Source of the DNA: Gammaproteobacteria bacterium
GTDB taxonomy: Bacteria; Pseudomonadota; Gammaproteobacteria; Eutrophobiales; Eutrophobiaceae
Assembly: GCA_047620145.1 (NCBI GenBank)
Contig: JBLHKO010000004.1
Coordinates: 1-58,306, forward strand
Direction of reading: 5' to 3'
Length of the DNA stretch: 58,306 nt
The position numbers were made by a program, and so were the translations under genes. This document shows, piece after piece, positions 1-58,306 of this stretch. Below the pieces are notes generated by a model, which worked only from the letters and a program-made list of their open reading frames with translations, did no database searches and was not told where the DNA came from. The first letter of the stretch is position 1, and each line of letters starts with the position of its first letter.

Positions 1-1065
<1,065 letters not shown>

Positions 1066-1325
1066 TTATTTAATACCATCATTAAAATTAGCCAGTATTA
1101 CAAATAGATAGGGGGTGGAGTGCTTATCGATTCGCTTGGAGTGCTTTGAATCGTTGTTATGTTCGATAAGGCCTGTTTTTTGTTCCATATTTCGCGGACG
1201 ATGCTACCAGATATGAGTATTATTCTCCATCTAGAAGCGAGTAATTTAGGTGATTATTCAGAACTATTTCGAAACCGCATCTTGGGCACAACCTGTTTTT
1301 AGACATCAATCATGTAGAATGCCCT

Positions 1326-1389
1326 GCTTTTTGTGCCTGGCATATTGTGCCTAGCTTTTTGTGTTTGGCTTTTTGTGTTTGGCTTTTTG
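1326..1389. repeat. 14-bp tandem repeat, about 4.6 units (gctttttgtgtttg consensus)
   Basis: Units read directly: gctttttgtgcctg / gcatattgtgccta / gctttttgtgtttg / gctttttgtgtttg / gctttttg. Lies just upstream of the EamA gene. Confidence 0.9.
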
Positions 1390-1406
1390 AACCTGCTATC
1401 TTAAAA

Positions 1407-2288
1407 ATGACTTTAAACGAATCAACTAATCTACCTCGTGCTGCTTTCGCGGTAACCCTTTCGGCACTGATGTTCGCATCAATGGGTGTCGCCGTGCGCT
1501 ACGCTTCTGATTCACTTCCAAGTGAGATATTAGTATTTCTAAGAAACATTTTTGGACTTTTATTCCTCTTGCCCTGGCTCTATCAAAGAGGATTCATCAG
1601 CCTTAAAACAAATCGTCTGTCAGCGCATATCGCTCGATCCGTGACTGGCTTGGCAGCGATGTACTGTTTCTATTATGCCATTGCTCACTTACCACTGGCA
1701 GAAGCCGTATTACTCAACTTCAGTTCACCTATTTTCACCGCGATTATTGCCATGATTTGGCTAGGCGAAAAGGCCACACGAAAAATTATGTTGGCTATTA
1801 TTATCGGCTTTTCAGGTATATGTCTGATCTTAAAGCCAGGCTTAGGAATTTTGTCAGCTGCTGCTTTGGTCGGTTTAATTTCTGCTGTATTTGCGGCGAT
1901 AGCAATGGTGACAATTCGAAATTTGTCAAAAACAGAGCCCACTTATCGTATTGTTTTTTACTTCAGCGTAACTGCAACACTTATTTCTGCCATCCCCATG
2001 TTCTGGTTTTGGCAAACACCCGATTTGAAGCCATTAGTGGCAATGGTTTTTGCCGGGTTGTCAGCAACACTCGGTCAACTCTTCTTGACGCATGGTTACA
2101 GTCTCGCGCCCGCTGCAAGAGTTAGTCCCTATAGCTACAACACAATTCTCTTCGCTGCAGTTTATGGCTGGATATTCTGGTCTGAAACGCCCGATATGCT
2201 CACGCTGTTCGGCGCAGTACTTATCGTCTGCGCAGGAATCATATCCCTACTAAGTAGGCCAACACGAAGTCTCACTGAGCCTGACTAG
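1407..2288 (+). CDS. DMT/EamA family transporter
   Basis: About 10 hydrophobic helices with a two-repeat EamA pattern (HIARSVTGL, LPLAEAVLLNFSSPIF, APAARVSPYSY). Start moved from 1347 to ATG 1407 because the upstream codons are tandem repeat. Confidence 0.9.
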   Translation: MTLNESTNLPRAAFAVTLSALMFASMGVAVRYASDSLPSEILVFLRNIFGLLFLLPWLYQRGFISLKTNRLSAHIARSVTGLAAMYCFYYAIAHLPLAEAVLLNFSSPIFTAIIAMIWLGEKATRKIMLAIIIGFSGICLILKPGLGILSAAALVGLISAVFAAIAMVTIRNLSKTEPTYRIVFYFSVTATLISAIPMFWFWQTPDLKPLVAMVFAGLSATLGQLFLTHGYSLAPAARVSPYSYNTILFAAVYGWIFWSETPDMLTLFGAVLIVCAGIISLLSRPTRSLTEPD

Positions 2289-2312
2289 ATTTGTCTCAAG
2301 CCCTTAATAATC

Positions 2313-4141
2313 TCAGGCTCGATAACGATACGCCTCCTCGAGCATCTGACGCGTGACGATGCCGAAAACCTTGTCTGCAGAAAGGCCGAGAGGTTTGATC
2401 ACATAAAGCGCTTCGGCATCAGACTCATCGAGAGTTTTAAGCGCTTGTTGTAAGGTTGCCTGACTTGAGATAGGTGCCAATTCTATTCTTTTTGATGGCA
2501 ACTCCAGTAAATCTATTTCTTGATCGAGATATTCTGTTGACGTGGATTCTCCTAGTCTGAATTCTTGTGACTTGGATTCTTGTGGCCTAGATTCTTGTAA
2601 CCTGGAATCGTCTGCATTGATTACTTCTAAATGGTGAGCTAAATCAACAGCTGGCATCAGAAGCTTACCTTCCTCCCGGTTAATAATAAGCCAGGTAGGA
2701 AGTTCTGACATAACGCCTTTGCTTTGCTGTTGGGTAAGTAACGGCTGCACGATGGCAAACTTATTATTCATCACTGATGTGACCGCCAGACGACGCAAGG
2801 ACTGGGCAATAGGATCCGCACGATAATCAAGACCAATCCCTCGCATTTGTGAGATATAAACAGAGTCATAAGCAAACAATTCTCTGGTTGCTAGATTGGC
2901 ACTGACAATCGCCACCATCCCCGGCAAAATAATATTTTGATTCGCAGTTAACTCAAGCAAGGCTACCAATGCAGCCAGTGGTGCTTGCAACGTCGCACCC
3001 ATCATCGCGCCCATACCTAGCATAGCGTACAGCCCAGGCTGTGAGATATTCCCAGGCAACAATGCAAACAAAAGCCCGAATAAACTACCGGCTACTGCAC
3101 CAATAAATAGAGTCGGACCAATCAACCCGGCAGGCAAGCCCATGCCAATGCTGATGACGGTTGCGATAAACTTCATCAGCAACACTAGTAGTAAAATCTG
3201 TATGGCTAATTCACCTAACAGGACATTGTTAACCGTATCGTAACCAATACCCATGACCTCTGGAGCAAGTAATGAACAAATTCCGACAGCTCTAAACCTG
3301 CAAGCGGAAACTTCAACCATACCGGCATAGTTTTTACCCTGATGCTTAACCATTTCAATGCCGTAATAAACATGGCGGCAATAACACCAATAACAATACC
3401 CATAATGACAATCAGCGGTAATTCCCAGTAAGAATAGAGTTCCAGTGCTGGCACACTAAAGGCGGGAGATTTTCCAAACACAATCCAATTGACAACGGTG
3501 GCACTAACCGCTGCCAGAATGACCGGTGTAAATCCGGCAATGGTGTATTCCATCAAGATGACTTCCATAGAAAAAATCACACCGGCCAACGGCGTATTAA
3601 ATGATGCCGCAATGGCCGCAGCTGCACCACACGCAACAAGCACACGAATACTATTGTTCGGCATGCGCAATTTCTGACCCAATAAACTCGCTGTCGCAGC
3701 ACCAAGATGGACACTAGGTCCCTCTCTGCCTACAGAATGTCCTGAGATAATGGAGATCGCGCCACCGAAGAATTGCAACAACATGTTTTTAACTGGAAGA
3801 TGACCTTCATGATATGCCAGTCGATCTAGAACATGGATAATACCGACTCTTGGTACAGTTGCTGAGGCAAAATAAAATAATAGTCCAAGCACAAGTCCGC
3901 CGACAGTACTCAGAAGTATGCGTACCTGCCAACTCAATGACTCGAAGTCATCTGGAGTACCTGCGGGGAGGATTCCAGATTGCGCCATTTCAATCAGTAA
4001 CCTAAACATGATGATAACCACACCAACCAATAGACCACTGATCAGCCCGAGCATGGCTAATAGAAACATTCCCCTGCTGCTTGCAAGCAACAGTCGTAAT
4101 CGCTCCAAGCTGTCAGAAAATCGATTAGGCTGCGTAGTCAA
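2313..4141 (-). pseudogene. ClC-family chloride channel/antiporter with C-terminal CBS-like region, split by a single frameshift near 3291-3293
   Basis: ORF 3215-4141 carries GREGP and AAIAASFNTPLAG. ORF 2313-3353 continues ICSLLAPEVMGIGY, GLIGPTLFIG, GMGAMMGATLQAPL. Adding one base at gca ggt tta ga gct gtc joins them into a gene of about 609 aa. May be a sequencing error rather than a true pseudogene. Confidence 0.85.
2544..2609. repeat. Imperfect 15-bp in-frame tandem repeat in the ClC C-terminal region
   Basis: gattctcctagtctg / aattcttgtgacttg / gattcttgtggccta / gattcttgtaacctg, encoding RLQES-RPQES-KSQEF-RLGES. Confidence 0.75.
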
Positions 4142-4313
4142 TTAGGGTGTGTTCCATAAAAGATTATTAGAGAATTTCTTCATAAAACGTTAGAATGTCA
4201 AGCTCGTAGGCGACATCTATCACCTATAATTATTAAAAAACCATCATAATGTTTTTATAAATTATTATCCTTTATAAAAATTTCAACCGGTAACTATCTG
4301 AAGGAGAGCCGGC

Positions 4314-5987
4314 ATGTCAGATATAGAAATCGCACAAAAAGCGAACATGAAACGTATTGTTGATTTAGCCAAAGACCAATATGACATCGAAAGTGAACAT
4401 TTAGAGCCCTATGGTCATTACAAGGCAAAATTATCGCTGAATTATATTGAAAGCCTGAAAGATAGAGAGGATGGCAAGCTCATTCTGGTCACTGCTGTCA
4501 GTCCAACACCAGCAGGTGAAGGTAAGACTACTACTACAGTGGGTCTGGGCGATGCATTAAATCGTATCGGTAAAAAAGCCATCATGTGCCTTCGCGAACC
4601 TTCACTTGGACCCTGCTTTGGTATGAAAGGTGGTGCAGCGGGCGGTGGTTATTCTCAGGTAGTGCCTATGGAAGATATCAATCTTCATTTTACTGGAGAT
4701 TTTCATGCCATTGGTGTTGCTCATGCCTTGTTAGCGGCAATGGTCGATAACCACATCCACCATGGCAATGAACTTGGCATTGACCCACGTCGCATCCAGT
4801 GGAAACGTGTCGTTGATATGAATGATCGCGCCCTTCGTAAAATTACCATTGGGCAAGGCGGTCCCGCCAATGGTTACCTGCGCGAAGATGGATTTGATAT
4901 TGTTGTGGCTTCGGAAATCATGGCGATTCTTTGTCTGGCAACCAATCGTGCGGATCTGAAAGAACGCCTTGGCAGAATCCTCATAGGTTATAAAAGTGAT
5001 AATAAAACAGCCATATTTGCAAGAGACCTAAATGCGCAAGGCGCCATGGCAGCATTATTAAAAGATGCCATTAATCCAAATCTTGTGCAAACCCTGGAGA
5101 ATAATATCGCCATTATTCATGGCGGCCCTTTTGCCAACATCGCCCATGGTTGTAATACCGTCACAGCAACCAAGACCGGTTTAAAACTCGCTGACTACGT
5201 CGTAACGGAAGGTGGTTTTGGTGCTGATTTAGGTGCTGAAAAATTTATTAATATCAAATCACGCATGGCTGGTCTTCATCCAGCAGCGGTTGTTCTGGTT
5301 GCGACAATTCGCGCAATGAAATATCACGGTGGTGTCGCTAAAGATCAACTGAATAATGAAAATCTCGACGCACTGGATAAAGGCATGGTTAATATGGAGC
5401 GCCATATTTCAAACATTACTGAAGTCTACGGCCTGCCTTGCGTTGTTTGTCTGAATCACTTCACCTTAGACACAGAGGCAGAAGTCGATATGTTAATGAA
5501 ACGCTGTGAGTCTCTGGGAGTTAAAGCGGTGGTTTCCAAACATTGGGCAGATGGTGGTGCAGGTGCCGAGGAACTAGCCAAAGTAGTTGCCGATGTCGTC
5601 GATAATAATCCAGGAACACATAAGTTAGCTTATGAAGACAGCGATTCTTTATGGGATAAAATCGAAAAGATTTCGACCAAGGTCTACGGTGCAGCTAGTA
5701 TTTCGGCCGATGCAAAAGTCAAAAAACAACTTGCCGACTGGAATGAAGAGTACGGCTCGTACCCTATTTGCATGGCTAAAACACAGATGTCATTCTCAAC
5801 CGATCCAACAGCCATTGGTGCGCCTACCGGACATAACGTCCATATCAGTGAAGTACGTTTGGCCAACGGCGCCGGTTTTATCGTTGCCATTGCTGGCAAT
5901 ATGATGACCATGCCTGGCTTACCCAAAGTCCCAGCAGCAGAACGTATCGATATTGATGATGATGGAAATATCTCAGGCCTGTTTTAA
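4314..5987 (+). CDS. fhs: Formate--tetrahydrofolate ligase
   Basis: 557 aa with [39 protein letters not shown] and TMPGLP signature motifs. SD (aaggag) upstream. Confidence 0.97.
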
Positions 5988-6036
5988 AAGGTAAGGGTTA
6001 TCTGATTCAGAACTAATACGAGAGAGGTCTAATACG

Positions 6037-7023
6037 ATGCCACCCGACTTAGATACACAAAAGTGGATGTACCAGAATATGGTCAAAAGCCGCTATTTCG
6101 AAGAGTGCGTCGAACGCGCCTACCTTGAAGGTAAGCAACCTGTATTTAATATGGCCAATGGTCCTATCCCCGGAGAAATGCATCTTTCCAATGGACAGGA
6201 ACCTTGTGCTGTTGGTGTTTGCGCCCATCTAAATTCCGATGATGCTGTATTCGCAACCCATCGTCCTCACCATATTGCAATTGCAAAAGGCGTCGACCTT
6301 AAAGCCATGACTGCTGAGATCTTTGGCAAGAAGTCGGGGTTTTCCGGTGGCCGTGGTGGACACATGCATCTATTTGATACCAACGTTAACTTTGCCTGTA
6401 GCGGCATTGTTGCTGAAGGTATGGGTCCCGCAGTCGGTGTAGCCCTTGCTAGAAAGATGCGCAACGAACCTGGTGTTGCTGTCGCCTTTATAGGCGAAGG
6501 TGCGGCGAATCAAGGTGCATTTCATGAGGCGATGAACCTTGCTGCCGTTTGGGAACTGCCGTTTATTTGTATCATCGAGGACAATGCCTGGGGTATTTCA
6601 GTTGCTAAAACTGATGCAACAGCGGTTCCTAGAAACGATGTTCGAGCCGCAGCTTATGGCATCCCCGGAGAATATATCGAAGGTAATGATCCCTTAGCTA
6701 TCTATGATGCCGCAGAACGCGCAATCTCCAGAGCGCGTGCGGGAGATGGACCCAGCCTGATAGAAATTGAGACCTATCGTCTCGCCGGACACTTTATGGG
6801 CGACGCCGAAGCCTATCGTCCAGAAGGAGAAAAAGATGCGCTTTTCGCCAAGGACCCAATCCCTTTATTTCGAGAACATTTGTTGAAGAGCAGTGATCTA
6901 GACGAGGCTGCATTGAAAACAATTGAAGAATCTATGCAAAGCGATGTTGATGAAGCATTTGAGTTTGCCAGATCAGCGCCTGAACCAAAACCTGAAGAAG
7001 CATTAGAAAAAGTCTATGCATAG
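6037..7023 (+). CDS. TPP-dependent dehydrogenase E1 alpha subunit (AcoA/PdhA-like)
   Basis: GEMHLSNGQE, THRPH, GRGGHMH, TPP motif GEGAANQG...EDN, TYRLAGH, KDPI. Confidence 0.92.
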   Translation: MPPDLDTQKWMYQNMVKSRYFEECVERAYLEGKQPVFNMANGPIPGEMHLSNGQEPCAVGVCAHLNSDDAVFATHRPHHIAIAKGVDLKAMTAEIFGKKSGFSGGRGGHMHLFDTNVNFACSGIVAEGMGPAVGVALARKMRNEPGVAVAFIGEGAANQGAFHEAMNLAAVWELPFICIIEDNAWGISVAKTDATAVPRNDVRAAAYGIPGEYIEGNDPLAIYDAAERAISRARAGDGPSLIEIETYRLAGHFMGDAEAYRPEGEKDALFAKDPIPLFREHLLKSSDLDEAALKTIEESMQSDVDEAFEFARSAPEPKPEEALEKVYA

Positions 7024-7032
7024 GAGAGAATA

Positions 7033-8052
7033 ATGGCTGCAGCTAAACGTAAATTAACCACAGCAAAAGCAATCAGCGAAGCTATCTCTCAGGAAATGGA
7101 TGCTGATGAAAATGTATTCGTCATGGGCGAGGATATTGCCAAACTCGGCGGCGTCTTTGGCACAACTACTGGTTTGCTAGATAAATTTGGATCTGAACGA
7201 GTTCGCGATACGCCTATCTCAGAAACCGCATTTATCGGTGCCGCTGTCGGTGCCGCTGCTGCAGGTATGCGACCTATTGTCGAACTTATGTTTGTGGACT
7301 TTTTCGGTGTTTGTATGGATGCAATCTATAATCTAGCTGCAAAGAATTGTTATTTTTCAGGTGGTACGCAACCTATTCCTATGGTGTTGATGACATCGGT
7401 GGGTGGTGGTTACGGTGATGCTGGGCAACACAGTCAATGTCTATATGCTACCTTTGCGCATTTACCAGGGATGAAAGTCGTGGTTCCTTCTAATGCTTAC
7501 GATGCCAAGGGGCTGATGCATACGGCTGTCGCTGATGATAATCCCGTAATCTTTATGTTACACAAAAACTTACAGGGCATGGGTTGGTTAGGGACAGTAA
7601 AAAGTTCCATCGTTGATGTCCCTAAGGAAGTTTATGGTGTCCCATTTGGTAAAGCAGCCATCGTACGCGAAGGTAAAGATATTACATTAGTTGGACTCGG
7701 CGTAACGGTACACATGGCGCTTGACGCCGCAGAGCAATTAGAAAAAGAAGGGATTAATGCAGAAGTCATCGACTTGCGGAGTCTGGTACCACTGGATCGT
7801 GAAACAATAATCGAATCAGTTTCTAAAACAGGTCGACTACTGGTGATCGATGATGACTACATCAGCTATGGGGTTACCGGCGAAATTATTTCATCAGTCG
7901 CAGAACGAGATAGTAGTGTATTCAAAACATCACCGCGGCGCATTGCATATCCGGACATTCCGATCCCCTTTACCAGACCGATGGAACAATTTGCCTTACC
8001 TAATAAAGACAAAATATTTAATACTGTCAAAGAAATAATGATAGCCAAATAA
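7033..8052 (+). CDS. TPP-dependent dehydrogenase E1 beta subunit (AcoB/PdhB-like)
   Basis: MGEDI, RVRDTPISE, GMRPIVELMFVDF, PSNAYDAKGL, IDLRSLVPLD. Starts 9 bp after E1 alpha. Confidence 0.92.
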   Translation: MAAAKRKLTTAKAISEAISQEMDADENVFVMGEDIAKLGGVFGTTTGLLDKFGSERVRDTPISETAFIGAAVGAAAAGMRPIVELMFVDFFGVCMDAIYNLAAKNCYFSGGTQPIPMVLMTSVGGGYGDAGQHSQCLYATFAHLPGMKVVVPSNAYDAKGLMHTAVADDNPVIFMLHKNLQGMGWLGTVKSSIVDVPKEVYGVPFGKAAIVREGKDITLVGLGVTVHMALDAAEQLEKEGINAEVIDLRSLVPLDRETIIESVSKTGRLLVIDDDYISYGVTGEIISSVAERDSSVFKTSPRRIAYPDIPIPFTRPMEQFALPNKDKIFNTVKEIMIAK

Positions 8053-8055
8053 ATA

Positions 8056-8283
8056 ATGGATATCACCATTACAAACGACATTGTTGAAGATGGCGCAGAT
8101 GCGATCATTTCCATCTGGTATTTTGAAGATGGCGATGAAGTAGAAAAAGATGCAGTACTGGCAGATATCATGGTTGAAAAAGCTGCTTTGGAACTTGTTG
8201 CGCCATGCTCAGGCATCCTGACGATCAAGATGGAATGTGAAATAGTACTCAAGGAAGGTGATGTTGTTGCCACGATTGAATAG
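8056..8283 (+). CDS. Stand-alone lipoyl/biotinyl carrier domain protein
   Basis: 75 aa; WYFEDGDEVEKDAVLADIMVEKAALELVAPCSG aligns by eye to the lipoyl domain, with the hairpin Lys in VEK. Followed by a stop and no E2 catalytic domain. Confidence 0.85.
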   Translation: MDITITNDIVEDGADAIISIWYFEDGDEVEKDAVLADIMVEKAALELVAPCSGILTIKMECEIVLKEGDVVATIE

Positions 8284-8430
8284 TGGCGTAGTTCTAAAAA
8301 GAATTAATTGTCTGCCCTGTCTCGAATATCAGTCTGCTGACTTTCTGCATCTGCTCTAAAAATTAATCATGTAACAGTGTCAAATCAGGCAACGAGTCTG
8401 CCTGTTAATTCTTTATTGTTTTAAAAAATC

Positions 8431-9921
8431 CTAAACTATATATCCGTAGCGTGCATTATCTCGCAGCTCAGCCGTGTTTGTGAATTTTTGTTTTAGTTGA
8501 GCAATACCATCATTTTCCACGGCTTCTTGTGCCACTTTCGTGTCAAGATTATAGAGCTTCGCAGAATTCAATCCAAATATTTTATTTTTCACTGCACCAT
8601 CAGCCGGTCCAAGTGGTGCAAACCCATGCTTCTTTTGCATGTCTTCAGGAATTTCCAATCGACGCAAGGCCTCAATTTGCCATTGTGGTGATCCGTACCA
8701 AACTGAGTCTGTTCCCCAAACCACATGATCAACGCCTAATCCTTTTATAAGCGTACCCAGTAAGGCGGCAGCAAAACGTGGGTTAGCTGTTGCAGAATTG
8801 GCAAAGCAAGTCCCCAAATCTGCATACACATTACTCACACCATATTCTTCAGGGATGCGAGCTAAATCACTGGCCCATTTAATTTCACCTGTCGCTTCAA
8901 ATTCTGCTAAAGCTTGATCGGGTAATTCAAAGGCGGGGCGTAGACAAGCGTGATAAATAATAAAATTCATCTGCGGCCAATCTTTTGCAGCCTTACCGAT
9001 ATCCCAAGCCGAGGCGTATTGCCAAACATTCGGCCAGCTTTTTTCATAGTCCGCAGGCAACAATCCTTTATGTATCGCGATATTCCTAATACCCGCTTTA
9101 ACAGCCTTTTCATAAAAAGGATACATCAACTTTTCATCATCCAATCGCCATGGATACTGCGTCGTTGCAGTTAATGGATCACCGATGGTATAGGCCTTCC
9201 AGGAATCAGTATGTCCAGTCTCAATGACTTCATTAACCTTGTCCAGCCATCCATCTTGCTTTGGAGTAATCACAAAATGGCCATACATGCGTCGGCTGCC
9301 GGCAAGTTTATTGATAGTCTCTACCGCACCCCGAATTTGATCATTAGCAAGAAACCACCAACTTGGATCATCAAAAGGTGCACCACTCAATAACGCAATT
9401 TTTGTATCACTATTCAAAAAGACTTGTTGGATATAATTTTGGAATTTTAAATCGCTGAGTGATAGCTGATCCTTTGTCAGCCCGGCTTCCCAATGATCGG
9501 CTGCGAAACGAGGAATATTTAACAATCCATCATGTTTGAATTCATCGTGAACAAAATGAGTTTGATCGTCAAAGATAAATTGGTTTTGTAGCGAATTAGC
9601 ACGTGCCATCGCACGTTCTGGCTCTGCAGCTTCGGCTTGGTTGACCATAAACAGTGGTCCAAAGACATCGTTCATTGCTAAAAATGCTGCAGCCATCCCC
9701 GAGGCACTCGTCAAAAACTGTCTGCGACTGAGTCCTTGTTTCTTTCCTAATTCATCCGCCAGCTGTTTTATCCGATTTTCAACGTTCTTTTGTTGTTCCG
9801 TTTGTTTCGTTGGCGTAAATTCGCCATTGGAAATGATTTGAGTAGGTACAGGAGAACTAAAGGCATCTGTTTGTGCAGACTTAAATTGTTTTAATTCCTC
9901 ATCACTAAATAGTTGTGTCAT
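8431..9921 (-). CDS. Amidohydrolase-family (amidohydro_2-like) metalloprotein with internal twin-arginine-like motif
   Basis: DDQTHFV, IAIHKG, FIIYH and VWGTDSVWYGSPQWQI metal-site motifs; SRRQFL followed by a hydrophobic stretch at about aa 65-90. Confidence 0.8.
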   Translation of the reverse strand: MTQLFSDEELKQFKSAQTDAFSSPVPTQIISNGEFTPTKQTEQQKNVENRIKQLADELGKKQGLSRRQFLTSASGMAAAFLAMNDVFGPLFMVNQAEAAEPERAMARANSLQNQFIFDDQTHFVHDEFKHDGLLNIPRFAADHWEAGLTKDQLSLSDLKFQNYIQQVFLNSDTKIALLSGAPFDDPSWWFLANDQIRGAVETINKLAGSRRMYGHFVITPKQDGWLDKVNEVIETGHTDSWKAYTIGDPLTATTQYPWRLDDEKLMYPFYEKAVKAGIRNIAIHKGLLPADYEKSWPNVWQYASAWDIGKAAKDWPQMNFIIYHACLRPAFELPDQALAEFEATGEIKWASDLARIPEEYGVSNVYADLGTCFANSATANPRFAAALLGTLIKGLGVDHVVWGTDSVWYGSPQWQIEALRRLEIPEDMQKKHGFAPLGPADGAVKNKIFGLNSAKLYNLDTKVAQEAVENDGIAQLKQKFTNTAELRDNARYGYIV

Positions 9922-10006
9922 ATAAAATACCTGCTATGGGATATATAAATTAAAACTGCAGTGGATAAGTATCAACAGGAAAGTCATTGTATATCTGTAT
10001 CACCAT

Positions 10007-10855
10007 TTATTTATTATAGACATAAAAACCACGGCCTGTCTTACGCCCTAGCCATCCTGCTTCGACATACTTAACTAACAAAGGACAAGGACGATATTTA
10101 CTTTCCCCTAATCCTTCATGCAATACATTCATGATCGACAAACATGTGTCCAATCCTATTAAATCAGCCAAGGCCAAAGGTCCCATAGGTTGATTAGTTC
10201 CCAATTTCATGGCTTGGTCAATATCTTCAGCACTGGCAATACCGTCGCTGAGCGTAAAAACGGCTTCATTGATCATGGGTAAAAGAATGCGATTCACCAC
10301 AAATCCCGGGTGATCATTGGCTTCAATAAAAACTTTACCTAATTTTTCTGAGAAAATTCTTATTTTTTTAAATGTGTCATCTGAAGTCTGAAGACCACGA
10401 ATTCCTTCTACCAGGGTCATCAGTGGCACTGGATTCATGAAGTGCATGCCGCACACTTGAGTTGGCCGTTTTGTCGCACCGGCAATTTTTGTGATTGATA
10501 TCGATGACGTATTTGAGCAGAGTAAGGCATCTGGTTTACAGATTTCATCAAGATCCCTGATAATTTTTAGTTTTAATTCCAATTCTTCAGTCACCGCTTC
10601 AATGACACAATCACAATCACTTAAATCATGCATTTGAGTTGTGGTTTTGATATTTTTTATGAGCGAAGATTTATCATCACCATTCATCTTTTCTTTTTCT
10701 ATGAGACGATCACAATTTTTAGCAATGGTTTGCATGGCTAAATCCAAAGCATGCTGATTAAGGTCAGTCATGACTACGTGATAACCATTTTGAGCAGTAA
10801 TTTGCGCAATGCCATTACCCATTTGTCCTGCGCCGACGATACCAATACTTTTCAT
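10007..10855 (-). CDS. hbd: 3-hydroxybutyryl-CoA dehydrogenase
   Basis: GIVGAGQMGNG Rossmann motif, SNTSSISIT, GMHFMNPVP, GFVVNRIL, QPMGPLALADLIGLD, GRKTGRGFY. Confidence 0.88.
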   Translation of the reverse strand: MKSIGIVGAGQMGNGIAQITAQNGYHVVMTDLNQHALDLAMQTIAKNCDRLIEKEKMNGDDKSSLIKNIKTTTQMHDLSDCDCVIEAVTEELELKLKIIRDLDEICKPDALLCSNTSSISITKIAGATKRPTQVCGMHFMNPVPLMTLVEGIRGLQTSDDTFKKIRIFSEKLGKVFIEANDHPGFVVNRILLPMINEAVFTLSDGIASAEDIDQAMKLGTNQPMGPLALADLIGLDTCLSIMNVLHEGLGESKYRPCPLLVKYVEAGWLGRKTGRGFYVYNK

Positions 10856-10879
10856 ACTTCCTCCAATATAATGTAACTT

Positions 10880-11665
10880 CTACAAACCAGCTTCCTGGTG
10901 AAACTTATCCACTGCAGTTTTCAATAATCTGTATCCTTCAACCAGTCGCACAGAAGGTCGACCCAAATACGCTTCCGAAATCGGAACAATTCGTTTATTT
11001 CGAACAGCTGATACCGAACTCAAAATTGGGTTATCACTAATCACAGATGAGCGATACTTTTCCTCTTTAACCCCACACCAAGAAATAACAATGATGTCAG
11101 GGTTTAAATCTGCGAATTGTTCGAGTTCTAGAGGACAACTGATTTCGTCAAACGCTTCTAAAGCATTTCGACCACCGGCCAATTCAATAATATCATGAAC
11201 CCAACTTTTCCTTGCAGCAATAATGGGTGGCTTTGGCCACCATTGCACCGCGATAGAAGGAATTTGCACACCATTATGTTCAACAGGTTTAAGTTGCTGT
11301 CTCATTTCGTCAATCAGTTGAGTCCCGCGACTGGCAACGCCTAACTGTTGCGCAATATTTTCAATATCATTGTAAACAGCTTCTAACGATTCTGGTGCTG
11401 ATGCCCAATAAGGTAATCCTGCATTTTTCAGAGCATCAATTACCTTTTCATGACCCGGAACAGTTAATGAGGCCAAAACAAGATCTGGTTGCAGACTGGA
11501 AATTACTTCTGCATCGACTTGAAGATCAGGCCCAACTCTAGGCAAGCAAGAAACAACATCTATTGGAAAATCAGAATGGTTATCAACACCCACCAAATAT
11601 CGTTCACAACCAAGCGCACAGACAATTTCTGTATTAGAACAAGTAGTCGAAACAATCCTCATCAC
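10880..11665 (-). CDS. BtuF-like (helical-backbone) cobalamin-binding protein lacking a signal peptide
   Basis: RIVSTTCSNTEIVCALG, LVGVDNHSDFP, SLQPDLVLAS, IIELAGGRN, NPDIIVISWCG, RPSVRLVEG. The N-terminus begins directly with the RIVS strand. Confidence 0.75.
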   Translation of the reverse strand: MMRIVSTTCSNTEIVCALGCERYLVGVDNHSDFPIDVVSCLPRVGPDLQVDAEVISSLQPDLVLASLTVPGHEKVIDALKNAGLPYWASAPESLEAVYNDIENIAQQLGVASRGTQLIDEMRQQLKPVEHNGVQIPSIAVQWWPKPPIIAARKSWVHDIIELAGGRNALEAFDEISCPLELEQFADLNPDIIVISWCGVKEEKYRSSVISDNPILSSVSAVRNKRIVPISEAYLGRPSVRLVEGYRLLKTAVDKFHQEAGL

Positions 11666-11674
11666 TATCGAAGA

Positions 11675-14600
11675 CTACATGTTCCTGCGATATTGACCAC
11701 CAACCTCAAAGAATGCATCAGTGATCTGTCCAAGAGAGCAATGTTCAACGGCATCCATTAATACTGCAAAAATATTTTCGTTATTTTGTGCAGCTTTTTT
11801 TAATTTCTCCATTTGAATTTCACTTTGATCTTTATGTCGCAAATGAAAATCATTGAGTCGACTCAATTGACTCTGTTTCTCTTCTTCTGTTGAACGGGCT
11901 AGTTCAATATTATTTGTATTTTCATCAACATGTGGATTCTCGAATGTATTCACTCCGATAATGGGGAGTTCGCCATTATGTTTAAGCATTTCATAATGTA
12001 ACGATTCATCTTGAATTTTACCGCGCTGATATCCCGTTTCCATCGAACCCAACACGCCACCACGCTCAGACATTCGATCAAATTCTTTTAACACAGCTTC
12101 TTCAACCAGATTCGTTAACTCTTCAACAATAAATGAACCTTGAAGTGAATTCTCGTTTTTGGATAGACCATATTCTTTGTTAATGATCAACTGTATCGCC
12201 ATTGCCCGACGCACCGATCCCTCTGTTGGAGTTGTAATCGCCTCATCATAGGCATTTGTGTGCAGGCTATTGCAGTTGTCATTAATCGCAATCAACGCCT
12301 GTAATGTTGTGCGTATATCGTTGAAGTCAATCTCTTGAGCATGTAACGAACGGCCCGATGTCTGAATATGATATTTCAGTTTTTGACTACGTTCATTTGC
12401 GCCGTATTTATTTCGCATCGTAGTGGACCATATTCGACGGGCAACGCGTCCCATGACAGTATATTCAGGATCCATTCCGTTAGAGAAAAAGAACGAAAGA
12501 TTACCTGCAAAATCATCAATATCCATTCCGCGCGATAGATAGGTTTCAACATAAGTGAAACCATTGGCAAGCGTGAAAGCCAACTGAGAAATAGGATTCG
12601 CACCTGCTTCAGCAATGTGATAACCGGATATAGAAACCGAATAAAAATTCCTGACTTTCTTATCTACAAAATACTGCTGGATATCTCCCATCATCTTGAG
12701 ACTAAATTCAGTAGAAAAAATACAGGTGTTCTGTCCCTGATCTTCCTTGAGAATATCGGCCTGGACTGTTCCTCGAACATTCTCCAATGACCAGTCCTTA
12801 ATTTTTAATTTTTCATCATCAGTAGGCTGCCTGCTATTTTCATTCTCAAATTTTGCGTATTGTTGATCAATTGCTGCGACCAGGAAGAAGGCCAGAATTG
12901 TAGGAGCTGGGCCATTGATGGTAAGAGAAACTGAAGTTGATGGTGTACATAGATCAAAACCATCAAACAGTACTTTCATATCATCAAGCGTTGCAATCGA
13001 CACCCCTGAATTTCCAACTTTTCCATAGATGTCAGGCCGCACACCGGGGTCATTCCCGTAGAGTGTCACTGAATCAAATGCTGTCGAAAGACGTGTTGCA
13101 TCGGAATTTTTAGAGAGATACTTAAAACGACGATTGGTACGAAATGGATCACCTTCACCAGCAAACATACGCGCCGGATCTTCACCTTCTCGTTTAAAAG
13201 CAAAAACCCCCGCGGTAAACGGAAAATTGCCTGGTAAATTTTCTTCAAGGAGAAAGCGTAAAATTTCTCCTTCATCTTTATAAAGTGGTAATGATACCTT
13301 TGGGATTCTTGTACCGGAAAGTGACCGACTGCTTATCTTTGTGCGATGTTCTTTGCCGCGAACATTGACAACATATTCATCTGCAGAATAATCTTTTTTG
13401 ATCTGCGGCCACATCTCAAGTAATTTTCGACACTTCGGATCCAGATTATCTTCCCGCTTCTCGATTAAAGCATGCAACACTTGGCTTTTTTCGCCTGCAT
13501 CTTCGAGCATTTTTTTAGATTCTATTAACTGCTGTCGCTGACGTGCGATCTCAACTTGTTCTGCTGACGATTTGTGATAGTTGCGCACAGTTTCAGCAAT
13601 CTCAGCCAGATAACGTTGACGTTCAGGCGCAACAATCACCGTTCGGCTAGAAGAACATTTAGACTTTACCGGCGCAAAGAATTCACCTTTCCAATTATTC
13701 AATCCTTTATCTTTAAGCACATTGAGCAAGCCGTGATATAAGGAAGTCACGCCATCATCATTGAATTTGGATGCAATTGTTCCGTAGACCGGTAACGCCT
13801 CCGTAGCAGTGGTAAACAATTCACAATTTCGCTGATATTGTTTACGAACATCACGCAACGCATCTTCACCACCTTTACGATCATATTTATTGATCACAAC
13901 CAGATCCGCAAAATCAAGCATCTCTATTTTTTCGAGCTGACTCGCGGCGCCAAATTCAGGCGTCATCACGTACATCGAAGTATTTACATACGGTACGATC
14001 CCGGCGTCACCCTGGCCGATTCCCGGGGTCTCTACGATTATTAGATCAAACTCAGATACTTTACATAGATCAATAATATGTGACAGTGAGGTCGGTACTT
14101 CTCCTAATGTTCCACGTGTTGCGATTGAACGAAAATAAATATTGGGAACATCCAGCGAATTCATGCGAATACGATCACCAAGTAATGCCCCACCCGTTTT
14201 ACGTTTGGTAGGGTCAATTGCAATGATTGCAATTTTGAGTTCGCTAAGATCAAGATTAAACCGACGAATTAATTCGTCAGTTAATGATGATTTACCCGAC
14301 CCCCCTGTCCCTGTGATCCCCAGTATCGGTGTTTTGTTAAATTTCCTGGCCTCTGCAGTCAGCGTCTTAAGACGGCTTTCTGCAATTACGCCTTCATCAA
14401 TCGCTGTGATCAATCGTGCAAGGTCGCCGTAACCATCAGCCAAAAGATTACTGTTATTCTGAGGAATATCTTTATTGGAGAGATCAATATCTGCACGCTC
14501 GACCATGTCATTGATAATGCCTTGCAGTTGCATTTTCTGACCGTCTTCAGGTGAGTAAATACGCGTCACACCATATCGCTCAAGCTCGGCAATCTCTTCG

Positions 14601-14950
14601 GGGATAATGACACCGCCGCCCCCGCCAAATACTTTGATATGTGATGCACCCCTTTCTTTTAGTAGATCTATCATATATTTAAAATATTCAACATGGCCAC
14701 CTTGATAAGAGCTGATGGCGATCCCCTGAACATCTTCCTGAACCGCAGCATCGATGATTTCGCCTACTGAACGGTTATGACCCAGATGAATTACCTCGAC
14801 ACCGGTTGACTGTAAAATACGGCGCATGATGTTAATGGCCGCATCGTGACCGTCGAACAAACTGGCAGCAGTAACAAAACGAACATGATTCTCTGCTTTG
14901 TATTTCTCAGTTATTAGACTTTTGCCTATCATTTTTGCAGCTGTTGCCAT
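11675..14950 (-). CDS. icmF: Fused isobutyryl-CoA mutase / MeaB-like GTPase (IcmF)
   Basis: 1091 aa: N-terminal B12-binding domain ([10 protein letters not shown]), P-loop [12 protein letters not shown], mutase domain with [47 protein letters not shown]. Confidence 0.95.
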
Positions 14951-15001
14951 TTAGTACTCCTGAATTTTGTAAATATTAATGTGCCTTTATCTAAGCTACA
15001 T

Positions 15002-15184
15002 CTAGGATCTTTTAGCCTGAAGATGTTGAAGGCGTTTTATACTTTCTTCAATAATTGCTTGTTTCTGATCATTATTTGCACTGGTCCAGCCACAAATTTC
15101 GGTCATCTCTCTACCACAACCAAGGCAAACATCATCATTATTTAAACAGCAACTTCTAATACAAGGAGATGCAATTATATCCAT
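15002..15184 (-). CDS. DUF1289-like small Cys-rich protein
   Basis: SPCIRSCCLNNDDVCLGCGREMTEICGW pattern; ATG overlaps the upstream stop (TAATG). Confidence 0.75.
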   Translation of the reverse strand: MDIIASPCIRSCCLNNDDVCLGCGREMTEICGWTSANNDQKQAIIEESIKRLQHLQAKRS

Positions 15185-16815
15185 TAGCTACCTGCTTCTT
15201 CTCGTAGTTCTACTCTCCGAATCTTGCCAGAAACCGTTTTTGGCAGTGCTTCGCGATATTCAATCTCCCTTGGATATTTGTAAGGGGCCGTGCTCTTTTT
15301 CATAAATTCCTGAATCTCTTTTGTCAATGCCTCACTCGATTCAAAACCAGGAGCAAGGACTATGTATGCTTTTACAATCTCACCGCGAATATCATCTGGC
15401 TTACCAACGGCTGCCGATTCTTGAACGGCAGGATGTTCCAATAATGTGCTCTCCACCTCGAATGGGCTAATGCGATATCCTGACGAACTGATGATGTCAT
15501 CTGAACGACCAACAAACCAAAAATAGCCATCTTCATCAACAGTTCCGGTATCTCCTGTTTGATACCATCCGTTTCTGAAAGATTTTTCTGTTGCTTCGTC
15601 ATCTTGCCAATAACCGGCGAACATTCCTGGGGCTAAAGGATCAGTAATGCGTATAGCAATATGGCCTACTGAATTAACATCACACAACTTGCCATCATCA
15701 TCCACAATCTGCACATCAACACCTGGCGCTGGTTTACCCATGGAGCCTGGTTTAACCGGAATCGCCGGGTAATTGGCAACGATATTGATCGTTTCTGTTT
15801 GACCATAACCATCATAGATGTCAGAACCTGTCGCATTTCGCCAGACCTTGATGACTTCAGGGTTAAGCGGCTCACCCGCGCCTATAGCGTGTCGAATTGA
15901 AGTCAAATTAAATTGCGATAGATCCAACTGTGCAAAGACTCGGTAAACCGTGGGTGGCGCGCAAAAAGTTGTGACACGTAATTTCTCTATCAAATTCAAA
16001 TGTAGTTCAGCGTCGAAACCTTCGCCATTGAAGAGCACCATCGTCGCCCCCATTTGCCACGGAGAAAACAACATCCCCCATGCAGCCTTGGCCCAGCCCG
16101 TATCCGAAAGCGTCCAGTGTATGTCTTCCTCTTCTAGATCCATCCAATAGCGACCAGTAATAGAATGAGCCAACGCGTATGAGTGATCACGCGGTACCAT
16201 TTTCGGCATCGCAGTTGTCCCCGATGTAAAGTAGATAATCATCAGATCTGATGACCGGGTTGGTTCTAATTGCGTTTTATCGATCGTAGCAGATGCTTGT
16301 GATGTTATTTCCGTATAACTTAGCCAACCTTCTCTCGCTTCACCAATGACAATAAAGATTTCCAGTGTCGGGCATAATTGTCGAATTTCATCAACTTTTT
16401 GAGAATGTTCAGCGCTGACAATAACAAGTCTTGCTTTCGATCGATTGATACGATATTCAATATCTTTAGCCGTCAACAAACCAGTTCCCGGCATCGCAAC
16501 AACACCCGATTTACAACAACCAATCATGGCGAAATACCACTCAGGAATGCGCGGCATCATGACAAAGGCGAGATCACCTTTTATTGCACCTGCTGACAGC
16601 AGTGCATTTGCAAATTGATTGGAAGCGACATCTAAATCACTAAAGGCGTAATGTTGAATATTTTCGCCCTTGCCATCAACTGCAATAAAAGCAGTTTTAT
16701 CATGCTCTCTAGCTCTTTGTTCGATGACATCAAAACCAAAATTATAAAACTCTGGGATCTCCAGCTTAAACTGGCTTTTAATCTCATCATAATCGTACAT
16801 TTTTGGTAACTGCAA
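15184..16815 (-). CDS. Short/medium-chain acyl-CoA synthetase (ACSM-like)
   Basis: YFTSGTTAMPKMV, SDTGWAKAAWG, YDGYGQTET, TGD, GRSDD, KTVSGKIRR adenylation motifs. Start TTG 16815 or ATG 16800. Confidence 0.92.
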   Translation of the reverse strand: MQLPKMYDYDEIKSQFKLEIPEFYNFGFDVIEQRAREHDKTAFIAVDGKGENIQHYAFSDLDVASNQFANALLSAGAIKGDLAFVMMPRIPEWYFAMIGCCKSGVVAMPGTGLLTAKDIEYRINRSKARLVIVSAEHSQKVDEIRQLCPTLEIFIVIGEAREGWLSYTEITSQASATIDKTQLEPTRSSDLMIIYFTSGTTAMPKMVPRDHSYALAHSITGRYWMDLEEEDIHWTLSDTGWAKAAWGMLFSPWQMGATMVLFNGEGFDAELHLNLIEKLRVTTFCAPPTVYRVFAQLDLSQFNLTSIRHAIGAGEPLNPEVIKVWRNATGSDIYDGYGQTETINIVANYPAIPVKPGSMGKPAPGVDVQIVDDDGKLCDVNSVGHIAIRITDPLAPGMFAGYWQDDEATEKSFRNGWYQTGDTGTVDEDGYFWFVGRSDDIISSSGYRISPFEVESTLLEHPAVQESAAVGKPDDIRGEIVKAYIVLAPGFESSEALTKEIQEFMKKSTAPYKYPREIEYREALPKTVSGKIRRVELREEAGS

Positions 16816-16948
16816 TTATTTATCTCCTCAAACTTTTTTATTATTACCACTAGGCAAAGTCGCAATAAAGGGCAATATTTTTCAACTCCATTTTAATTAC
16901 TAAATATTATGGCGAATATAATCACACCTTTTTTCAATTTATAAGCTT

Positions 16949-17605
16949 CTATTTTGGAATTGGTTTAAGGAGTATTTCCATAGTGCGTTTAAGTCCTTTA
17001 TGTAATTCTTCGATTTCATCCATCGAATCCGGGCTGACCAACCATTGATAGACTATCCCCACTAATGCTGAGCAAAATTGAGCGGCGACGGCCTCTATAT
17101 TAACGGATGTATTAATCGTCCCCGCTTCAACGGCCTGACAGATCCACTCAACCACATCGCGTTGTCTGCGCCGATGAATTGTGGCGATAACCTCCTTCGC
17201 TTCAGAACCTGGACTGATGGATTCAAACCAGAGAATATAAAATGCGCGCACATGATCTGGTGCATCTAAACAAAAACGATAATGAGCATCCGTTGCCTCT
17301 CGTATTGCCTCTATACCAACTTTATCCGCAGTTACTTTTTTCAATTCCCGTAACCATTCTTCGCTAATCGCATGGATGACAAAGCTAAACAAACCTTCCT
17401 TCGAACCAAAACGATAACCCGCCAAACCACGGCTATATCCAGCCTGCTCCCCGATATCTTTTAAGGTTGTTTTTGCTGTGCCTCGTTCGACAATCAGTTT
17501 AATAGCGGCTTCGAGCATAAGCTCATCGGATATGGCAGTACGTTCCGCTTGAGTTTGGCGGGCTTGTGAGAGTTCATTAATTGAATTGGCTACGGTAATT
17601 GACAT
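16949..17605 (-). CDS. TetR/AcrR family transcriptional regulator
   Basis: N-terminal HTH: AAIKLIVERGTAKTTLKDIGEQAGYSRGLAGYRFGSKEGL. Confidence 0.92.
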   Translation of the reverse strand: MSITVANSINELSQARQTQAERTAISDELMLEAAIKLIVERGTAKTTLKDIGEQAGYSRGLAGYRFGSKEGLFSFVIHAISEEWLRELKKVTADKVGIEAIREATDAHYRFCLDAPDHVRAFYILWFESISPGSEAKEVIATIHRRRQRDVVEWICQAVEAGTINTSVNIEAVAAQFCSALVGIVYQWLVSPDSMDEIEELHKGLKRTMEILLKPIPK

Positions 17606-17610
17606 AATTC

Positions 17611-17657
17611 ACACATTATACATACTTGTTTGCAACAAGCAAGTATGTATAATGTGT
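17611..17657. promoter_or_regulatory. 18-bp perfect inverted repeat; probable TetR operator overlapping divergent promoters
   Basis: acacattatacatacttg (17611-17628) and caagtatgtataatgtgt (17640-17657). Each arm supplies a TATAAT, one per strand. Confidence 0.8.
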
Positions 17658-17745
17658 CTTATAAAATAACGTAGCACTTATTTCTTTATATAATCAATGA
17701 CCTACAATATTTTTCATTCACACTCAGGAATCTGGAGAGACAATA

Positions 17746-18411
17746 ATGAATACAACTGATGCAATCCGCGGACGCATTTCCACCCGTGCTTTCCTTGAAA
17801 ATCCTGTATCAAAAGAAACTATTACTGAGATTCTCGATACAGCTCGCTGGAGCCCATCAGGTACGAATACTCAACCCTGGAAAGTGGTGGTGGTACAAGG
17901 CAAGACTAAACAGGCAATTACCGAAGCTTTGCTTAATGCTAATAAAAATGGTGATAAAGCCAATCCCGATTACGATTACTACCCAACAGAATGGGTTGAG
18001 CCTTACAAAGGCCGTCGATTTCAATGTGGTATGGATCTATACAAAGCACTGGAAATAGGTCGCGAAGATAAAGATAAAAGAGTGGAGGCAGCGCTTGCAA
18101 ACTACCGATTCTTTGGCGCACCAGTCACGCTATTTTTCTTCATTGATAAAATCATGCGCAAGGGATCATGGATAGATATGGGCATGTTTTTGCAAAGCGT
18201 GATGCTCACCGCACGTGAACATGGCCTTGGTAGTTGCCCACAGGCATCTACCAGCGATTATCCTGATTTAGTGAGAGATATCCTTGGCGTTACAGACGAG
18301 TTTTCATTGATATGTGGAATGTCCCTTGGCTACCCCGACAATGAGAAGCCAGTAAATAATTATCGTACTGCTCGCGAAGAGGTTGATACCTTTACCACAT
18401 GGTTTGATTAA
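17746..18411 (+). CDS. Nitroreductase family protein (NfnB/PnbA-like)
   Basis: RISTRAF, ARWSPSGTNTQPW, YRFFGAPV, HGLGSCPQAS, GMSLGYPD. SD ggag upstream. Confidence 0.9.
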   Translation: MNTTDAIRGRISTRAFLENPVSKETITEILDTARWSPSGTNTQPWKVVVVQGKTKQAITEALLNANKNGDKANPDYDYYPTEWVEPYKGRRFQCGMDLYKALEIGREDKDKRVEAALANYRFFGAPVTLFFFIDKIMRKGSWIDMGMFLQSVMLTAREHGLGSCPQASTSDYPDLVRDILGVTDEFSLICGMSLGYPDNEKPVNNYRTAREEVDTFTTWFD

Positions 18412-18427
18412 CGTAATTTTGACGTTT

Positions 18428-18491
18428 CAATAACCGGTGTAGCTTTGTTGCGTCTGTCGGCGAAGGTGCCAAGTTTATCGATTTGTTATGT
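18428..18491 (-). other. Degenerate attC site
   Basis: Minus strand ACATAAC-aaatc-GATAAACTT...AAAGCTAC-accg-GTTATTG. R'' (C)ACATAAC is complementary to the GTTATGTG found 5' of the 18521-18799 gene. Confidence 0.55.
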
Positions 18492-18520
18492 GTATTTTCC
18501 CAAGCGGCTAGGAAATATAT

Positions 18521-18799
18521 TTATTTACTACCCCATATTTTTGAAACTGCACGATCTGTACCCAATGCACCTACAACTAAACAAGTGAACCCAACCGCAA
18601 AAAAAATAAGGCCTGGTAAAGCAGCACCCATTTGATCAAAACTTATGCCTGCTATAACTACAGAAATTGATAGAACCCAAAAAAGACACCCGACAACTAG
18701 CAATATAGTTCTATGCGATTTTTTGTATGAAAAAGAACCTTCACCAGCCTCAAATATTTTAAGTAACGGTAAGAATATTTTCCTCAAAATCTGCTTCAC
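18521..18799 (-). CDS. Small membrane protein, probable gene cassette
   Basis: 92 aa, two hydrophobic helices, GTG start with gagg SD; flanked by complementary GTTATGTG / CACATAAC core sites. Confidence 0.75.
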   Translation of the reverse strand: MKQILRKIFLPLLKIFEAGEGSFSYKKSHRTILLVVGCLFWVLSISVVIAGISFDQMGAALPGLIFFAVGFTCLVVGALGTDRAVSKIWGSK

Positions 18800-18834
18800 A
18801 AATAAACCTCAATTATCTTCGAACTCTTGATACT

Positions 18835-18857
18835 CACATAACATTCTCTTGTTAAAC
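18835..18857 (-). other. Collapsed attC-like junction (R'' and R' separated by 8 bp)
   Basis: Minus strand GTTTAAC-aagagaat-GTTATGTG. The GST stop codon is the TAA of GTTTAAC. Confidence 0.5.
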
Positions 18858-19481
18858 CTGAGTCGCTGGTCGCGAAGACACTTTCTCATACCATTTTCTG
18901 GAATGTGTGTTTGCGTCTGGTATCTCAAACTCTGCAAACTTTGCAAAGTCGATAGCGACCAAACCAGTAATGTCTGCCATGCTATAACTCTTTCCAGCGA
19001 TATATGGTGAGTCGCTAAGTCTCTTCTCGAGTCTCTCGAAATAAATCTTAATACCATTTTTACCACGCTCAATCAGCTCAGGAATAATCTTGTCGCCCTC
19101 TCGACCCCCAACGCCACGCATTGCGAAATCAGGAAAATTGTTACGAAACGCATAGATCACTGATTGCATCCCACTATGTTCCATATGACGATCCCATGAG
19201 ATAACTTGTGCGCGTTCTAGCGGGGTTGTACCAAACAGGGGTGGCTCAGGATGAATATCATTTAGATAGCTACAAACTGCAGGCGCTTCGCTAATGACAG
19301 TCCCGTCATCTAGCTCAAGTGCGGGGCATAAACCCCAAATATTCTTCGACAGGTAATCTTCTTTTAGATTTTCTCCGCCAAAAAGATCGACCTCTACAGA
19401 AGGAATATCGAGTCCCTTTTCTTTGATAAAGATACGGACGCGTCTGGGATTGGGAGCCATTGAACAGTCGTAAAATTTCAC
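18852..19481 (-). CDS. Glutathione S-transferase family protein
   Basis: APNPRRVRIF, CPALELDDGTVISEAPAV, YIAGKSYSMADI. GTG start with aaggag SD. Confidence 0.9.
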   Translation of the reverse strand: MKFYDCSMAPNPRRVRIFIKEKGLDIPSVEVDLFGGENLKEDYLSKNIWGLCPALELDDGTVISEAPAVCSYLNDIHPEPPLFGTTPLERAQVISWDRHMEHSGMQSVIYAFRNNFPDFAMRGVGGREGDKIIPELIERGKNGIKIYFERLEKRLSDSPYIAGKSYSMADITGLVAIDFAKFAEFEIPDANTHSRKWYEKVSSRPATQV

Positions 19482-19628
19482 TATATTCTCCTTCTAAGCA
19501 TTTATTTTTATTGAGGGAAACTTATCTTATCACTTAATATTTTACTTTCGGAGTAATTAGTCCATAGCAGTAATCGTTTAAATATCTATAATTGTTAGTA
19601 ACGTCATTTTTATCATTGTAACTTTCCA

Positions 19629-20027
19629 TTACTGTAACTTTTCCAGCTCACTGCGGATATCTTCTGTCAGTGGGGCAGACTTTTGTTGAGCATAATCAAA
19701 ATGTACCATAGTAGATTGACCTCTGGCGGCCTGCTCACCTTCCTGAAATAATTCCTGGCGAATCACAAATGAACTGTTTCCAATATCTCCTATCCCTGTC
19801 TTGATGGTCACTGGTTCTTGATAGCTGATTTGACGCAGGTATTCTACTTCTATCTTAACGATAATTAAGGCCCATTTTTTGGGGTCGAGATCTGGTGTGA
19901 ATAGTCTAAAAACAGGCGCGCGCGTCTTCTCAAACCACATAGGGACGACCGTATTGTTGATATGGCCTAAGGCATCCGTCTCATAAAAACCTGGGATAAT
20001 AATCTCTTCCAACATAACGTCTAACAT
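19629..20027 (-). CDS. Acyl-CoA thioesterase (4HBT/hotdog fold)
   Basis: FYETDALGHINNTVVPMWFEKTR, IGDIGNSSF, MVHFDY. Start may be the second Met. Confidence 0.88.
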   Translation of the reverse strand: MLDVMLEEIIIPGFYETDALGHINNTVVPMWFEKTRAPVFRLFTPDLDPKKWALIIVKIEVEYLRQISYQEPVTIKTGIGDIGNSSFVIRQELFQEGEQAARGQSTMVHFDYAQQKSAPLTEDIRSELEKLQ

Positions 20028-20084
20028 GCTCCATTTATAGTTAAATAATATTGTTTAATATTCAGCACTGAATAGCTTTTAAGA

Positions 20085-20525
20085 CTAGAAATCATAAGAA
20101 CCTGCTGTCATGACACTTTCAGGCATCCACGTTTCATGTACATGCAACCACTGCAAAGGCTCAGTCTTCTTAAATAATACAGTCGCAATACGTGCATTTT
20201 CTGCGGGCGTAGAGGCTATCGCATTACGTTGCCATTCTTCATAAGTAGCAACAATTTCCCCATCAAACACTCTATGCACTCTGACATTTCGAATAGCAAT
20301 TCGAAAATCAGGATTAGAACCGTGATCACTCCTTATACTGGATGTCAGTTCGCTTAGCGTTAATAACGAACCTGCTGGAGGAATAAGAAGGAAATCTGGG
20401 TCGAACCTGTTGAGGAAACCTGTTTCGAATTCACTCTCATCAAGCACACCTGAAAACCATCCAACAAAGAATCTATGAAGATCCTCCACTTCTGTTCGAA
20501 CATTCTCTTCAATAAGAGTGGTCAT
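20085..20525 (-). CDS. SnoaL/DUF4440-like (NTF2-fold) hypothetical protein, probable cassette
   Basis: LHRFFVGWFSG, RFDPDFLLIPPAG, ATYEEWQ, WLHVHETW pattern; GTTAGGC core site 15 bp upstream of the ATG. Confidence 0.65.
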   Translation of the reverse strand: MTTLIEENVRTEVEDLHRFFVGWFSGVLDESEFETGFLNRFDPDFLLIPPAGSLLTLSELTSSIRSDHGSNPDFRIAIRNVRVHRVFDGEIVATYEEWQRNAIASTPAENARIATVLFKKTEPLQWLHVHETWMPESVMTAGSYDF

Positions 20526-20533
20526 AATAATTG

Positions 20534-20603
20534 GCCTAACGACCAGGATGAGGGAATAACGCTCACAACACTATCAGCCAAAAAAATAGCCTGCGAGTTA
20601 TGC
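20534..20603 (-). other. Degenerate attC site
   Basis: Minus strand GCATAAC (containing the antitoxin stop TAA) ... GTTAGGC, 70 bp. Inner L boxes pair poorly. Confidence 0.6.
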
Positions 20604-20858
20604 TGCAGCTTCTTTATCTAATTCCCACCCGGGGAAAACCAGGACAGCTGGATGACAATGTAATGCGGAAGCCAATACTTTAGCTCGTTCGACGCCAAGA
20701 CTAATGCGACAGTTTTCGATTGCAGATAGTGTCGATTGAGGAATACCTGTTAGTTCTGCGAGTTCATTTTGACTAAGCTCTTGGAACTCACGAATGATGC
20801 GTACTGAATCACCAACGGTTACGTCAATCGACTTCTTAGCTTTTCTATAATCTTTCAC
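20598..20858 (-). CDS. higA: HigA-like XRE-family antitoxin
   Basis: ELSQNELAELTGIPQSTLSAIENCRISLGVERAKVLA HTH; 2 bp downstream of the toxin; GTG start. Confidence 0.8.
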   Translation of the reverse strand: MKDYRKAKKSIDVTVGDSVRIIREFQELSQNELAELTGIPQSTLSAIENCRISLGVERAKVLASALHCHPAVLVFPGWELDKEAAA

Positions 20859-20860
20859 AA

Positions 20861-21142
20861 TTAGTTTTTCCTATAATCATGTGGAGTTAGCTGAACTACC
20901 TGTATTAAAACTTGATCCCTCTCAATTTTGTAAATGACTCGATATTGAAGATTTAGTCTTGAAGACCGATATCCACGCCATTCACCGCGAAGAGCCTCAT
21001 CTTTGAAGCCACGAATAACCCTGAGTCCTTGTGGACCGGAGAGACTCACGATATCTTTCCATTTTTCATATCGTAGCAGAACATCATTGGGCAATTTCTG
21101 AATTTGCCTGGGAACCCTCCTGTGTTCGTATATTTCCCACAT
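20861..21142 (-). CDS. higB: HigB/RelE-family mRNA interferase toxin
   Basis: GFKDEALRGEWRGYRSSRLNLQYRVIY RelE-fold motif; toxin-upstream gene order typical of higBA. Confidence 0.82.
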   Translation of the reverse strand: MWEIYEHRRVPRQIQKLPNDVLLRYEKWKDIVSLSGPQGLRVIRGFKDEALRGEWRGYRSSRLNLQYRVIYKIERDQVLIQVVQLTPHDYRKN

Positions 21143-21179
21143 ATCATTTATAGTATATATACCATATATGATATGTCAA
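21140..21179 (-). promoter_or_regulatory. TA promoter (TTGACA-N18-TACTAT) within a 36-bp near-perfect palindrome
   Basis: TTGACA 21179-21174, TACTAT 21155-21150, ATG 7 nt later. Palindrome 21140-21175 has 16 of 18 pairs matched. Confidence 0.75.
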
Positions 21180-21262
21180 TAAACGTGTCTCTTGTAATGA
21201 AATTCAGTCTAATAGTTGGTTTCGGCGACTGTCAATCCTGGAACGTAGTTATCTAAGCAATA

Positions 21263-21616
21263 CTAGACTAACAATTCCGGTGAGACCTGTTCAAGTAAGT
21301 CAGTGAAAACTCCAGGTTCAGACAGAGCAAGAATCATCAACACGTCCTCTTTGATAGCACACTCCGCATGCAGCGTTCGCGCGGGAACAACAAACTTATC
21401 ACCTTGTTCGAAATCTAGTTGTTGACTACTTTCGCCATCAAGCAAACTGAAATGGCCACTTAATATATAACCATGCACATCAATGTGGTGCCAATGAATA
21501 GGGACGGTTTGTGAAGCATTTGACTTATAGGTCGTCGGCCAGAAACCGGTGGCTTTAATATCGTCAAATACTTCATCTCGAGTTTTGAAAAAACCTTTGT
21601 GACTTTCGATGCCCAA
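21263..21616 (-). CDS. Cupin-domain protein
   Basis: PIHWHHIDVHGYILSG...GDKFVVPARTLHAE cupin motifs; TTG start. Confidence 0.8.
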   Translation of the reverse strand: MGIESHKGFFKTRDEVFDDIKATGFWPTTYKSNASQTVPIHWHHIDVHGYILSGHFSLLDGESSQQLDFEQGDKFVVPARTLHAECAIKEDVLMILALSEPGVFTDLLEQVSPELLV

Positions 21617-21652
21617 TAAGCAGTCCTCTGGATTCTATCTAGGGTTTACTTA

Positions 21653-22060
21653 TTAACCCGGAGGAACCGTATCAAACTTTGGCAATCCTTCAGGAAAAGT
21701 CGCCCATGCTGGTGCAAGAGATGTATAGATAAGCATTTTTGGTAATAATTTCTCACCACCAGCAATCGTACTTGCTGACAGAGAATACACATCAAAAGCA
21801 TCACACTTAAGGCCAATGGTTGTCGAACATTCACCACAAAACAGACGATGCGTCGTACCAGTATCACCTCGCCCTTCGAAACTTGAGGGGGTGCCCTTTA
21901 TAAATTTAAATTTATCAAACGGTACCCAGACACCAAACCACTTATCAGAATTTGTGTGTAATTGGCATGTTTTACAATAACAAAACACGGTATTAACAGG
22001 TTCATCTTCGAACTCATACTTTATGTTCCCACAATCACAACTTCCAGAACTTGTGCTCAT
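21653..22060 (-). CDS. GFA / CENP-V family zinc protein
   Basis: GSCDCG, CYCKTC, RLFCGECST motifs; aggag SD. Confidence 0.9.
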   Translation of the reverse strand: MSTSSGSCDCGNIKYEFEDEPVNTVFCYCKTCQLHTNSDKWFGVWVPFDKFKFIKGTPSSFEGRGDTGTTHRLFCGECSTTIGLKCDAFDVYSLSASTIAGGEKLLPKMLIYTSLAPAWATFPEGLPKFDTVPPG

Positions 22061-22191
22061 AACGTCTCCTCATCTATTCGGTATTGAGTCTTTGTGAATA
22101 AAGTACAATGGCTGATTATTACATAGTGAGGTTTAAGGGAAAAGAACCCTCATTATGAATACACAACCGCATCTGAATAGACAATATTGGT

Positions 22192-22566
22192 CTAATTAAT
22201 CATCTGATAGGTGAAACTGCCATCCTCAGATGCAAATCCGCTATCCATAGATATCAATACCAAACATGTCTCATCTTTCTCTCCTACATTAACGCAAAAT
22301 TCATCATTTTTTAGAATCCATTTTGCTTTTCTAGTTTTCCCATTTACATCATAGATCATTGTACCGTCTGCATTGAGTATCATTTTTCCTCCAGCACCCG
22401 TTTTATGAGTCCAGTTCATCTCTTGATCAATGAATGCGTCATTAAATTGAGCAGTCGTAAGCCTCTGCTTTGAATTATCGACTACTCCTTCATCGACAGG
22501 CGTGTTTGCGCATGACGCAATGACAGCCACTAATCCTAATACTGCAATTCTTTGGAATAGGTACAT
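22192..22566 (-). CDS. Hypothetical lipoprotein
   Basis: Lipobox-like VIASC after a hydrophobic stretch; ggagg SD; beta-rich body. Confidence 0.7.
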   Translation of the reverse strand: MYLFQRIAVLGLVAVIASCANTPVDEGVVDNSKQRLTTAQFNDAFIDQEMNWTHKTGAGGKMILNADGTMIYDVNGKTRKAKWILKNDEFCVNVGEKDETCLVLISMDSGFASEDGSFTYQMIN

Positions 22567-22716
22567 AATTTATCCTCCAATTGTTAGATACGAATGATGA
22601 CGCTCTATATAACCCCACTGGTAGCTGCGTGGACCGCCGAATGCCAATATGCATTTGCCACTGAATGGACGCGACCACGCGACACCCTCACGACTATGAC
22701 ACCTCTTACTTTTTAA

Positions 22717-22821
22717 GCCTAACGCCCGCATAAACTGCGGAGTGAATTTGGCGACTTTTTTGCGTCTCTTTGCAAAAAAGACAACAAGTTTACGGAGTCA
22801 GATTTAATGCGTTTGTTATAG
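22717..22821 (-). other. Intact attC site (105 bp)
   Basis: Minus strand CTATAAC-aaacg-CATTAAATCTG ... CAGTTTATG-cgggc-GTTAGGC. R''/R' and L''/L' arms pair with extra bases, and there is an inner cttttttg/caaaaaag stem. Confidence 0.9.
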
Positions 22822-22859
22822 GGCAACATATCTGTATACCAGAACCGGAGGCTTTATAG

Positions 22860-23330
22860 TTAATAGATGCCAAAAACTTTTCCCGCAATCGCTAAAAAAG
22901 GCAGAATGAATCCAATAACCTTTCTAAACGGTGACTCATCAATCCAGTTTACACATGATGCAATTGCACCGTGTGCTGGAACTAGTATCTCAGTTCCATC
23001 TGCGTTCAGAAGCGGCCCATGCTTCAGCACCTTCAAAGAATCAGGGTGAATTCCCCATGAATGTTGGAGCTGAAATACTCGATCTATTTTGTTTTCAAGT
23101 TTCGGAGATATCTTGAAATTGCCTCGATCCGTCGCCGTTTGATATGCCATGCCACCATCGTTCCCACCCAGCCACGCTTGCACCGCTCGATGAAACTCCA
23201 ACACAGTTATCCGTCGTATCCACCGTAGTCGAAACCTCGTCCAAAACGAAATATCGTCCCGAAGCGATATTATTCCACAGTTGTTATGATCGGGTGAAAC
23301 CTTCCAGTACTTGCTAATATTAATGGTCAT
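22860..23330 (-). CDS. Hypothetical protein, first integron cassette
   Basis: 156-aa ORF between attI and the intact attC; no family recognised; hydrophobic C-terminus. Confidence 0.7.
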   Translation of the reverse strand: MTINISKYWKVSPDHNNCGIISLRDDISFWTRFRLRWIRRITVLEFHRAVQAWLGGNDGGMAYQTATDRGNFKISPKLENKIDRVFQLQHSWGIHPDSLKVLKHGPLLNADGTEILVPAHGAIASCVNWIDESPFRKVIGFILPFLAIAGKVFGIY

Positions 23331-23370
23331 TAACGATACCTATGGGATTTGCATGAAGGTGTTTTGAATT

Positions 23371-23395
23371 ACCCTATAACTTGTCGATAAACGGC
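23371..23395 (-). other. attI site, crossover between 23380 (G) and 23379
   Basis: Minus strand ...tttatcgacaaG/TTATAGGGT. GTTATAGGG is the exact complement of the CCCTATAAC R'' box of the first attC, as expected for a cassette integrated here. Confidence 0.8.
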
Positions 23396-23615
23396 CACTA
23401 GTATGGTCGCTTATTTTTCTTATATAATTGACCAAAATGGCGCGTTTATTGGCTATATAGCGTAAAAAGGTGCCATGATTGTTTTGAAATTGGAAACAAT
23501 CATCCAACAAATATACTATATTGTTTACGAAACAGTTACTGGCACGTTTATTGGGAATTATTGGTAATAAGCGGCCAGTTATTGGCACAAAACAGACATG
23601 TTGCAAGGAGGCACT

Positions 23616-24659
23616 ATGGACACACAGTTTACACCGAAATCTGCCAGACTGATGGATCTCGGCTTTGGCATCCTGCGTTGCTCTACCGACTACATCCCTG
23701 TAGTCGAGGTCAAAGAAACCCTTCGCTTCCATCATTATGCCTACAGTACTGAAAAAACTTATATTCACTGGATTCTCCGTTATATCCGCTTTAATAATCG
23801 TAGCCACCCAAAAGATATGGGTAAGCATGAAATCAAACGATTTTTAAGCCATCTTGCCATCAATCGCGATGTAAGTGCCTCAACACAAAATCAGGCATTG
23901 AACGCTATTCTATTCCTCTATAAGCATGTTTTAAAGTTACCTGTTGATATGAATATCAGAGCTATCAGGTCTGACAAACAAAAAAGATTACCTACTGTAT
24001 TGAGTAAACAGGAAATTCAGGAAATATTTATACATTTATCTGGTGTTAAATTACTGATGGTAAAGTTGATGTATGCAGCTGGGCTAAGAGTAACTGAGCT
24101 ACATGATTTGCGTGTGCAGAATTTTGATTTTGATAATAATCAACTATATATCCGTGACTCTAAAGGGGGAAAAGATAGGATCAGCCTGCTTCCCAAAACA
24201 CTGCATGAGGGTTTGAAGCGACAAATTGAGTCCGTTAAATCCCTTCATCAACAAGATTTAAATGCTGGTTATGGTGAAGTTAGTCTACCTAATGCACTGG
24301 CCAGAAAATATCCTAATGCAGGTAAGACTCTTGGCTGGCAATTTATATTTCCATCAACAAAACTTTCTGCTGATCCTCGCAATGGATTGATACAACGCTA
24401 CCATATTCATATCTCTGTAATCAGAAAGGCAATAAAAGTCGCTGTTACGAAAACAAATATTAATAAAAGAGTGACTACTCATGTGTTTCGACATTCTTTT
24501 GCAACACATCTTTTGGAAGATGGAATCAATATCCGAATGGTTCAAACCTTACTTGGTCATAAAGATGTAAAAACAACTGAAATCTACACACATGTTATGG
24601 ATAAAAGTATATCTGGAGTTATGAGCCCACTTGAAATGCTTGAGAAAAATATAGGTTAG
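23616..24659 (+). CDS. intI: Integron integrase (tyrosine recombinase)
   Basis: YAAGLRVTE, RDSKGGKDR, integron-specific insert (GYGEVSLPNALARKYPNAGKTLGWQFIFPS), HVFRHSFATHLL, LGHKDVKTTEIYTHV. aggagg SD places the start at 23616. Confidence 0.96.
   Translation: MDTQFTPKSARLMDLGFGILRCSTDYIPVVEVKETLRFHHYAYSTEKTYIHWILRYIRFNNRSHPKDMGKHEIKRFLSHLAINRDVSASTQNQALNAILFLYKHVLKLPVDMNIRAIRSDKQKRLPTVLSKQEIQEIFIHLSGVKLLMVKLMYAAGLRVTELHDLRVQNFDFDNNQLYIRDSKGGKDRISLLPKTLHEGLKRQIESVKSLHQQDLNAGYGEVSLPNALARKYPNAGKTLGWQFIFPSTKLSADPRNGLIQRYHIHISVIRKAIKVAVTKTNINKRVTTHVFRHSFATHLLEDGINIRMVQTLLGHKDVKTTEIYTHVMDKSISGVMSPLEMLEKNIG
23658..23705 (+). repeat. 48-bp in-frame insert in intI, homologous to 57687-57735
   Basis: Adds LGFGILRCSTDYIPVV between RLMD and EVKETLR; 38/49 nt identical without gaps to the copy near tRNA-Lys; GACTAC/GTAGTC hairpin with ATCCCT loop. 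Confidence 0.75.
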
Positions 24660-25693
24660 TTTAAATACTTTGCAAGTAATTCATCAGCTTCATCGAAACG
24701 ATGCTGAACAATCTCTCCTTTGACGGTGGCTTTTAGCCAGGGAATTGCCTGGGTAAATAAATTATCATTCTGCCCCAGAACAATAAGATCCATCACTAGG
24801 GAATCTTTGAAACTATTTATTATGAGCTTGTGCCCGTAAGATCCAGAGATGAGTTCCAGATCAAGCACGTCCCAATCGATCGACACGCCTTTATTGGATA
24901 TTTCCTTAAGCGACTCAGCAATTAATCCAAGCTCTCTCATTGCTCGCAGACATATCTCTTGCTTCTTCTTTCTATCTTGTAGATCACTAAACACAAAATG
25001 TAGACCATCTTCTGAAAGATATTCTGGTTTCGAATCTACAGCCATTTTCCATTCTGCTTTGACAACGATTCTTAACTTATTATCTTCAACCTCTTGCGTT
25101 TCATCATCTTGCAAACAAATTCCTTGTCCGCATAAGTTTTCGACTATGGCTGCATAAAGAAGACCGGATTTCTTTAAATCCGGAGAAGTTAAAATATAGG
25201 GTTTTCCATCGATCACGATCGTCGGTTCACCGTATTCTTCGATATATAATTTAATTTCCGTTGTCTGATTTATGTATTGAGATACTAGTCGTAATTTTTC
25301 TGCGTATTCTACTGCTGAGTGGCGCCATCTGCTTTTTTCAAAATTTTGTCCTGCACCAGACGACTTTTCTTCTCTTGATTTCGTTGCCTCAGCATCGTAC
25401 ATCACGGCCATTTGATTTAATGCGGTTTTTGTAAAAATCGCCAACTGCTGTGCGCCACTTTGTTGCATCAAGTTCGCCAACTTGATCAAATCGGCATGTT
25501 TATACCAGGCCTGATACACAGGGTCTTGAGGATAAATCCATAAGACAGGTTTCTTTTCGATATAGATAAAAGATTCAGCGACAGAGATTGAAGGCGTAGA
25601 AAATAGGATGACGATTGCATAGAGAAAAACTAATCTGGCAGGGATAAAGCAGTGGAGTATCACTTGCATAAGTTTTGATCGTTGTGAATTCAC
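24656..25693 (-). CDS. Hypothetical exported protein
   Basis: 345-aa ORF 19 bp downstream of radA with an N-terminal hydrophobic/signal-like segment; no family recognised. Confidence 0.7.
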   Translation of the reverse strand: MNSQRSKLMQVILHCFIPARLVFLYAIVILFSTPSISVAESFIYIEKKPVLWIYPQDPVYQAWYKHADLIKLANLMQQSGAQQLAIFTKTALNQMAVMYDAEATKSREEKSSGAGQNFEKSRWRHSAVEYAEKLRLVSQYINQTTEIKLYIEEYGEPTIVIDGKPYILTSPDLKKSGLLYAAIVENLCGQGICLQDDETQEVEDNKLRIVVKAEWKMAVDSKPEYLSEDGLHFVFSDLQDRKKKQEICLRAMRELGLIAESLKEISNKGVSIDWDVLDLELISGSYGHKLIINSFKDSLVMDLIVLGQNDNLFTQAIPWLKATVKGEIVQHRFDEADELLAKYLN

Positions 25694-25712
25694 TACCGAC
25701 CTTGATAAAGAA

Positions 25713-27083
25713 CTATTGTAAATGATCGATAGCGTCTGCTAGACGACTCACGGCTATGACTTCCATACCGTTGATATTCTGCTTCGGTTTATTTGCTTTG
25801 GGAACGATGGCTCTTTTGAAACCGTGTTTCACTGCTTCATTTAAACGCTCTAATCCATTTTGCACAGGTCTTATTTCTCCCGCCAGCCCAACTTCACCGA
25901 AGACAATCAGATCTTGAGGTATTGGTAGATTCTTTAAGCTAGAAATTGCGGCTAATATGATTGCCAAATCCGCAGCTGTTTCAGTAATTTTAATGCCACC
26001 GACGACATTTAGAAAAACATCTTGATCCGACGTATTAACACCTGCATGTCGGTGTAACACTGCGAGTAACATCGATAAACGATTTTGTTCCAGGCCGACA
26101 CTAACACGCCTTGGATTACCGAGATGCGATGTATCAACCAGGGCTTGTACTTCCACCAACAATGGTCGTGTTCCCTCTCTGGTGACCATGATGACACTGC
26201 CTGAGACTTGTTCCTCATGTTTGGAAAGGAAAATAGCAGAGGGATTACTGACTTCTTTTAAACCCTTATCGGTCATGGCAAATACGCCAAGCTCATTAAC
26301 TGCACCATAACGATTTTTGATTGATCGAATCACGCGGTAGCGGCTACTCGTATCACCTTCAAAATAAAGCACGGTATCTACCATGTGTTCCAGAATGCGT
26401 GGGCCTGCTAAGGAACCATCTTTAGTGACGTGGCCGACTAACAATACAGTGGTATTTGTTTGTTTGGCGAAACGCACTAACTGTGCGGCAGACTCTCTGA
26501 CTTGTGCCACGGAACCCGGTGCCGACTGCAATATCTCTGTGAATACTGTCTGGATAGAATCAATTACCACGACTTCTGGTCTTTCAGCACTGATGACGGA
26601 CAATATTCTTTCAAGATTGTTTTCAGTCAGTAATCTTATTTTATCCAGTGCAAGATCCAGACGTTGACCTCGCAGACTTATTTGCTGTGCAGATTCTTCA
26701 CCTGAGACATACAACGTTTTTACACCACCTGAATCTCCCAACACTGATAGAACCTGTATTAGTAATGTTGATTTACCAATACCGGGATCACCACCGATTA
26801 ATGTCACAGAACCAGTGGCTAAACCACCACCGACTGCGCGATCCAGTTCCGTCATACCGGTGTTTAATCTGGAAGACTGTGCAGCATCCACATCATTCAG
26901 GAAACACACCTCTGCGGGGGCAGCGATATGATCTCGATTGCGAAACGATTTAATATTTGATGTCGCTTCGACAACGACTTCCGTGAGTGTATTCCAGGCG
27001 TGACATTCACCACATTGACCCGCCCATTTAGGCAGTGTCGCACCGCATTCAGCACATTGATATTGAATCTTAGGTTTCGCCAT
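25713..27083 (-). CDS. radA: DNA repair protein RadA/Sms
   Basis: Zn finger CAECG...CGEC, GGDPGIGKSTL, KNRYG, Lon-like C-terminal domain. Confidence 0.97.
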   Translation of the reverse strand: MAKPKIQYQCAECGATLPKWAGQCGECHAWNTLTEVVVEATSNIKSFRNRDHIAAPAEVCFLNDVDAAQSSRLNTGMTELDRAVGGGLATGSVTLIGGDPGIGKSTLLIQVLSVLGDSGGVKTLYVSGEESAQQISLRGQRLDLALDKIRLLTENNLERILSVISAERPEVVVIDSIQTVFTEILQSAPGSVAQVRESAAQLVRFAKQTNTTVLLVGHVTKDGSLAGPRILEHMVDTVLYFEGDTSSRYRVIRSIKNRYGAVNELGVFAMTDKGLKEVSNPSAIFLSKHEEQVSGSVIMVTREGTRPLLVEVQALVDTSHLGNPRRVSVGLEQNRLSMLLAVLHRHAGVNTSDQDVFLNVVGGIKITETAADLAIILAAISSLKNLPIPQDLIVFGEVGLAGEIRPVQNGLERLNEAVKHGFKRAIVPKANKPKQNINGMEVIAVSRLADAIDHLQ

Positions 27084-28161
27084 AATTAAACTTTAACCGT
27101 TTATGCACACCGCAAAGAACTTCATAAGGGATTGTCTGTGCATGATTAGCAACTTCTTCTACGGGTAAGCCTTCGCCCCAGAGAATAACAGGATCACCGG
27201 TCTTGGCATTTTCCTGGGTACGCAAATCAACGGTTAACATATCCATTGATGCACGCCCGATGAGTTCAACTCTTTTTCCATTGACTAGCACTGGTGTGCC
27301 AGAGGGTGCATGACGCGGATAACCGTCGCCATATCCCGCTGCGACAACACCGACGGACATATCTTCTGGACAACGCCATGTTGCACCATATCCCACAGGC
27401 TCTCCTGCCTTGAGTTTTTTTACCGTGATTAATTTTGATTGCAATGTCATCACCGGCTTTAGTTTCTCTTGCGGTCCGTGACTGTCAGTGAATGGAGAAA
27501 CCCCATAAAGCATGATGCCAGGACGCACCCAATCAACATGCGCTTCGGGGAAAGCCAGCAAGCCAGCAGAATTTGCAATAGTTTTTTCTAGCTTAGAATC
27601 TGTCGTCATGCTTTCGATGACCTCGCTGAAGCATTGAATCTGTTCAGAGGTCATTGAATTTTCACGATCATTGGCACTGGCAAGATGTGTCATCAGACGA
27701 ATCTCTTTTACATATGGTGACGCTTGCAAGCGTGCAAATACTTGACTGGTAAATTCCGGTAAAAACCCAAGACGATGCATGCCCGTGTCTAATTTTAACC
27801 AGATGCTAATTGAGTTTTTTATCTTTGTTTGTTCAAGCATTTCAACTTGTGAGATATCATGCACAACAATATCTAATCCAGAATCGCTAATCTCGGTCAG
27901 TTCTTCTGCGGAATAAGGCCCTTCCAAAAGGATGATGCGTTGTTTAATGTTCGCTTCTCGTAATTCCCTAGCTTCTTCCAGACAAGCAACACCAAAAGCA
28001 TCAGCATCTTCGAGTGTTTGTGCAATTCTCGCGAGTCCATGTCCATAGGCATCCGCCTTGACGATGGCCATGATTTTAGAATTGGGAGCTAGTGTACGAA
28101 TACGACTGAAATTATGACGAAGGGCGGAAAGATTAATGACAACTTCAGCGGGTCGACTCAT
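27070..28161 (-). CDS. alr: Alanine racemase
   Basis: AIVKADAYGHG PLP-lysine motif, DTGMHRLG, GYGDGYPR. Confidence 0.97.
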   Translation of the reverse strand: MSRPAEVVINLSALRHNFSRIRTLAPNSKIMAIVKADAYGHGLARIAQTLEDADAFGVACLEEARELREANIKQRIILLEGPYSAEELTEISDSGLDIVVHDISQVEMLEQTKIKNSISIWLKLDTGMHRLGFLPEFTSQVFARLQASPYVKEIRLMTHLASANDRENSMTSEQIQCFSEVIESMTTDSKLEKTIANSAGLLAFPEAHVDWVRPGIMLYGVSPFTDSHGPQEKLKPVMTLQSKLITVKKLKAGEPVGYGATWRCPEDMSVGVVAAGYGDGYPRHAPSGTPVLVNGKRVELIGRASMDMLTVDLRTQENAKTGDPVILWGEGLPVEEVANHAQTIPYEVLCGVHKRLKFNYGET

Positions 28162-29582
28162 TCATATCCTCCGCTAGAAAATCCTCCACCAGAACCAGAA
28201 TAATTACTGTCTTGAGTATAATTCTCAAAGCGGGTGTACTGTCCTAAGAATGTCAGGTTGACTTTACCAATGGGGCCATTACGTTGTTTAGCGATAATGA
28301 TCTCGGCCTTGCCTTTATCCATCGTGTCTTCGTTATACACCTCGTCCCGATAAATAAATATAATCACATCAGCATCTTGTTCAATCGCGCCACTTTCACG
28401 AAGATCGGACATCACCGGACGTTTATTTGGGCGTTGCTCAAGGCTTCTGTTGAGCTGTGATAATGCGACAACAGGCACTCGCAGTTCTTTTGCCATTGCT
28501 TTTAAAGAACGCGTTATCTCGGAAATTTCCGTCGCGCGATTTTCACTGGTACCGGCAACCTGCATCAACTGTAGATAATCGATAATAACCAGATCAAGAC
28601 CATTATGTTCTCTATGTATCCGACGACAGCGTGCTCTGATCTCAGAGGATGTTAATGCAGGTGTATCGTCAATAAACAAACGCGCATCTTTTAATATCTC
28701 AACGGCAGAGGTTAATCTCGGCCAGTCTTCATCCTTGAGTTTACCTGTGCGTATCTTGTGCTGATCGATCCTTCCCAAGGAAGACATCATGCGCATCGCT
28801 AAAGAATCACCTGGCATTTCCATACTGAAGACGGCCACTGCAAGTTTTTCCTTAATCACCGCATGTTCAGCAATGTTGATTGCTAAAGCGGTTTTCCCCA
28901 TAGAGGGCCGACCGGCGATAATAATGAGATCAGAAGGTTGCAAACCGGCTGTTTTCTCATCCAGATCGTCATAGCCTGTCGCCACACCCGTAATTGGACT
29001 ATCTCGATGAAACAGTTCGTCGATTTTATCCAAGGCATTAACCAACAGGTCTTTGATGGTGTCGTAATTTCTACGACCTTTTGATTCTTTCTCTGCGATT
29101 TCAAAGACGGTCTGTTCAGCACTATCCAGTATCTGTTCATTCGTCAGTCCTTGGGGATTGAAAATATTCTCACTAATTTTATTGGTCGCTCGAATAAGCT
29201 GTCGTAGTACGGAACGTTTTCTGACAATATCCGCGTAGGCTTTAACATTACTGACACCGGGTGTTCTTTCGGCAAGCGCGGCTAGATAGTTCAAACCGCC
29301 AGCATCATCAAGTTGTTGATGATTATCCAGCCATTCTGCAACAGTCACGACATCAAAAGGCTGCCCATCATCGTCAAGTGTCGCGATTGCGCGAAAAATA
29401 GCACGATGATCCTTACGATAAAAATCATCCTCTGAAACTCTTTCAGAGACATGTTCCCAGACATCGTTATTAAGAAGAAGACCGCCCAATACCGCCTGTT
29501 CAGCCTCAATAGAATGAGGCGGGATCTTTAATGAAGCTGTTTCTGTATCAACAGCTTCAGGTGATTGTGCGGTTTCCTGCAT
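28158..29582 (-). CDS. dnaB: Replicative DNA helicase
   Basis: PPHSIEAEQAVLG, AGRPSMGKT, IIDYLQLM, SDLRESGAIEQDAD; no intein. Confidence 0.97.
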   Translation of the reverse strand: MQETAQSPEAVDTETASLKIPPHSIEAEQAVLGGLLLNNDVWEHVSERVSEDDFYRKDHRAIFRAIATLDDDGQPFDVVTVAEWLDNHQQLDDAGGLNYLAALAERTPGVSNVKAYADIVRKRSVLRQLIRATNKISENIFNPQGLTNEQILDSAEQTVFEIAEKESKGRRNYDTIKDLLVNALDKIDELFHRDSPITGVATGYDDLDEKTAGLQPSDLIIIAGRPSMGKTALAINIAEHAVIKEKLAVAVFSMEMPGDSLAMRMMSSLGRIDQHKIRTGKLKDEDWPRLTSAVEILKDARLFIDDTPALTSSEIRARCRRIHREHNGLDLVIIDYLQLMQVAGTSENRATEISEITRSLKAMAKELRVPVVALSQLNRSLEQRPNKRPVMSDLRESGAIEQDADVIIFIYRDEVYNEDTMDKGKAEIIIAKQRNGPIGKVNLTFLGQYTRFENYTQDSNYSGSGGGFSSGGYE

Positions 29583-29642
29583 TCACTCCTCCTGATGGAG
29601 TTTGTGATTGATAATTATCCCAGTGTTTCTAACCAACTGTTC

Positions 29643-29681
29643 CTGGTCAATATTTCTAGTCAATATCTCTGGTCAACATCT
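29643..29681. repeat. 13-bp imperfect tandem repeat x3 between rplI and dnaB
   Basis: ctggtcaatattt / ctagtcaatatct / ctggtcaacatct. Confidence 0.75.
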
Positions 29682-29706
29682 TCTGATCAGAAAACACTGT
29701 GAAACA

Positions 29707-30159
29707 TTAACTTTTTTCAGCAACAACAATTACTTTTACTTTGGCATTAACTTCAGCATGTAAGTGTATATCAACTTCATATTCACCTAGCGCTCTTAGT
29801 GGACCTTCTGGCAGGCGCACTTCACTTTTAGCCAATTCAGCACCCGCTGTGGTAACTGCCTCAGCAATATCCGCAGCACTTACTGAACCAAATAATTTGC
29901 CTTCTTCGCCAGCGATTCTTTCCACTGTGATTTCTGTTGCATTCAGCTTATCTGCACGAACCGTTGCTGCTTTCAGTCCTTCCACTTGAGCCATTTCTAA
30001 CTCTGCACGACGAGACTCAAACTTCTCAAGATTATCTGCTGTAGCAGAGACTGCTTTACCGACTGGGATTAAATAATTCCGGGCATATCCAGCCGCGACA
30101 TTGACCTTATCGCCCAAGTCACCCAGTTTGTTAATCTTTTCTAATAATATGACTTCCAT
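29707..30159 (-). CDS. rplI: 50S ribosomal protein L9
   Basis: [39 protein letters not shown]. Confidence 0.97.
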
Positions 30160-30291
30160 CTAACTTTCCTCACTTTCTAAGCACACAATATCATAATTTC
30201 CATCATCATTATTCAAGAAATCAGGATAGTTCAAAACAATTCAATACTTACTTTTTAGCCAAAATTTATAGTTATAATTCAATCACATAAA

Positions 30292-31221
30292 TCATGGCTG
30301 TTCTTGATCTTTATCGTCCGGCCTGTTTATATCTTTCGACCTGTTTATCCATGAGTCAACCAGACCCAGGCAGGCAACAAACAGGATTGCCTGAGGCAGG
30401 AAAAGCAGCAAAATATACATCATCACCAACCAAACCAGAGGCATATTTTTTTCAGCCACAATCCTGTGTACCGACGCTAATCCCTGAAACAAATACAAAA
30501 ATATTACGACCACCAATATATCCAGACCTGCCGAGCCCTGCGGTTCGCCGCTAGTAAACAGTAAAATTATGCCTGTCAGTGACAGAAAAATAACTGCACT
30601 TGGTAACCTCAGCGCATAAAATTCCGTCCTGAATCCACCCGGATTAAACAAAACTGATTGCCACCATCGAGAAATAAATGTTGTAACAATCAAGCTGCTG
30701 GCGATACCGCCGGCCATGACCGCATTCATTGCTGGTGCTGCCTGCGCCAGAACTTTCTGATACTGCTCACCGCCACCATCTGGAAATGCATTATTAATTA
30801 ACAATTCCATCCACTGCACCCACCATGCTGGCACGTCAGCGATAGTCCAATGCACAATCAGTACATAAGCTGTGGCAATGGTGCCCGCTGCAAAAACTAA
30901 CCATCCTTGTGACTGTGTTTGTCTCAAGACGCTGCAACAAAAATACACCGGTCCCCAGATACCCAGAGCAAATGCAATCGCCACTTGTGGGTTTGTTCCG
31001 GCCAGAGCAACAAACAGTACGACCAGCAAACCGCAAATGAGCAATACTTGCATTGTATATGCAGGCCCTTTCCTTAAGATAAGTAGACCTGCTGGTACGC
31101 CACTTAATAGATACGATAGTGGCGGAATTATCAATGAAACCACTGTTAACAAGCTAATTGCTATCACTGCTTGCAAGCGTCCAAGCAGAATATAACTGCC
31201 AAGTGCACGCATGATTTTCAA
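30292..31221 (-). CDS. DUF2232/YybS-like membrane protein
   Basis: Multi-pass hydrophobic protein with RWWQSVLFNPGGFRTEFYALRL, in the usual position between rpsR and rplI. Confidence 0.8.
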   Translation of the reverse strand: MKIMRALGSYILLGRLQAVIAISLLTVVSLIIPPLSYLLSGVPAGLLILRKGPAYTMQVLLICGLLVVLFVALAGTNPQVAIAFALGIWGPVYFCCSVLRQTQSQGWLVFAAGTIATAYVLIVHWTIADVPAWWVQWMELLINNAFPDGGGEQYQKVLAQAAPAMNAVMAGGIASSLIVTTFISRWWQSVLFNPGGFRTEFYALRLPSAVIFLSLTGIILLFTSGEPQGSAGLDILVVVIFLYLFQGLASVHRIVAEKNMPLVWLVMMYILLLFLPQAILFVACLGLVDSWINRSKDINRPDDKDQEQP

Positions 31222-31281
31222 ATAACGTTATAGGTATCTGAAGAAAATTTCATCAGATACTAGACTCTAACTATTAACAAC

Positions 31282-31509
31282 CTACTGGTGTGAATCGCAA
31301 TAAGGCAGCAATGCTAAAAAGCGTGCACGCTTGATTGCCGTCACCAACTGTCTCTGGTAACGCGCCTTGGTACCGGAAATCCTGCTTGGTACAATCTTGC
31401 CTGTTTCAGTCAGGTAATTTTTCAGTGTATTCACATCCTTGTAATCAATTTCTTTGACACCATCAGCTGTGAATTTGCAAAAACGTTTACGACGAAAAAA
31501 ACGTGACAT
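31282..31509 (-). CDS. rpsR: 30S ribosomal protein S18
   Basis: [41 protein letters not shown]. Confidence 0.98.
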
Positions 31510-31513
31510 TTTA

Positions 31514-32080
31514 TTAATCCTCTTTTGTTTCTGTGGTTTCTGCGGAGGCTACCTCTGCAACAGGTTCAGCTACTTCAGTCACTTCTTCTGAGGTCTCTTC
31601 GCTCGCAGTCTCCTCAGCCGAAGATTCACTTGGTTCTGGTACTGCTGCTGCCTCAGCTGCTACTAATGCAGCGGCTGCTCGGACTTTTTCCGCCTCAGCG
31701 GCTGCTACTCGAGATCTTTCTTCTGCTTCAGCTCTAAGCTTAGCGGTGGCCTCTTCTTCTTGCTTCATCTTGGCAAAAAATGATGTCTCCGTAACCGTAT
31801 CATCACGTTTCATTATGAGGTTACGGATAACAGCATCATTAAATCTGAAAGCGCTGCCCAATTCTTCTAATGGCTCGGCACCACACTCGATATTCATCAA
31901 CACATAATGTGCTTTGTGAATTTTGTTTATTGGATACGCCAGGAGTCGTCGACCCCAGTCTTCGAGACGGTGGATAACACCACCACTTGATTCAATCATG
32001 GTACGGTACCGTTCAATCATCGCAGGTACCTGTTCACTCTGATCCGGATGGACCATAAACACTACTTCATAATGTCGCAT
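31514..32080 (-). CDS. rpsF: 30S ribosomal protein S6 with long Ala/Glu-rich C-terminal tail
   Basis: [48 protein letters not shown]. Confidence 0.97.
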
Positions 32081-32090
32081 TATGAGATTT

Positions 32091-32161
32091 CTCCTGGTTT
32101 TAGCAGCCCCCTGACTATCAACATGCCTATTAATATGGCTATTTCACAGTGGAGCAAGAAT
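32091..32161 (-). ncRNA. Probable S6:S18-binding ribosomal leader RNA
   Basis: Minus strand TTCTTGCTCC...AGGGGGCTG...CAGGAG upstream of rpsF. The outer stem would pair with the SD, resembling the known rpsF leader layout; not model-scored. Confidence 0.55.
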
Positions 32162-32173
32162 TAAAGAACGCGG

Positions 32174-32202
32174 ATTCTAGTGGATTTGCGAATAATATTC
32201 AA
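32174..32202 (-). promoter_or_regulatory. Sigma70-type promoter of the rpsF operon
   Basis: TTGAAT (32202-32197), 17-nt spacer, TAGAAT (32179-32174). Confidence 0.65.
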
Positions 32203-32444
32203 CGATTTACCCGCCTTTGGCAGGCTTGAGCATAAGGAAGCTAAGTGATAGAGGAGAATGACAATTAAATAGCCTAACCAACTATTCCTCTGTTGAACCC
32301 ATGGTTTTCACCAACTCCCACAAATAAGTCCATTTATGGGGTATCAACACCACTAAATAAATCGACCACGAACGATTGAGAGTTTTACTGCATCTGCTGG
32401 ATATTCTAATGAATATCCAGCAGATTTTAAGATCAATTAAATAA

Positions 32445-32777
32445 TTATCCTTCTGGAAATGTTACTAAAAGAACACATCCTGGCGCTGATTGTGGTGCAT
32501 GCGATGTCCCCTTAGGATGATGGATAAAACTACCCGCTGGAAAATCCTCTCTGCCGTCACTGAACACACCTGAAATAACATAGACTTGCTCGGGTCCCGA
32601 CTCGTGAACGTCTAAACCAGGGAACACTGCTCCTGGACTAAATTCATACACCTCAGCTCTCTTGCCGTTTTCTCCTTCCCAAAGAAGGCCCATAGTAATG
32701 CCATCTGCACACTCGGTAAGCTCTAGATCGTTCCAGTTGGATGACACCACTCCTTGATAATTTGCTTCTTCACTCAT
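32445..32777 (-). CDS. ChrR-like cupin-domain protein
   Basis: FPGLDVHESGPEQVYVISGVFSDGREDFPAGSFIHHPKGTSHAPQS. Confidence 0.8.
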   Translation of the reverse strand: MSEEANYQGVVSSNWNDLELTECADGITMGLLWEGENGKRAEVYEFSPGAVFPGLDVHESGPEQVYVISGVFSDGREDFPAGSFIHHPKGTSHAPQSAPGCVLLVTFPEG

Positions 32778-32884
32778 TTGATATTGCCCTTCTATTATTA
32801 TAAAAAACCTAGTTAATCGATATTGTAGTTAAATAATTCTTGTCACGATAGATATTTCTAGGGTAGGTATTTGATACATAGCAC

Positions 32885-34585
32885 TTATGTCCCAGTCTTT
32901 ATCCTGGGGACTGCAGCCAATAGCTGTTGCGTATATGGATCTTGTGGGTTGGTTAAGACTTCATCCACAGTACCCTGCTCTACTATTTTGCCTTGATACA
33001 TGACGGCAACATAATGTGCCAAATATTCAACCACACTAATATTATGTGTAATAAACAGATAACCAAGACCCATATTATCTTGTAGATCTTTTAACAGCTG
33101 AAGAATTTGTGCCTGCACAGAAACGTCCAATGCGCTGGTTGGCTCATCACAAACAATGAGTTTTGGTTCCACAGCCAAGGCTCTGGCAATACATATTCTC
33201 TGCCTCTGTCCACCTGAGAACTCATGTGGATAGCGATTTTTATGCACCGACTCAAGACCCACTTTCTCAAGTAGTTCATCAACACGTTTCATTCTTTCTT
33301 GCCTGGAACCACCAATACCCTGGGCAACCATGCCTTCAGCGATGACATCTGCAATCATCATACGTGGATTCATTGATGAATAAGGATCCTGAAATACAAT
33401 TTGAATATCAGATCGTTGTTGTCTTAAGGCTTTACCTTTTAATTGCGTGAGTTCCTGACCATTGAAAACAACACTACCATCAGATGCGCGTAACAATTGC
33501 AGAATTCCTTTACCGAAAGTAGTTTTTCCTGAACCTGATTCACCGACCATCGCTAACGTCTGTCCGCTATGAATGTCGATAGATACGCCGTCTACTGCTT
33601 TTACATAGCCGACCGTTTTTTTCAACAAGCCTTTTTTAATCGGATAATGTACTTTTAGATCGCGTACTTTTAACAGTACATGTTCGTCATTACTTTCTCT
33701 GGTCGCCCAATTAGTGTTCTGCTTTGCTTCCTGCTTTGCTTCCTGCTTTGCTTCCTGCTTTGCTTCCTGATTAGTTACTGCTTCGGAATCGCGTTTGGCC
33801 TTGCTCGGTATTGCTGCAAACAATTCTTGAGAATAGGCATGTGTTGGATGACTGTAAAATGCATCTCTTGAATTCTGCTCAACGATCTTGCCATAACGCA
33901 TTACCGCAACATCATCAGCCATTTCAGATGCCACCGCCAAATCATGTGTGATAAACATAATCGCCATGCCGGTATCTTTTTGTAACTGTCGCAAAAGATC
34001 TAATACTTGCGCTTGTATAGTGACATCCAATGCTGTGGTTGGCTCATCAGCGATTAATAAATCAGGTTCTCCGGCCAAGGCAATCGCAATCATGATTCTT
34101 TGTTTCATGCCACCAGAGAACTGATGTGGATATTCTTGAATTCGACGTTCAGATTCTGGTATCCCCACAGCATCGAGTAACTCAATAGATCTATTCCGCT
34201 GTTCTACACCGCGCATATTTTTGTGACGTTTTAATGTCTCACCAATTTGTTGGCCTACGGTGAGTACAGGGTTCAGAGATGTCTGCGGTTCCTGAAATAT
34301 CATGGCGATTCGTCTGCCACGAATATCACGCATCGCGAACTCAGGTATTGCAAGTAGATCTTCACCATCGAGAAGAATCTTACCTTGATTGATTCGTGCG
34401 GCAGCGGGTAATAAACGCATGATGGACATGGCTGTGATTGATTTACCACTACCTGATTCACCGAGTAAAGCAAAAGTCTCTCCTCGATTGATTGAGAAAC
34501 TTATACCGTCAACAGCAACTTCGACATGATCTCTTTGACCAAAAGAAGTTTGTAGGTTTACTACTTCAAGTAAGGGTGAAGACAT
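32885..34585 (-). CDS. Peptide/nickel-type ABC transporter, fused double ATPase (YejF/DppDF-like)
   Basis: Two Walker A GESGSGKS/T motifs and two FSGGxxQR signatures. Confidence 0.95.
   Translation of the reverse strand: MSSPLLEVVNLQTSFGQRDHVEVAVDGISFSINRGETFALLGESGSGKSITAMSIMRLLPAAARINQGKILLDGEDLLAIPEFAMRDIRGRRIAMIFQEPQTSLNPVLTVGQQIGETLKRHKNMRGVEQRNRSIELLDAVGIPESERRIQEYPHQFSGGMKQRIMIAIALAGEPDLLIADEPTTALDVTIQAQVLDLLRQLQKDTGMAIMFITHDLAVASEMADDVAVMRYGKIVEQNSRDAFYSHPTHAYSQELFAAIPSKAKRDSEAVTNQEAKQEAKQEAKQEAKQNTNWATRESNDEHVLLKVRDLKVHYPIKKGLLKKTVGYVKAVDGVSIDIHSGQTLAMVGESGSGKTTFGKGILQLLRASDGSVVFNGQELTQLKGKALRQQRSDIQIVFQDPYSSMNPRMMIADVIAEGMVAQGIGGSRQERMKRVDELLEKVGLESVHKNRYPHEFSGGQRQRICIARALAVEPKLIVCDEPTSALDVSVQAQILQLLKDLQDNMGLGYLFITHNISVVEYLAHYVAVMYQGKIVEQGTVDEVLTNPQDPYTQQLLAAVPRIKTGT
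33719..33769. repeat. 12-bp perfect tandem repeat x4 encoding (QEAK)4 in the ATPase linker
   Basis: ctgctttgcttc repeated four times, plus ctg. Confidence 0.95.
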
Positions 34586-34602
34586 GGTTTATATTATCAA
34601 AT

Positions 34603-35016
34603 TTATATTGCTTCACCATCAAGCTTAGGAGGGATGGCGCGTGGTTTTCTATTGTCATCTAGGGCAACATAAGTCAATTCTGCCTGGGTCACTTTGATAG
34701 TCTCTAGATTGTTCAAGTTTCTTTGCGCATAGACCTCAACTTCGACAGTAATCGAGGTTCGACCCACTTTGGTGATCTCGGCATAACAACTAACCAGATC
34801 ACCAACAAAAACCGGATGATGAAATTTAAACGAATTCACAGCAACGGTTACTACACGACCTTTGGCACGTGTCAGAGCTGGAATACTCCCGGCAATGTCT
34901 ACTTGCGACATGATCCATCCACCAAATATACTGCCTCCGGGATTGGCATCCCAAAGCATTGCTACAACTCGAAGTGTAGGTTGTTTATCGGGGAGAATAG
35001 CTGTTTTTCCAGTCAT
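34603..35016 (-). CDS. Acyl-CoA thioesterase (YciA-like)
   Basis: DANPGGSIFGGWIMSQVDIAG, PVFVGDLVSC, VGRTSI. Confidence 0.9.
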   Translation of the reverse strand: MTGKTAILPDKQPTLRVVAMLWDANPGGSIFGGWIMSQVDIAGSIPALTRAKGRVVTVAVNSFKFHHPVFVGDLVSCYAEITKVGRTSITVEVEVYAQRNLNNLETIKVTQAELTYVALDDNRKPRAIPPKLDGEAI

Positions 35017-35019
35017 ACT

Positions 35020-36921
35020 TTAATGTCCTTCATACATCGCTTCTATTGATTTTTGATATTTTTCCATCACTTTGGGCCTTTTCACCTTGAGCGTAGGTGT
35101 AATAAGACCCTCTTCTATCGTCCACGGTTCCAGTGTACATGTCACTCTTCTGATTTGTGCATAACCCGGGAACTCATGCAGATTACGCGAGATTCGTTTT
35201 AACAAGATTTCCTCAACATCTGCTTTGGTAAAATCATTCTCTAGAAAGCCATTTTTCTTCGCAAACCGTTTCCATTGATCATTTTCCAATACAGCAATCG
35301 CTGTTAAATATGGCTTTGCTTCACCGAGGATTATTACCTGTTCAATCATTGGATCATCAGCAATCGCTATTTCCATATCTGATGGTGAAACTTTTTCACC
35401 GTTTGCCATGACAATAATCTCTTTTAATCTTCCCGTGATATATATGTATTCATTTTCGATCCTTGCTTGATCACCCGTATGCAACCAACCATCATCAGTG
35501 ATAACTCTCGCCGTCTCTTCCGGACTATTCCAGTATCCCATCATGATGTTGTCACCCCTGGCCATTAACTCATCATTATCTCCGATATAGACTTCTACCC
35601 CGGGAACAACCAGGCCAATACTCGCCGGAATATTATGATCCAGTCGATTCGCGCTAATGACAGGGCTAGATTCAGTCAGTCCATAGCCTTGTACCACCGG
35701 TATACCTAGTGCAATAAAAATTCTGGACATACTGGGTGGCACAGGTGCTCCACCACATATTCCACCTTTTAACTTACCGCCGAAACGTTGTTGTACTTTT
35801 TTTGCGACAAGTAAATAAAGTATTGGCCAAAATAACATGGATACTGAATATTCCCCTCGCCCTTGAGAATATTCAAAACGTCGCCATCCGACATCAATGG
35901 TGACATAAAATAACCATCTTGATATTTTTGATTTGCTATCAATATTTTTTTTAATTCTTGCGTAGACACGTTCGTATATTCTCGGTACCGAAACGATAGC
36001 AGTGGGTCGAATCACCAATAAATCTTCAGCAAGTTGAAGAATACTTCTTGAAAATGCAACCGTCGCACCTGCCATCATTGGCAAGTAATAACCAATTGAC
36101 CGTTCTAGCGTATGTGAAAGCGGCAAAAAAGAAAGGAACACATCATTTTCTGTAATAGAAAAACATCTCAAACCGCTAGATACATTAGATAAGATATTAC
36201 GATGACTGAGCATGACCCCTTTTGGTTTCCCGGTGGTCCCGGAGGTATAAACAATCGTTGCTAATTCACTAGGATCCGAATCATCACTGATTAATTCTGG
36301 AATTGCCTGGCCTTGTGCCTCGTTACTAGTTTGGCCTTGTAGTTGCGCATTATAAATTTCATCGGGCAACCAGTCTTGTGAATAAATTAACTTGGCTTCG
36401 TTAGAAGAACCAAGATTTTCAATCGAGACGACACGATTTACCGTATCAAAACAATGTGTATTTTCTTTAAGCACTGACCATTGTTCAGCATCACCAATTA
36501 CTAATAATTTCGCATCACAATCTTTAAGGATATAGGCCGCGTTATCTGCACGATCCTGAGTATAGAGGGGAACTACAACGAGACCCATGCCTAAAGCGGC
36601 TTGATCAAAAATGACCCATTCACGACAATTTTTTGCCATGATCGCAACACGATCACCTTTGGTGAGTGGTTCTTTTTGTAGTGCTGCCTGCCATCTTGCA
36701 ACTTCGATGCCCATCTTTTGCCAAGTGGAATCTTTCCAAATGGCATTCTCAGGATCAAAATAACGATAAGCTATTGCCGCAGGTGAACGCTTGACTCTCT
36801 CTCTAAATAGGCCTGAAATCGTCACAGCAATATCTTGTGAAATCCTCGAGACTGGGGTATTTACTTCTATTGATGGATCTGAGGTATAGATGATTTTCTT
36901 ATCAATGATTTTTTCAGGCAC
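35020..36921 (-). CDS. fadD: Long-chain fatty acid--CoA ligase
   Basis: YTSGTTGKPKGVMLSH, FLPLSHTLER, QGYGLTE, TGD, GRLKEIIV. GTG start. Confidence 0.85.
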   Translation of the reverse strand: MPEKIIDKKIIYTSDPSIEVNTPVSRISQDIAVTISGLFRERVKRSPAAIAYRYFDPENAIWKDSTWQKMGIEVARWQAALQKEPLTKGDRVAIMAKNCREWVIFDQAALGMGLVVVPLYTQDRADNAAYILKDCDAKLLVIGDAEQWSVLKENTHCFDTVNRVVSIENLGSSNEAKLIYSQDWLPDEIYNAQLQGQTSNEAQGQAIPELISDDSDPSELATIVYTSGTTGKPKGVMLSHRNILSNVSSGLRCFSITENDVFLSFLPLSHTLERSIGYYLPMMAGATVAFSRSILQLAEDLLVIRPTAIVSVPRIYERVYARIKKNIDSKSKISRWLFYVTIDVGWRRFEYSQGRGEYSVSMLFWPILYLLVAKKVQQRFGGKLKGGICGGAPVPPSMSRIFIALGIPVVQGYGLTESSPVISANRLDHNIPASIGLVVPGVEVYIGDNDELMARGDNIMMGYWNSPEETARVITDDGWLHTGDQARIENEYIYITGRLKEIIVMANGEKVSPSDMEIAIADDPMIEQVIILGEAKPYLTAIAVLENDQWKRFAKKNGFLENDFTKADVEEILLKRISRNLHEFPGYAQIRRVTCTLEPWTIEEGLITPTLKVKRPKVMEKYQKSIEAMYEGH

Positions 36922-36959
36922 GCAATCACCCCTTATGCCAGTAGCCCGGAATCATATGG

Positions 36960-38999
36960 CTAGCTAACAGTTTCCCAGCCTGCATCTGCTGTGAATCGAT
37001 CACCATATTTATCACTAAGCTCATTGAGTCTATCAACAATGATCTCGTGACCCGTTTCTTCCACATAATGCATCGGACCACCTCGAAAAGGGGCAAACCC
37101 GGTGCCAAAGATCATGCCCACATCAACCATGTCCTTATCTTCAATCACTCCTTCTCTCAAACAAGCAATGGATTCATTCAACATTTGAAACACAAGTCGA
37201 TCCTCAACATCCTCTGTATTAATGTCTTGGCTGCCCGCTTCAGCTTTAACTTTCACCTGTTTGCCATTTTTATATTGATAAAATCCTTTGCCACTTTTTA
37301 CGCCGAGCTCGCCTGCTTCGACTTTCTTGCGTAACGCATCCGGAACATTCAAGCCGAGTGCCTCACCTAAAATTTCGGCAACAGATAAACAGATATCGAG
37401 ACCAACAGTATCAGCCAACAAAATAGGTCCCATGGGCATGCCAAAATCTTTGGCCGCCTTATCGATGACTTGTGCAGGAACACCATCCTCTAACAAATTG
37501 ACGGCTTCCATAAGATAAGGCATTAAAATTCGATTTACTAAAAACCCCGGCGAACTTTTTACAGGCAAAGGTAAGCGATCAATAACACGACAAAATTTTG
37601 CTGCCTTGGCTTTATTTTCTTCAGATGTATTGTTGCCTTCGACGATTTCCACTAACTGCATCTTGGCTACCGGATTGAAAAAATGTATCCCTACCAACCT
37701 GTCAGGTTGTATTAGTGTTTCACTCAATTCGTCCAGAGGGATACTTGAAGTATTCGTAGCAAGGATTGCGTCTGGCTTTAACAGAGGTTCTATTTGACTG
37801 AATAGATCCTGCTTGGCTTGCTTGTTTTCAATAATTGCTTCGATAATGACATCTGCGCTTTTCACACCTAAGCCTTGATGGTCAGGGATCAATCTATCTT
37901 TGGCCGCTTGCACCAGGTGATTTACCTTCAAACGTTTTTTAAATAATCCATGTGCTCGTTTAATTGCCGGTGCAATAAATTTTGGTTCCCTATCTTGCAG
38001 AGTCACCGTCATCCCTTTTAAGGCACACCAGGCAGCAATGTCACCACCCATAATCCCTGCACCAATGACATGGATATGTTGCGGTTGAAAATCAACACCT
38101 TTACCGAGAGAGTTGAGTCGATCTTGCAATTGAAAGACGCGTACAAGGTTCTGTGCGGTGCCTTCTGTCATGAGTCGTGCGACTGAGACGGCCTCTTCCA
38201 TGAGCATGGTTTTCTCATCACCACCATACTCCTTCCACAAATCAATCAAGGCATAGGGTGCTGGATAATGTGCTTCCGGTGCTCGCTTAGCGACCTGCAT
38301 ACGTAAATATTTTGCTAACAATGGTCTGGCAACGCTAGAACTTGCCATTGCTTTTAGCTTACTTGCTCTGTTAATTTCAGGGCGTTTTAATATGACCATT
38401 TTCGCCGCACGCTTGAGATGTCTTTGAGCTGTTATTTTGTCGACAATACCCATTTTTTTTGCAGCACGTGCATTCACCGTCCGCCCACTCAACATCAGAT
38501 CCATTGCTGCCGGGGCACCAATCAAACGTGTCATACGCATTGTCCCACCCCATCCGGGATGAATCCCCAAGAGTACTTCAGGCAAACCAAGACGCGTCTT
38601 CGGATCATCCAAAGCAATGCGATAATCGCATGCTAATGCCAACTCCATACCACCACCAAGACAAAAACCATTAATCAAACTTAGTGTTGGAAAAGCCAGT
38701 GCCTCAAGTTTGTCAAAGGCAGATTGTCCGACTTTGAGTAGCTCAAGGGCTTCTTCTTTACTTTCAAGTTCAGTAAATTCTTGTATATTCGCCCCCGCGA
38801 TAAAGCCATTCTTTTTATCAGAAAGGATTATCAATCCTTTTGGATTTGCTTCTGCTAGTTGATCAAGAATCAAGAAAAACTCTGCAAAGACGTCTGAGGA
38901 TAAAACATTGGTACTACTTTCAGCCTTATCGAAATGTAACCAGGCGATATCATCTTCATCTGTCTCAAGTTTCCAGTTCTTCCAATTTTTATTTGACAT
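36960..38999 (-). CDS. fadJ: Enoyl-CoA hydratase / 3-hydroxyacyl-CoA dehydrogenase (FadJ/FadB-like)
   Basis: Crotonase domain (CLGGGMELALAC, LPEVLLGIHPGWGG) plus HAD domain (GAGIMGGDIA, GIHFFNPV). Confidence 0.85.
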   Translation of the reverse strand: MSNKNWKNWKLETDEDDIAWLHFDKAESSTNVLSSDVFAEFFLILDQLAEANPKGLIILSDKKNGFIAGANIQEFTELESKEEALELLKVGQSAFDKLEALAFPTLSLINGFCLGGGMELALACDYRIALDDPKTRLGLPEVLLGIHPGWGGTMRMTRLIGAPAAMDLMLSGRTVNARAAKKMGIVDKITAQRHLKRAAKMVILKRPEINRASKLKAMASSSVARPLLAKYLRMQVAKRAPEAHYPAPYALIDLWKEYGGDEKTMLMEEAVSVARLMTEGTAQNLVRVFQLQDRLNSLGKGVDFQPQHIHVIGAGIMGGDIAAWCALKGMTVTLQDREPKFIAPAIKRAHGLFKKRLKVNHLVQAAKDRLIPDHQGLGVKSADVIIEAIIENKQAKQDLFSQIEPLLKPDAILATNTSSIPLDELSETLIQPDRLVGIHFFNPVAKMQLVEIVEGNNTSEENKAKAAKFCRVIDRLPLPVKSSPGFLVNRILMPYLMEAVNLLEDGVPAQVIDKAAKDFGMPMGPILLADTVGLDICLSVAEILGEALGLNVPDALRKKVEAGELGVKSGKGFYQYKNGKQVKVKAEAGSQDINTEDVEDRLVFQMLNESIACLREGVIEDKDMVDVGMIFGTGFAPFRGGPMHYVEETGHEIIVDRLNELSDKYGDRFTADAGWETVS

Positions 39000-39069
39000 T
39001 GCCTATTCCCTCAAACCAAAGGTCGATATTAATTTGGTCATATTTTTTATCCGAATCTTATTCATTCAC

Positions 39070-40410
39070 TCAATCTCGTTCCAACATCATCGCGCCGCCT
39101 TGCCCGCCGCCAATACATAATGAGGCGAGTCCTCTTTTTGCATTATTTCGTTCTAGCAAGTGGCACATGTGCAGTACCACTCTGGCACCACTCGCGCCTA
39201 CGGGATGTCCAAGACTGATACCACCACCATCGACATTCAATTTGGACTGATCAATTTCACCAATGGCTGATCGTGTGTGTAATTCTGTCCGACAATAATT
39301 ACTGTCCTTCCAGGCTTCAACACAAGCCAAAACCTGTGCGGCAAATGCCTCATTGATCTCCCAGTAATCTACATCCTCTACATTCAGTTTGTTGCGTTTC
39401 AGGATTGGTGCCATCGCATGCGCTGGACCCAGACCCATTTGGCTTGGATCAAGGCCTGCCCACTCACTGTCTGCCACTCTTGCCAGAACCGGTAACTGAT
39501 GTTTCTTTACCGCATCTTCGCTGGCCAGAATAACCCAGGCCGCACCATCAGTGATTTGTGAACTATTGGCTGAGGTGACAAGACCAAACTCCTTATCAAA
39601 TACCGGCTTGAGTGTCGCCAGTTTTTCGACGTTTGCATCAGGCCGCACGCCATCATCATGATCATAAAATTTTCCATTACTGTCATACAGCACTTCAATT
39701 TCAGATAAACGACCCTGTTCATTTGCGGCAGTCAGACGTTGATGACTTTGCACTGCATAGGCATCCATTGCCTCACGTGAAATTGAAAAGCGGTGTCCAA
39801 TAATTTCTGCAGTTTGTCCCATGGATAATCCTACAACTGGATCAGACAAACCCTTAAGTAAGGCAATCACGGGGGTTAATAAAGACGGACGGAATTTGCT
39901 TAATAATTTTAATTTACTACCCACATCTCGTGCTGAAGAAAACTTCCCAAACCACGTAGCCATCGCATTGCTAAATAACAGTGGTGCATAACTCATGGCC
40001 TCCGCACCGCCTGCCAGAATTAAATCTGATCGTCCCATAGCAATGTTTTGTGCGGCACAATCAATAGACTGCATTCCAGATGCACAATTTCGCTGTACCG
40101 TCCATGCGGGCACATGATTGCCACAACCGAGTCTTAGCGAAACCACACGGGCAATATTTGCTTCATCGGCAGTTGGCATAATACAACCAAGGATCACTTC
40201 ATCGAGTTCAGCTGGATCAAAGGGTTGTCTGGCGAGTAATTGCCGCCCTGAATAGACCGCCAAATCAGACGCTGTAAACGGGCCAGGGACACCACGTGCT
40301 TTAAGAAATGGCGTGCGATTACCATCGACAATATAAACTGCTCGATTAGATTTTCCAGTTCTTGGCTTGGGTGCTGCTGCTTTTTTGCTTGCCGTTTTTT
40401 TCGTTACCAT
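39070..40410 (-). CDS. fadI: Acetyl-CoA C-acyltransferase (FadI-like thiolase)
   Basis: RNCASGMQS, NEAFAAQVL, GHPVGASG, LCIGGGQG. Start placed at ATG 40410. Confidence 0.85.
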   Translation of the reverse strand: MVTKKTASKKAAAPKPRTGKSNRAVYIVDGNRTPFLKARGVPGPFTASDLAVYSGRQLLARQPFDPAELDEVILGCIMPTADEANIARVVSLRLGCGNHVPAWTVQRNCASGMQSIDCAAQNIAMGRSDLILAGGAEAMSYAPLLFSNAMATWFGKFSSARDVGSKLKLLSKFRPSLLTPVIALLKGLSDPVVGLSMGQTAEIIGHRFSISREAMDAYAVQSHQRLTAANEQGRLSEIEVLYDSNGKFYDHDDGVRPDANVEKLATLKPVFDKEFGLVTSANSSQITDGAAWVILASEDAVKKHQLPVLARVADSEWAGLDPSQMGLGPAHAMAPILKRNKLNVEDVDYWEINEAFAAQVLACVEAWKDSNYCRTELHTRSAIGEIDQSKLNVDGGGISLGHPVGASGARVVLHMCHLLERNNAKRGLASLCIGGGQGGAMMLERD

Positions 40411-40549
40411 GACTCTATCTCCAGGACACACACTAAAACTATCTTAATTATCTATCAAGATGATTCTATGTGATTCAAATTTCTATACTGAGATTAGACT
40501 TATTACTGTGCAGATACCAATGTTATCTCACAATTCCATCCGTAAATAG

Positions 40550-40563
40550 AGCGAGCGCTCGCT
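40550..40563. promoter_or_regulatory. 14-bp perfect palindrome upstream of fadI, candidate operator
   Basis: agcgagcgctcgct, 140 bp upstream of the fadI start. Confidence 0.5.
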
Positions 40564-40683
40564 TTTATTTGTGGTGATTCTATGCCAATAGTTGACTCTG
40601 TGTCTAGGATTTAATTGAAACTATTAAATTCACACCAGACTAATTCCTCATAGATAGTGTCCAGAAGGCAATACTACTGGGTT

Positions 40684-42084
40684 TTATGAGCCTCTTAGCC
40701 TCGGATCAAAAGCATCGCGCACTACATCTGAAAACAGATTGGCCGCCAGCACCAGAACAAACATAAAGACGAAAGCAGCGGCCAAAGACCACCAGACAAT
40801 AGGTTCACGCGCCATTTCCAGGCGGGCACTATTAATCATATTACCCCAACTATGCATGCTCGGATCGACACCGATATTAATGTAAGACAACACAGCCTCG
40901 GCCAACACCAGACCACTGAAATCCAACACGATTGAAATCATCACAATATGCATGACGTTCGGTAACAAATGTCGAAGTATGATGGTGAAATGACCGACAC
41001 CGAAGGCCTGTGCCGCCTGTACATAATCAATCTCGCGCAGCTTCATCGTTTCACCCCTTAACATTCGACAAAGTCCTGTCCAGCTGGTGATCCCCAAAAT
41101 AATACAAAGAAATAAAAGGCGCATGTCTGCACGCTGTTCCAGACTAACAAAATCATCCGCGTGATTAGCCATGTAGACCTGTAGCATCAGAATTGACGCA
41201 GCAATCAGTAAGACACCAGGAATGGAACTTAGCGTGGTATAAAGATACTGAATCACATCATCAATCCAGCCACGGAAGTAACCTGCCATCAGGCCCATTA
41301 ATATCGCAAAAGGTAGCATCACCAGTGTCGTCAATGTACCAATGACCAAGCCGGTCCTGATACTCTTGAGTGCCTGATAAAAAACATCCTGACCCACCTT
41401 GTCGGTGCCGAGGATGTGATAAAAGTTTGAAAGGTACAGTAAAACTGTTAAGGAAATAATCACAATTCCTAGAGTGACATGAATGACTCTCCAGGGAACC
41501 TCAGACTCTTTTTTGAGTGTGTTGTTAAAAACATTTAATAAAGACACCTTGCTGCGCCATTTGATCGTGAAGACTAGGAGGCACGAGACAAAACACCAGA
41601 TAATCAAACCAAAGATAAAACCGTTAAGGGATTTTAATAATAAATCGCCTGTTTTTTCCTGCTCAGGATCGGACAAGTGTGCCCCACCAAAATTCAGACG
41701 TGGATATTCACGTACCGTAGAGCCATTGGCTAATTCAATGGTTTCTTTCGAATAGGCATGCGATGCAAAAGGTGCAGAATAGGTTTTTTCATCCTGTTCC
41801 CGCAAATGTGTAATAGCGACATCCAGTAAACTTAATATTTCTGTTGAATATTGCTTTTCTTGATCATTCAATTTTTTCAGGTTTGGATGGAAATGAATTG
41901 AATCGATTAAACCAATCAGAAGATAAAAAAATAATATCACCGCTGATGCCATGGCCATCGGATTACGCGCGACTGTTCTCCATGGTGCCCTCAAATGTTC
42001 TTGCTTACGTGCATAACAGACAAAGATAAATACCATCGTAAGTAATAATAGAATAAGGCCATCTGTAATAAATAGTACTGGCAT
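40684..42084 (-). CDS. Peptide ABC transporter permease (DppC-like)
   Basis: LGTDKVGQDV, RGETMKLREIDYVQAAQAFG EAA loop, SWGNMI. Confidence 0.92.
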   Translation of the reverse strand: MPVLFITDGLILLLLTMVFIFVCYARKQEHLRAPWRTVARNPMAMASAVILFFYLLIGLIDSIHFHPNLKKLNDQEKQYSTEILSLLDVAITHLREQDEKTYSAPFASHAYSKETIELANGSTVREYPRLNFGGAHLSDPEQEKTGDLLLKSLNGFIFGLIIWCFVSCLLVFTIKWRSKVSLLNVFNNTLKKESEVPWRVIHVTLGIVIISLTVLLYLSNFYHILGTDKVGQDVFYQALKSIRTGLVIGTLTTLVMLPFAILMGLMAGYFRGWIDDVIQYLYTTLSSIPGVLLIAASILMLQVYMANHADDFVSLEQRADMRLLFLCIILGITSWTGLCRMLRGETMKLREIDYVQAAQAFGVGHFTIILRHLLPNVMHIVMISIVLDFSGLVLAEAVLSYINIGVDPSMHSWGNMINSARLEMAREPIVWWSLAAAFVFMFVLVLAANLFSDVVRDAFDPRLRGS

Positions 42085-42087
42085 GAT

Positions 42088-43065
42088 TTATTGCAACCTG
42101 ACGCGTGGATCAACCAAGGTGTATGAGATATCCGTCAGTAATAATCCAATGATATACAGAACAGAACCCAGGAAAACCATGGAACGAACAATGGCAAAGT
42201 CCTGACTACTAATCGCGTCGATGGTGTAACTGCCCAGACCGGGAATTGAAAAAAATGATTCTGTAATCAATGAGCCCATAAATAACAATGGCAATATAAC
42301 GACCACACCCGTAAGAATTGGAATCAAACCATTCCTCAATACATGCCGATACAGCACCATGCTCTCAGACAAACCTTTTGCCCTCGCCGTGCGCACATAA
42401 TCCTTACCCATCTCTTCAAGAAATATTGTGCGATACCAGCGCGTGCTGGCACCAATGCCACCGAGTAAGCCAACCAGCACAGGTAAAATAATAAATTTTA
42501 TCGAGTTGAGTCCAGTGTCATATCCAGAGATAGGCACTAAATGGAATAGTTTACCGATAACAACTTGTCCAAAAATGATATAAAACAATCCTGAAATAGA
42601 CATCATCGTCACACAGATCACGACGCCCCAGATATCGAGATAGGTCGCTCGAAAAAAAGAAAGGATAAGACCAAAGGCGATGTAGGTAAAAAGCCCTAGA
42701 AACAGCCCTGGCAGTGAAATCGACAAACTAGGCCACATACGTTGACTGATATCATAGCTGATATCCCGACCACTATCGGAACGACCAAAATCAAATAGAA
42801 ATAAACTCACTGAATTCTGATAAAAAATCGTATCGGTGACTTTACTTTTCCCTGCCGCTTCTGAATTCCAGAGCACGGGTTTATCGTAACCGCGTTCGTG
42901 TTTCCATTTTTCTATTGCCTGCTCAGTAACGCGCTTCTGACCCAGATGCATGCGCGCCATATCATCTGGCGTATTCACCACAAAAAATAAAAGAAATGTA
43001 ATGATATTGACACCGATTAAAATAGGGATGGCATATAAAAATCGACGAAGTATATAAGCTGTCAT
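42088..43065 (-). CDS. Peptide ABC transporter permease (DppB-like)
   Basis: MTAYILRRF start (ATGA overlap with the SBP stop), YVRTARAKGLSE, ITESFFSIPGLG. Confidence 0.92.
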   Translation of the reverse strand: MTAYILRRFLYAIPILIGVNIITFLLFFVVNTPDDMARMHLGQKRVTEQAIEKWKHERGYDKPVLWNSEAAGKSKVTDTIFYQNSVSLFLFDFGRSDSGRDISYDISQRMWPSLSISLPGLFLGLFTYIAFGLILSFFRATYLDIWGVVICVTMMSISGLFYIIFGQVVIGKLFHLVPISGYDTGLNSIKFIILPVLVGLLGGIGASTRWYRTIFLEEMGKDYVRTARAKGLSESMVLYRHVLRNGLIPILTGVVVILPLLFMGSLITESFFSIPGLGSYTIDAISSQDFAIVRSMVFLGSVLYIIGLLLTDISYTLVDPRVRLQ

Positions 43066-45224
43066 AATGCTGCGGCCTTTTCTCTTCTCTGATGGTAACG
43101 AATTGCCGGAATGATACATAAACACAGAAGAACTAGAAGCAATACCAAAGGCCACCAAACTGGATGATTCCATTGCTCGCGTTGCGTTTTGCGTTTAATC
43201 GAATCAATGCGTTTATATTTTAATTTGTTATTTGCCATCAAATTAGGTTTGGCATTTTTGTACCAGTCATGATGTAAAGAAAATGCCACTGGGTGATAAC
43301 CCCACAGCCAAGGCGAATCTCTGCGTACAATCTCAACCATCTGATCGATAATCGACTGACGTGCTTCACCATTACTAATATTTTTCATTTGATCAAACAG
43401 TTGATCGAATTCATCATTCTTATAATTTGATGCATTCTCACCATTGATCCCAAATTTGGCATTTGGCCCATATAACAAAAACAAAAAATTCTCAGGATCC
43501 GGGTAGTCTGCGTTCCAGCCCCACTGGTATATTTGTGCAGCCCCCTTCAGCATCTTCTCCTGAAAGCGATTGTAATCGGTGGCGCGAATCACCAGCGTAA
43601 TACCTAGCTTATCGAATTGCTTGCGTAACCAGTCGAAATTAGCCTTACTGCCAGGACCCGCCGCAGGGGTATCCAGATAAAGCAGCAATGCTTTACCTGT
43701 TTCTGCATGCCTCCCATCGGGGTACCCTGCTTCGACCATCAGCTTTTTCGCTACATCGATTGATTGACGTTTGGCTTTACCATTAACCCACTCATAAACG
43801 TAGGGATTTATCCCGGCCTCACCTGTTGTATTGCCGAATATCCCCGGTGGCACTGGGCCTTGTGCCGAGAGTCCCCGGCCATTCGCAAAAATGGAAATAA
43901 ATTCTTCAAAATCAACCGCAATAGCGATGGCTTGTCTTAATTTACGCGCACGCTCACTGTCGCCACCAATAACTTCATCCCGCATATTGAACCCGGTATA
44001 ATATACAGAAGTGGTAACTGCTGTGAGTAACTGGATTTCCTTGTCTTGCATCTCTTCTGTTAATGCTGCTTCACCCTGTGTATTAAATTGTACAGCTTGA
44101 TCAAAACTATCGGAGACAATTCCGGAGGTATCATAATAACCTTGTAAAAATTTATTCCATGCAGGAATAGATTCTTTTTCCAGACTGAATATTGCTTTAT
44201 CCACAAACGGCATCGCTTTACCGGCATCTTCCAAGAAACCGTTTATGGCATCTGTATCTTCACCTTCTTCAGGAAAGGCTTCTCCACGAAAGTTTGGGTT
44301 CCTTTCCAGTACCATACGACGATTCGGATTATTTTCACTTAACATGAAAGGACCAGTGCCTATGGGATACCAGTCCAGGGTAATATTTCGATCAGACATG
44401 CCTGCCTGTGAATAAAATACATCTGCCTCCCAGGGCATAGGCGCAAAAAATGACATTGAAAGCCAATAAAGAAACTGAGGATATTTTTCTTTCAAGATGA
44501 TTTCAAAAGTCGTTTTATCAAAAACGCGTGTACCTTCAAGTTCATATTCTCGCAAGTCAATATAAGCCGAAGATTCTTTTTCTGATGTTTTAGATTCTTC
44601 TTCGAGTTGCTTGCTGAGTTCGGACAAACCAAGAATATACTGACTCATTAATCCTGCTATGGGTGAGTGTATCTTTGGGTGTGCCATCCGTTTGATTTGG
44701 TAAACATAATCTGCAGCAGTTAATTCTCTGGTCCCTGTTTCCTTAAAATCATTCAGGGTATGGATCCCTTTTAGATCTTGTTCTGCAAGTTTATGATAAA
44801 CGTATTCATCCATTTTCCCCGTCGCCAGGGCGGGATGAGGTTGATACATCACCCCTGATCGAATCTTAATTCGATAGATGACCCGTGATATATTTTCGGA
44901 GTCAGTTTCTTCATCGATAATATTTCCTTCGCTGTCCTGATAAATAGCCACGGGCATTTCTGAGGCCGTTAACGGGATCAATTCGTACGGCCGCTTTAAA
45001 AAATGATACTGCAAAGGTGATTCATAGATTTGCCCAAGGAACACATATTCATTCGAGCTATATGAACGAGCAGGATCCAGATGTTTGGGTCTTTCCGAGA
45101 AAGTGTCGTAATAAATATTTCTGTCATCTTCACTAGCTGGATAGGGATTATTCAAGGAAGAATCTGAACAAGCTGAAATTAAACTGATTACTAGCAGTAG
45201 AATTATTCGATAAATAATATGCAT
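43062..45224 (-). CDS. ABC substrate-binding lipoprotein, family 5
   Basis: Lipobox ISAC, LDPARSY, PIGTGPFML, GWNADYPDPENF; C-terminal TM anchor. Start placed at 45224. Confidence 0.9.
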   Translation of the reverse strand: MHIIYRIILLLVISLISACSDSSLNNPYPASEDDRNIYYDTFSERPKHLDPARSYSSNEYVFLGQIYESPLQYHFLKRPYELIPLTASEMPVAIYQDSEGNIIDEETDSENISRVIYRIKIRSGVMYQPHPALATGKMDEYVYHKLAEQDLKGIHTLNDFKETGTRELTAADYVYQIKRMAHPKIHSPIAGLMSQYILGLSELSKQLEEESKTSEKESSAYIDLREYELEGTRVFDKTTFEIILKEKYPQFLYWLSMSFFAPMPWEADVFYSQAGMSDRNITLDWYPIGTGPFMLSENNPNRRMVLERNPNFRGEAFPEEGEDTDAINGFLEDAGKAMPFVDKAIFSLEKESIPAWNKFLQGYYDTSGIVSDSFDQAVQFNTQGEAALTEEMQDKEIQLLTAVTTSVYYTGFNMRDEVIGGDSERARKLRQAIAIAVDFEEFISIFANGRGLSAQGPVPPGIFGNTTGEAGINPYVYEWVNGKAKRQSIDVAKKLMVEAGYPDGRHAETGKALLLYLDTPAAGPGSKANFDWLRKQFDKLGITLVIRATDYNRFQEKMLKGAAQIYQWGWNADYPDPENFLFLLYGPNAKFGINGENASNYKNDEFDQLFDQMKNISNGEARQSIIDQMVEIVRRDSPWLWGYHPVAFSLHHDWYKNAKPNLMANNKLKYKRIDSIKRKTQREQWNHPVWWPLVLLLVLLCLCIIPAIRYHQRREKAAAL

Positions 45225-45428
45225 TTGGTCTATTTTCAATTTGAAGTGTGTCATCTGCTAATGTCCTGTTACATCTACCAGGTACATTTTCTCAAACAAC
45301 ATGATCATACTATAATGAATTCAATATAGTATGATTCAGCTTATGTTTTTCTGGCTGTTCTAATTTCTGTAGACTTTGATGGTCTGCAAAGATTCAGGTT
45401 CCATTAATTATTATGAAGGATTTCGACT

Positions 45429-46205
45429 ATGGGTTTTTTAGAGGGTAAGCGTGCATTAATCGTTGGTGTTGCCAGCAACCGATCAATCGCCTGGGGAATT
45501 GCTAAGGCGCTGCATCGCGAAGGTGCAGAATTGGCTTTCACCTATCAAAACGACAAATTGAAAGGTCGTGTTGAAAAATTTGCGGCTGAACTTGGCTCAG
45601 AAATTACCATGCCTTGTGATGTGGGTAGCGACGCAGAGATTGATCAGGTTTATCAAGACCTTGGTAAACAGTGGGATAGCATGGATATACTGATTCATTC
45701 AGCGGCATTCGCTCCTAGAGAACAACTTGAAGGTGGCTACATGGACAGCGTAACCCGCGAAGGTTTCTTGATGGCACACGATATCAGCTCATATAGTTTT
45801 GCGGCATTAGGAAAAGGCGCTCGGCCCATGATGGCCGGAAGAAATGGCGCCATGCTGACCTTGAGTTATATTGGCGCCGTACGTTCGATGCCTAACTACA
45901 ATGTCATGGGTGTGGCCAAGGCCAGCCTCGAAGCAAATATTCGGTATATGGCATCCAGTCTTGGGCCTGAAAATATCCGTGTCAATGGCATCTCGGCAGG
46001 TCCAATTAAAACATTGGCAGCCTCTGGTATCAGTGGTTTAAAAGATTTTCTACGTCACGTTGAAGCGGCATCACCGCTACGCAGAAACGTGACCATTGAT
46101 GAAGTTGGTAATGCCGCAGCATTCCTATGTTCAGATCTGGCCTCTGCTATCACTGGTGAAATCACCTATGTTGATTGCGGGTACAATTCTATTGGAATGA
46201 GCTAG
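45429..46205 (+). CDS. fabI: Enoyl-ACP reductase
   Basis: [38 protein letters not shown]. Confidence 0.97.
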
Positions 46206-46230
46206 GTACTTCTAAAAGAGAACTTTAAAG

Positions 46231-47439
46231 ATGTCACTTCAAGGCAATAATTACCTACTCTGGGCGATCCTGACCGGTGCCTTAGGTGGCATCTTCTCAG
46301 GCTGGTATTTTGGTGAAGCCATGTTGTCGATTGAGTGGCTTGGCACTCTGTTTCTTAATGCCCTGAAGATGACAATTATTCCACTAATCGTTGCCGCAGT
46401 AATTACCGGTGTTACATCGATGGGCGATGTACGCAAACTAGGTCGAGTCGGTGGCCTGACTATCCTTTATTACGCATCGACCACTGCGCTTGCAGTTTTG
46501 ATTGGCCTTGTGGTTGTAAATCTGATTCAGCCGGGTAGTGGGATGAATGAACTAAGCCAAGCGGTGCCTGAAAAAGTCGCAAATCTTGAAACAGCAACTT
46601 TCACCAGTATTATTTTAAAATTTATTACACCAAATCTCATCGCCTCAGCAGCTGAGCTTGATCTGCTACCTATCATTGTTTTTTCTCTATTATTTGCAGC
46701 AGCCTTGACCACCGTTGGTGAAAAAGGTCTTCCTGTCATACGCTTTTTTGATGGCCTGAATGAAGTCATGATGAAACTTGTCATCTGGCTTATGTATCTG
46801 GCACCTTTGGGTATCTTTGCTTTGATTGCTGCCAGACTTGGTGCTGCAGGCGGTGGGAGTGCTTTCTGGATCGAAATCAGTTCAGTCGGTTGGTATTGTA
46901 TCGCTGTGATACTCGGTTTATTTATACACTTCCTGTTACTGTTTGGCATATTAAAGCTATTCAGTAATCACGGTATCGCTTATTTAAAACAAATGATGCG
47001 TGCGCTGTTAACCGCATTTGGCACAGCCAGCTCTTCAGCGACTTTACCGCTGACAATGGAATGTGCCATTGAAGCCGGTGTAGACAAACGTGCAGTGAAG
47101 TTTGTCTTACCACTAGGCGCTACTGTAAACATGGATGGAACAGCATTGTATGAAGCTGTGGCGGTGATGTTTATTGCACAGGCTTATGGCTATACCATGG
47201 ATCTAAACCAGCAGATTATTATCTTTGTGACTGCAACACTAGCGGCCATCGGTGCAGCAGGTATTCCTCAGGCGGGACTTGTCACCATGGTCATCGTTTT
47301 GACTGCTGTGAATTTACCTCTGGAGGGAATAGGCATGCTATTGGCAGTGGACTGGTTTCTCGATCGCTTCCGAACCATGGTCAATGTCTGGGGTGACAGT
47401 ACCGGAGCAGCAATCATTGAAAGAGTAATGCCTGATTAA
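46231..47439 (+). CDS. Dicarboxylate/amino acid:cation symporter (DAACS)
   Basis: TAFGTASSSATLP, LGATVNMDGTALY, DRFRTMVNVWGD. Confidence 0.93.
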   Translation: MSLQGNNYLLWAILTGALGGIFSGWYFGEAMLSIEWLGTLFLNALKMTIIPLIVAAVITGVTSMGDVRKLGRVGGLTILYYASTTALAVLIGLVVVNLIQPGSGMNELSQAVPEKVANLETATFTSIILKFITPNLIASAAELDLLPIIVFSLLFAAALTTVGEKGLPVIRFFDGLNEVMMKLVIWLMYLAPLGIFALIAARLGAAGGGSAFWIEISSVGWYCIAVILGLFIHFLLLFGILKLFSNHGIAYLKQMMRALLTAFGTASSSATLPLTMECAIEAGVDKRAVKFVLPLGATVNMDGTALYEAVAVMFIAQAYGYTMDLNQQIIIFVTATLAAIGAAGIPQAGLVTMVIVLTAVNLPLEGIGMLLAVDWFLDRFRTMVNVWGDSTGAAIIERVMPD

Positions 47440-49335
47440 TTAAAGATTGTTTGAATTAATATTGGTACTCGCCTTGCCCACAAATTCCTCGACCATTGAT
47501 GACCATTCATCATTGGCTTTTGATTGAAGTAAACTTGACAATGTTTTATCAACATCTTCGTCCAATAGCGTCTCTGGATATCCAATTTTCGAAACAGCGA
47601 CAACAGCGTAATCCTCTTTACCAATTTCGGTTCCGCCAAAAGCAAGGCCATTCTCGGCTGGTTTCCCCAGTTTGAATGCTGTACGTAATATCTTCCTATT
47701 CACCGAAACATCATCACGAGTCACTGCATCAGCCTGAGTCCATTCAATTCCAAATGCCTCCGCAACTTCTGAAAGAGCTGAACCTTGCTTAAGTTGCTCA
47801 AGCATTTCTTGACCTTTTTCTCGTTGCAATTTACTTGCTTGCTCGGATTTCAGTTTTAGTGTGATTAGTTCTTTTACAGCTTCAAGCGATTTTTTCTCAG
47901 CAGGTAAATATTCCAACACCTTTAAAACAACTAAATGATTATTATTTAGCTCAATTGCTTCACTATTTTGACCCGATTTTATTGCCTCTTCATTAAAACT
48001 CGCAGAAAGTACTTTTGGTTCGGCAAATAAATCGCTGGCACTATCCCTACTGAAAAAATCACTTTGCTGAATCTCAATGCCAACGTCTTCAGCAGCAACC
48101 TCTAGAGAATCTACATGTTCATACGTCAGTGTCACCAACTTGTCAGCCAAGTCAAAATACTTATATTCTGCTTCTGATAGTTTGTAATCTTTTTCGACTA
48201 CTTCTCTAGAATTTTCAAATGTGTTCTTAACACCGCCTTTGAGGCCTTCAACTCTAAGAATATGCAGCCCTCTATCTGTCCTTTCAACTTTGCTCAGCTC
48301 ACCTTCGTTGATTGAAAATACGACATCATCAACTTCTTTAGGCAATACGCCCCTGGCAAGATAACCATGCTCGCTCACCAACATTTCTGGCTTTGAACCA
48401 TCATCATGTTTTTCAGCAACTTCTGTAAATGAAATACCTGATTCAATTAATTCTCTTATTTTCTCTGCCTTGCTCATCGCAGCTTCTACTTCTTCATCTG
48501 TAGCCTCAGGAGAAAGCTTAATATCGATTACATTTACTTTGCGTTGTTCTTTTACGTCATATTTATCCTTATTATCGTCATAATAAGTACGTAAATCTTC
48601 CTCGGTTGCTTGTATATCCAGTGCCAGTTTATCTACCGACAGCTCCAGATAGGCAATCCGAACCTGTTCCGGGGTCGATAAACCCTCGCTGGTCTTGTTG
48701 TAATATTTCTCAATGGCATCATCACTAATCTCTATTGAGTCTTTTATCTGATCCGCTGAAAGGATCGCATAGGATAAATCACGTGTTTGCTTTCTAATAC
48801 GGGTTAACCAAACAGCTTCTTTTCCCGAGACAAACGTACTGTTTGTCACCGCCCCCTGCAGTTGGTTGGCCATTAATTCCAGTCGTAATTGGTGTTCGAA
48901 AATAGCTGGTGTCATGCCTAGTTGCATTACCCCTCTTTCGTAGGCCATACGATCAAATCCATTTTCACCATTGAATGATTCAATATTTCTGACTGTTTTC
49001 CTGATTGTCGCGTTACTAATTTGCAATCCATGATCTATCGAGGCCTGGTTAACAATCTCATCCTGTATTAATTTGTCTACTGTCTGTTTCTTTAGTAATT
49101 CTTCTTCGCCTGGCGCAAGTGATTTCCCTGTGTATTTTTGCATTTGCTCACGAAAATTACTGTAGGCTTGTTGATACTGTCTCAACTTGATGTCTTTGCC
49201 GTTGACTGATGCTACCACTGGTTCTGAGCCTTGATCTGCGAAATTAACTCCCCATACCGCGAAAGTAATCATGACCGCCCCGAGGATGGTCCATGCAACC
49301 CAACCTGTTGTCCATTTTCGTATTTGCATCAACAT
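47440..49335 (-). CDS. ppiD: Periplasmic chaperone / PPIase D
   Basis: N-terminal TM plus SurA-N domain and rotamase-like domain; conserved position after hupB and tRNAs. Confidence 0.85.
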   Translation of the reverse strand: MLMQIRKWTTGWVAWTILGAVMITFAVWGVNFADQGSEPVVASVNGKDIKLRQYQQAYSNFREQMQKYTGKSLAPGEEELLKKQTVDKLIQDEIVNQASIDHGLQISNATIRKTVRNIESFNGENGFDRMAYERGVMQLGMTPAIFEHQLRLELMANQLQGAVTNSTFVSGKEAVWLTRIRKQTRDLSYAILSADQIKDSIEISDDAIEKYYNKTSEGLSTPEQVRIAYLELSVDKLALDIQATEEDLRTYYDDNKDKYDVKEQRKVNVIDIKLSPEATDEEVEAAMSKAEKIRELIESGISFTEVAEKHDDGSKPEMLVSEHGYLARGVLPKEVDDVVFSINEGELSKVERTDRGLHILRVEGLKGGVKNTFENSREVVEKDYKLSEAEYKYFDLADKLVTLTYEHVDSLEVAAEDVGIEIQQSDFFSRDSASDLFAEPKVLSASFNEEAIKSGQNSEAIELNNNHLVVLKVLEYLPAEKKSLEAVKELITLKLKSEQASKLQREKGQEMLEQLKQGSALSEVAEAFGIEWTQADAVTRDDVSVNRKILRTAFKLGKPAENGLAFGGTEIGKEDYAVVAVSKIGYPETLLDEDVDKTLSSLLQSKANDEWSSMVEEFVGKASTNINSNNL

Positions 49336-49390
49336 AATTCTATTATTACCTATACATTAATAACATATTAAATTCTTTATCTTATAAACC

Positions 49391-49424
49391 AAAAACGGGC
49401 GTGCCCTTTAACGGGAACGCCCGC
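49391..49424 (-). terminator. Intrinsic terminator after tRNA-Asp
   Basis: Minus strand GCGGGCGTTCCC-gttaaa-GGGCACGCCCG-TTTTT. Confidence 0.75.
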
Positions 49425-49430
49425 AAACTA

Positions 49431-49507
49431 TGGCGGAGTGGACGGGACTCGAACCCGCGACCACCGGCGTGACAGGCCGGTATTCTAACCAACTGAACTA
49501 CCACTCC
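49431..49507 (-). tRNA. tRNA-Asp(GTC)
   Basis: 77 nt, anticodon loop CTGTCAC, TTCGA T-loop, CCA end. Confidence 0.97.
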
Positions 49508-49516
49508 TGATGTTAT

Positions 49517-49592
49517 TGGTGGGTGCTGAGAGGCTCGAACTCCCGACATTCGCCGTGTAAAGGCGACGCTCTACCAACTGAGCTAAGCACCC
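49517..49592 (-). tRNA. tRNA-Val(TAC)
   Basis: 76 nt, anticodon loop TTTACAC, CCA end. Confidence 0.97.
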
Positions 49593-49622
49593 CAAATGTG
49601 CTATGCACCCTTTGAAGGCGCG

Positions 49623-49895
49623 CTAGTTTATTGCATCCTTAAGTGCTTTGCCAGGCTTAAATCCGGGTACTTTTGAAGCCTTGATTTTGATCTCTTCACC
49701 AGTTCTTGGGTTACGACCCATTCGTGCTGCACGCTTACGCACAGAGAATGTTCCAAATCCAACCAAAGTAACTGTGTCGCCTTTCTTTAATGCTTTTGTT
49801 ATTGACTCAATGGCAGCGTCGAGTGCACGCCCTGCAGATGCTTTTGATAAATCTGCGGCATTGGCGATAGATTCAATTAATTCAGCTTTGTTCAT
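49623..49895 (-). CDS. hupB: DNA-binding protein HU
   Basis: [42 protein letters not shown]. Confidence 0.95.
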
Positions 49896-50074
49896 TAATG
49901 TGTTCCCCCTTAAGAATTATAAAATGCCCCCTGCCCTGTGACAGTAAGCCAGTGAAATCAGGTGTTTCAAAATATTTGGCAAGATGTTTTTCCAGCGAAG
50001 ATTATATACCAAGCGGATAAATCGCAGTCAAGCGAATCGGCCTGAAAACGGCTATTTTATTTACTTTAAATGAA

Positions 50075-52486
50075 CTAGTGTGGCCTGATTGTATCTTTGC
50101 CTGACTCTGAACTTACTTCATCAGATTTGATCAGCCCACCTGATTTATCATTTTCAGAGAGCATCTTAGGCATGCTTTTTAATGCGACCTCGAATATTTC
50201 ATCGATCCATTTTACGGGCCGAATGTCTAGTTTCTCTTTTATGTTATCTGGAATCTCTCTCAAGTCTCTTTCATTCTCTTTTGGGATAAGCACAATTTTA
50301 ATCCCACCACGTAACGCGGCTAACAATTTTTCTTTGAGGCCACCAATCGGTAAAATCTCACCACGTAAAGTTATCTCACCCGTCATGGCGACATTCGCTC
50401 TGACCGGAATACCTGTCAAAGCAGAGACGATTGAAACACACATTGCCCCACCTGCACTTGGGCCATCTTTTGGTGTTGCTCCTTCAGGGACATGTATATG
50501 AAAATCATGTTCTTTATAGAAATCAGCTTTGATCCCCAGCATATCACTGCGGCTCCTGACTACTGTCATTGCCGCTTCTATTGATTCTTGCATGACATCA
50601 CCCAACTGCCCGGTTCTCGTCGCCTTGCCTTTGCCAGGAACAATGGCCGTCTCTATCGTCAGCAGCTCTCCGCCCACCTCTGTCCATGCCAATCCAGTCA
50701 CTTGCCCAATTCTGTCTTCTTCCTCAGCCAATCCAAAGCGAAAGCGCTGAACACCGATTAAGTCCTCAAGCCCTTCAGGAACAACATCAATACATTCAAT
50801 TGATGGATCATCTAATATTTTCTTAACTACCTTGCGACAAATATTTGCAATTTCTCTATCCAGACTTCTCACACCGGCTTCACGCGAATAATAGCGAATG
50901 ATGTCACGAATCGTATTTTCTTCTATTTTGATCTCTCCATCTTTTAGTCCATTTTTCTCCAATTGCTTGGGGACTAAATACTTAATGGCGATGTTTATTT
51001 TTTCATCCTCTGTGTAACCAGAGATACGGATGATTTCCATTCGGTCAAGCAGTGGACCGGGAATATTCAGACTATTTGCTGTTGTCACAAACATAACATC
51101 AGAAAGATCATAGTCGACTTCGAGATAGTGATCGGCAAAGGTATGGTTCTGTTCGGGATCAAGTACTTCTAGTAATGCAGAAGCAGGATCACCTCGGAAG
51201 TCCATTGCCATTTTATCGATTTCGTCAAATAAAAAGAGCGGGTTCTTCTTTTCAATCTTGGCCATACTCTGAATTATTTTTCCAGGCATGGAGCCGATAT
51301 ATGTTCTTCTGTGCCCACGAATTTCAGCCTCATCGCGTACGCCACCCAGTGACATACGACAGAATTTTCTATTGGTTGCACGGGCAATTGATTTCCCGAG
51401 TGAAGTTTTACCGACGCCAGGCGGACCTACCAGACACAAAATAGGGCCTTTCATCTTACGCACTCGGTTTTGTACTGCCAGGTATTCGAGAATTCTTTCC
51501 TTAACTTTCTCCAGGCCGTAATGATCTTCATCTAGGATTTGTTTAGCTTTGGCCAAATCCCGACTGATCTTGCTACGACTCTTCCAGGGAACACTCACCA
51601 ACCAGTCTATATAATTTCTAACAACAGTTGCCTCAGCTGACATCGGCGACATCATCTTCAGTTTATTAAGTTCAGAAACCGCTTTCGCTTTTGCTTCCTT
51701 GGGCATCCCCAATGTTTCAATTTTTTTGGCAAGATCCTCGATCTCATTCGGCGCATCTTCCATCTCGCCTAATTCTTTCTGAATTGCCTTCATTTGCTCA
51801 TTCAGATAATACTCACGTTGGCTCTTTTCCATCTGCGATTTAACGCGTCCACGGATACGTTTTTCTACATGCATCAGATCAATTTCTGATTCCATTAGTC
51901 CAAGAATACATTCCAGTCTTTCTTCGATACAGAGCATCTCCAGAATATTCTGTTTTTCTTCCATTTTTATCGACATATGTGCTGCCATGGTGTCAGCCAA
52001 TCGACTGATATCATCAATCCCTGAAAGGGAGGTAATGACTTCAGGTGGAATTTTATTATTCAGCTTCACGTACTGCTCAAACTGATTCACAACAGATCGA
52101 CTTAATACTTCCAGTTCCTGCTCATCGCTACTCACAGATTCAAGTCTGGAAGCAGTGATCGAAAAACCACTATCTGTCTCAACAAATGACTCAACACTGG
52201 CACGATCTGATCCCTCGACCAATACTTTTATGGTGCCATCAGGGAGTTTTAGTAACTGTAATATGTTGGCGATAGTACCTACAGAGTAGATATCATCGAT
52301 GGATGGATCGTCATCCGCCGCGCTTTTTTGTGCAATCAGCAATATCTTCTTGTTCCCTTCCATGGCTTCGTCCAATGCCTTGACAGATTTTTCTCTGCCA
52401 ACAAACAATGGAATCACCATATGCGGATAGACCACGACGTCTCTTAAAGGTAAGGCGGGGTAAATATTATCTTCTTTTTTACTCAT
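50075..52486 (-). CDS. lon: ATP-dependent protease La
   Basis: LPLRDVVVYP, GPPGVGKTS, PKDGPSAG catalytic Ser, IGGLKEK. Confidence 0.98.
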   Translation of the reverse strand: MSKKEDNIYPALPLRDVVVYPHMVIPLFVGREKSVKALDEAMEGNKKILLIAQKSAADDDPSIDDIYSVGTIANILQLLKLPDGTIKVLVEGSDRASVESFVETDSGFSITASRLESVSSDEQELEVLSRSVVNQFEQYVKLNNKIPPEVITSLSGIDDISRLADTMAAHMSIKMEEKQNILEMLCIEERLECILGLMESEIDLMHVEKRIRGRVKSQMEKSQREYYLNEQMKAIQKELGEMEDAPNEIEDLAKKIETLGMPKEAKAKAVSELNKLKMMSPMSAEATVVRNYIDWLVSVPWKSRSKISRDLAKAKQILDEDHYGLEKVKERILEYLAVQNRVRKMKGPILCLVGPPGVGKTSLGKSIARATNRKFCRMSLGGVRDEAEIRGHRRTYIGSMPGKIIQSMAKIEKKNPLFLFDEIDKMAMDFRGDPASALLEVLDPEQNHTFADHYLEVDYDLSDVMFVTTANSLNIPGPLLDRMEIIRISGYTEDEKINIAIKYLVPKQLEKNGLKDGEIKIEENTIRDIIRYYSREAGVRSLDREIANICRKVVKKILDDPSIECIDVVPEGLEDLIGVQRFRFGLAEEEDRIGQVTGLAWTEVGGELLTIETAIVPGKGKATRTGQLGDVMQESIEAAMTVVRSRSDMLGIKADFYKEHDFHIHVPEGATPKDGPSAGGAMCVSIVSALTGIPVRANVAMTGEITLRGEILPIGGLKEKLLAALRGGIKIVLIPKENERDLREIPDNIKEKLDIRPVKWIDEIFEVALKSMPKMLSENDKSGGLIKSDEVSSESGKDTIRPH

Positions 52487-52552
52487 TATCAGTCGGTTCT
52501 TCCTGCGGATGTTATGGTTATTCTGATTTGTCTCATGCCTAGTCTAGAAACT

Positions 52553-52580
52553 ATATGTGGACACATGTGCTGGTTTCAAG
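52553..52580 (-). promoter_or_regulatory. Sigma32 (RpoH)-type promoter upstream of lon
   Basis: CTTGAA-N14-CCACATAT, close to the CTTGAA-N13-17-CCCCATNT consensus. Confidence 0.7.
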
Positions 52581-52654
52581 GGCATGGATCACAATACTTG
52601 AATTAAGTACTCACCCCCGACAAGTTTAATCTGAAATTAATTCAGGTGAACAAG

Positions 52655-53947
52655 TTACTCTGCGGCAGCTGAAGCCAGCTCTTCCATCTCCGAACCGTTA
52701 TAAATCATCAGCGGTTTAGATTCGCCATTAATCACCGCCTCATCAATCACCACTTTTGAAATAGTGTCATTTGAAGGCAAATCATACATGGTATCAAGCA
52801 GGACATTCTCCATAATCGAACGCAAACCACGTGCCCCGGTTTTTCTCACCATAGTCTTGCGGGCGATAGCTCGCAAAGCGTCTTCACGGAATTCAATCTC
52901 ACAGCCTTCCATCTCAAACATTTTTGCATATTGTTTGGTGATTGCGTGTTTTGGTTCAACCAGAATTTGCACCAGTTGTTCTTCGTTCAATTCATCAAGT
53001 GTGGCTGCAACAGGCAGGCGACCCACAAACTCCGGGATCAAACCAAATTGAATCAGATCTTCTGGTTCGACACTCTGCAATAATTCACTAACGCTTTTCT
53101 TATCATCTTTACTCTTGACCTCTGCAGAGAAACCAATGCCACCCTTCTCAGAGCGTTCGCGAATGATTTTATCGAGTCCGGCAAATGCGCCACCACAAAT
53201 AAACAGTATGTTAGCGGTATTTACTTGCAGAAATTCCTGTTGTGGGTGTTTACGTCCGCCTTGAGGCGGCACCGAAGCCACCGTGCCTTCGATGAGTTTC
53301 AATAATGCTTGTTGCACACCTTCCCCGGAGACGTCACGGGTAATGGAAGGATTATCAGATTTACGTGAAATCTTATCGATTTCATCAATATAAACGATGC
53401 CATTTTGAGCTTTATCAACATCATAATCACATTTTTGCAGCAACTTCTGGATAATGTTCTCAACATCTTCGCCGACATAACCCGCCTCAGTCAACGTTGT
53501 TGCATCTGCAATGGCGAAAGGAACATTGAGTAGTCGAGCCAATGTCTCAGCAAGTAACGTTTTGCCACTGCCTGTGGGACCAATCAGTAAGACATTACTT
53601 TTGGCAAGCTCAACATCAGATTTCCTGACGGCTTCTTGTTCCAGTCTCTTATAATGGTTGTAGACCGCTACCGAGAGAATTTTCTTGGCTTGTTCCTGAC
53701 CGATAACGTACTCATCAAGAATGGCGTTGATATCGTGAGGCGTCGGTAATGCATTTCCACTACCGGCAACCGGTTTTTCCTGAATTTCTTCACGTATGAT
53801 TTCATTACAAAGCTCTACACACTCATCACAGATAAAAACTGATGGCCCCGCTATAAGCTTACGAACCTCATGCTGGCTTTTGCCACAAAATGAGCAATAC
53901 AGGAGGCGATCACTATCGTTATTGCTACCCTGTTTGTCGTCACTCAT
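52655..53947 (-). CDS. clpX: ATP-dependent Clp protease ATP-binding subunit
   Basis: CSFCGK zinc domain, [29 protein letters not shown]. Confidence 0.98.
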
Positions 53948-54028
53948 AAAAACACCTCGATTTCAGTCAATTAGCATCATTTACAACCAGTTACTACAGA
54001 ACGTTATCTGCACATTCTACACAAATTT

Positions 54029-54661
54029 TTAGGTAGACTCTTCCCCAGCAAGCACTTTTCTCTCGGATAAGACCTCATCAATCAATCCATACTCTTTTGC
54101 TTCATCAGCACTTTTGAAATTATCTCGTTCGGTATCCTGTTGAATCGTCTCCATTGACTGTCCTGTATGCTTCGCAAGAATCATATTAAGCTTTTCTCTC
54201 GCCTTCAGAATTTCACGCGCATGAATATCAAAATCTGTGGCCTGACCTTGAAAACCACCCAAAGGCTGGTGAATCATTACTCTGGAATGCGGTAAACAAT
54301 ACCTCTTGCCCTTGGCACCACCTGCAAGCAATAGAGAACCCATACTCGCAGCCTGTCCTACGCACATGGTACTGACGTCAGGTTTAATGAACTGCATGGT
54401 GTCGTAAATACCCAAACCTGCGGAGACAGAACCGCCAGGGGAGTTGATATAAAGATGGATATCCTTGTCAGGATTCTCAGATTCCAGAAACAAGAACTGG
54501 GCAATAATTACATTCGCAACATGATCCTCAACAGGCCCTACCAGAAAAACAACTCTTTCTTTTAGTAGACGGGAGTAAATATCATAGGAGCGCTCGCCTC
54601 TTGGGGTCTGTTCAACCACCATAGGGACAAGATTTAGAGACTGTATATCGTTGTTTTTCAT
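54029..54661 (-). CDS. clpP: ATP-dependent Clp protease proteolytic subunit
   Basis: [33 protein letters not shown]. Confidence 0.98.
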
Positions 54662-54715
54662 AAATATTTTTATCTTTATTCTTTTATAATAGTTTCAAGC
54701 AGATTTAGTCTGCCT

Positions 54716-56014
54716 TTAATTCATTAATGCGTCAAACGCCAATTCCGTTTCGTTGACCTTGGCTTTATCTACAATCCAGGTAATCACTTCCTCCTCAAGA
54801 GCCAAAGCCTCTACCTCTGCCAGCCGATTCTTATCCGAGTAATACCAGTTAACCACCTCTGAAGTGTCTTCATAACCTTCCGCCGCTTTTTCAATCATGG
54901 TTCGAACTTTTGACGGATCGGCCTTAATTCCATTCTCTTTTATAATGTCAGCAACCAACAATTGCAAAGTGACTCTTTTCTCAGCTTGGGCACTATACAT
55001 AGATGGATCGCCTTCAGGGATGACACTTTCTTGAACTCCCTGTTGCAGCAATTTTGATTTGAATTGTTCATGCAACCGCGCAATTTCATTGGTGACCAAT
55101 GTTGAAGGCAAATCAATCTTATTTGCCTCGTAGAGTTGTTGCATAACGGATTCTTTCACTTTGGCGAGTGACTTCTGTTCAGACTCACGCACCATATTTT
55201 TGCGTACTTCTGCTCTGAATTCTTCCAGACTGCCGTCAGTCAGACCCATAATCGAGAAAAATTCGCTGTCCATCTCGGGTAAAACAGACTCATTAACGAC
55301 TTTGACATCCACTTCAAACTCAACATCTTTACCAGCAAGATCTTCGTTAGTATATTCCTCGGGAAACTTAAGCTTAAGGATTCTATTATCTCCGGCTTTG
55401 GCGCCCAACAAACCTTCTTCAAAACCTGCGATAAATCTTTTAGCACCCAATTCAAGGTCGATGTCTTTTGCATTACCGCCTGGAAATTCCTCTCCGTCAA
55501 TTCGACCGACAAAATCAATGACTACGGCATCACCATCAGCGGCCTCTCGTTCTACGGCTTTAAGTTTATGGTGTTGTTTACGCAACACTTCTATCATCTT
55601 ATCGACATCATCATCTGAGACCTTGCATACAGATTTTTCTATGGTGAGGTCTTCTATGGGAGATAACTTTATTTCAGGCATAACTTCTATTTTTGCCGTG
55701 AATACCAGGCCCTCAGTTTGATTAGCATCAAAATCTTCCAGCTCGGGTCTGCTAGCAGGCTGTAATTTTTCTTGTATAATCGCTTCAAACAAACTGTTTT
55801 GCAAAACTTCACCGACGACTTCCTGGCGAACCTTCGGCCCATATTGTTTTTCAACGACTTTCAGAGGCACCTTGCCTTGACGAAAACCCTTGATCCGCGT
55901 TGTCTTTACCATCGACGTCAATCTTTTCTGTACTTCGGTGGCAATCTTTTCTTCCGGCACTTCTACTTTTAAACGTCTTTCCAAAGGTCCGGTAGATTCA
56001 ACTGATACTTGCAT
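54716..56014 (-). CDS. tig: Trigger factor
   Basis: MQVSVESTGPLERRL, GFRQGKVP, FKBP domain (FIAGFEEGL). Start placed at 56014. Confidence 0.96.
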   Translation of the reverse strand: MQVSVESTGPLERRLKVEVPEEKIATEVQKRLTSMVKTTRIKGFRQGKVPLKVVEKQYGPKVRQEVVGEVLQNSLFEAIIQEKLQPASRPELEDFDANQTEGLVFTAKIEVMPEIKLSPIEDLTIEKSVCKVSDDDVDKMIEVLRKQHHKLKAVEREAADGDAVVIDFVGRIDGEEFPGGNAKDIDLELGAKRFIAGFEEGLLGAKAGDNRILKLKFPEEYTNEDLAGKDVEFEVDVKVVNESVLPEMDSEFFSIMGLTDGSLEEFRAEVRKNMVRESEQKSLAKVKESVMQQLYEANKIDLPSTLVTNEIARLHEQFKSKLLQQGVQESVIPEGDPSMYSAQAEKRVTLQLLVADIIKENGIKADPSKVRTMIEKAAEGYEDTSEVVNWYYSDKNRLAEVEALALEEEVITWIVDKAKVNETELAFDALMN

Positions 56015-56107
56015 TTTTGTTCCTCTAAACTTCCCAGGTAATCTTTCTAGGCTCAAATTACCTGAGATAATTTAAACTTGGTCTAAGTAAATAATATATG
56101 AATTTAA

Positions 56108-56192
<85 letters not shown>

Positions 56193-56443
56193 AAAGGGCA
56201 ATCGAAACAACATCTTCGTTATTAATGTCTGAGGATGAAGCGCGGCTATTATAAGGCTCGAACTATGCTTTGTAACCCCCAATCAAGATATTCATAGAGA
56301 TGATAGCCTGATCGGATAACTAATTGTTTTTCATAATGATAATAAGGACGAACATTAGGTAAAGAGGTCTTATAGAAAAAATAAAAAACGACGAAAGTCG
56401 TCAAATAACCGTTTAAGGACAGATTAAATTGTGTTGGTGAACT

Positions 56444-56818
56444 CTAGATGCACTCTTGTCCGAATGATTTACACATCCTACGACACTTTCGTTGTCCTGT
56501 TTTAGGGTTGATAATGCAATCTCGACCCCACTCATCACAAACAGTGACGCACTTCTTCTCTTTGTCCTGATCTTCACTTGCACCGGGAATAACTAAATCA
56601 CCTGCGCTAGGTTGCACAGCCAAACTTGACTCACTCTCATTTCCAGCGAGAACCTGATGTACCAATAGAGATTCATCAAGATCTGATATTCCTGACATTT
56701 CAAATCTTTGCGTCTCATGGATGCCATCCGTATCGGTCACAGCAACCACCGGCATAGTGCTAAGGATGGCGACACATAAAACTAGAAATTTTGGTAAGGT
56801 TTTCACAAAATAACTCAT
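56444..56818 (-). CDS. Secreted protein with acidic middle region and C-terminal six-Cys domain
   Basis: Signal-like MSYFVKTLPKFLVLCVAILSTMPVVA; C-terminus CVTVCDEWGRDC-x10-CRRMCKSFGQECI. Start moved from 56893. Confidence 0.7.
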   Translation of the reverse strand: MSYFVKTLPKFLVLCVAILSTMPVVAVTDTDGIHETQRFEMSGISDLDESLLVHQVLAGNESESSLAVQPSAGDLVIPGASEDQDKEKKCVTVCDEWGRDCIINPKTGQRKCRRMCKSFGQECI

Positions 56819-57021
56819 AATAGTTGAATAATTACCTACATAAATTGTCACAGACACATGTATGACTTGATGCTCATCTGATTGTTCCGACAACAGGACA
56901 TTTATATATGGTTTCCCCGGATAATGCCAGTAGACGATTCAACAACTTCAAAGCTTTTTCGGCTTTACAAACAAACGGCAAACTATCATTTATTTCGCAA
57001 AAACATGAAGTATCATGGCCT

Positions 57022-57660
57022 ATGATTAAGAAAGCCCAATGGAAAACCCTGTTACCAATTCTTGCTCTTTCGCTTGTGGTCACAGGAAATAGTGCCGCAA
57101 ACGACACTGAAGAAAAGATCATTTCTCCACAGCCAAATCAATTAAGTAAGAAAATTAAAGTTGTCGAGTATTTTTGGTATGGATGCTCACGCTGCTATTC
57201 ATTCGAACCTCACATTGAAAAATGGCTGACTGAAAAAGCAGATTATATCGATTTTGTGCGTATTCCCGGTGCGCTGGGGAAAAACTGGCTACCTCTTGCT
57301 CGGGCATATTATGTGGCAGAAAAACTGGACGTCGTAGATAAAATTCACCGACCACTCTACGATGCTATACACAAAGACAAAAGAAAATTTAATGATAAAA
57401 AAAGCTTAAGGGCATTCTTCGCAGAGCGCGGTATTGAAGGAGACAAATTTAACGAATTATATGATTCCAAGGAAATAGGCTTAGAACTCGAGTGGTCTAT
57501 TGCCTTTGGCCAAGAATATGGCATCAAAGGTGTCCCTGCTCTGATCGTACATGGTAAATACGGTATGGGAGCCAATGATCATGGGAGTTATAGCAAGACA
57601 TTTGAAGTGATCAACGAACTCGCAGCACAGGAATATGAAAGCTTAACGAATAATAATTAA
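57022..57660 (+). CDS. dsbA: DsbA-family thiol:disulfide oxidoreductase with atypical CSRC motif
   Basis: Signal peptide, VVEYFWYGCSRCYSFEP, LARAYY, LYDAIH, GVPALIVHGKY. Start moved to 57022. Confidence 0.85.
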   Translation: MIKKAQWKTLLPILALSLVVTGNSAANDTEEKIISPQPNQLSKKIKVVEYFWYGCSRCYSFEPHIEKWLTEKADYIDFVRIPGALGKNWLPLARAYYVAEKLDVVDKIHRPLYDAIHKDKRKFNDKKSLRAFFAERGIEGDKFNELYDSKEIGLELEWSIAFGQEYGIKGVPALIVHGKYGMGANDHGSYSKTFEVINELAAQEYESLTNNN

Positions 57661-57670
57661 ATGGTGGGCC

Positions 57671-57770
57671 AGTCGCTATCGGCATCCTCGGTTCTGGCTT
57701 CCTGCTTCACCCTACCTCCTACATCCATGCAGTCGTGCCTTTCGCGACACTCGCACGTCCTTGTACATCG
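57671..57770. repeat. Intergenic dispersed mini-element built of CATCC-loop hairpin modules
   Basis: 57687-57735 matches the intI insert at 38/49 nt; extra ggcatcc and acgtccttgt modules flank it. Confidence 0.65.
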
Positions 57771-57814
57771 TATTGGGTCGCACCCTATCCGGCAACTTAA
57801 CTAAAAGTATTGAT

Positions 57815-57861
57815 TGGTGGGCCGTATAGGGTTCGAACCTATGACCTTGGGATTAAGAGTC
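57815..57861 (-). other. 3' half of tRNA-Lys(CTT); att site of an integrated element
   Basis: Minus strand GACTCTTAATCCCAAGGTCATAGGTTCGAACCCTATACGGCCCACCA. tRNA similarity stops 2 nt 5' of the anticodon loop; D-arm and 5' acceptor strand are absent. Confidence 0.88.
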
Positions 57862-57974
57862 AGACGGTATAGTAAAAACAAGCCTCTCAGAGCATCACAT
57901 AATCACCTGCTATAAACCTCCATAAGTCCTATTAACACTAGATATTATCAAATCATCTGCTATATTTACTAACA

Positions 57975-58023
57975 ATAGGTAACAAATACAATCACCGCCA
58001 TTTGTTACCTATATGTTACCTAT
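57975..58023. promoter_or_regulatory. Three copies of TGTTACCTAT; probable integrase arm-binding sites
   Basis: Inverted copy 57975-57984, direct copies 58003-58012 and 58014-58023. Confidence 0.7.
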
Positions 58024-58036
58024 AGAGGAAATGGTC

Positions 58037-58306
58037 ATGAGCACATATCGCAAACCACTTACTATAAAGTCTATCGAGGCAATCAAACCACCTACAGTTG
58101 CAGGCCGACAAGATGAGTATTACGACACGAATCAAACTGGTCTTTCACTGAGGGTTGGTACAAGTGGAAAGAAAGTTTTCTATCAGCGTTATCGAGTTGG
58201 CAAGAAACAAGGGCGTATGAAGATAGGTACTTATCCCACTGAGAAAAGCCTCAAGGAAGCAAGAGAGGAAGGGAGTGAATATCTCAAGCAAGCATCCAAG
58301 GGAAAC
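58037..58306 (+). CDS. P4-like tyrosine integrase, N-terminal arm-binding domain (runs off the right edge)
   Basis: Manual translation MSTYRKPLTIKSIEAIKPP...YYDTNQTGLSLRVGTSGKKVFYQRYRVGKKQGRMKIGTYPTEKSLKEAREE, typical of the DUF4102/arm-DNA-binding domain; gagg SD. Confidence 0.85.
   Translation, partial: MSTYRKPLTIKSIEAIKPPTVAGRQDEYYDTNQTGLSLRVGTSGKKVFYQRYRVGKKQGRMKIGTYPTEKSLKEAREEGSEYLKQASKGN

Follow-up and report, generated by a model that had tools for sequence, protein, structure and literature searches.

The locus studied here raises the question of why an integron integrase should carry 16 extra residues near its N-terminus, encoded by a piece of DNA that resembles an intergenic stretch beside a tRNA-Lys gene fragment in the same window, by which we mean the whole stretch of 58,306 nucleotides analyzed, from a gammaproteobacterium of the Eutrophobiaceae (contig JBLHKO010000004.1 of assembly GCA_047620145.1). 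The initial annotation of this DNA took the piece for a coding-compatible mini-element, that is, one member of a dispersed, stop-free family with a length divisible by three that adds peptide to its host proteins. Our reading, to which we assign a probability of roughly 80%, is that a dispersed two-hairpin cassette of 47/48 nt landed in the integrase gene intI and was tolerated there, and that this cassette moves without leaving a scar and is not built to add peptides. The positions of the features are collected in Table 1.

Table 1. Positions of the intI insertion, of the second cassette copy, and of related features (window coordinates unless a contig is named).
Feature	Position	Strand	Details and basis
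intI, integron integrase, 347 aa	23616..24659	+	start is the ATG 7 nt after AGGAGG
48-nt cassette insertion, TCGG...GTCG	23659..23706	+	filled vs. empty comparison (G001, G007); leave-one-out HMM
Hairpin A of the insert	23667..23682	+	stem GGCA / TGCT, loop TCCTGCGT; minus strand reads GCAGGAUGCC; fold
Linker TCTACC (minus strand GGTAGA, containing GTAG)	23682..23687	+	near-invariant, columns 28-32 of alignment A3
Hairpin B of the insert	23688..23705	+	stem GACTACA / TGTAGTC, loop TCCC; minus strand CUACAGGGAUGUAG; stem covaries
Left copy of the 9-bp direct repeat, TGGTGGGCC	57662..57670	+	read directly
Second cassette copy, 48-nt subfamily, intergenic	57688..57735	+	HMM 48.8 bits; covariance model 68 bits
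3' part of a tRNA-Lys(CUU) gene, att-type remnant	57815..57861	-	read directly
Right copy of TGGTGGGCC	57815..57823		3' end of the tRNA-Lys fragment
P4-type integrase ORF	begins at 58038		
~180-nt multi-copy host element in this genome (G000)	C16:~9640-9830, C1:74939-75103, C20:~15990-16200, C2:~22270-22480, also C67, C71, C3, C11		

The Integron Integrase and Its 16 Additional Residues

The protein passes the IntI-specific model TIGR02249 with 417.4 bits (cut-off 265), aligns continuously with residues 7-319 of VchIntIA (2A3V; E 1e-87), and keeps its catalytic set intact, with R158, K183, H289, R292, H315, and Y324 all falling in invariant alignment columns. Its N-terminus reads ...SARLMD-LGFGILRCSTDYIPVV-EVKETLR, with the 16 extra residues following residue 14. 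Among 27 aligned homologues, only P0002, which is 89% identical and comes from a 322-kb JGI contig, contains them, in the form LGYSILCRSTDYILVV; the other 26 (at most 79% identity) read RLMD-QVRETLR, so that the in-frame insert of 16 residues first described in this IntI is indeed present and is missing from 26/27 homologues. Given that insert-bearing N-termini were assembled independently in JGI, ENA, and Logan data (P0123-P0125), an assembly artefact is excluded.

The insert sits at the extreme N-terminus, at the position of VchIntIA residue 6/7 and within the conserved LMD/QVRE motif, while the conserved IntI core begins at residue 30, equivalent to residue 7 of VchIntIA (2A3V). In the AlphaFold model of the protein, residues 1-27 have a pLDDT <50, and the confidence over the insert is too low to tell its fold. 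Comparison of the window allele with the JGI allele, both of which have the insert, gives dS 1.19, dN 0.065, and omega 0.054, and these substitution patterns indicate that intI is under strong purifying selection across both insert-bearing lineages (dN/dS 0.05). Because of this selection, and also because of the location of the site at VchIntIA residue 6/7, the insert looks like a tolerated passenger, and we infer that the protein works with it. The initial annotation had suggested that IntI activity may be altered here, and the strong purifying selection argues for tolerance.

Two further features of this gene and its surroundings may be recorded here. Codons 3-4 of the window intI are lineage-specific, ACA CAG vs. 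AAG AAT in both G001 and JGI, and further lineage-specific changes lie just upstream of the ribosome-binding site (all within 23570-23627). A second intI-like frame in this genome (G000 C16:29659-30636, minus strand) is 50% identical to the window IntI and is interrupted by one TAA.

Empty Sites and the Exact Ends of the Cassette

The closest intI by DNA is that of G001, of the same genus, with 88% nucleotide identity (the JGI allele has 82.5%), and there CTGATGGATC and AAGTCAAGG are joined directly, as they also are in G007, giving the empty site GGATC^AAGTC. Since the closest relative has an empty site, the 48 nt in intI are, on the comparison of these alleles, a true insertion, translated as LGFGILRCSTDYIPVV and also supplying base one of the codon that follows, with its GGA-loop strand on the minus strand, antisense to intI, and with no duplication of target bases. 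The search for an empty site that had been proposed with the first description was thus successful in two genomes. It also refined that description: the length of 48 nt stands, while the ends, formerly placed at 23658-23705, move one base rightward when read from the G001 site; the stem of the second hairpin is there, with the loop TCCC instead of ATCCCT; and of the supposed CTCG/CGAG ends, the host supplies the outermost C on the left and the final AG on the right.

The same ends (TCGR...GTCG) and zero target duplication are found in three independent filled/empty sets, namely intI itself, the C15 copy vs. its empty paralogues on C42 and C59, and the G007 copy at L118 vs. four empty paralogues in this genome. 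Comparisons with G005 and G010 yielded no clean orthologous empty sites for the intergenic copies.

The intI gene of G001 contains a different two-hairpin insertion of 50 nt, AGTCGCTCCTATGCGTCCTGCATCTGCGACACTTGTTCGTCGTGAACATC, right before the catalytic Tyr codon (L005/L016; G001:C10, ~33651-33700, equivalent to window 24582/24583), and its frame is shifted. This insertion does not belong to the same family, given that the covariance model finds no match in it and that it is single-copy at <=3 mismatches in five genomes. The frameshifted gene shows the other outcome of hairpin insertion, opposite to that of the in-frame survivor.

Two Hairpins with Conserved Loops and Variable Stems

The cassette consists, in order, of hairpin A with a variable stem and a TCCTG loop, the linker TCTACC, and hairpin B, and ends in TCG; on the opposite strand, the corresponding motifs read CAGGA, GGUAGA, and AUGGAU. 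The TCCTG loop motif occurs in 37/45 distinct copies and the complete linker in 33/45 (39/45 if written as xCTACC), and the loop of hairpin B is ATCCAT or ATCCCT across the family on a stem that is itself variable, with 4/7 of its pairs changed on both sides and a covariation score that was reached by 0/500 shuffles. As judged from the aligned copies, then, the conserved parts of the cassette are the two loops and the linker, and the stems vary yet stay paired. The cassette ends can also pair with each other (CGACU/AGUCG), providing 5 bp of terminal complementarity. Wobble pairs give zero strand signal, with 8 G.T vs. 9 A.C mispairs, and these equal mispairs, together with the lack of any orientation preference relative to neighboring genes, single out neither DNA nor RNA as the form under selection.

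Of the clean copies in this genome, seven have a unit length of 47 nt and five, among them the two in the window, have 48 nt. A length divisible by three is therefore not a trait of the family, most units of which have 47 nt, the 48 nt being a property of the subfamily to which the intI copy belongs.

The Repeat Family and Its Genomic Context

An HMM built on 16 other copies, with the intI copy left out, scores the intI insert at 37.2 bits (E 3.6e-9 for the whole genome) and the JGI insert at 34.4 bits, and the covariance model gives the intI insert 65 bits. The covariance model finds about 30 copies in this genome. Within the genus, the cassette is present in 11/11 genomes, with 1 to 72 copies per genome; within the family, it is present in 44/61 genomes (26/34 genera), with up to 86 copies per genome; and in the rest of the class, full-length matches of 55-68 bits were obtained in 24/150 sampled genomes, one per family. 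On these sequence comparisons, the conclusion that the insert is a unit of a dispersed hairpin repeat family behaving like a mobile element is supported, and the corresponding proposal of the initial annotation holds, given the ~30 copies and the empty site in the closest relative. The possibility it had named against itself, that no further copies would exist and that the 16 residues would be ancestral, does not agree with these results either, since copies do exist and P0002 alone has the residues.

Almost all copies are found outside genes. Among ~40 HMM hits in this genome, the intI copy is the only one in a real gene, the others being intergenic and in either orientation to their neighbors. 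A second in-gene case turned up among ~100 further genus copies, in opposite orientation, in a PfaC-like protein of G009, where the cassette lies in frame (L101, G009:C108, 1501-1556) in the linker that joins the acyltransferase domain of this PfaC-like PUFA synthase to its FabA-like domain; the orthologue in our genome (C45) is without ~34 residues at this position. Several other frames that span a cassette (L151, L156, L140, L165, L121, L117) were rejected as genes, being translations of hairpin arrays or having no Pfam match. Of the roughly 135 genus copies that were examined, real genes thus contain 2, or ~1.5%.

It is here that the coding part of the original proposal fails. Peptide addition to host proteins concerns 1 of ~31-40 copies in the genome and the two genus copies just described, and freedom from stops is not a family trait, with open frames at 56% vs. 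58% in composition-matched shuffles. Because genic copies are few, open frames are at shuffle level, and most units are 47 nt long, the element is not designed to be coding-compatible, and the in-frame copies at permissive sites are survivors of selection.

Where the flanks of clean copies were inspected by eye, the cassette stood at the tip of a host hairpin in 7/11 cases. A multi-copy element ~180 nt long contains several hairpins with GGA loops and ends in a terminator-like structure; its loop CAAGACA^GGAGTCTTG recurs as a host site and is occupied by the cassette in relatives. Two of these host elements, C1:74939-75103 and C71:7211-7332, match the TwoAYGGAY family RF01731 with 58.8 and 44.6 bits (gathering score 43). 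An Rfam scan of the window at the gathering threshold returned three tRNAs and nothing else, and permissive searches with both window copies and four cassette loci gave no meaningful family, the best match being RsmY with 18.7 bits and E 0.47.

The second copy in the window lies 28 nt after a DsbA-like ORF, where the host DNA forms a small hairpin around it (GGCA^GGATGCC, as read on the GGA strand). The likeness that had first drawn attention to it is borne out, with 39/51 identical positions and no gap between the intI insert and 57687-57737, and a 19-nt degenerate pattern common to both copies has two matches in the window, where 0.01 would be expected by chance. The 9-bp repeats of Table 1 bracket a hairpin-rich spacer of 144 nt containing this copy, and these clustered hairpins may have been inserted at the end of the tRNA along with a duplicate of that gene end; ARAGORN found no complete tRNA at the tRNA-Lys fragment.

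History of the Insertion in intI

Over the whole gene, site patterns group the window allele with G001 and not with JGI, as ((window, G001), JGI). Given that the window and JGI alleles have the insert while the window groups with the insert-less G001, a single gain is insufficient, and the gene tree requires two events, the second of them either a precise loss on the way to G001 or a repeated gain at exactly this nucleotide; as a third option, it is also possible that a very short conversion tract moved the insert. A larger recombination patch carrying the insert between alleles was rejected, with the patterns uniting the window and G001 along the gene and no block uniting the window and JGI near the insert.

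The window and JGI inserts differ at 5/48 nt (10%), all five differences being nonsynonymous and located at positions that are variable in the family, according to alignment A3, so that 5/16 residues of the two peptides differ, and the synonymous sites of the gene are 60% different. Either the cassette nucleotides are under selection or, because the insert divergence is so far below the synonymous divergence, both inserts may be younger than the split of the lineages. The best explanation is that the two lineages conserved the nucleotides that define the cassette, and not the amino acids, with the peptide as a by-product.

Movement of the Cassette and Alternative Explanations

In the explanation that we favor, one cassette unit inserted directly after the first base of codon 15 without duplicating the target, and this copy survived owing to its length of 48 nt, its stop-free frame, and its site in the N-terminal tail before the conserved recombinase core. 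The result is an IntI with 16 extra residues that is presumably tolerated. The family as a whole resides between genes, often nested at hairpin tips, including those of the hairpins of TwoAYGGAY RNAs. The exact ends, the hairpins, and the lack of duplication fit best with a cassette that would travel as folded single-stranded DNA by HUH-type transposition, as IS200/IS605 and REP elements do.

A wider version of this scenario is possible, although we would sooner bet against it than for it. The cassette would be a tiny mobile DNA defined by its structure, with no gene and no footprint, which inserts and excises to the base; the intI alleles would then reflect either an exact excision on the way to G001 or two independent hits on one nucleotide; the loops would be Csr/Rsm-type protein sites scattered through gammaproteobacterial genomes; and the cassette would occasionally be caught in genes, where selection would retain only in-frame copies at permissive sites.

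The most serious rival, which we nevertheless regard as unlikely, is a REP-type nature of the cassette, with a RAYT (a Y1 HUH transposase) as its mobilizing enzyme and the intI copy as a transposition product. A partner of this kind had been suspected from the outset, and two RAYT-like genes do exist in the genome (NF047646, 89.5 bits with a cut-off of 80, and 74 bits). A GTAG, the tetranucleotide typical of REPs, occurs within GGTAGA, the least variable part of the cassette, which on the GGA strand immediately precedes hairpin A, and the insertion without target duplication is consistent with such a transposase. Cassette and Y1_Tnp counts correlate positively but imperfectly over 61 genomes of the family (rho 0.42, p 7e-4, on raw counts that ignore phylogeny and general repeat richness), and Y1 is present in 22/29 of the genomes with >=5 cassettes vs. 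10/32 of the rest. However, no cassette adjoins the RAYT-like genes, which are flanked by unrelated inverted repeats of their own (CAAGGGGGTCAGAACAC... and ACAGGGTCAGGTCTTGCC...); no Y1_Tnp match at E<=1e-8 occurs in G054, a complete genome with 86 cassettes, or in G043, with 28; and the cassette is composed of two different tandem hairpins instead of an inverted REP doublet. The link between RAYT and the cassette is thus weak. As for the inverted repeats themselves, those of the first gene are perfect over 23 nt (L001 1386-1408 / 2191-2213) and those of the second extend over 31 nt at 90% (L002 1424-1454 / 2292-2322), and the motif of the second recurs on contig C91.

We consider it improbable that the cassette spreads not by transposition but by recombination or template switching between hairpins, in the form of gene conversion from TwoAYGGAY-type RNA genes, with the intI copy as a rare illegitimate event. 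Such a process would suit the nesting of copies at hairpin tips and the many copies in the same loop CAAGACA^GGAGTCTTG of the multi-copy element, two copies of which match TwoAYGGAY, but the intI site offers only a mini-hairpin of 3 bp (GAT-C^AA-GTC) with no homology to the usual host hairpin, and boundaries that coincide to the nucleotide in unrelated contexts are more typical of an enzyme-defined element.

Still a little less probable, on the sequence features at hand, is a co-option of the insert, either through its two antisense GGA-loop hairpins, carried by a transcript that reads out of intI toward attI and the gene cassettes, or through sense hairpins or a peptide that would tune IntI expression or activity. 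The GGA loops do resemble Csr/Rsm sites and are putative sites of this type, and one GGA-loop hairpin matches 11/12 positions of the CsrA SELEX consensus RUACARGGAUGU. Two lineages whose synonymous sites are close to saturation share the cassette-defining nucleotides without change, and csrA is found in 6/6 good-quality genomes of the genus; it was not detected in this 90%-complete assembly, where it probably lies in the missing 10%. A promoter-like site is located on the minus strand within intI at 23935-23907, but such sites are no commoner than in shuffles (4 vs. 3.1), the closest relative, G001, does without the insert, and the family has no orientation bias relative to genes. Lastly, that the 16 residues are ordinary lineage-specific IntI sequence with a chance likeness to the intergenic copy, for which the open frame speaks and nothing more, is refuted by the empty site in the closest relative and by the E-value of the HMM from which the insert had been left out, and also disagrees with the ~30 further copies, leaving it a negligible chance.

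Relationship to Known Hairpin Repeats

Returning to the scarless two-hairpin cassette, its closest counterparts are found among small repeats of several kinds. Like the REP/REPIN elements associated with RAYTs, it is a short hairpin repeat with tens of copies, almost all of them extragenic (Bertels & Rainey 2011, PMC3116915; PMC3337134), and it shares with them the zero target duplication, a long vertical persistence in related genomes, and the presence of RAYT-like genes, while its conserved GTAG adjoining a hairpin is a putative counterpart of the REP tetranucleotide. In contrast, a REPIN is an inverted doublet of one palindrome, whereas the cassette joins two different hairpins in tandem, whose loops are conserved and whose stems vary; moreover, no cassettes flank the RAYT genes, cassette-rich genomes without a Y1 transposase exist, and the cassette has nearly the same sequence across many gammaproteobacterial families.

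With the TwoAYGGAY RNA (RF01731; Weinberg 2010, PMC2864571), the cassette has in common two hairpins with GGA loops, the AUGGAU of hairpin B fitting AYGGAY, as well as a multi-copy character with strongly varying copy number, and in this genus it is nested within TwoAYGGAY elements. Nonetheless, it has 47/48 nt compared with 168 model positions and occurs in both orientations relative to genes; its loops are AUGGAU or AGGGAU in hairpin B and CAGGAR, rather than AYGGAY, in hairpin A; and RF01731 gave no match at E<=10 to either window copy and none at E<=1 to four cassette loci. An extended form of TwoAYGGAY with mobile-like expansion, ~10% of whose hits lie in CDS, has been described in a preprint, according to which Csr/Rsm binding has been proposed for the AYGGAY loops (10.64898/2026.09.22.753630).

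The Rickettsia palindromic elements (RPEs) are, according to a review, of ~150 bp and encode a conserved peptide, and in R. conorii (44 insertions) nearly half of them are inside ORFs (PMC10969869). The resemblance lies in a small palindromic repeat that enters genes in frame at permissive sites and adds peptide without destroying the protein; the difference is that ~1.5% of the cassette copies are in genes, that the peptide is unconserved, and that most unit lengths are not a multiple of three.

As for mobile elements proper, the single-strand transposition of the IS200/IS605 family is characterized by seamless insertion, hairpin-structured ends, and the possibility of precise loss. The cassette is likewise seamless, with hairpin ends, no duplication, and a possible precise loss, but it has no linked transposase and no definable target tetranucleotide, and is only 47/48 nt long. 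It also differs from a MITE in having a terminal complementarity of only 5 bp in place of terminal inverted repeats and in the absence of target-site duplication in three filled/empty comparisons. We did not find a description of the cassette in the literature. It comes closest to REP/REPIN in its biology as a repeat, to TwoAYGGAY in the design of its hairpins and in its host context, and to RPE in its in-frame insertion, but departs from all three in a defining property, and we would class it as a variant among small hairpin repeats.

Significance

In summary, the insertion in intI shows that this repeat moves, and not that it is built to add peptide to proteins, and the attractive but wrong idea of a coding-compatible design is corrected here. 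It provides, in addition, a natural IntI variant with an N-terminal insertion of 16 residues kept under purifying selection, and hence a simple construct with which to probe the role of the N-terminal tail. Thanks to a clean filled/empty pair in a conserved gene, the ends of a widespread hairpin cassette are known exactly and its entry is seen to occur without duplication, and because the ends are fixed in this way and nothing is duplicated, the mobility of the cassette, in terms of both precise excision and site choice, becomes testable. At the same time, this ties the cassette to the unexplained world of TwoAYGGAY and Csr-type hairpins.

Follow-up and report, generated by a model that had tools for sequence, protein, structure and literature searches.

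RcsF and LpoB of Enterobacteria combine a signal sequence or lipobox with a disordered linker and a small C-terminal domain; they carry no enzymatic motif and act by binding, and the domain of RcsF is held by non-consecutive disulfides that are made by the Dsb system. Two-stranded antiparallel hairpins braced by disulfides and bearing a basic surface are known from tachyplesin, protegrin, hepcidin and theta-defensin, which are processed animal host-defence or hormone peptides of 17-25 residues that evolve fast. Six cysteines are also found in the knottins, with the consensus CX3-7CX3-8CX0-7CX1-4CX4-13C and the connectivity I-IV, II-V, III-VI, while in the DsbL-DsbI/AssT and SrgA/PefA systems, whose DsbA paralogues serve a restricted set of substrates, an extra DsbA with an active site other than CPHC lies beside a candidate exported substrate that contains cysteines. 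The window analysed here, a stretch of 58,306 nucleotides from a gammaproteobacterium, holds a gene for a six-Cys exported protein (CYS; 56444..56818 on the minus strand, 124 residues and a stop codon) that has points of likeness to each of these systems. The protein has the same layout as RcsF and LpoB, but shows no sequence or fold similarity to them: its C-terminal domain is a 35-residue six-Cys hairpin by prediction, and in this lineage it appears to be soluble rather than lipid-anchored. We propose that CYS represents a new family of exported six-Cys hairpins carried on a disordered tether, which would act as an envelope binding module and be oxidised by the general Dsb system, and we would give this reading a probability of about 55%.

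Translated from its open reading frame, the protein reads MSYFVKTLPKFLVLCVAILSTMPVVA, then VTDTDG...DKEKK, then CVTVCDEWGRDCIINPKTGQRKCRRMCKSFGQECI. The N-terminal segment MSYFVKTLPKFLVLCVAILSTMPVVA resembles a signal peptide (residues 1-26; 56741..56818, minus strand), with K in the n-region, a hydrophobic core and an AxA-like site; cleavage is predicted after V-V-A, AlphaFold2 makes residues 8-20 a helix, and homologues begin with AxA sites or lipoboxes. The middle region in the window is acidic, comprises 63 residues and ends in DKEKK, and the tail CVTVCDEWGRDCIINPKTGQRKCRRMCKSFGQECI follows the pattern C-x3-C-x6-C-x10-C-x3-C-x6-C with 7 K/R and 4 D/E. The original prediction had described this succession of signal peptide, acidic middle and six-Cys tail, charges included, accurately in every detail, and the internal two-fold repeat that it pointed out is real, CxxxCxx(W/F)Gx(D/E)C occurring twice and being kept across the family. 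Within the middle region lie an acidic, variable and disordered linker (residues 27-72; 56603..56740, minus strand), with pLDDT below 50 and with length and sequence that differ among homologues, and a short conserved motif, G-D-L-V-I-P-G (residues 73-79; 56582..56602, minus strand). The six-Cys domain, a predicted beta-hairpin, occupies residues 90-124 (56447..56551, minus strand). On the 3' side of the gene, the sequence contains a terminator-like hairpin with a T-run (56389..56403, minus strand), which is clear only in the window and in its nearest relative (L009) and less so in a few other loci; among the related loci compared, it is not a family-wide feature.

A word-indexed search returned 42 homologues of CYS, and a profile search of 1.84 billion representatives returned at least 135 clusters at 50% identity. 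The members all have 70-170 residues, with the domain at the very C-terminus, and each of the 163 intact members keeps exactly the spacing C-x3-C-x6-C-x(9-26)-C-x3-C-x6-C; the sole variable gap is C3-C4, with 9-26 residues and Gly-rich inserts. For the invariant residues, the majority-base fraction is 0.85 at the first codon position, 0.94 at the second and 0.64 at the third; for one invariant Arg, six different codons are in use. Since synonymous codons vary and the third position is the most variable, the constraint bears on the protein rather than on a DNA or RNA element, and CYS is a real coding gene under purifying selection rather than a chance ORF. This codon-position pattern led us to reject an RNA element as the source of the conservation in the 3' part; in Rfam scans, the window region and five related loci gave tRNAs only, with no leader or riboswitch near CYS.

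Pfam and NCBIfam scans of the protein gave zero matches. A sequence-profile search of the PDB yielded insignificant matches only (eL18, E 0.43; an alpha-hairpinin, E 9.8), and Foldseek matched the hairpin to generic long hairpins of ribosomal proteins in the PDB (E >1; none at E <=0.001). All the members found bear the public name 'hypothetical protein' and come from uncultured MAGs, and literature searches on the Cys pattern brought up nothing relevant. CYS thus defines a protein family that is unannotated, unnamed and without a Pfam or NCBIfam model; it is a candidate new domain family and one suited to a small structural study. A few members depart from the common form. The homologue in G005 (L012, 5962-6273) has the upstream motif tripled (SGDLVIPSDLVIPSDLVIPG) and an altered C-terminus (…KSLGQKCHLIQ), and a further locus (L014) has the motif in two copies. 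In G030, the six-Cys domain is matched a second time (C1:228784-228984; E 2.3e-15), some 4 kb upstream from the regular copy; this match falls in a long open frame that contains two TGA codons, and may be a duplicate or a relic.

CYS is present in 32 of the 37 genomes, and in 25 of the 27 genera, of the window's own GTDB family, mostly as a single copy. A profile search of 400 genomes of the class located it in seven further families; elsewhere in the phylum, the same type of search gave nothing credible, and the family is confined to Gammaproteobacteria. In the window and in 22 of 22 related loci, the gene order is (cysS), tRNA-Pro/Arg/His/Lys(CTT), a variable insert, CYS, tRNA-Leu(TAG) and tig-clpP-clpX-lon. 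The tRNA-Leu(TAG), located by tRNA search at 56108..56192 (minus strand), always stands between CYS and tig, the trigger factor gene (54716..56014, minus strand); tig and clpP (54029-54661) are conserved downstream neighbours. Two of the other families keep CYS in the tRNA-Leu-tig context and three have it near trmB-thiG. The neighbours shared across families are housekeeping genes only, with no common partner gene, and no partner of CYS can therefore be inferred from gene order. CYS is a vertically inherited, mostly single-copy core gene in a tRNA cluster, near-universal and strongly constrained in its uncultured gammaproteobacterial family. A RiPP precursor of the SCIFF type was also considered for CYS and rejected: the neighbours checked (tRNAs, tig, cysS, a response-regulator cyclase and other unrelated genes) include no adjacent maturase, and Sec or lipoprotein signals are present.

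Structure was predicted with AlphaFold2 in two runs, one for the C-terminal 52 residues (22 sequences) and one for the full length (40 sequences). Both agree on a signal helix, a disordered linker (pLDDT <50) and a long two-stranded beta-hairpin with pLDDT above 90, and both leave the GxLxxP motif unstructured. In the full-length model, the strands comprise residues 90-103 and 110-123 at a pLDDT of about 95 and are joined by the turn N-P-K-T-G-Q. The length variation of the family and its Gly-rich inserts all fall into the C3-C4 loop, as is expected for the tip of a hairpin. A hairpin of a transmembrane barrel was rejected on inspection of the sequence in the predicted register, in which neither face of the hairpin is hydrophobic. 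In common with tachyplesin, protegrin, hepcidin and theta-defensin, CYS would be an antiparallel two-stranded hairpin with disulfide bracing and a basic surface; it differs from them in being a bacterial core gene product with a domain of about 35 residues and strands of 14 residues, and the direct-repeat spacing of its cysteines does not fit the simple ladder of those peptides.

This spacing makes CYS a compact test case for the rules of disulfide pairing. In the register predicted by AlphaFold2, C1 faces C6 and C3 faces C4, whereas C2 lies opposite a conserved Phe and C5 opposite a conserved Trp, on opposite faces of the hairpin. A third disulfide therefore needs three-residue bulges or a second molecule. 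Bulges would give a pseudo-two-fold ladder, C1-C6, C2-C5, C3-C4; on this model, the third pair could be accommodated by such a bulged ladder, by an intermolecular bond or by a metal site. Among the 163 intact members, there is no variant that lacks a pair of cysteines, and connectivity can therefore not be read from natural variants. Mutual information over 174 domain sequences, a measure dominated here by phylogeny, scored two of the predicted cross-strand pairs, G/c3 and a1/d6, and repeat-equivalent pairs too.

Two known scaffolds invite comparison at this point. Four of the five inter-Cys gaps of CYS fall within the knottin consensus, and pairing the equivalent cysteines of its two repeats would reproduce the connectivity I-IV, II-V, III-VI. 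The loop between C3 and C4, however, has 0-7 residues in knottins and 9-26 in CYS, where it is predicted to be the tip of the hairpin, which argues against a knotted connectivity; neither Pfam nor Foldseek matched CYS to a knottin family or fold. The alpha-hairpinins and twin-CX3C proteins (for example PDB 2m6a) resemble CYS in that each arm of their hairpin bears a CX3C unit, with cross-links at the ends. The only sequence match to CYS (E 9.8) is nevertheless insignificant, and CYS has predicted strands in place of helices and one extra Cys per arm.

The position of C2 and C5, each beside a conserved aromatic residue and without an intramolecular partner in the predicted register, could also be taken to mean that CYS is a periplasmic metal-binding (Cu/Zn) or redox protein, in which cysteines, C2 and C5 in particular, serve as ligands, possibly across a dimer. 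We consider this distinctly improbable, given that the two residues point to opposite faces, that there are no conserved His or Met ligands, that thiols are normally oxidised in a periplasm containing DsbA, that no metal-homeostasis genes lie near CYS and that neither Pfam nor NCBIfam matched it to a metal-binding family. The same geometry might instead describe a cross-linked building block of the envelope, with hairpins joined head to tail through intermolecular C2-C5 bonds and Trp/Phe stacking into oligomers or a lattice. The C2/Phe and Trp/C5 pairs would be complementary on the opposite faces of the model, and a location in a tRNA cluster may mean high expression. Such an assembly is very unlikely in our estimation: the reasoning is purely geometric and starts from a monomer model, and a bulged ladder within one molecule explains the same facts.

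The region upstream of the domain bears on the idea, contained in the original prediction, that CYS has the layout of a defensin-type precursor, with an acidic propiece, a dibasic site and a Cys-rich mature peptide. The linker is not conserved and ranges from about 15 to 65 residues across the family; 128 of 162 members have a linker with a net negative charge, and the mean charge of the domain is +2.4. The position before Cys1 is K or R in 104 of the 162 (64%) and Q or N in 49, and K stands at position -2 in 124, where it looks to be part of the domain. Across these 162 members, no conserved dibasic or other processing site was found between the propiece and the domain. The motif G-x-L-(V/I/L)-(I/L)-P, in turn, is present in 104 of them, most often exactly 11 residues before Cys1, and many distant members are lipoproteins with lipoboxes. 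With a variable linker, a basic residue at -1 in only 64% of members and lipoproteins among the distant ones, a defensin-like propeptide processed at KK is therefore unlikely. Nor did Pfam, or Foldseek at E <=0.001, detect a defensin fold or Cys pattern (CS-alpha-beta, beta-defensin), the model being a plain two-stranded hairpin.

It could still be argued that CYS is the pro-peptide of a secreted hairpin peptide with an antimicrobial or signalling role, masked by its acidic part and cleaved near K-K or near GxLxxP. The distribution of charge fits such a precursor (an acidic linker and a basic domain in the figures given above), a conserved motif stands at a fixed distance before the domain, and beta-hairpins stapled by disulfides are a known shape of antimicrobial peptides. 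However, peptide weapons tend to be variable and to be accompanied by genes for export, immunity or a protease; CYS is a syntenic core gene, mostly single-copy and near-invariant in sequence, has none of these genes nearby, and so does not look like a peptide weapon. In 36% of members, moreover, residue -1 is non-basic; the domain is neutral or acidic in some, and lipoproteins are numerous in the family. We therefore regard the pro-peptide as a most doubtful alternative. What stands of the small, disulfide-stapled secreted peptide first envisaged is an exported and conserved six-Cys domain, almost certainly disulfide-bonded in view of its Sec-type or lipoprotein signal and of the DsbA, DsbB and DsbC encoded in the genome; its release at KK finds no support.

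The envelope binding module that we favour would operate as follows. The CYS protein would be exported by Sec, as its signal peptide suggests, and in the periplasm its six invariant cysteines would be oxidised by the general DsbA/DsbB/DsbC. This oxidation would staple the 35-residue C-terminal beta-hairpin predicted by AlphaFold2, which would hang on a disordered, mostly acidic tether bearing the short G-x-L-x-x-P motif some 11 residues before the domain. The largely basic and conserved hairpin would most likely bind a conserved envelope partner without being an enzyme, perhaps with a contribution from the motif; the protein is probably soluble in this lineage, and distant relatives would carry a lipid anchor. 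Exclusion and architecture make a binding module the most likely reading, and a domain of 35 residues that is so conserved on a flexible periplasmic tether implies a specific envelope partner. These findings on CYS overturn no current knowledge.

The gene facing CYS in the window, DsbA2 (57022..57660, plus strand), encodes a DsbA-like paralogue with a signal peptide, identified from Pfam DSBA and inspection of the sequence. As had been noted at the outset, it starts 203 bp from the CYS ATG on the opposite strand and is an atypical DsbA; its active site is CSRC instead of CPHC (C55-S-R-C58; 57184-57195, plus strand). It matches PF01323 at 1.9e-16 and 60.8 bits (cut-off 25.6), and on inspection displays a cis-Pro loop GVPAL, a hydrophobic N-terminus and an NSA|AN site; against the NCBIfam DsbA equivalogs, it scores 59-61 bits, below their cut-offs of 279-290. 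Judged by its sequence, DsbA2 is a member of the DsbA family and a divergent paralogue rather than the housekeeping enzyme. The same genome encodes a CPHC DsbA on contig C1, one DsbB and a DsbC; a second DsbB is absent from the genome, the single one lying on another contig. DsbA2 and a gene from the congeneric G001, both with CSRC, group together on a long branch within the genus, and four further members of the clade were found in metagenome contigs.

All six occurrences of DsbA2 found adjoin CYS, in two arrangements: in the window, L078, L079 and L080 the two genes diverge, and in G001 and L081 they converge. The converse does not hold. CYS has no adjacent or extra DsbA in any of the 22 related loci or of the 11 loci from other families, and the loci most closely related to that of the window (L076, L077 and G006) lack DsbA2. 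In L080 (951-1588), it is split into ORFs of 68 and 134 residues by a frameshift just before the CxxC, which makes this copy a pseudogene, and the adjoining CYS (295-591) is intact. In the tig tree, genomes with and without DsbA2 are intermixed. Since DsbA2 occurs only beside CYS, and CYS often without DsbA2, the link runs one way.

A dedicated oxidase-substrate pair, in which the CSRC enzyme would have the six-Cys hairpin as its special folding substrate, in this lineage if not elsewhere, is accordingly a reading that has to be weighed, and it is the one with which the original prediction began. The adjacency of all six clade members in either orientation speaks for it, as do the atypical CSRC site, kept within a clade that sits on a long branch, and the C1-C6 and C3-C4 pairs of the model, which are non-consecutive and could be a hard case for an ordinary DsbA. 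We nevertheless consider it unlikely: CYS does without DsbA2 in the 22 related loci, in seven other families and in the three closest relatives named above, it is intact beside a frameshifted DsbA2 in L080, there is no second DsbB as in DsbL-DsbI, and one insertion followed by local rearrangement explains the adjacency by descent. The likeness to DsbL-DsbI/AssT and SrgA/PefA is thus limited to the presence of an extra non-CPHC DsbA beside a candidate substrate. DsbA2 has no paired DsbB paralogue, and CYS is far older and more widespread than DsbA2, which has repeatedly been lost or broken. The search for co-occurrence of the six-Cys homologues with dsbA consequently speaks against an oxidase of their own, and the notion of a self-contained disulfide-peptide system is mostly not borne out.

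As the sequences have it, DsbA2 is an accessory gene that arose at the level of the genus by duplication of the housekeeping DsbA, and the CYS family as a whole would be independent of it. The simplest account is one duplication into a hot spot beside CYS, followed by local rearrangement, repeated loss and perhaps recombination; the CSRC DsbA would have landed beside CYS once and since been kept, moved, lost or broken by lineage. It can be regarded as a natural experiment on the rise and decay of extra oxidases. With regard to recombination, L078 and G001 (locus L057) have near-identical tig proteins that are sisters, and their DsbA2 types differ: L078 carries the module of the window type, with a divergent DsbA2 at 87% identity and an identical Cys domain, and G001 the convergent type at 63%. 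The comparison suggests that the DsbA2/CYS module was exchanged by recombination. A bolder combination, in which CYS would form intermolecular disulfide assemblies, DsbA2 would be their co-evolved catalyst and the hairpin and oxidase would pass between species as one module, seems to us quite unlikely.

The hot spot itself is the stretch from tRNA-Lys to CYS, an insertion site that is hypervariable among the loci compared (L009-L030, L057, L076, L077). Some genomes have nothing in this interval; others have small ORFs there, a TetR gene, a gene resembling hemolysin III or a gene for a response regulator plus adenylate/guanylate cyclase. The window has DsbA2 at this place, followed by a 47-nt 3' fragment of tRNA-Lys(CTT) (57815..57861, minus strand; 100% identity to the 3' part of the tRNA-Lys of L009), which marks the variable insertion site upstream of CYS, and then an integrase. 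ARAGORN did not find a whole tRNA at 57815..57861, and an intact tRNA-Lys is absent from the window. The N-terminus of the integrase, past the fragment, runs off the end of the contig (57815-58306), and this segment has the appearance of one border of an element that inserted at tRNA-Lys. Between the DsbA2 stop codon and the fragment, the spacer (57661-57800) opens with TGGTGGGCC, a repeat of the tRNA fragment's 3' end.

The housekeeping DsbA of this genome (G000:C1:49685-50221) and its relatives in the genus (L060-L068) have CPHC or CSHC at the active site. G003, G008 and G009 have a housekeeping DsbA without a lipoprotein-type N-terminus; most genomes of the genus, this one included, have one with it (…LSACSD…), and the enzyme therefore appears to be membrane-anchored, as are DsbA1/2 of Neisseria.
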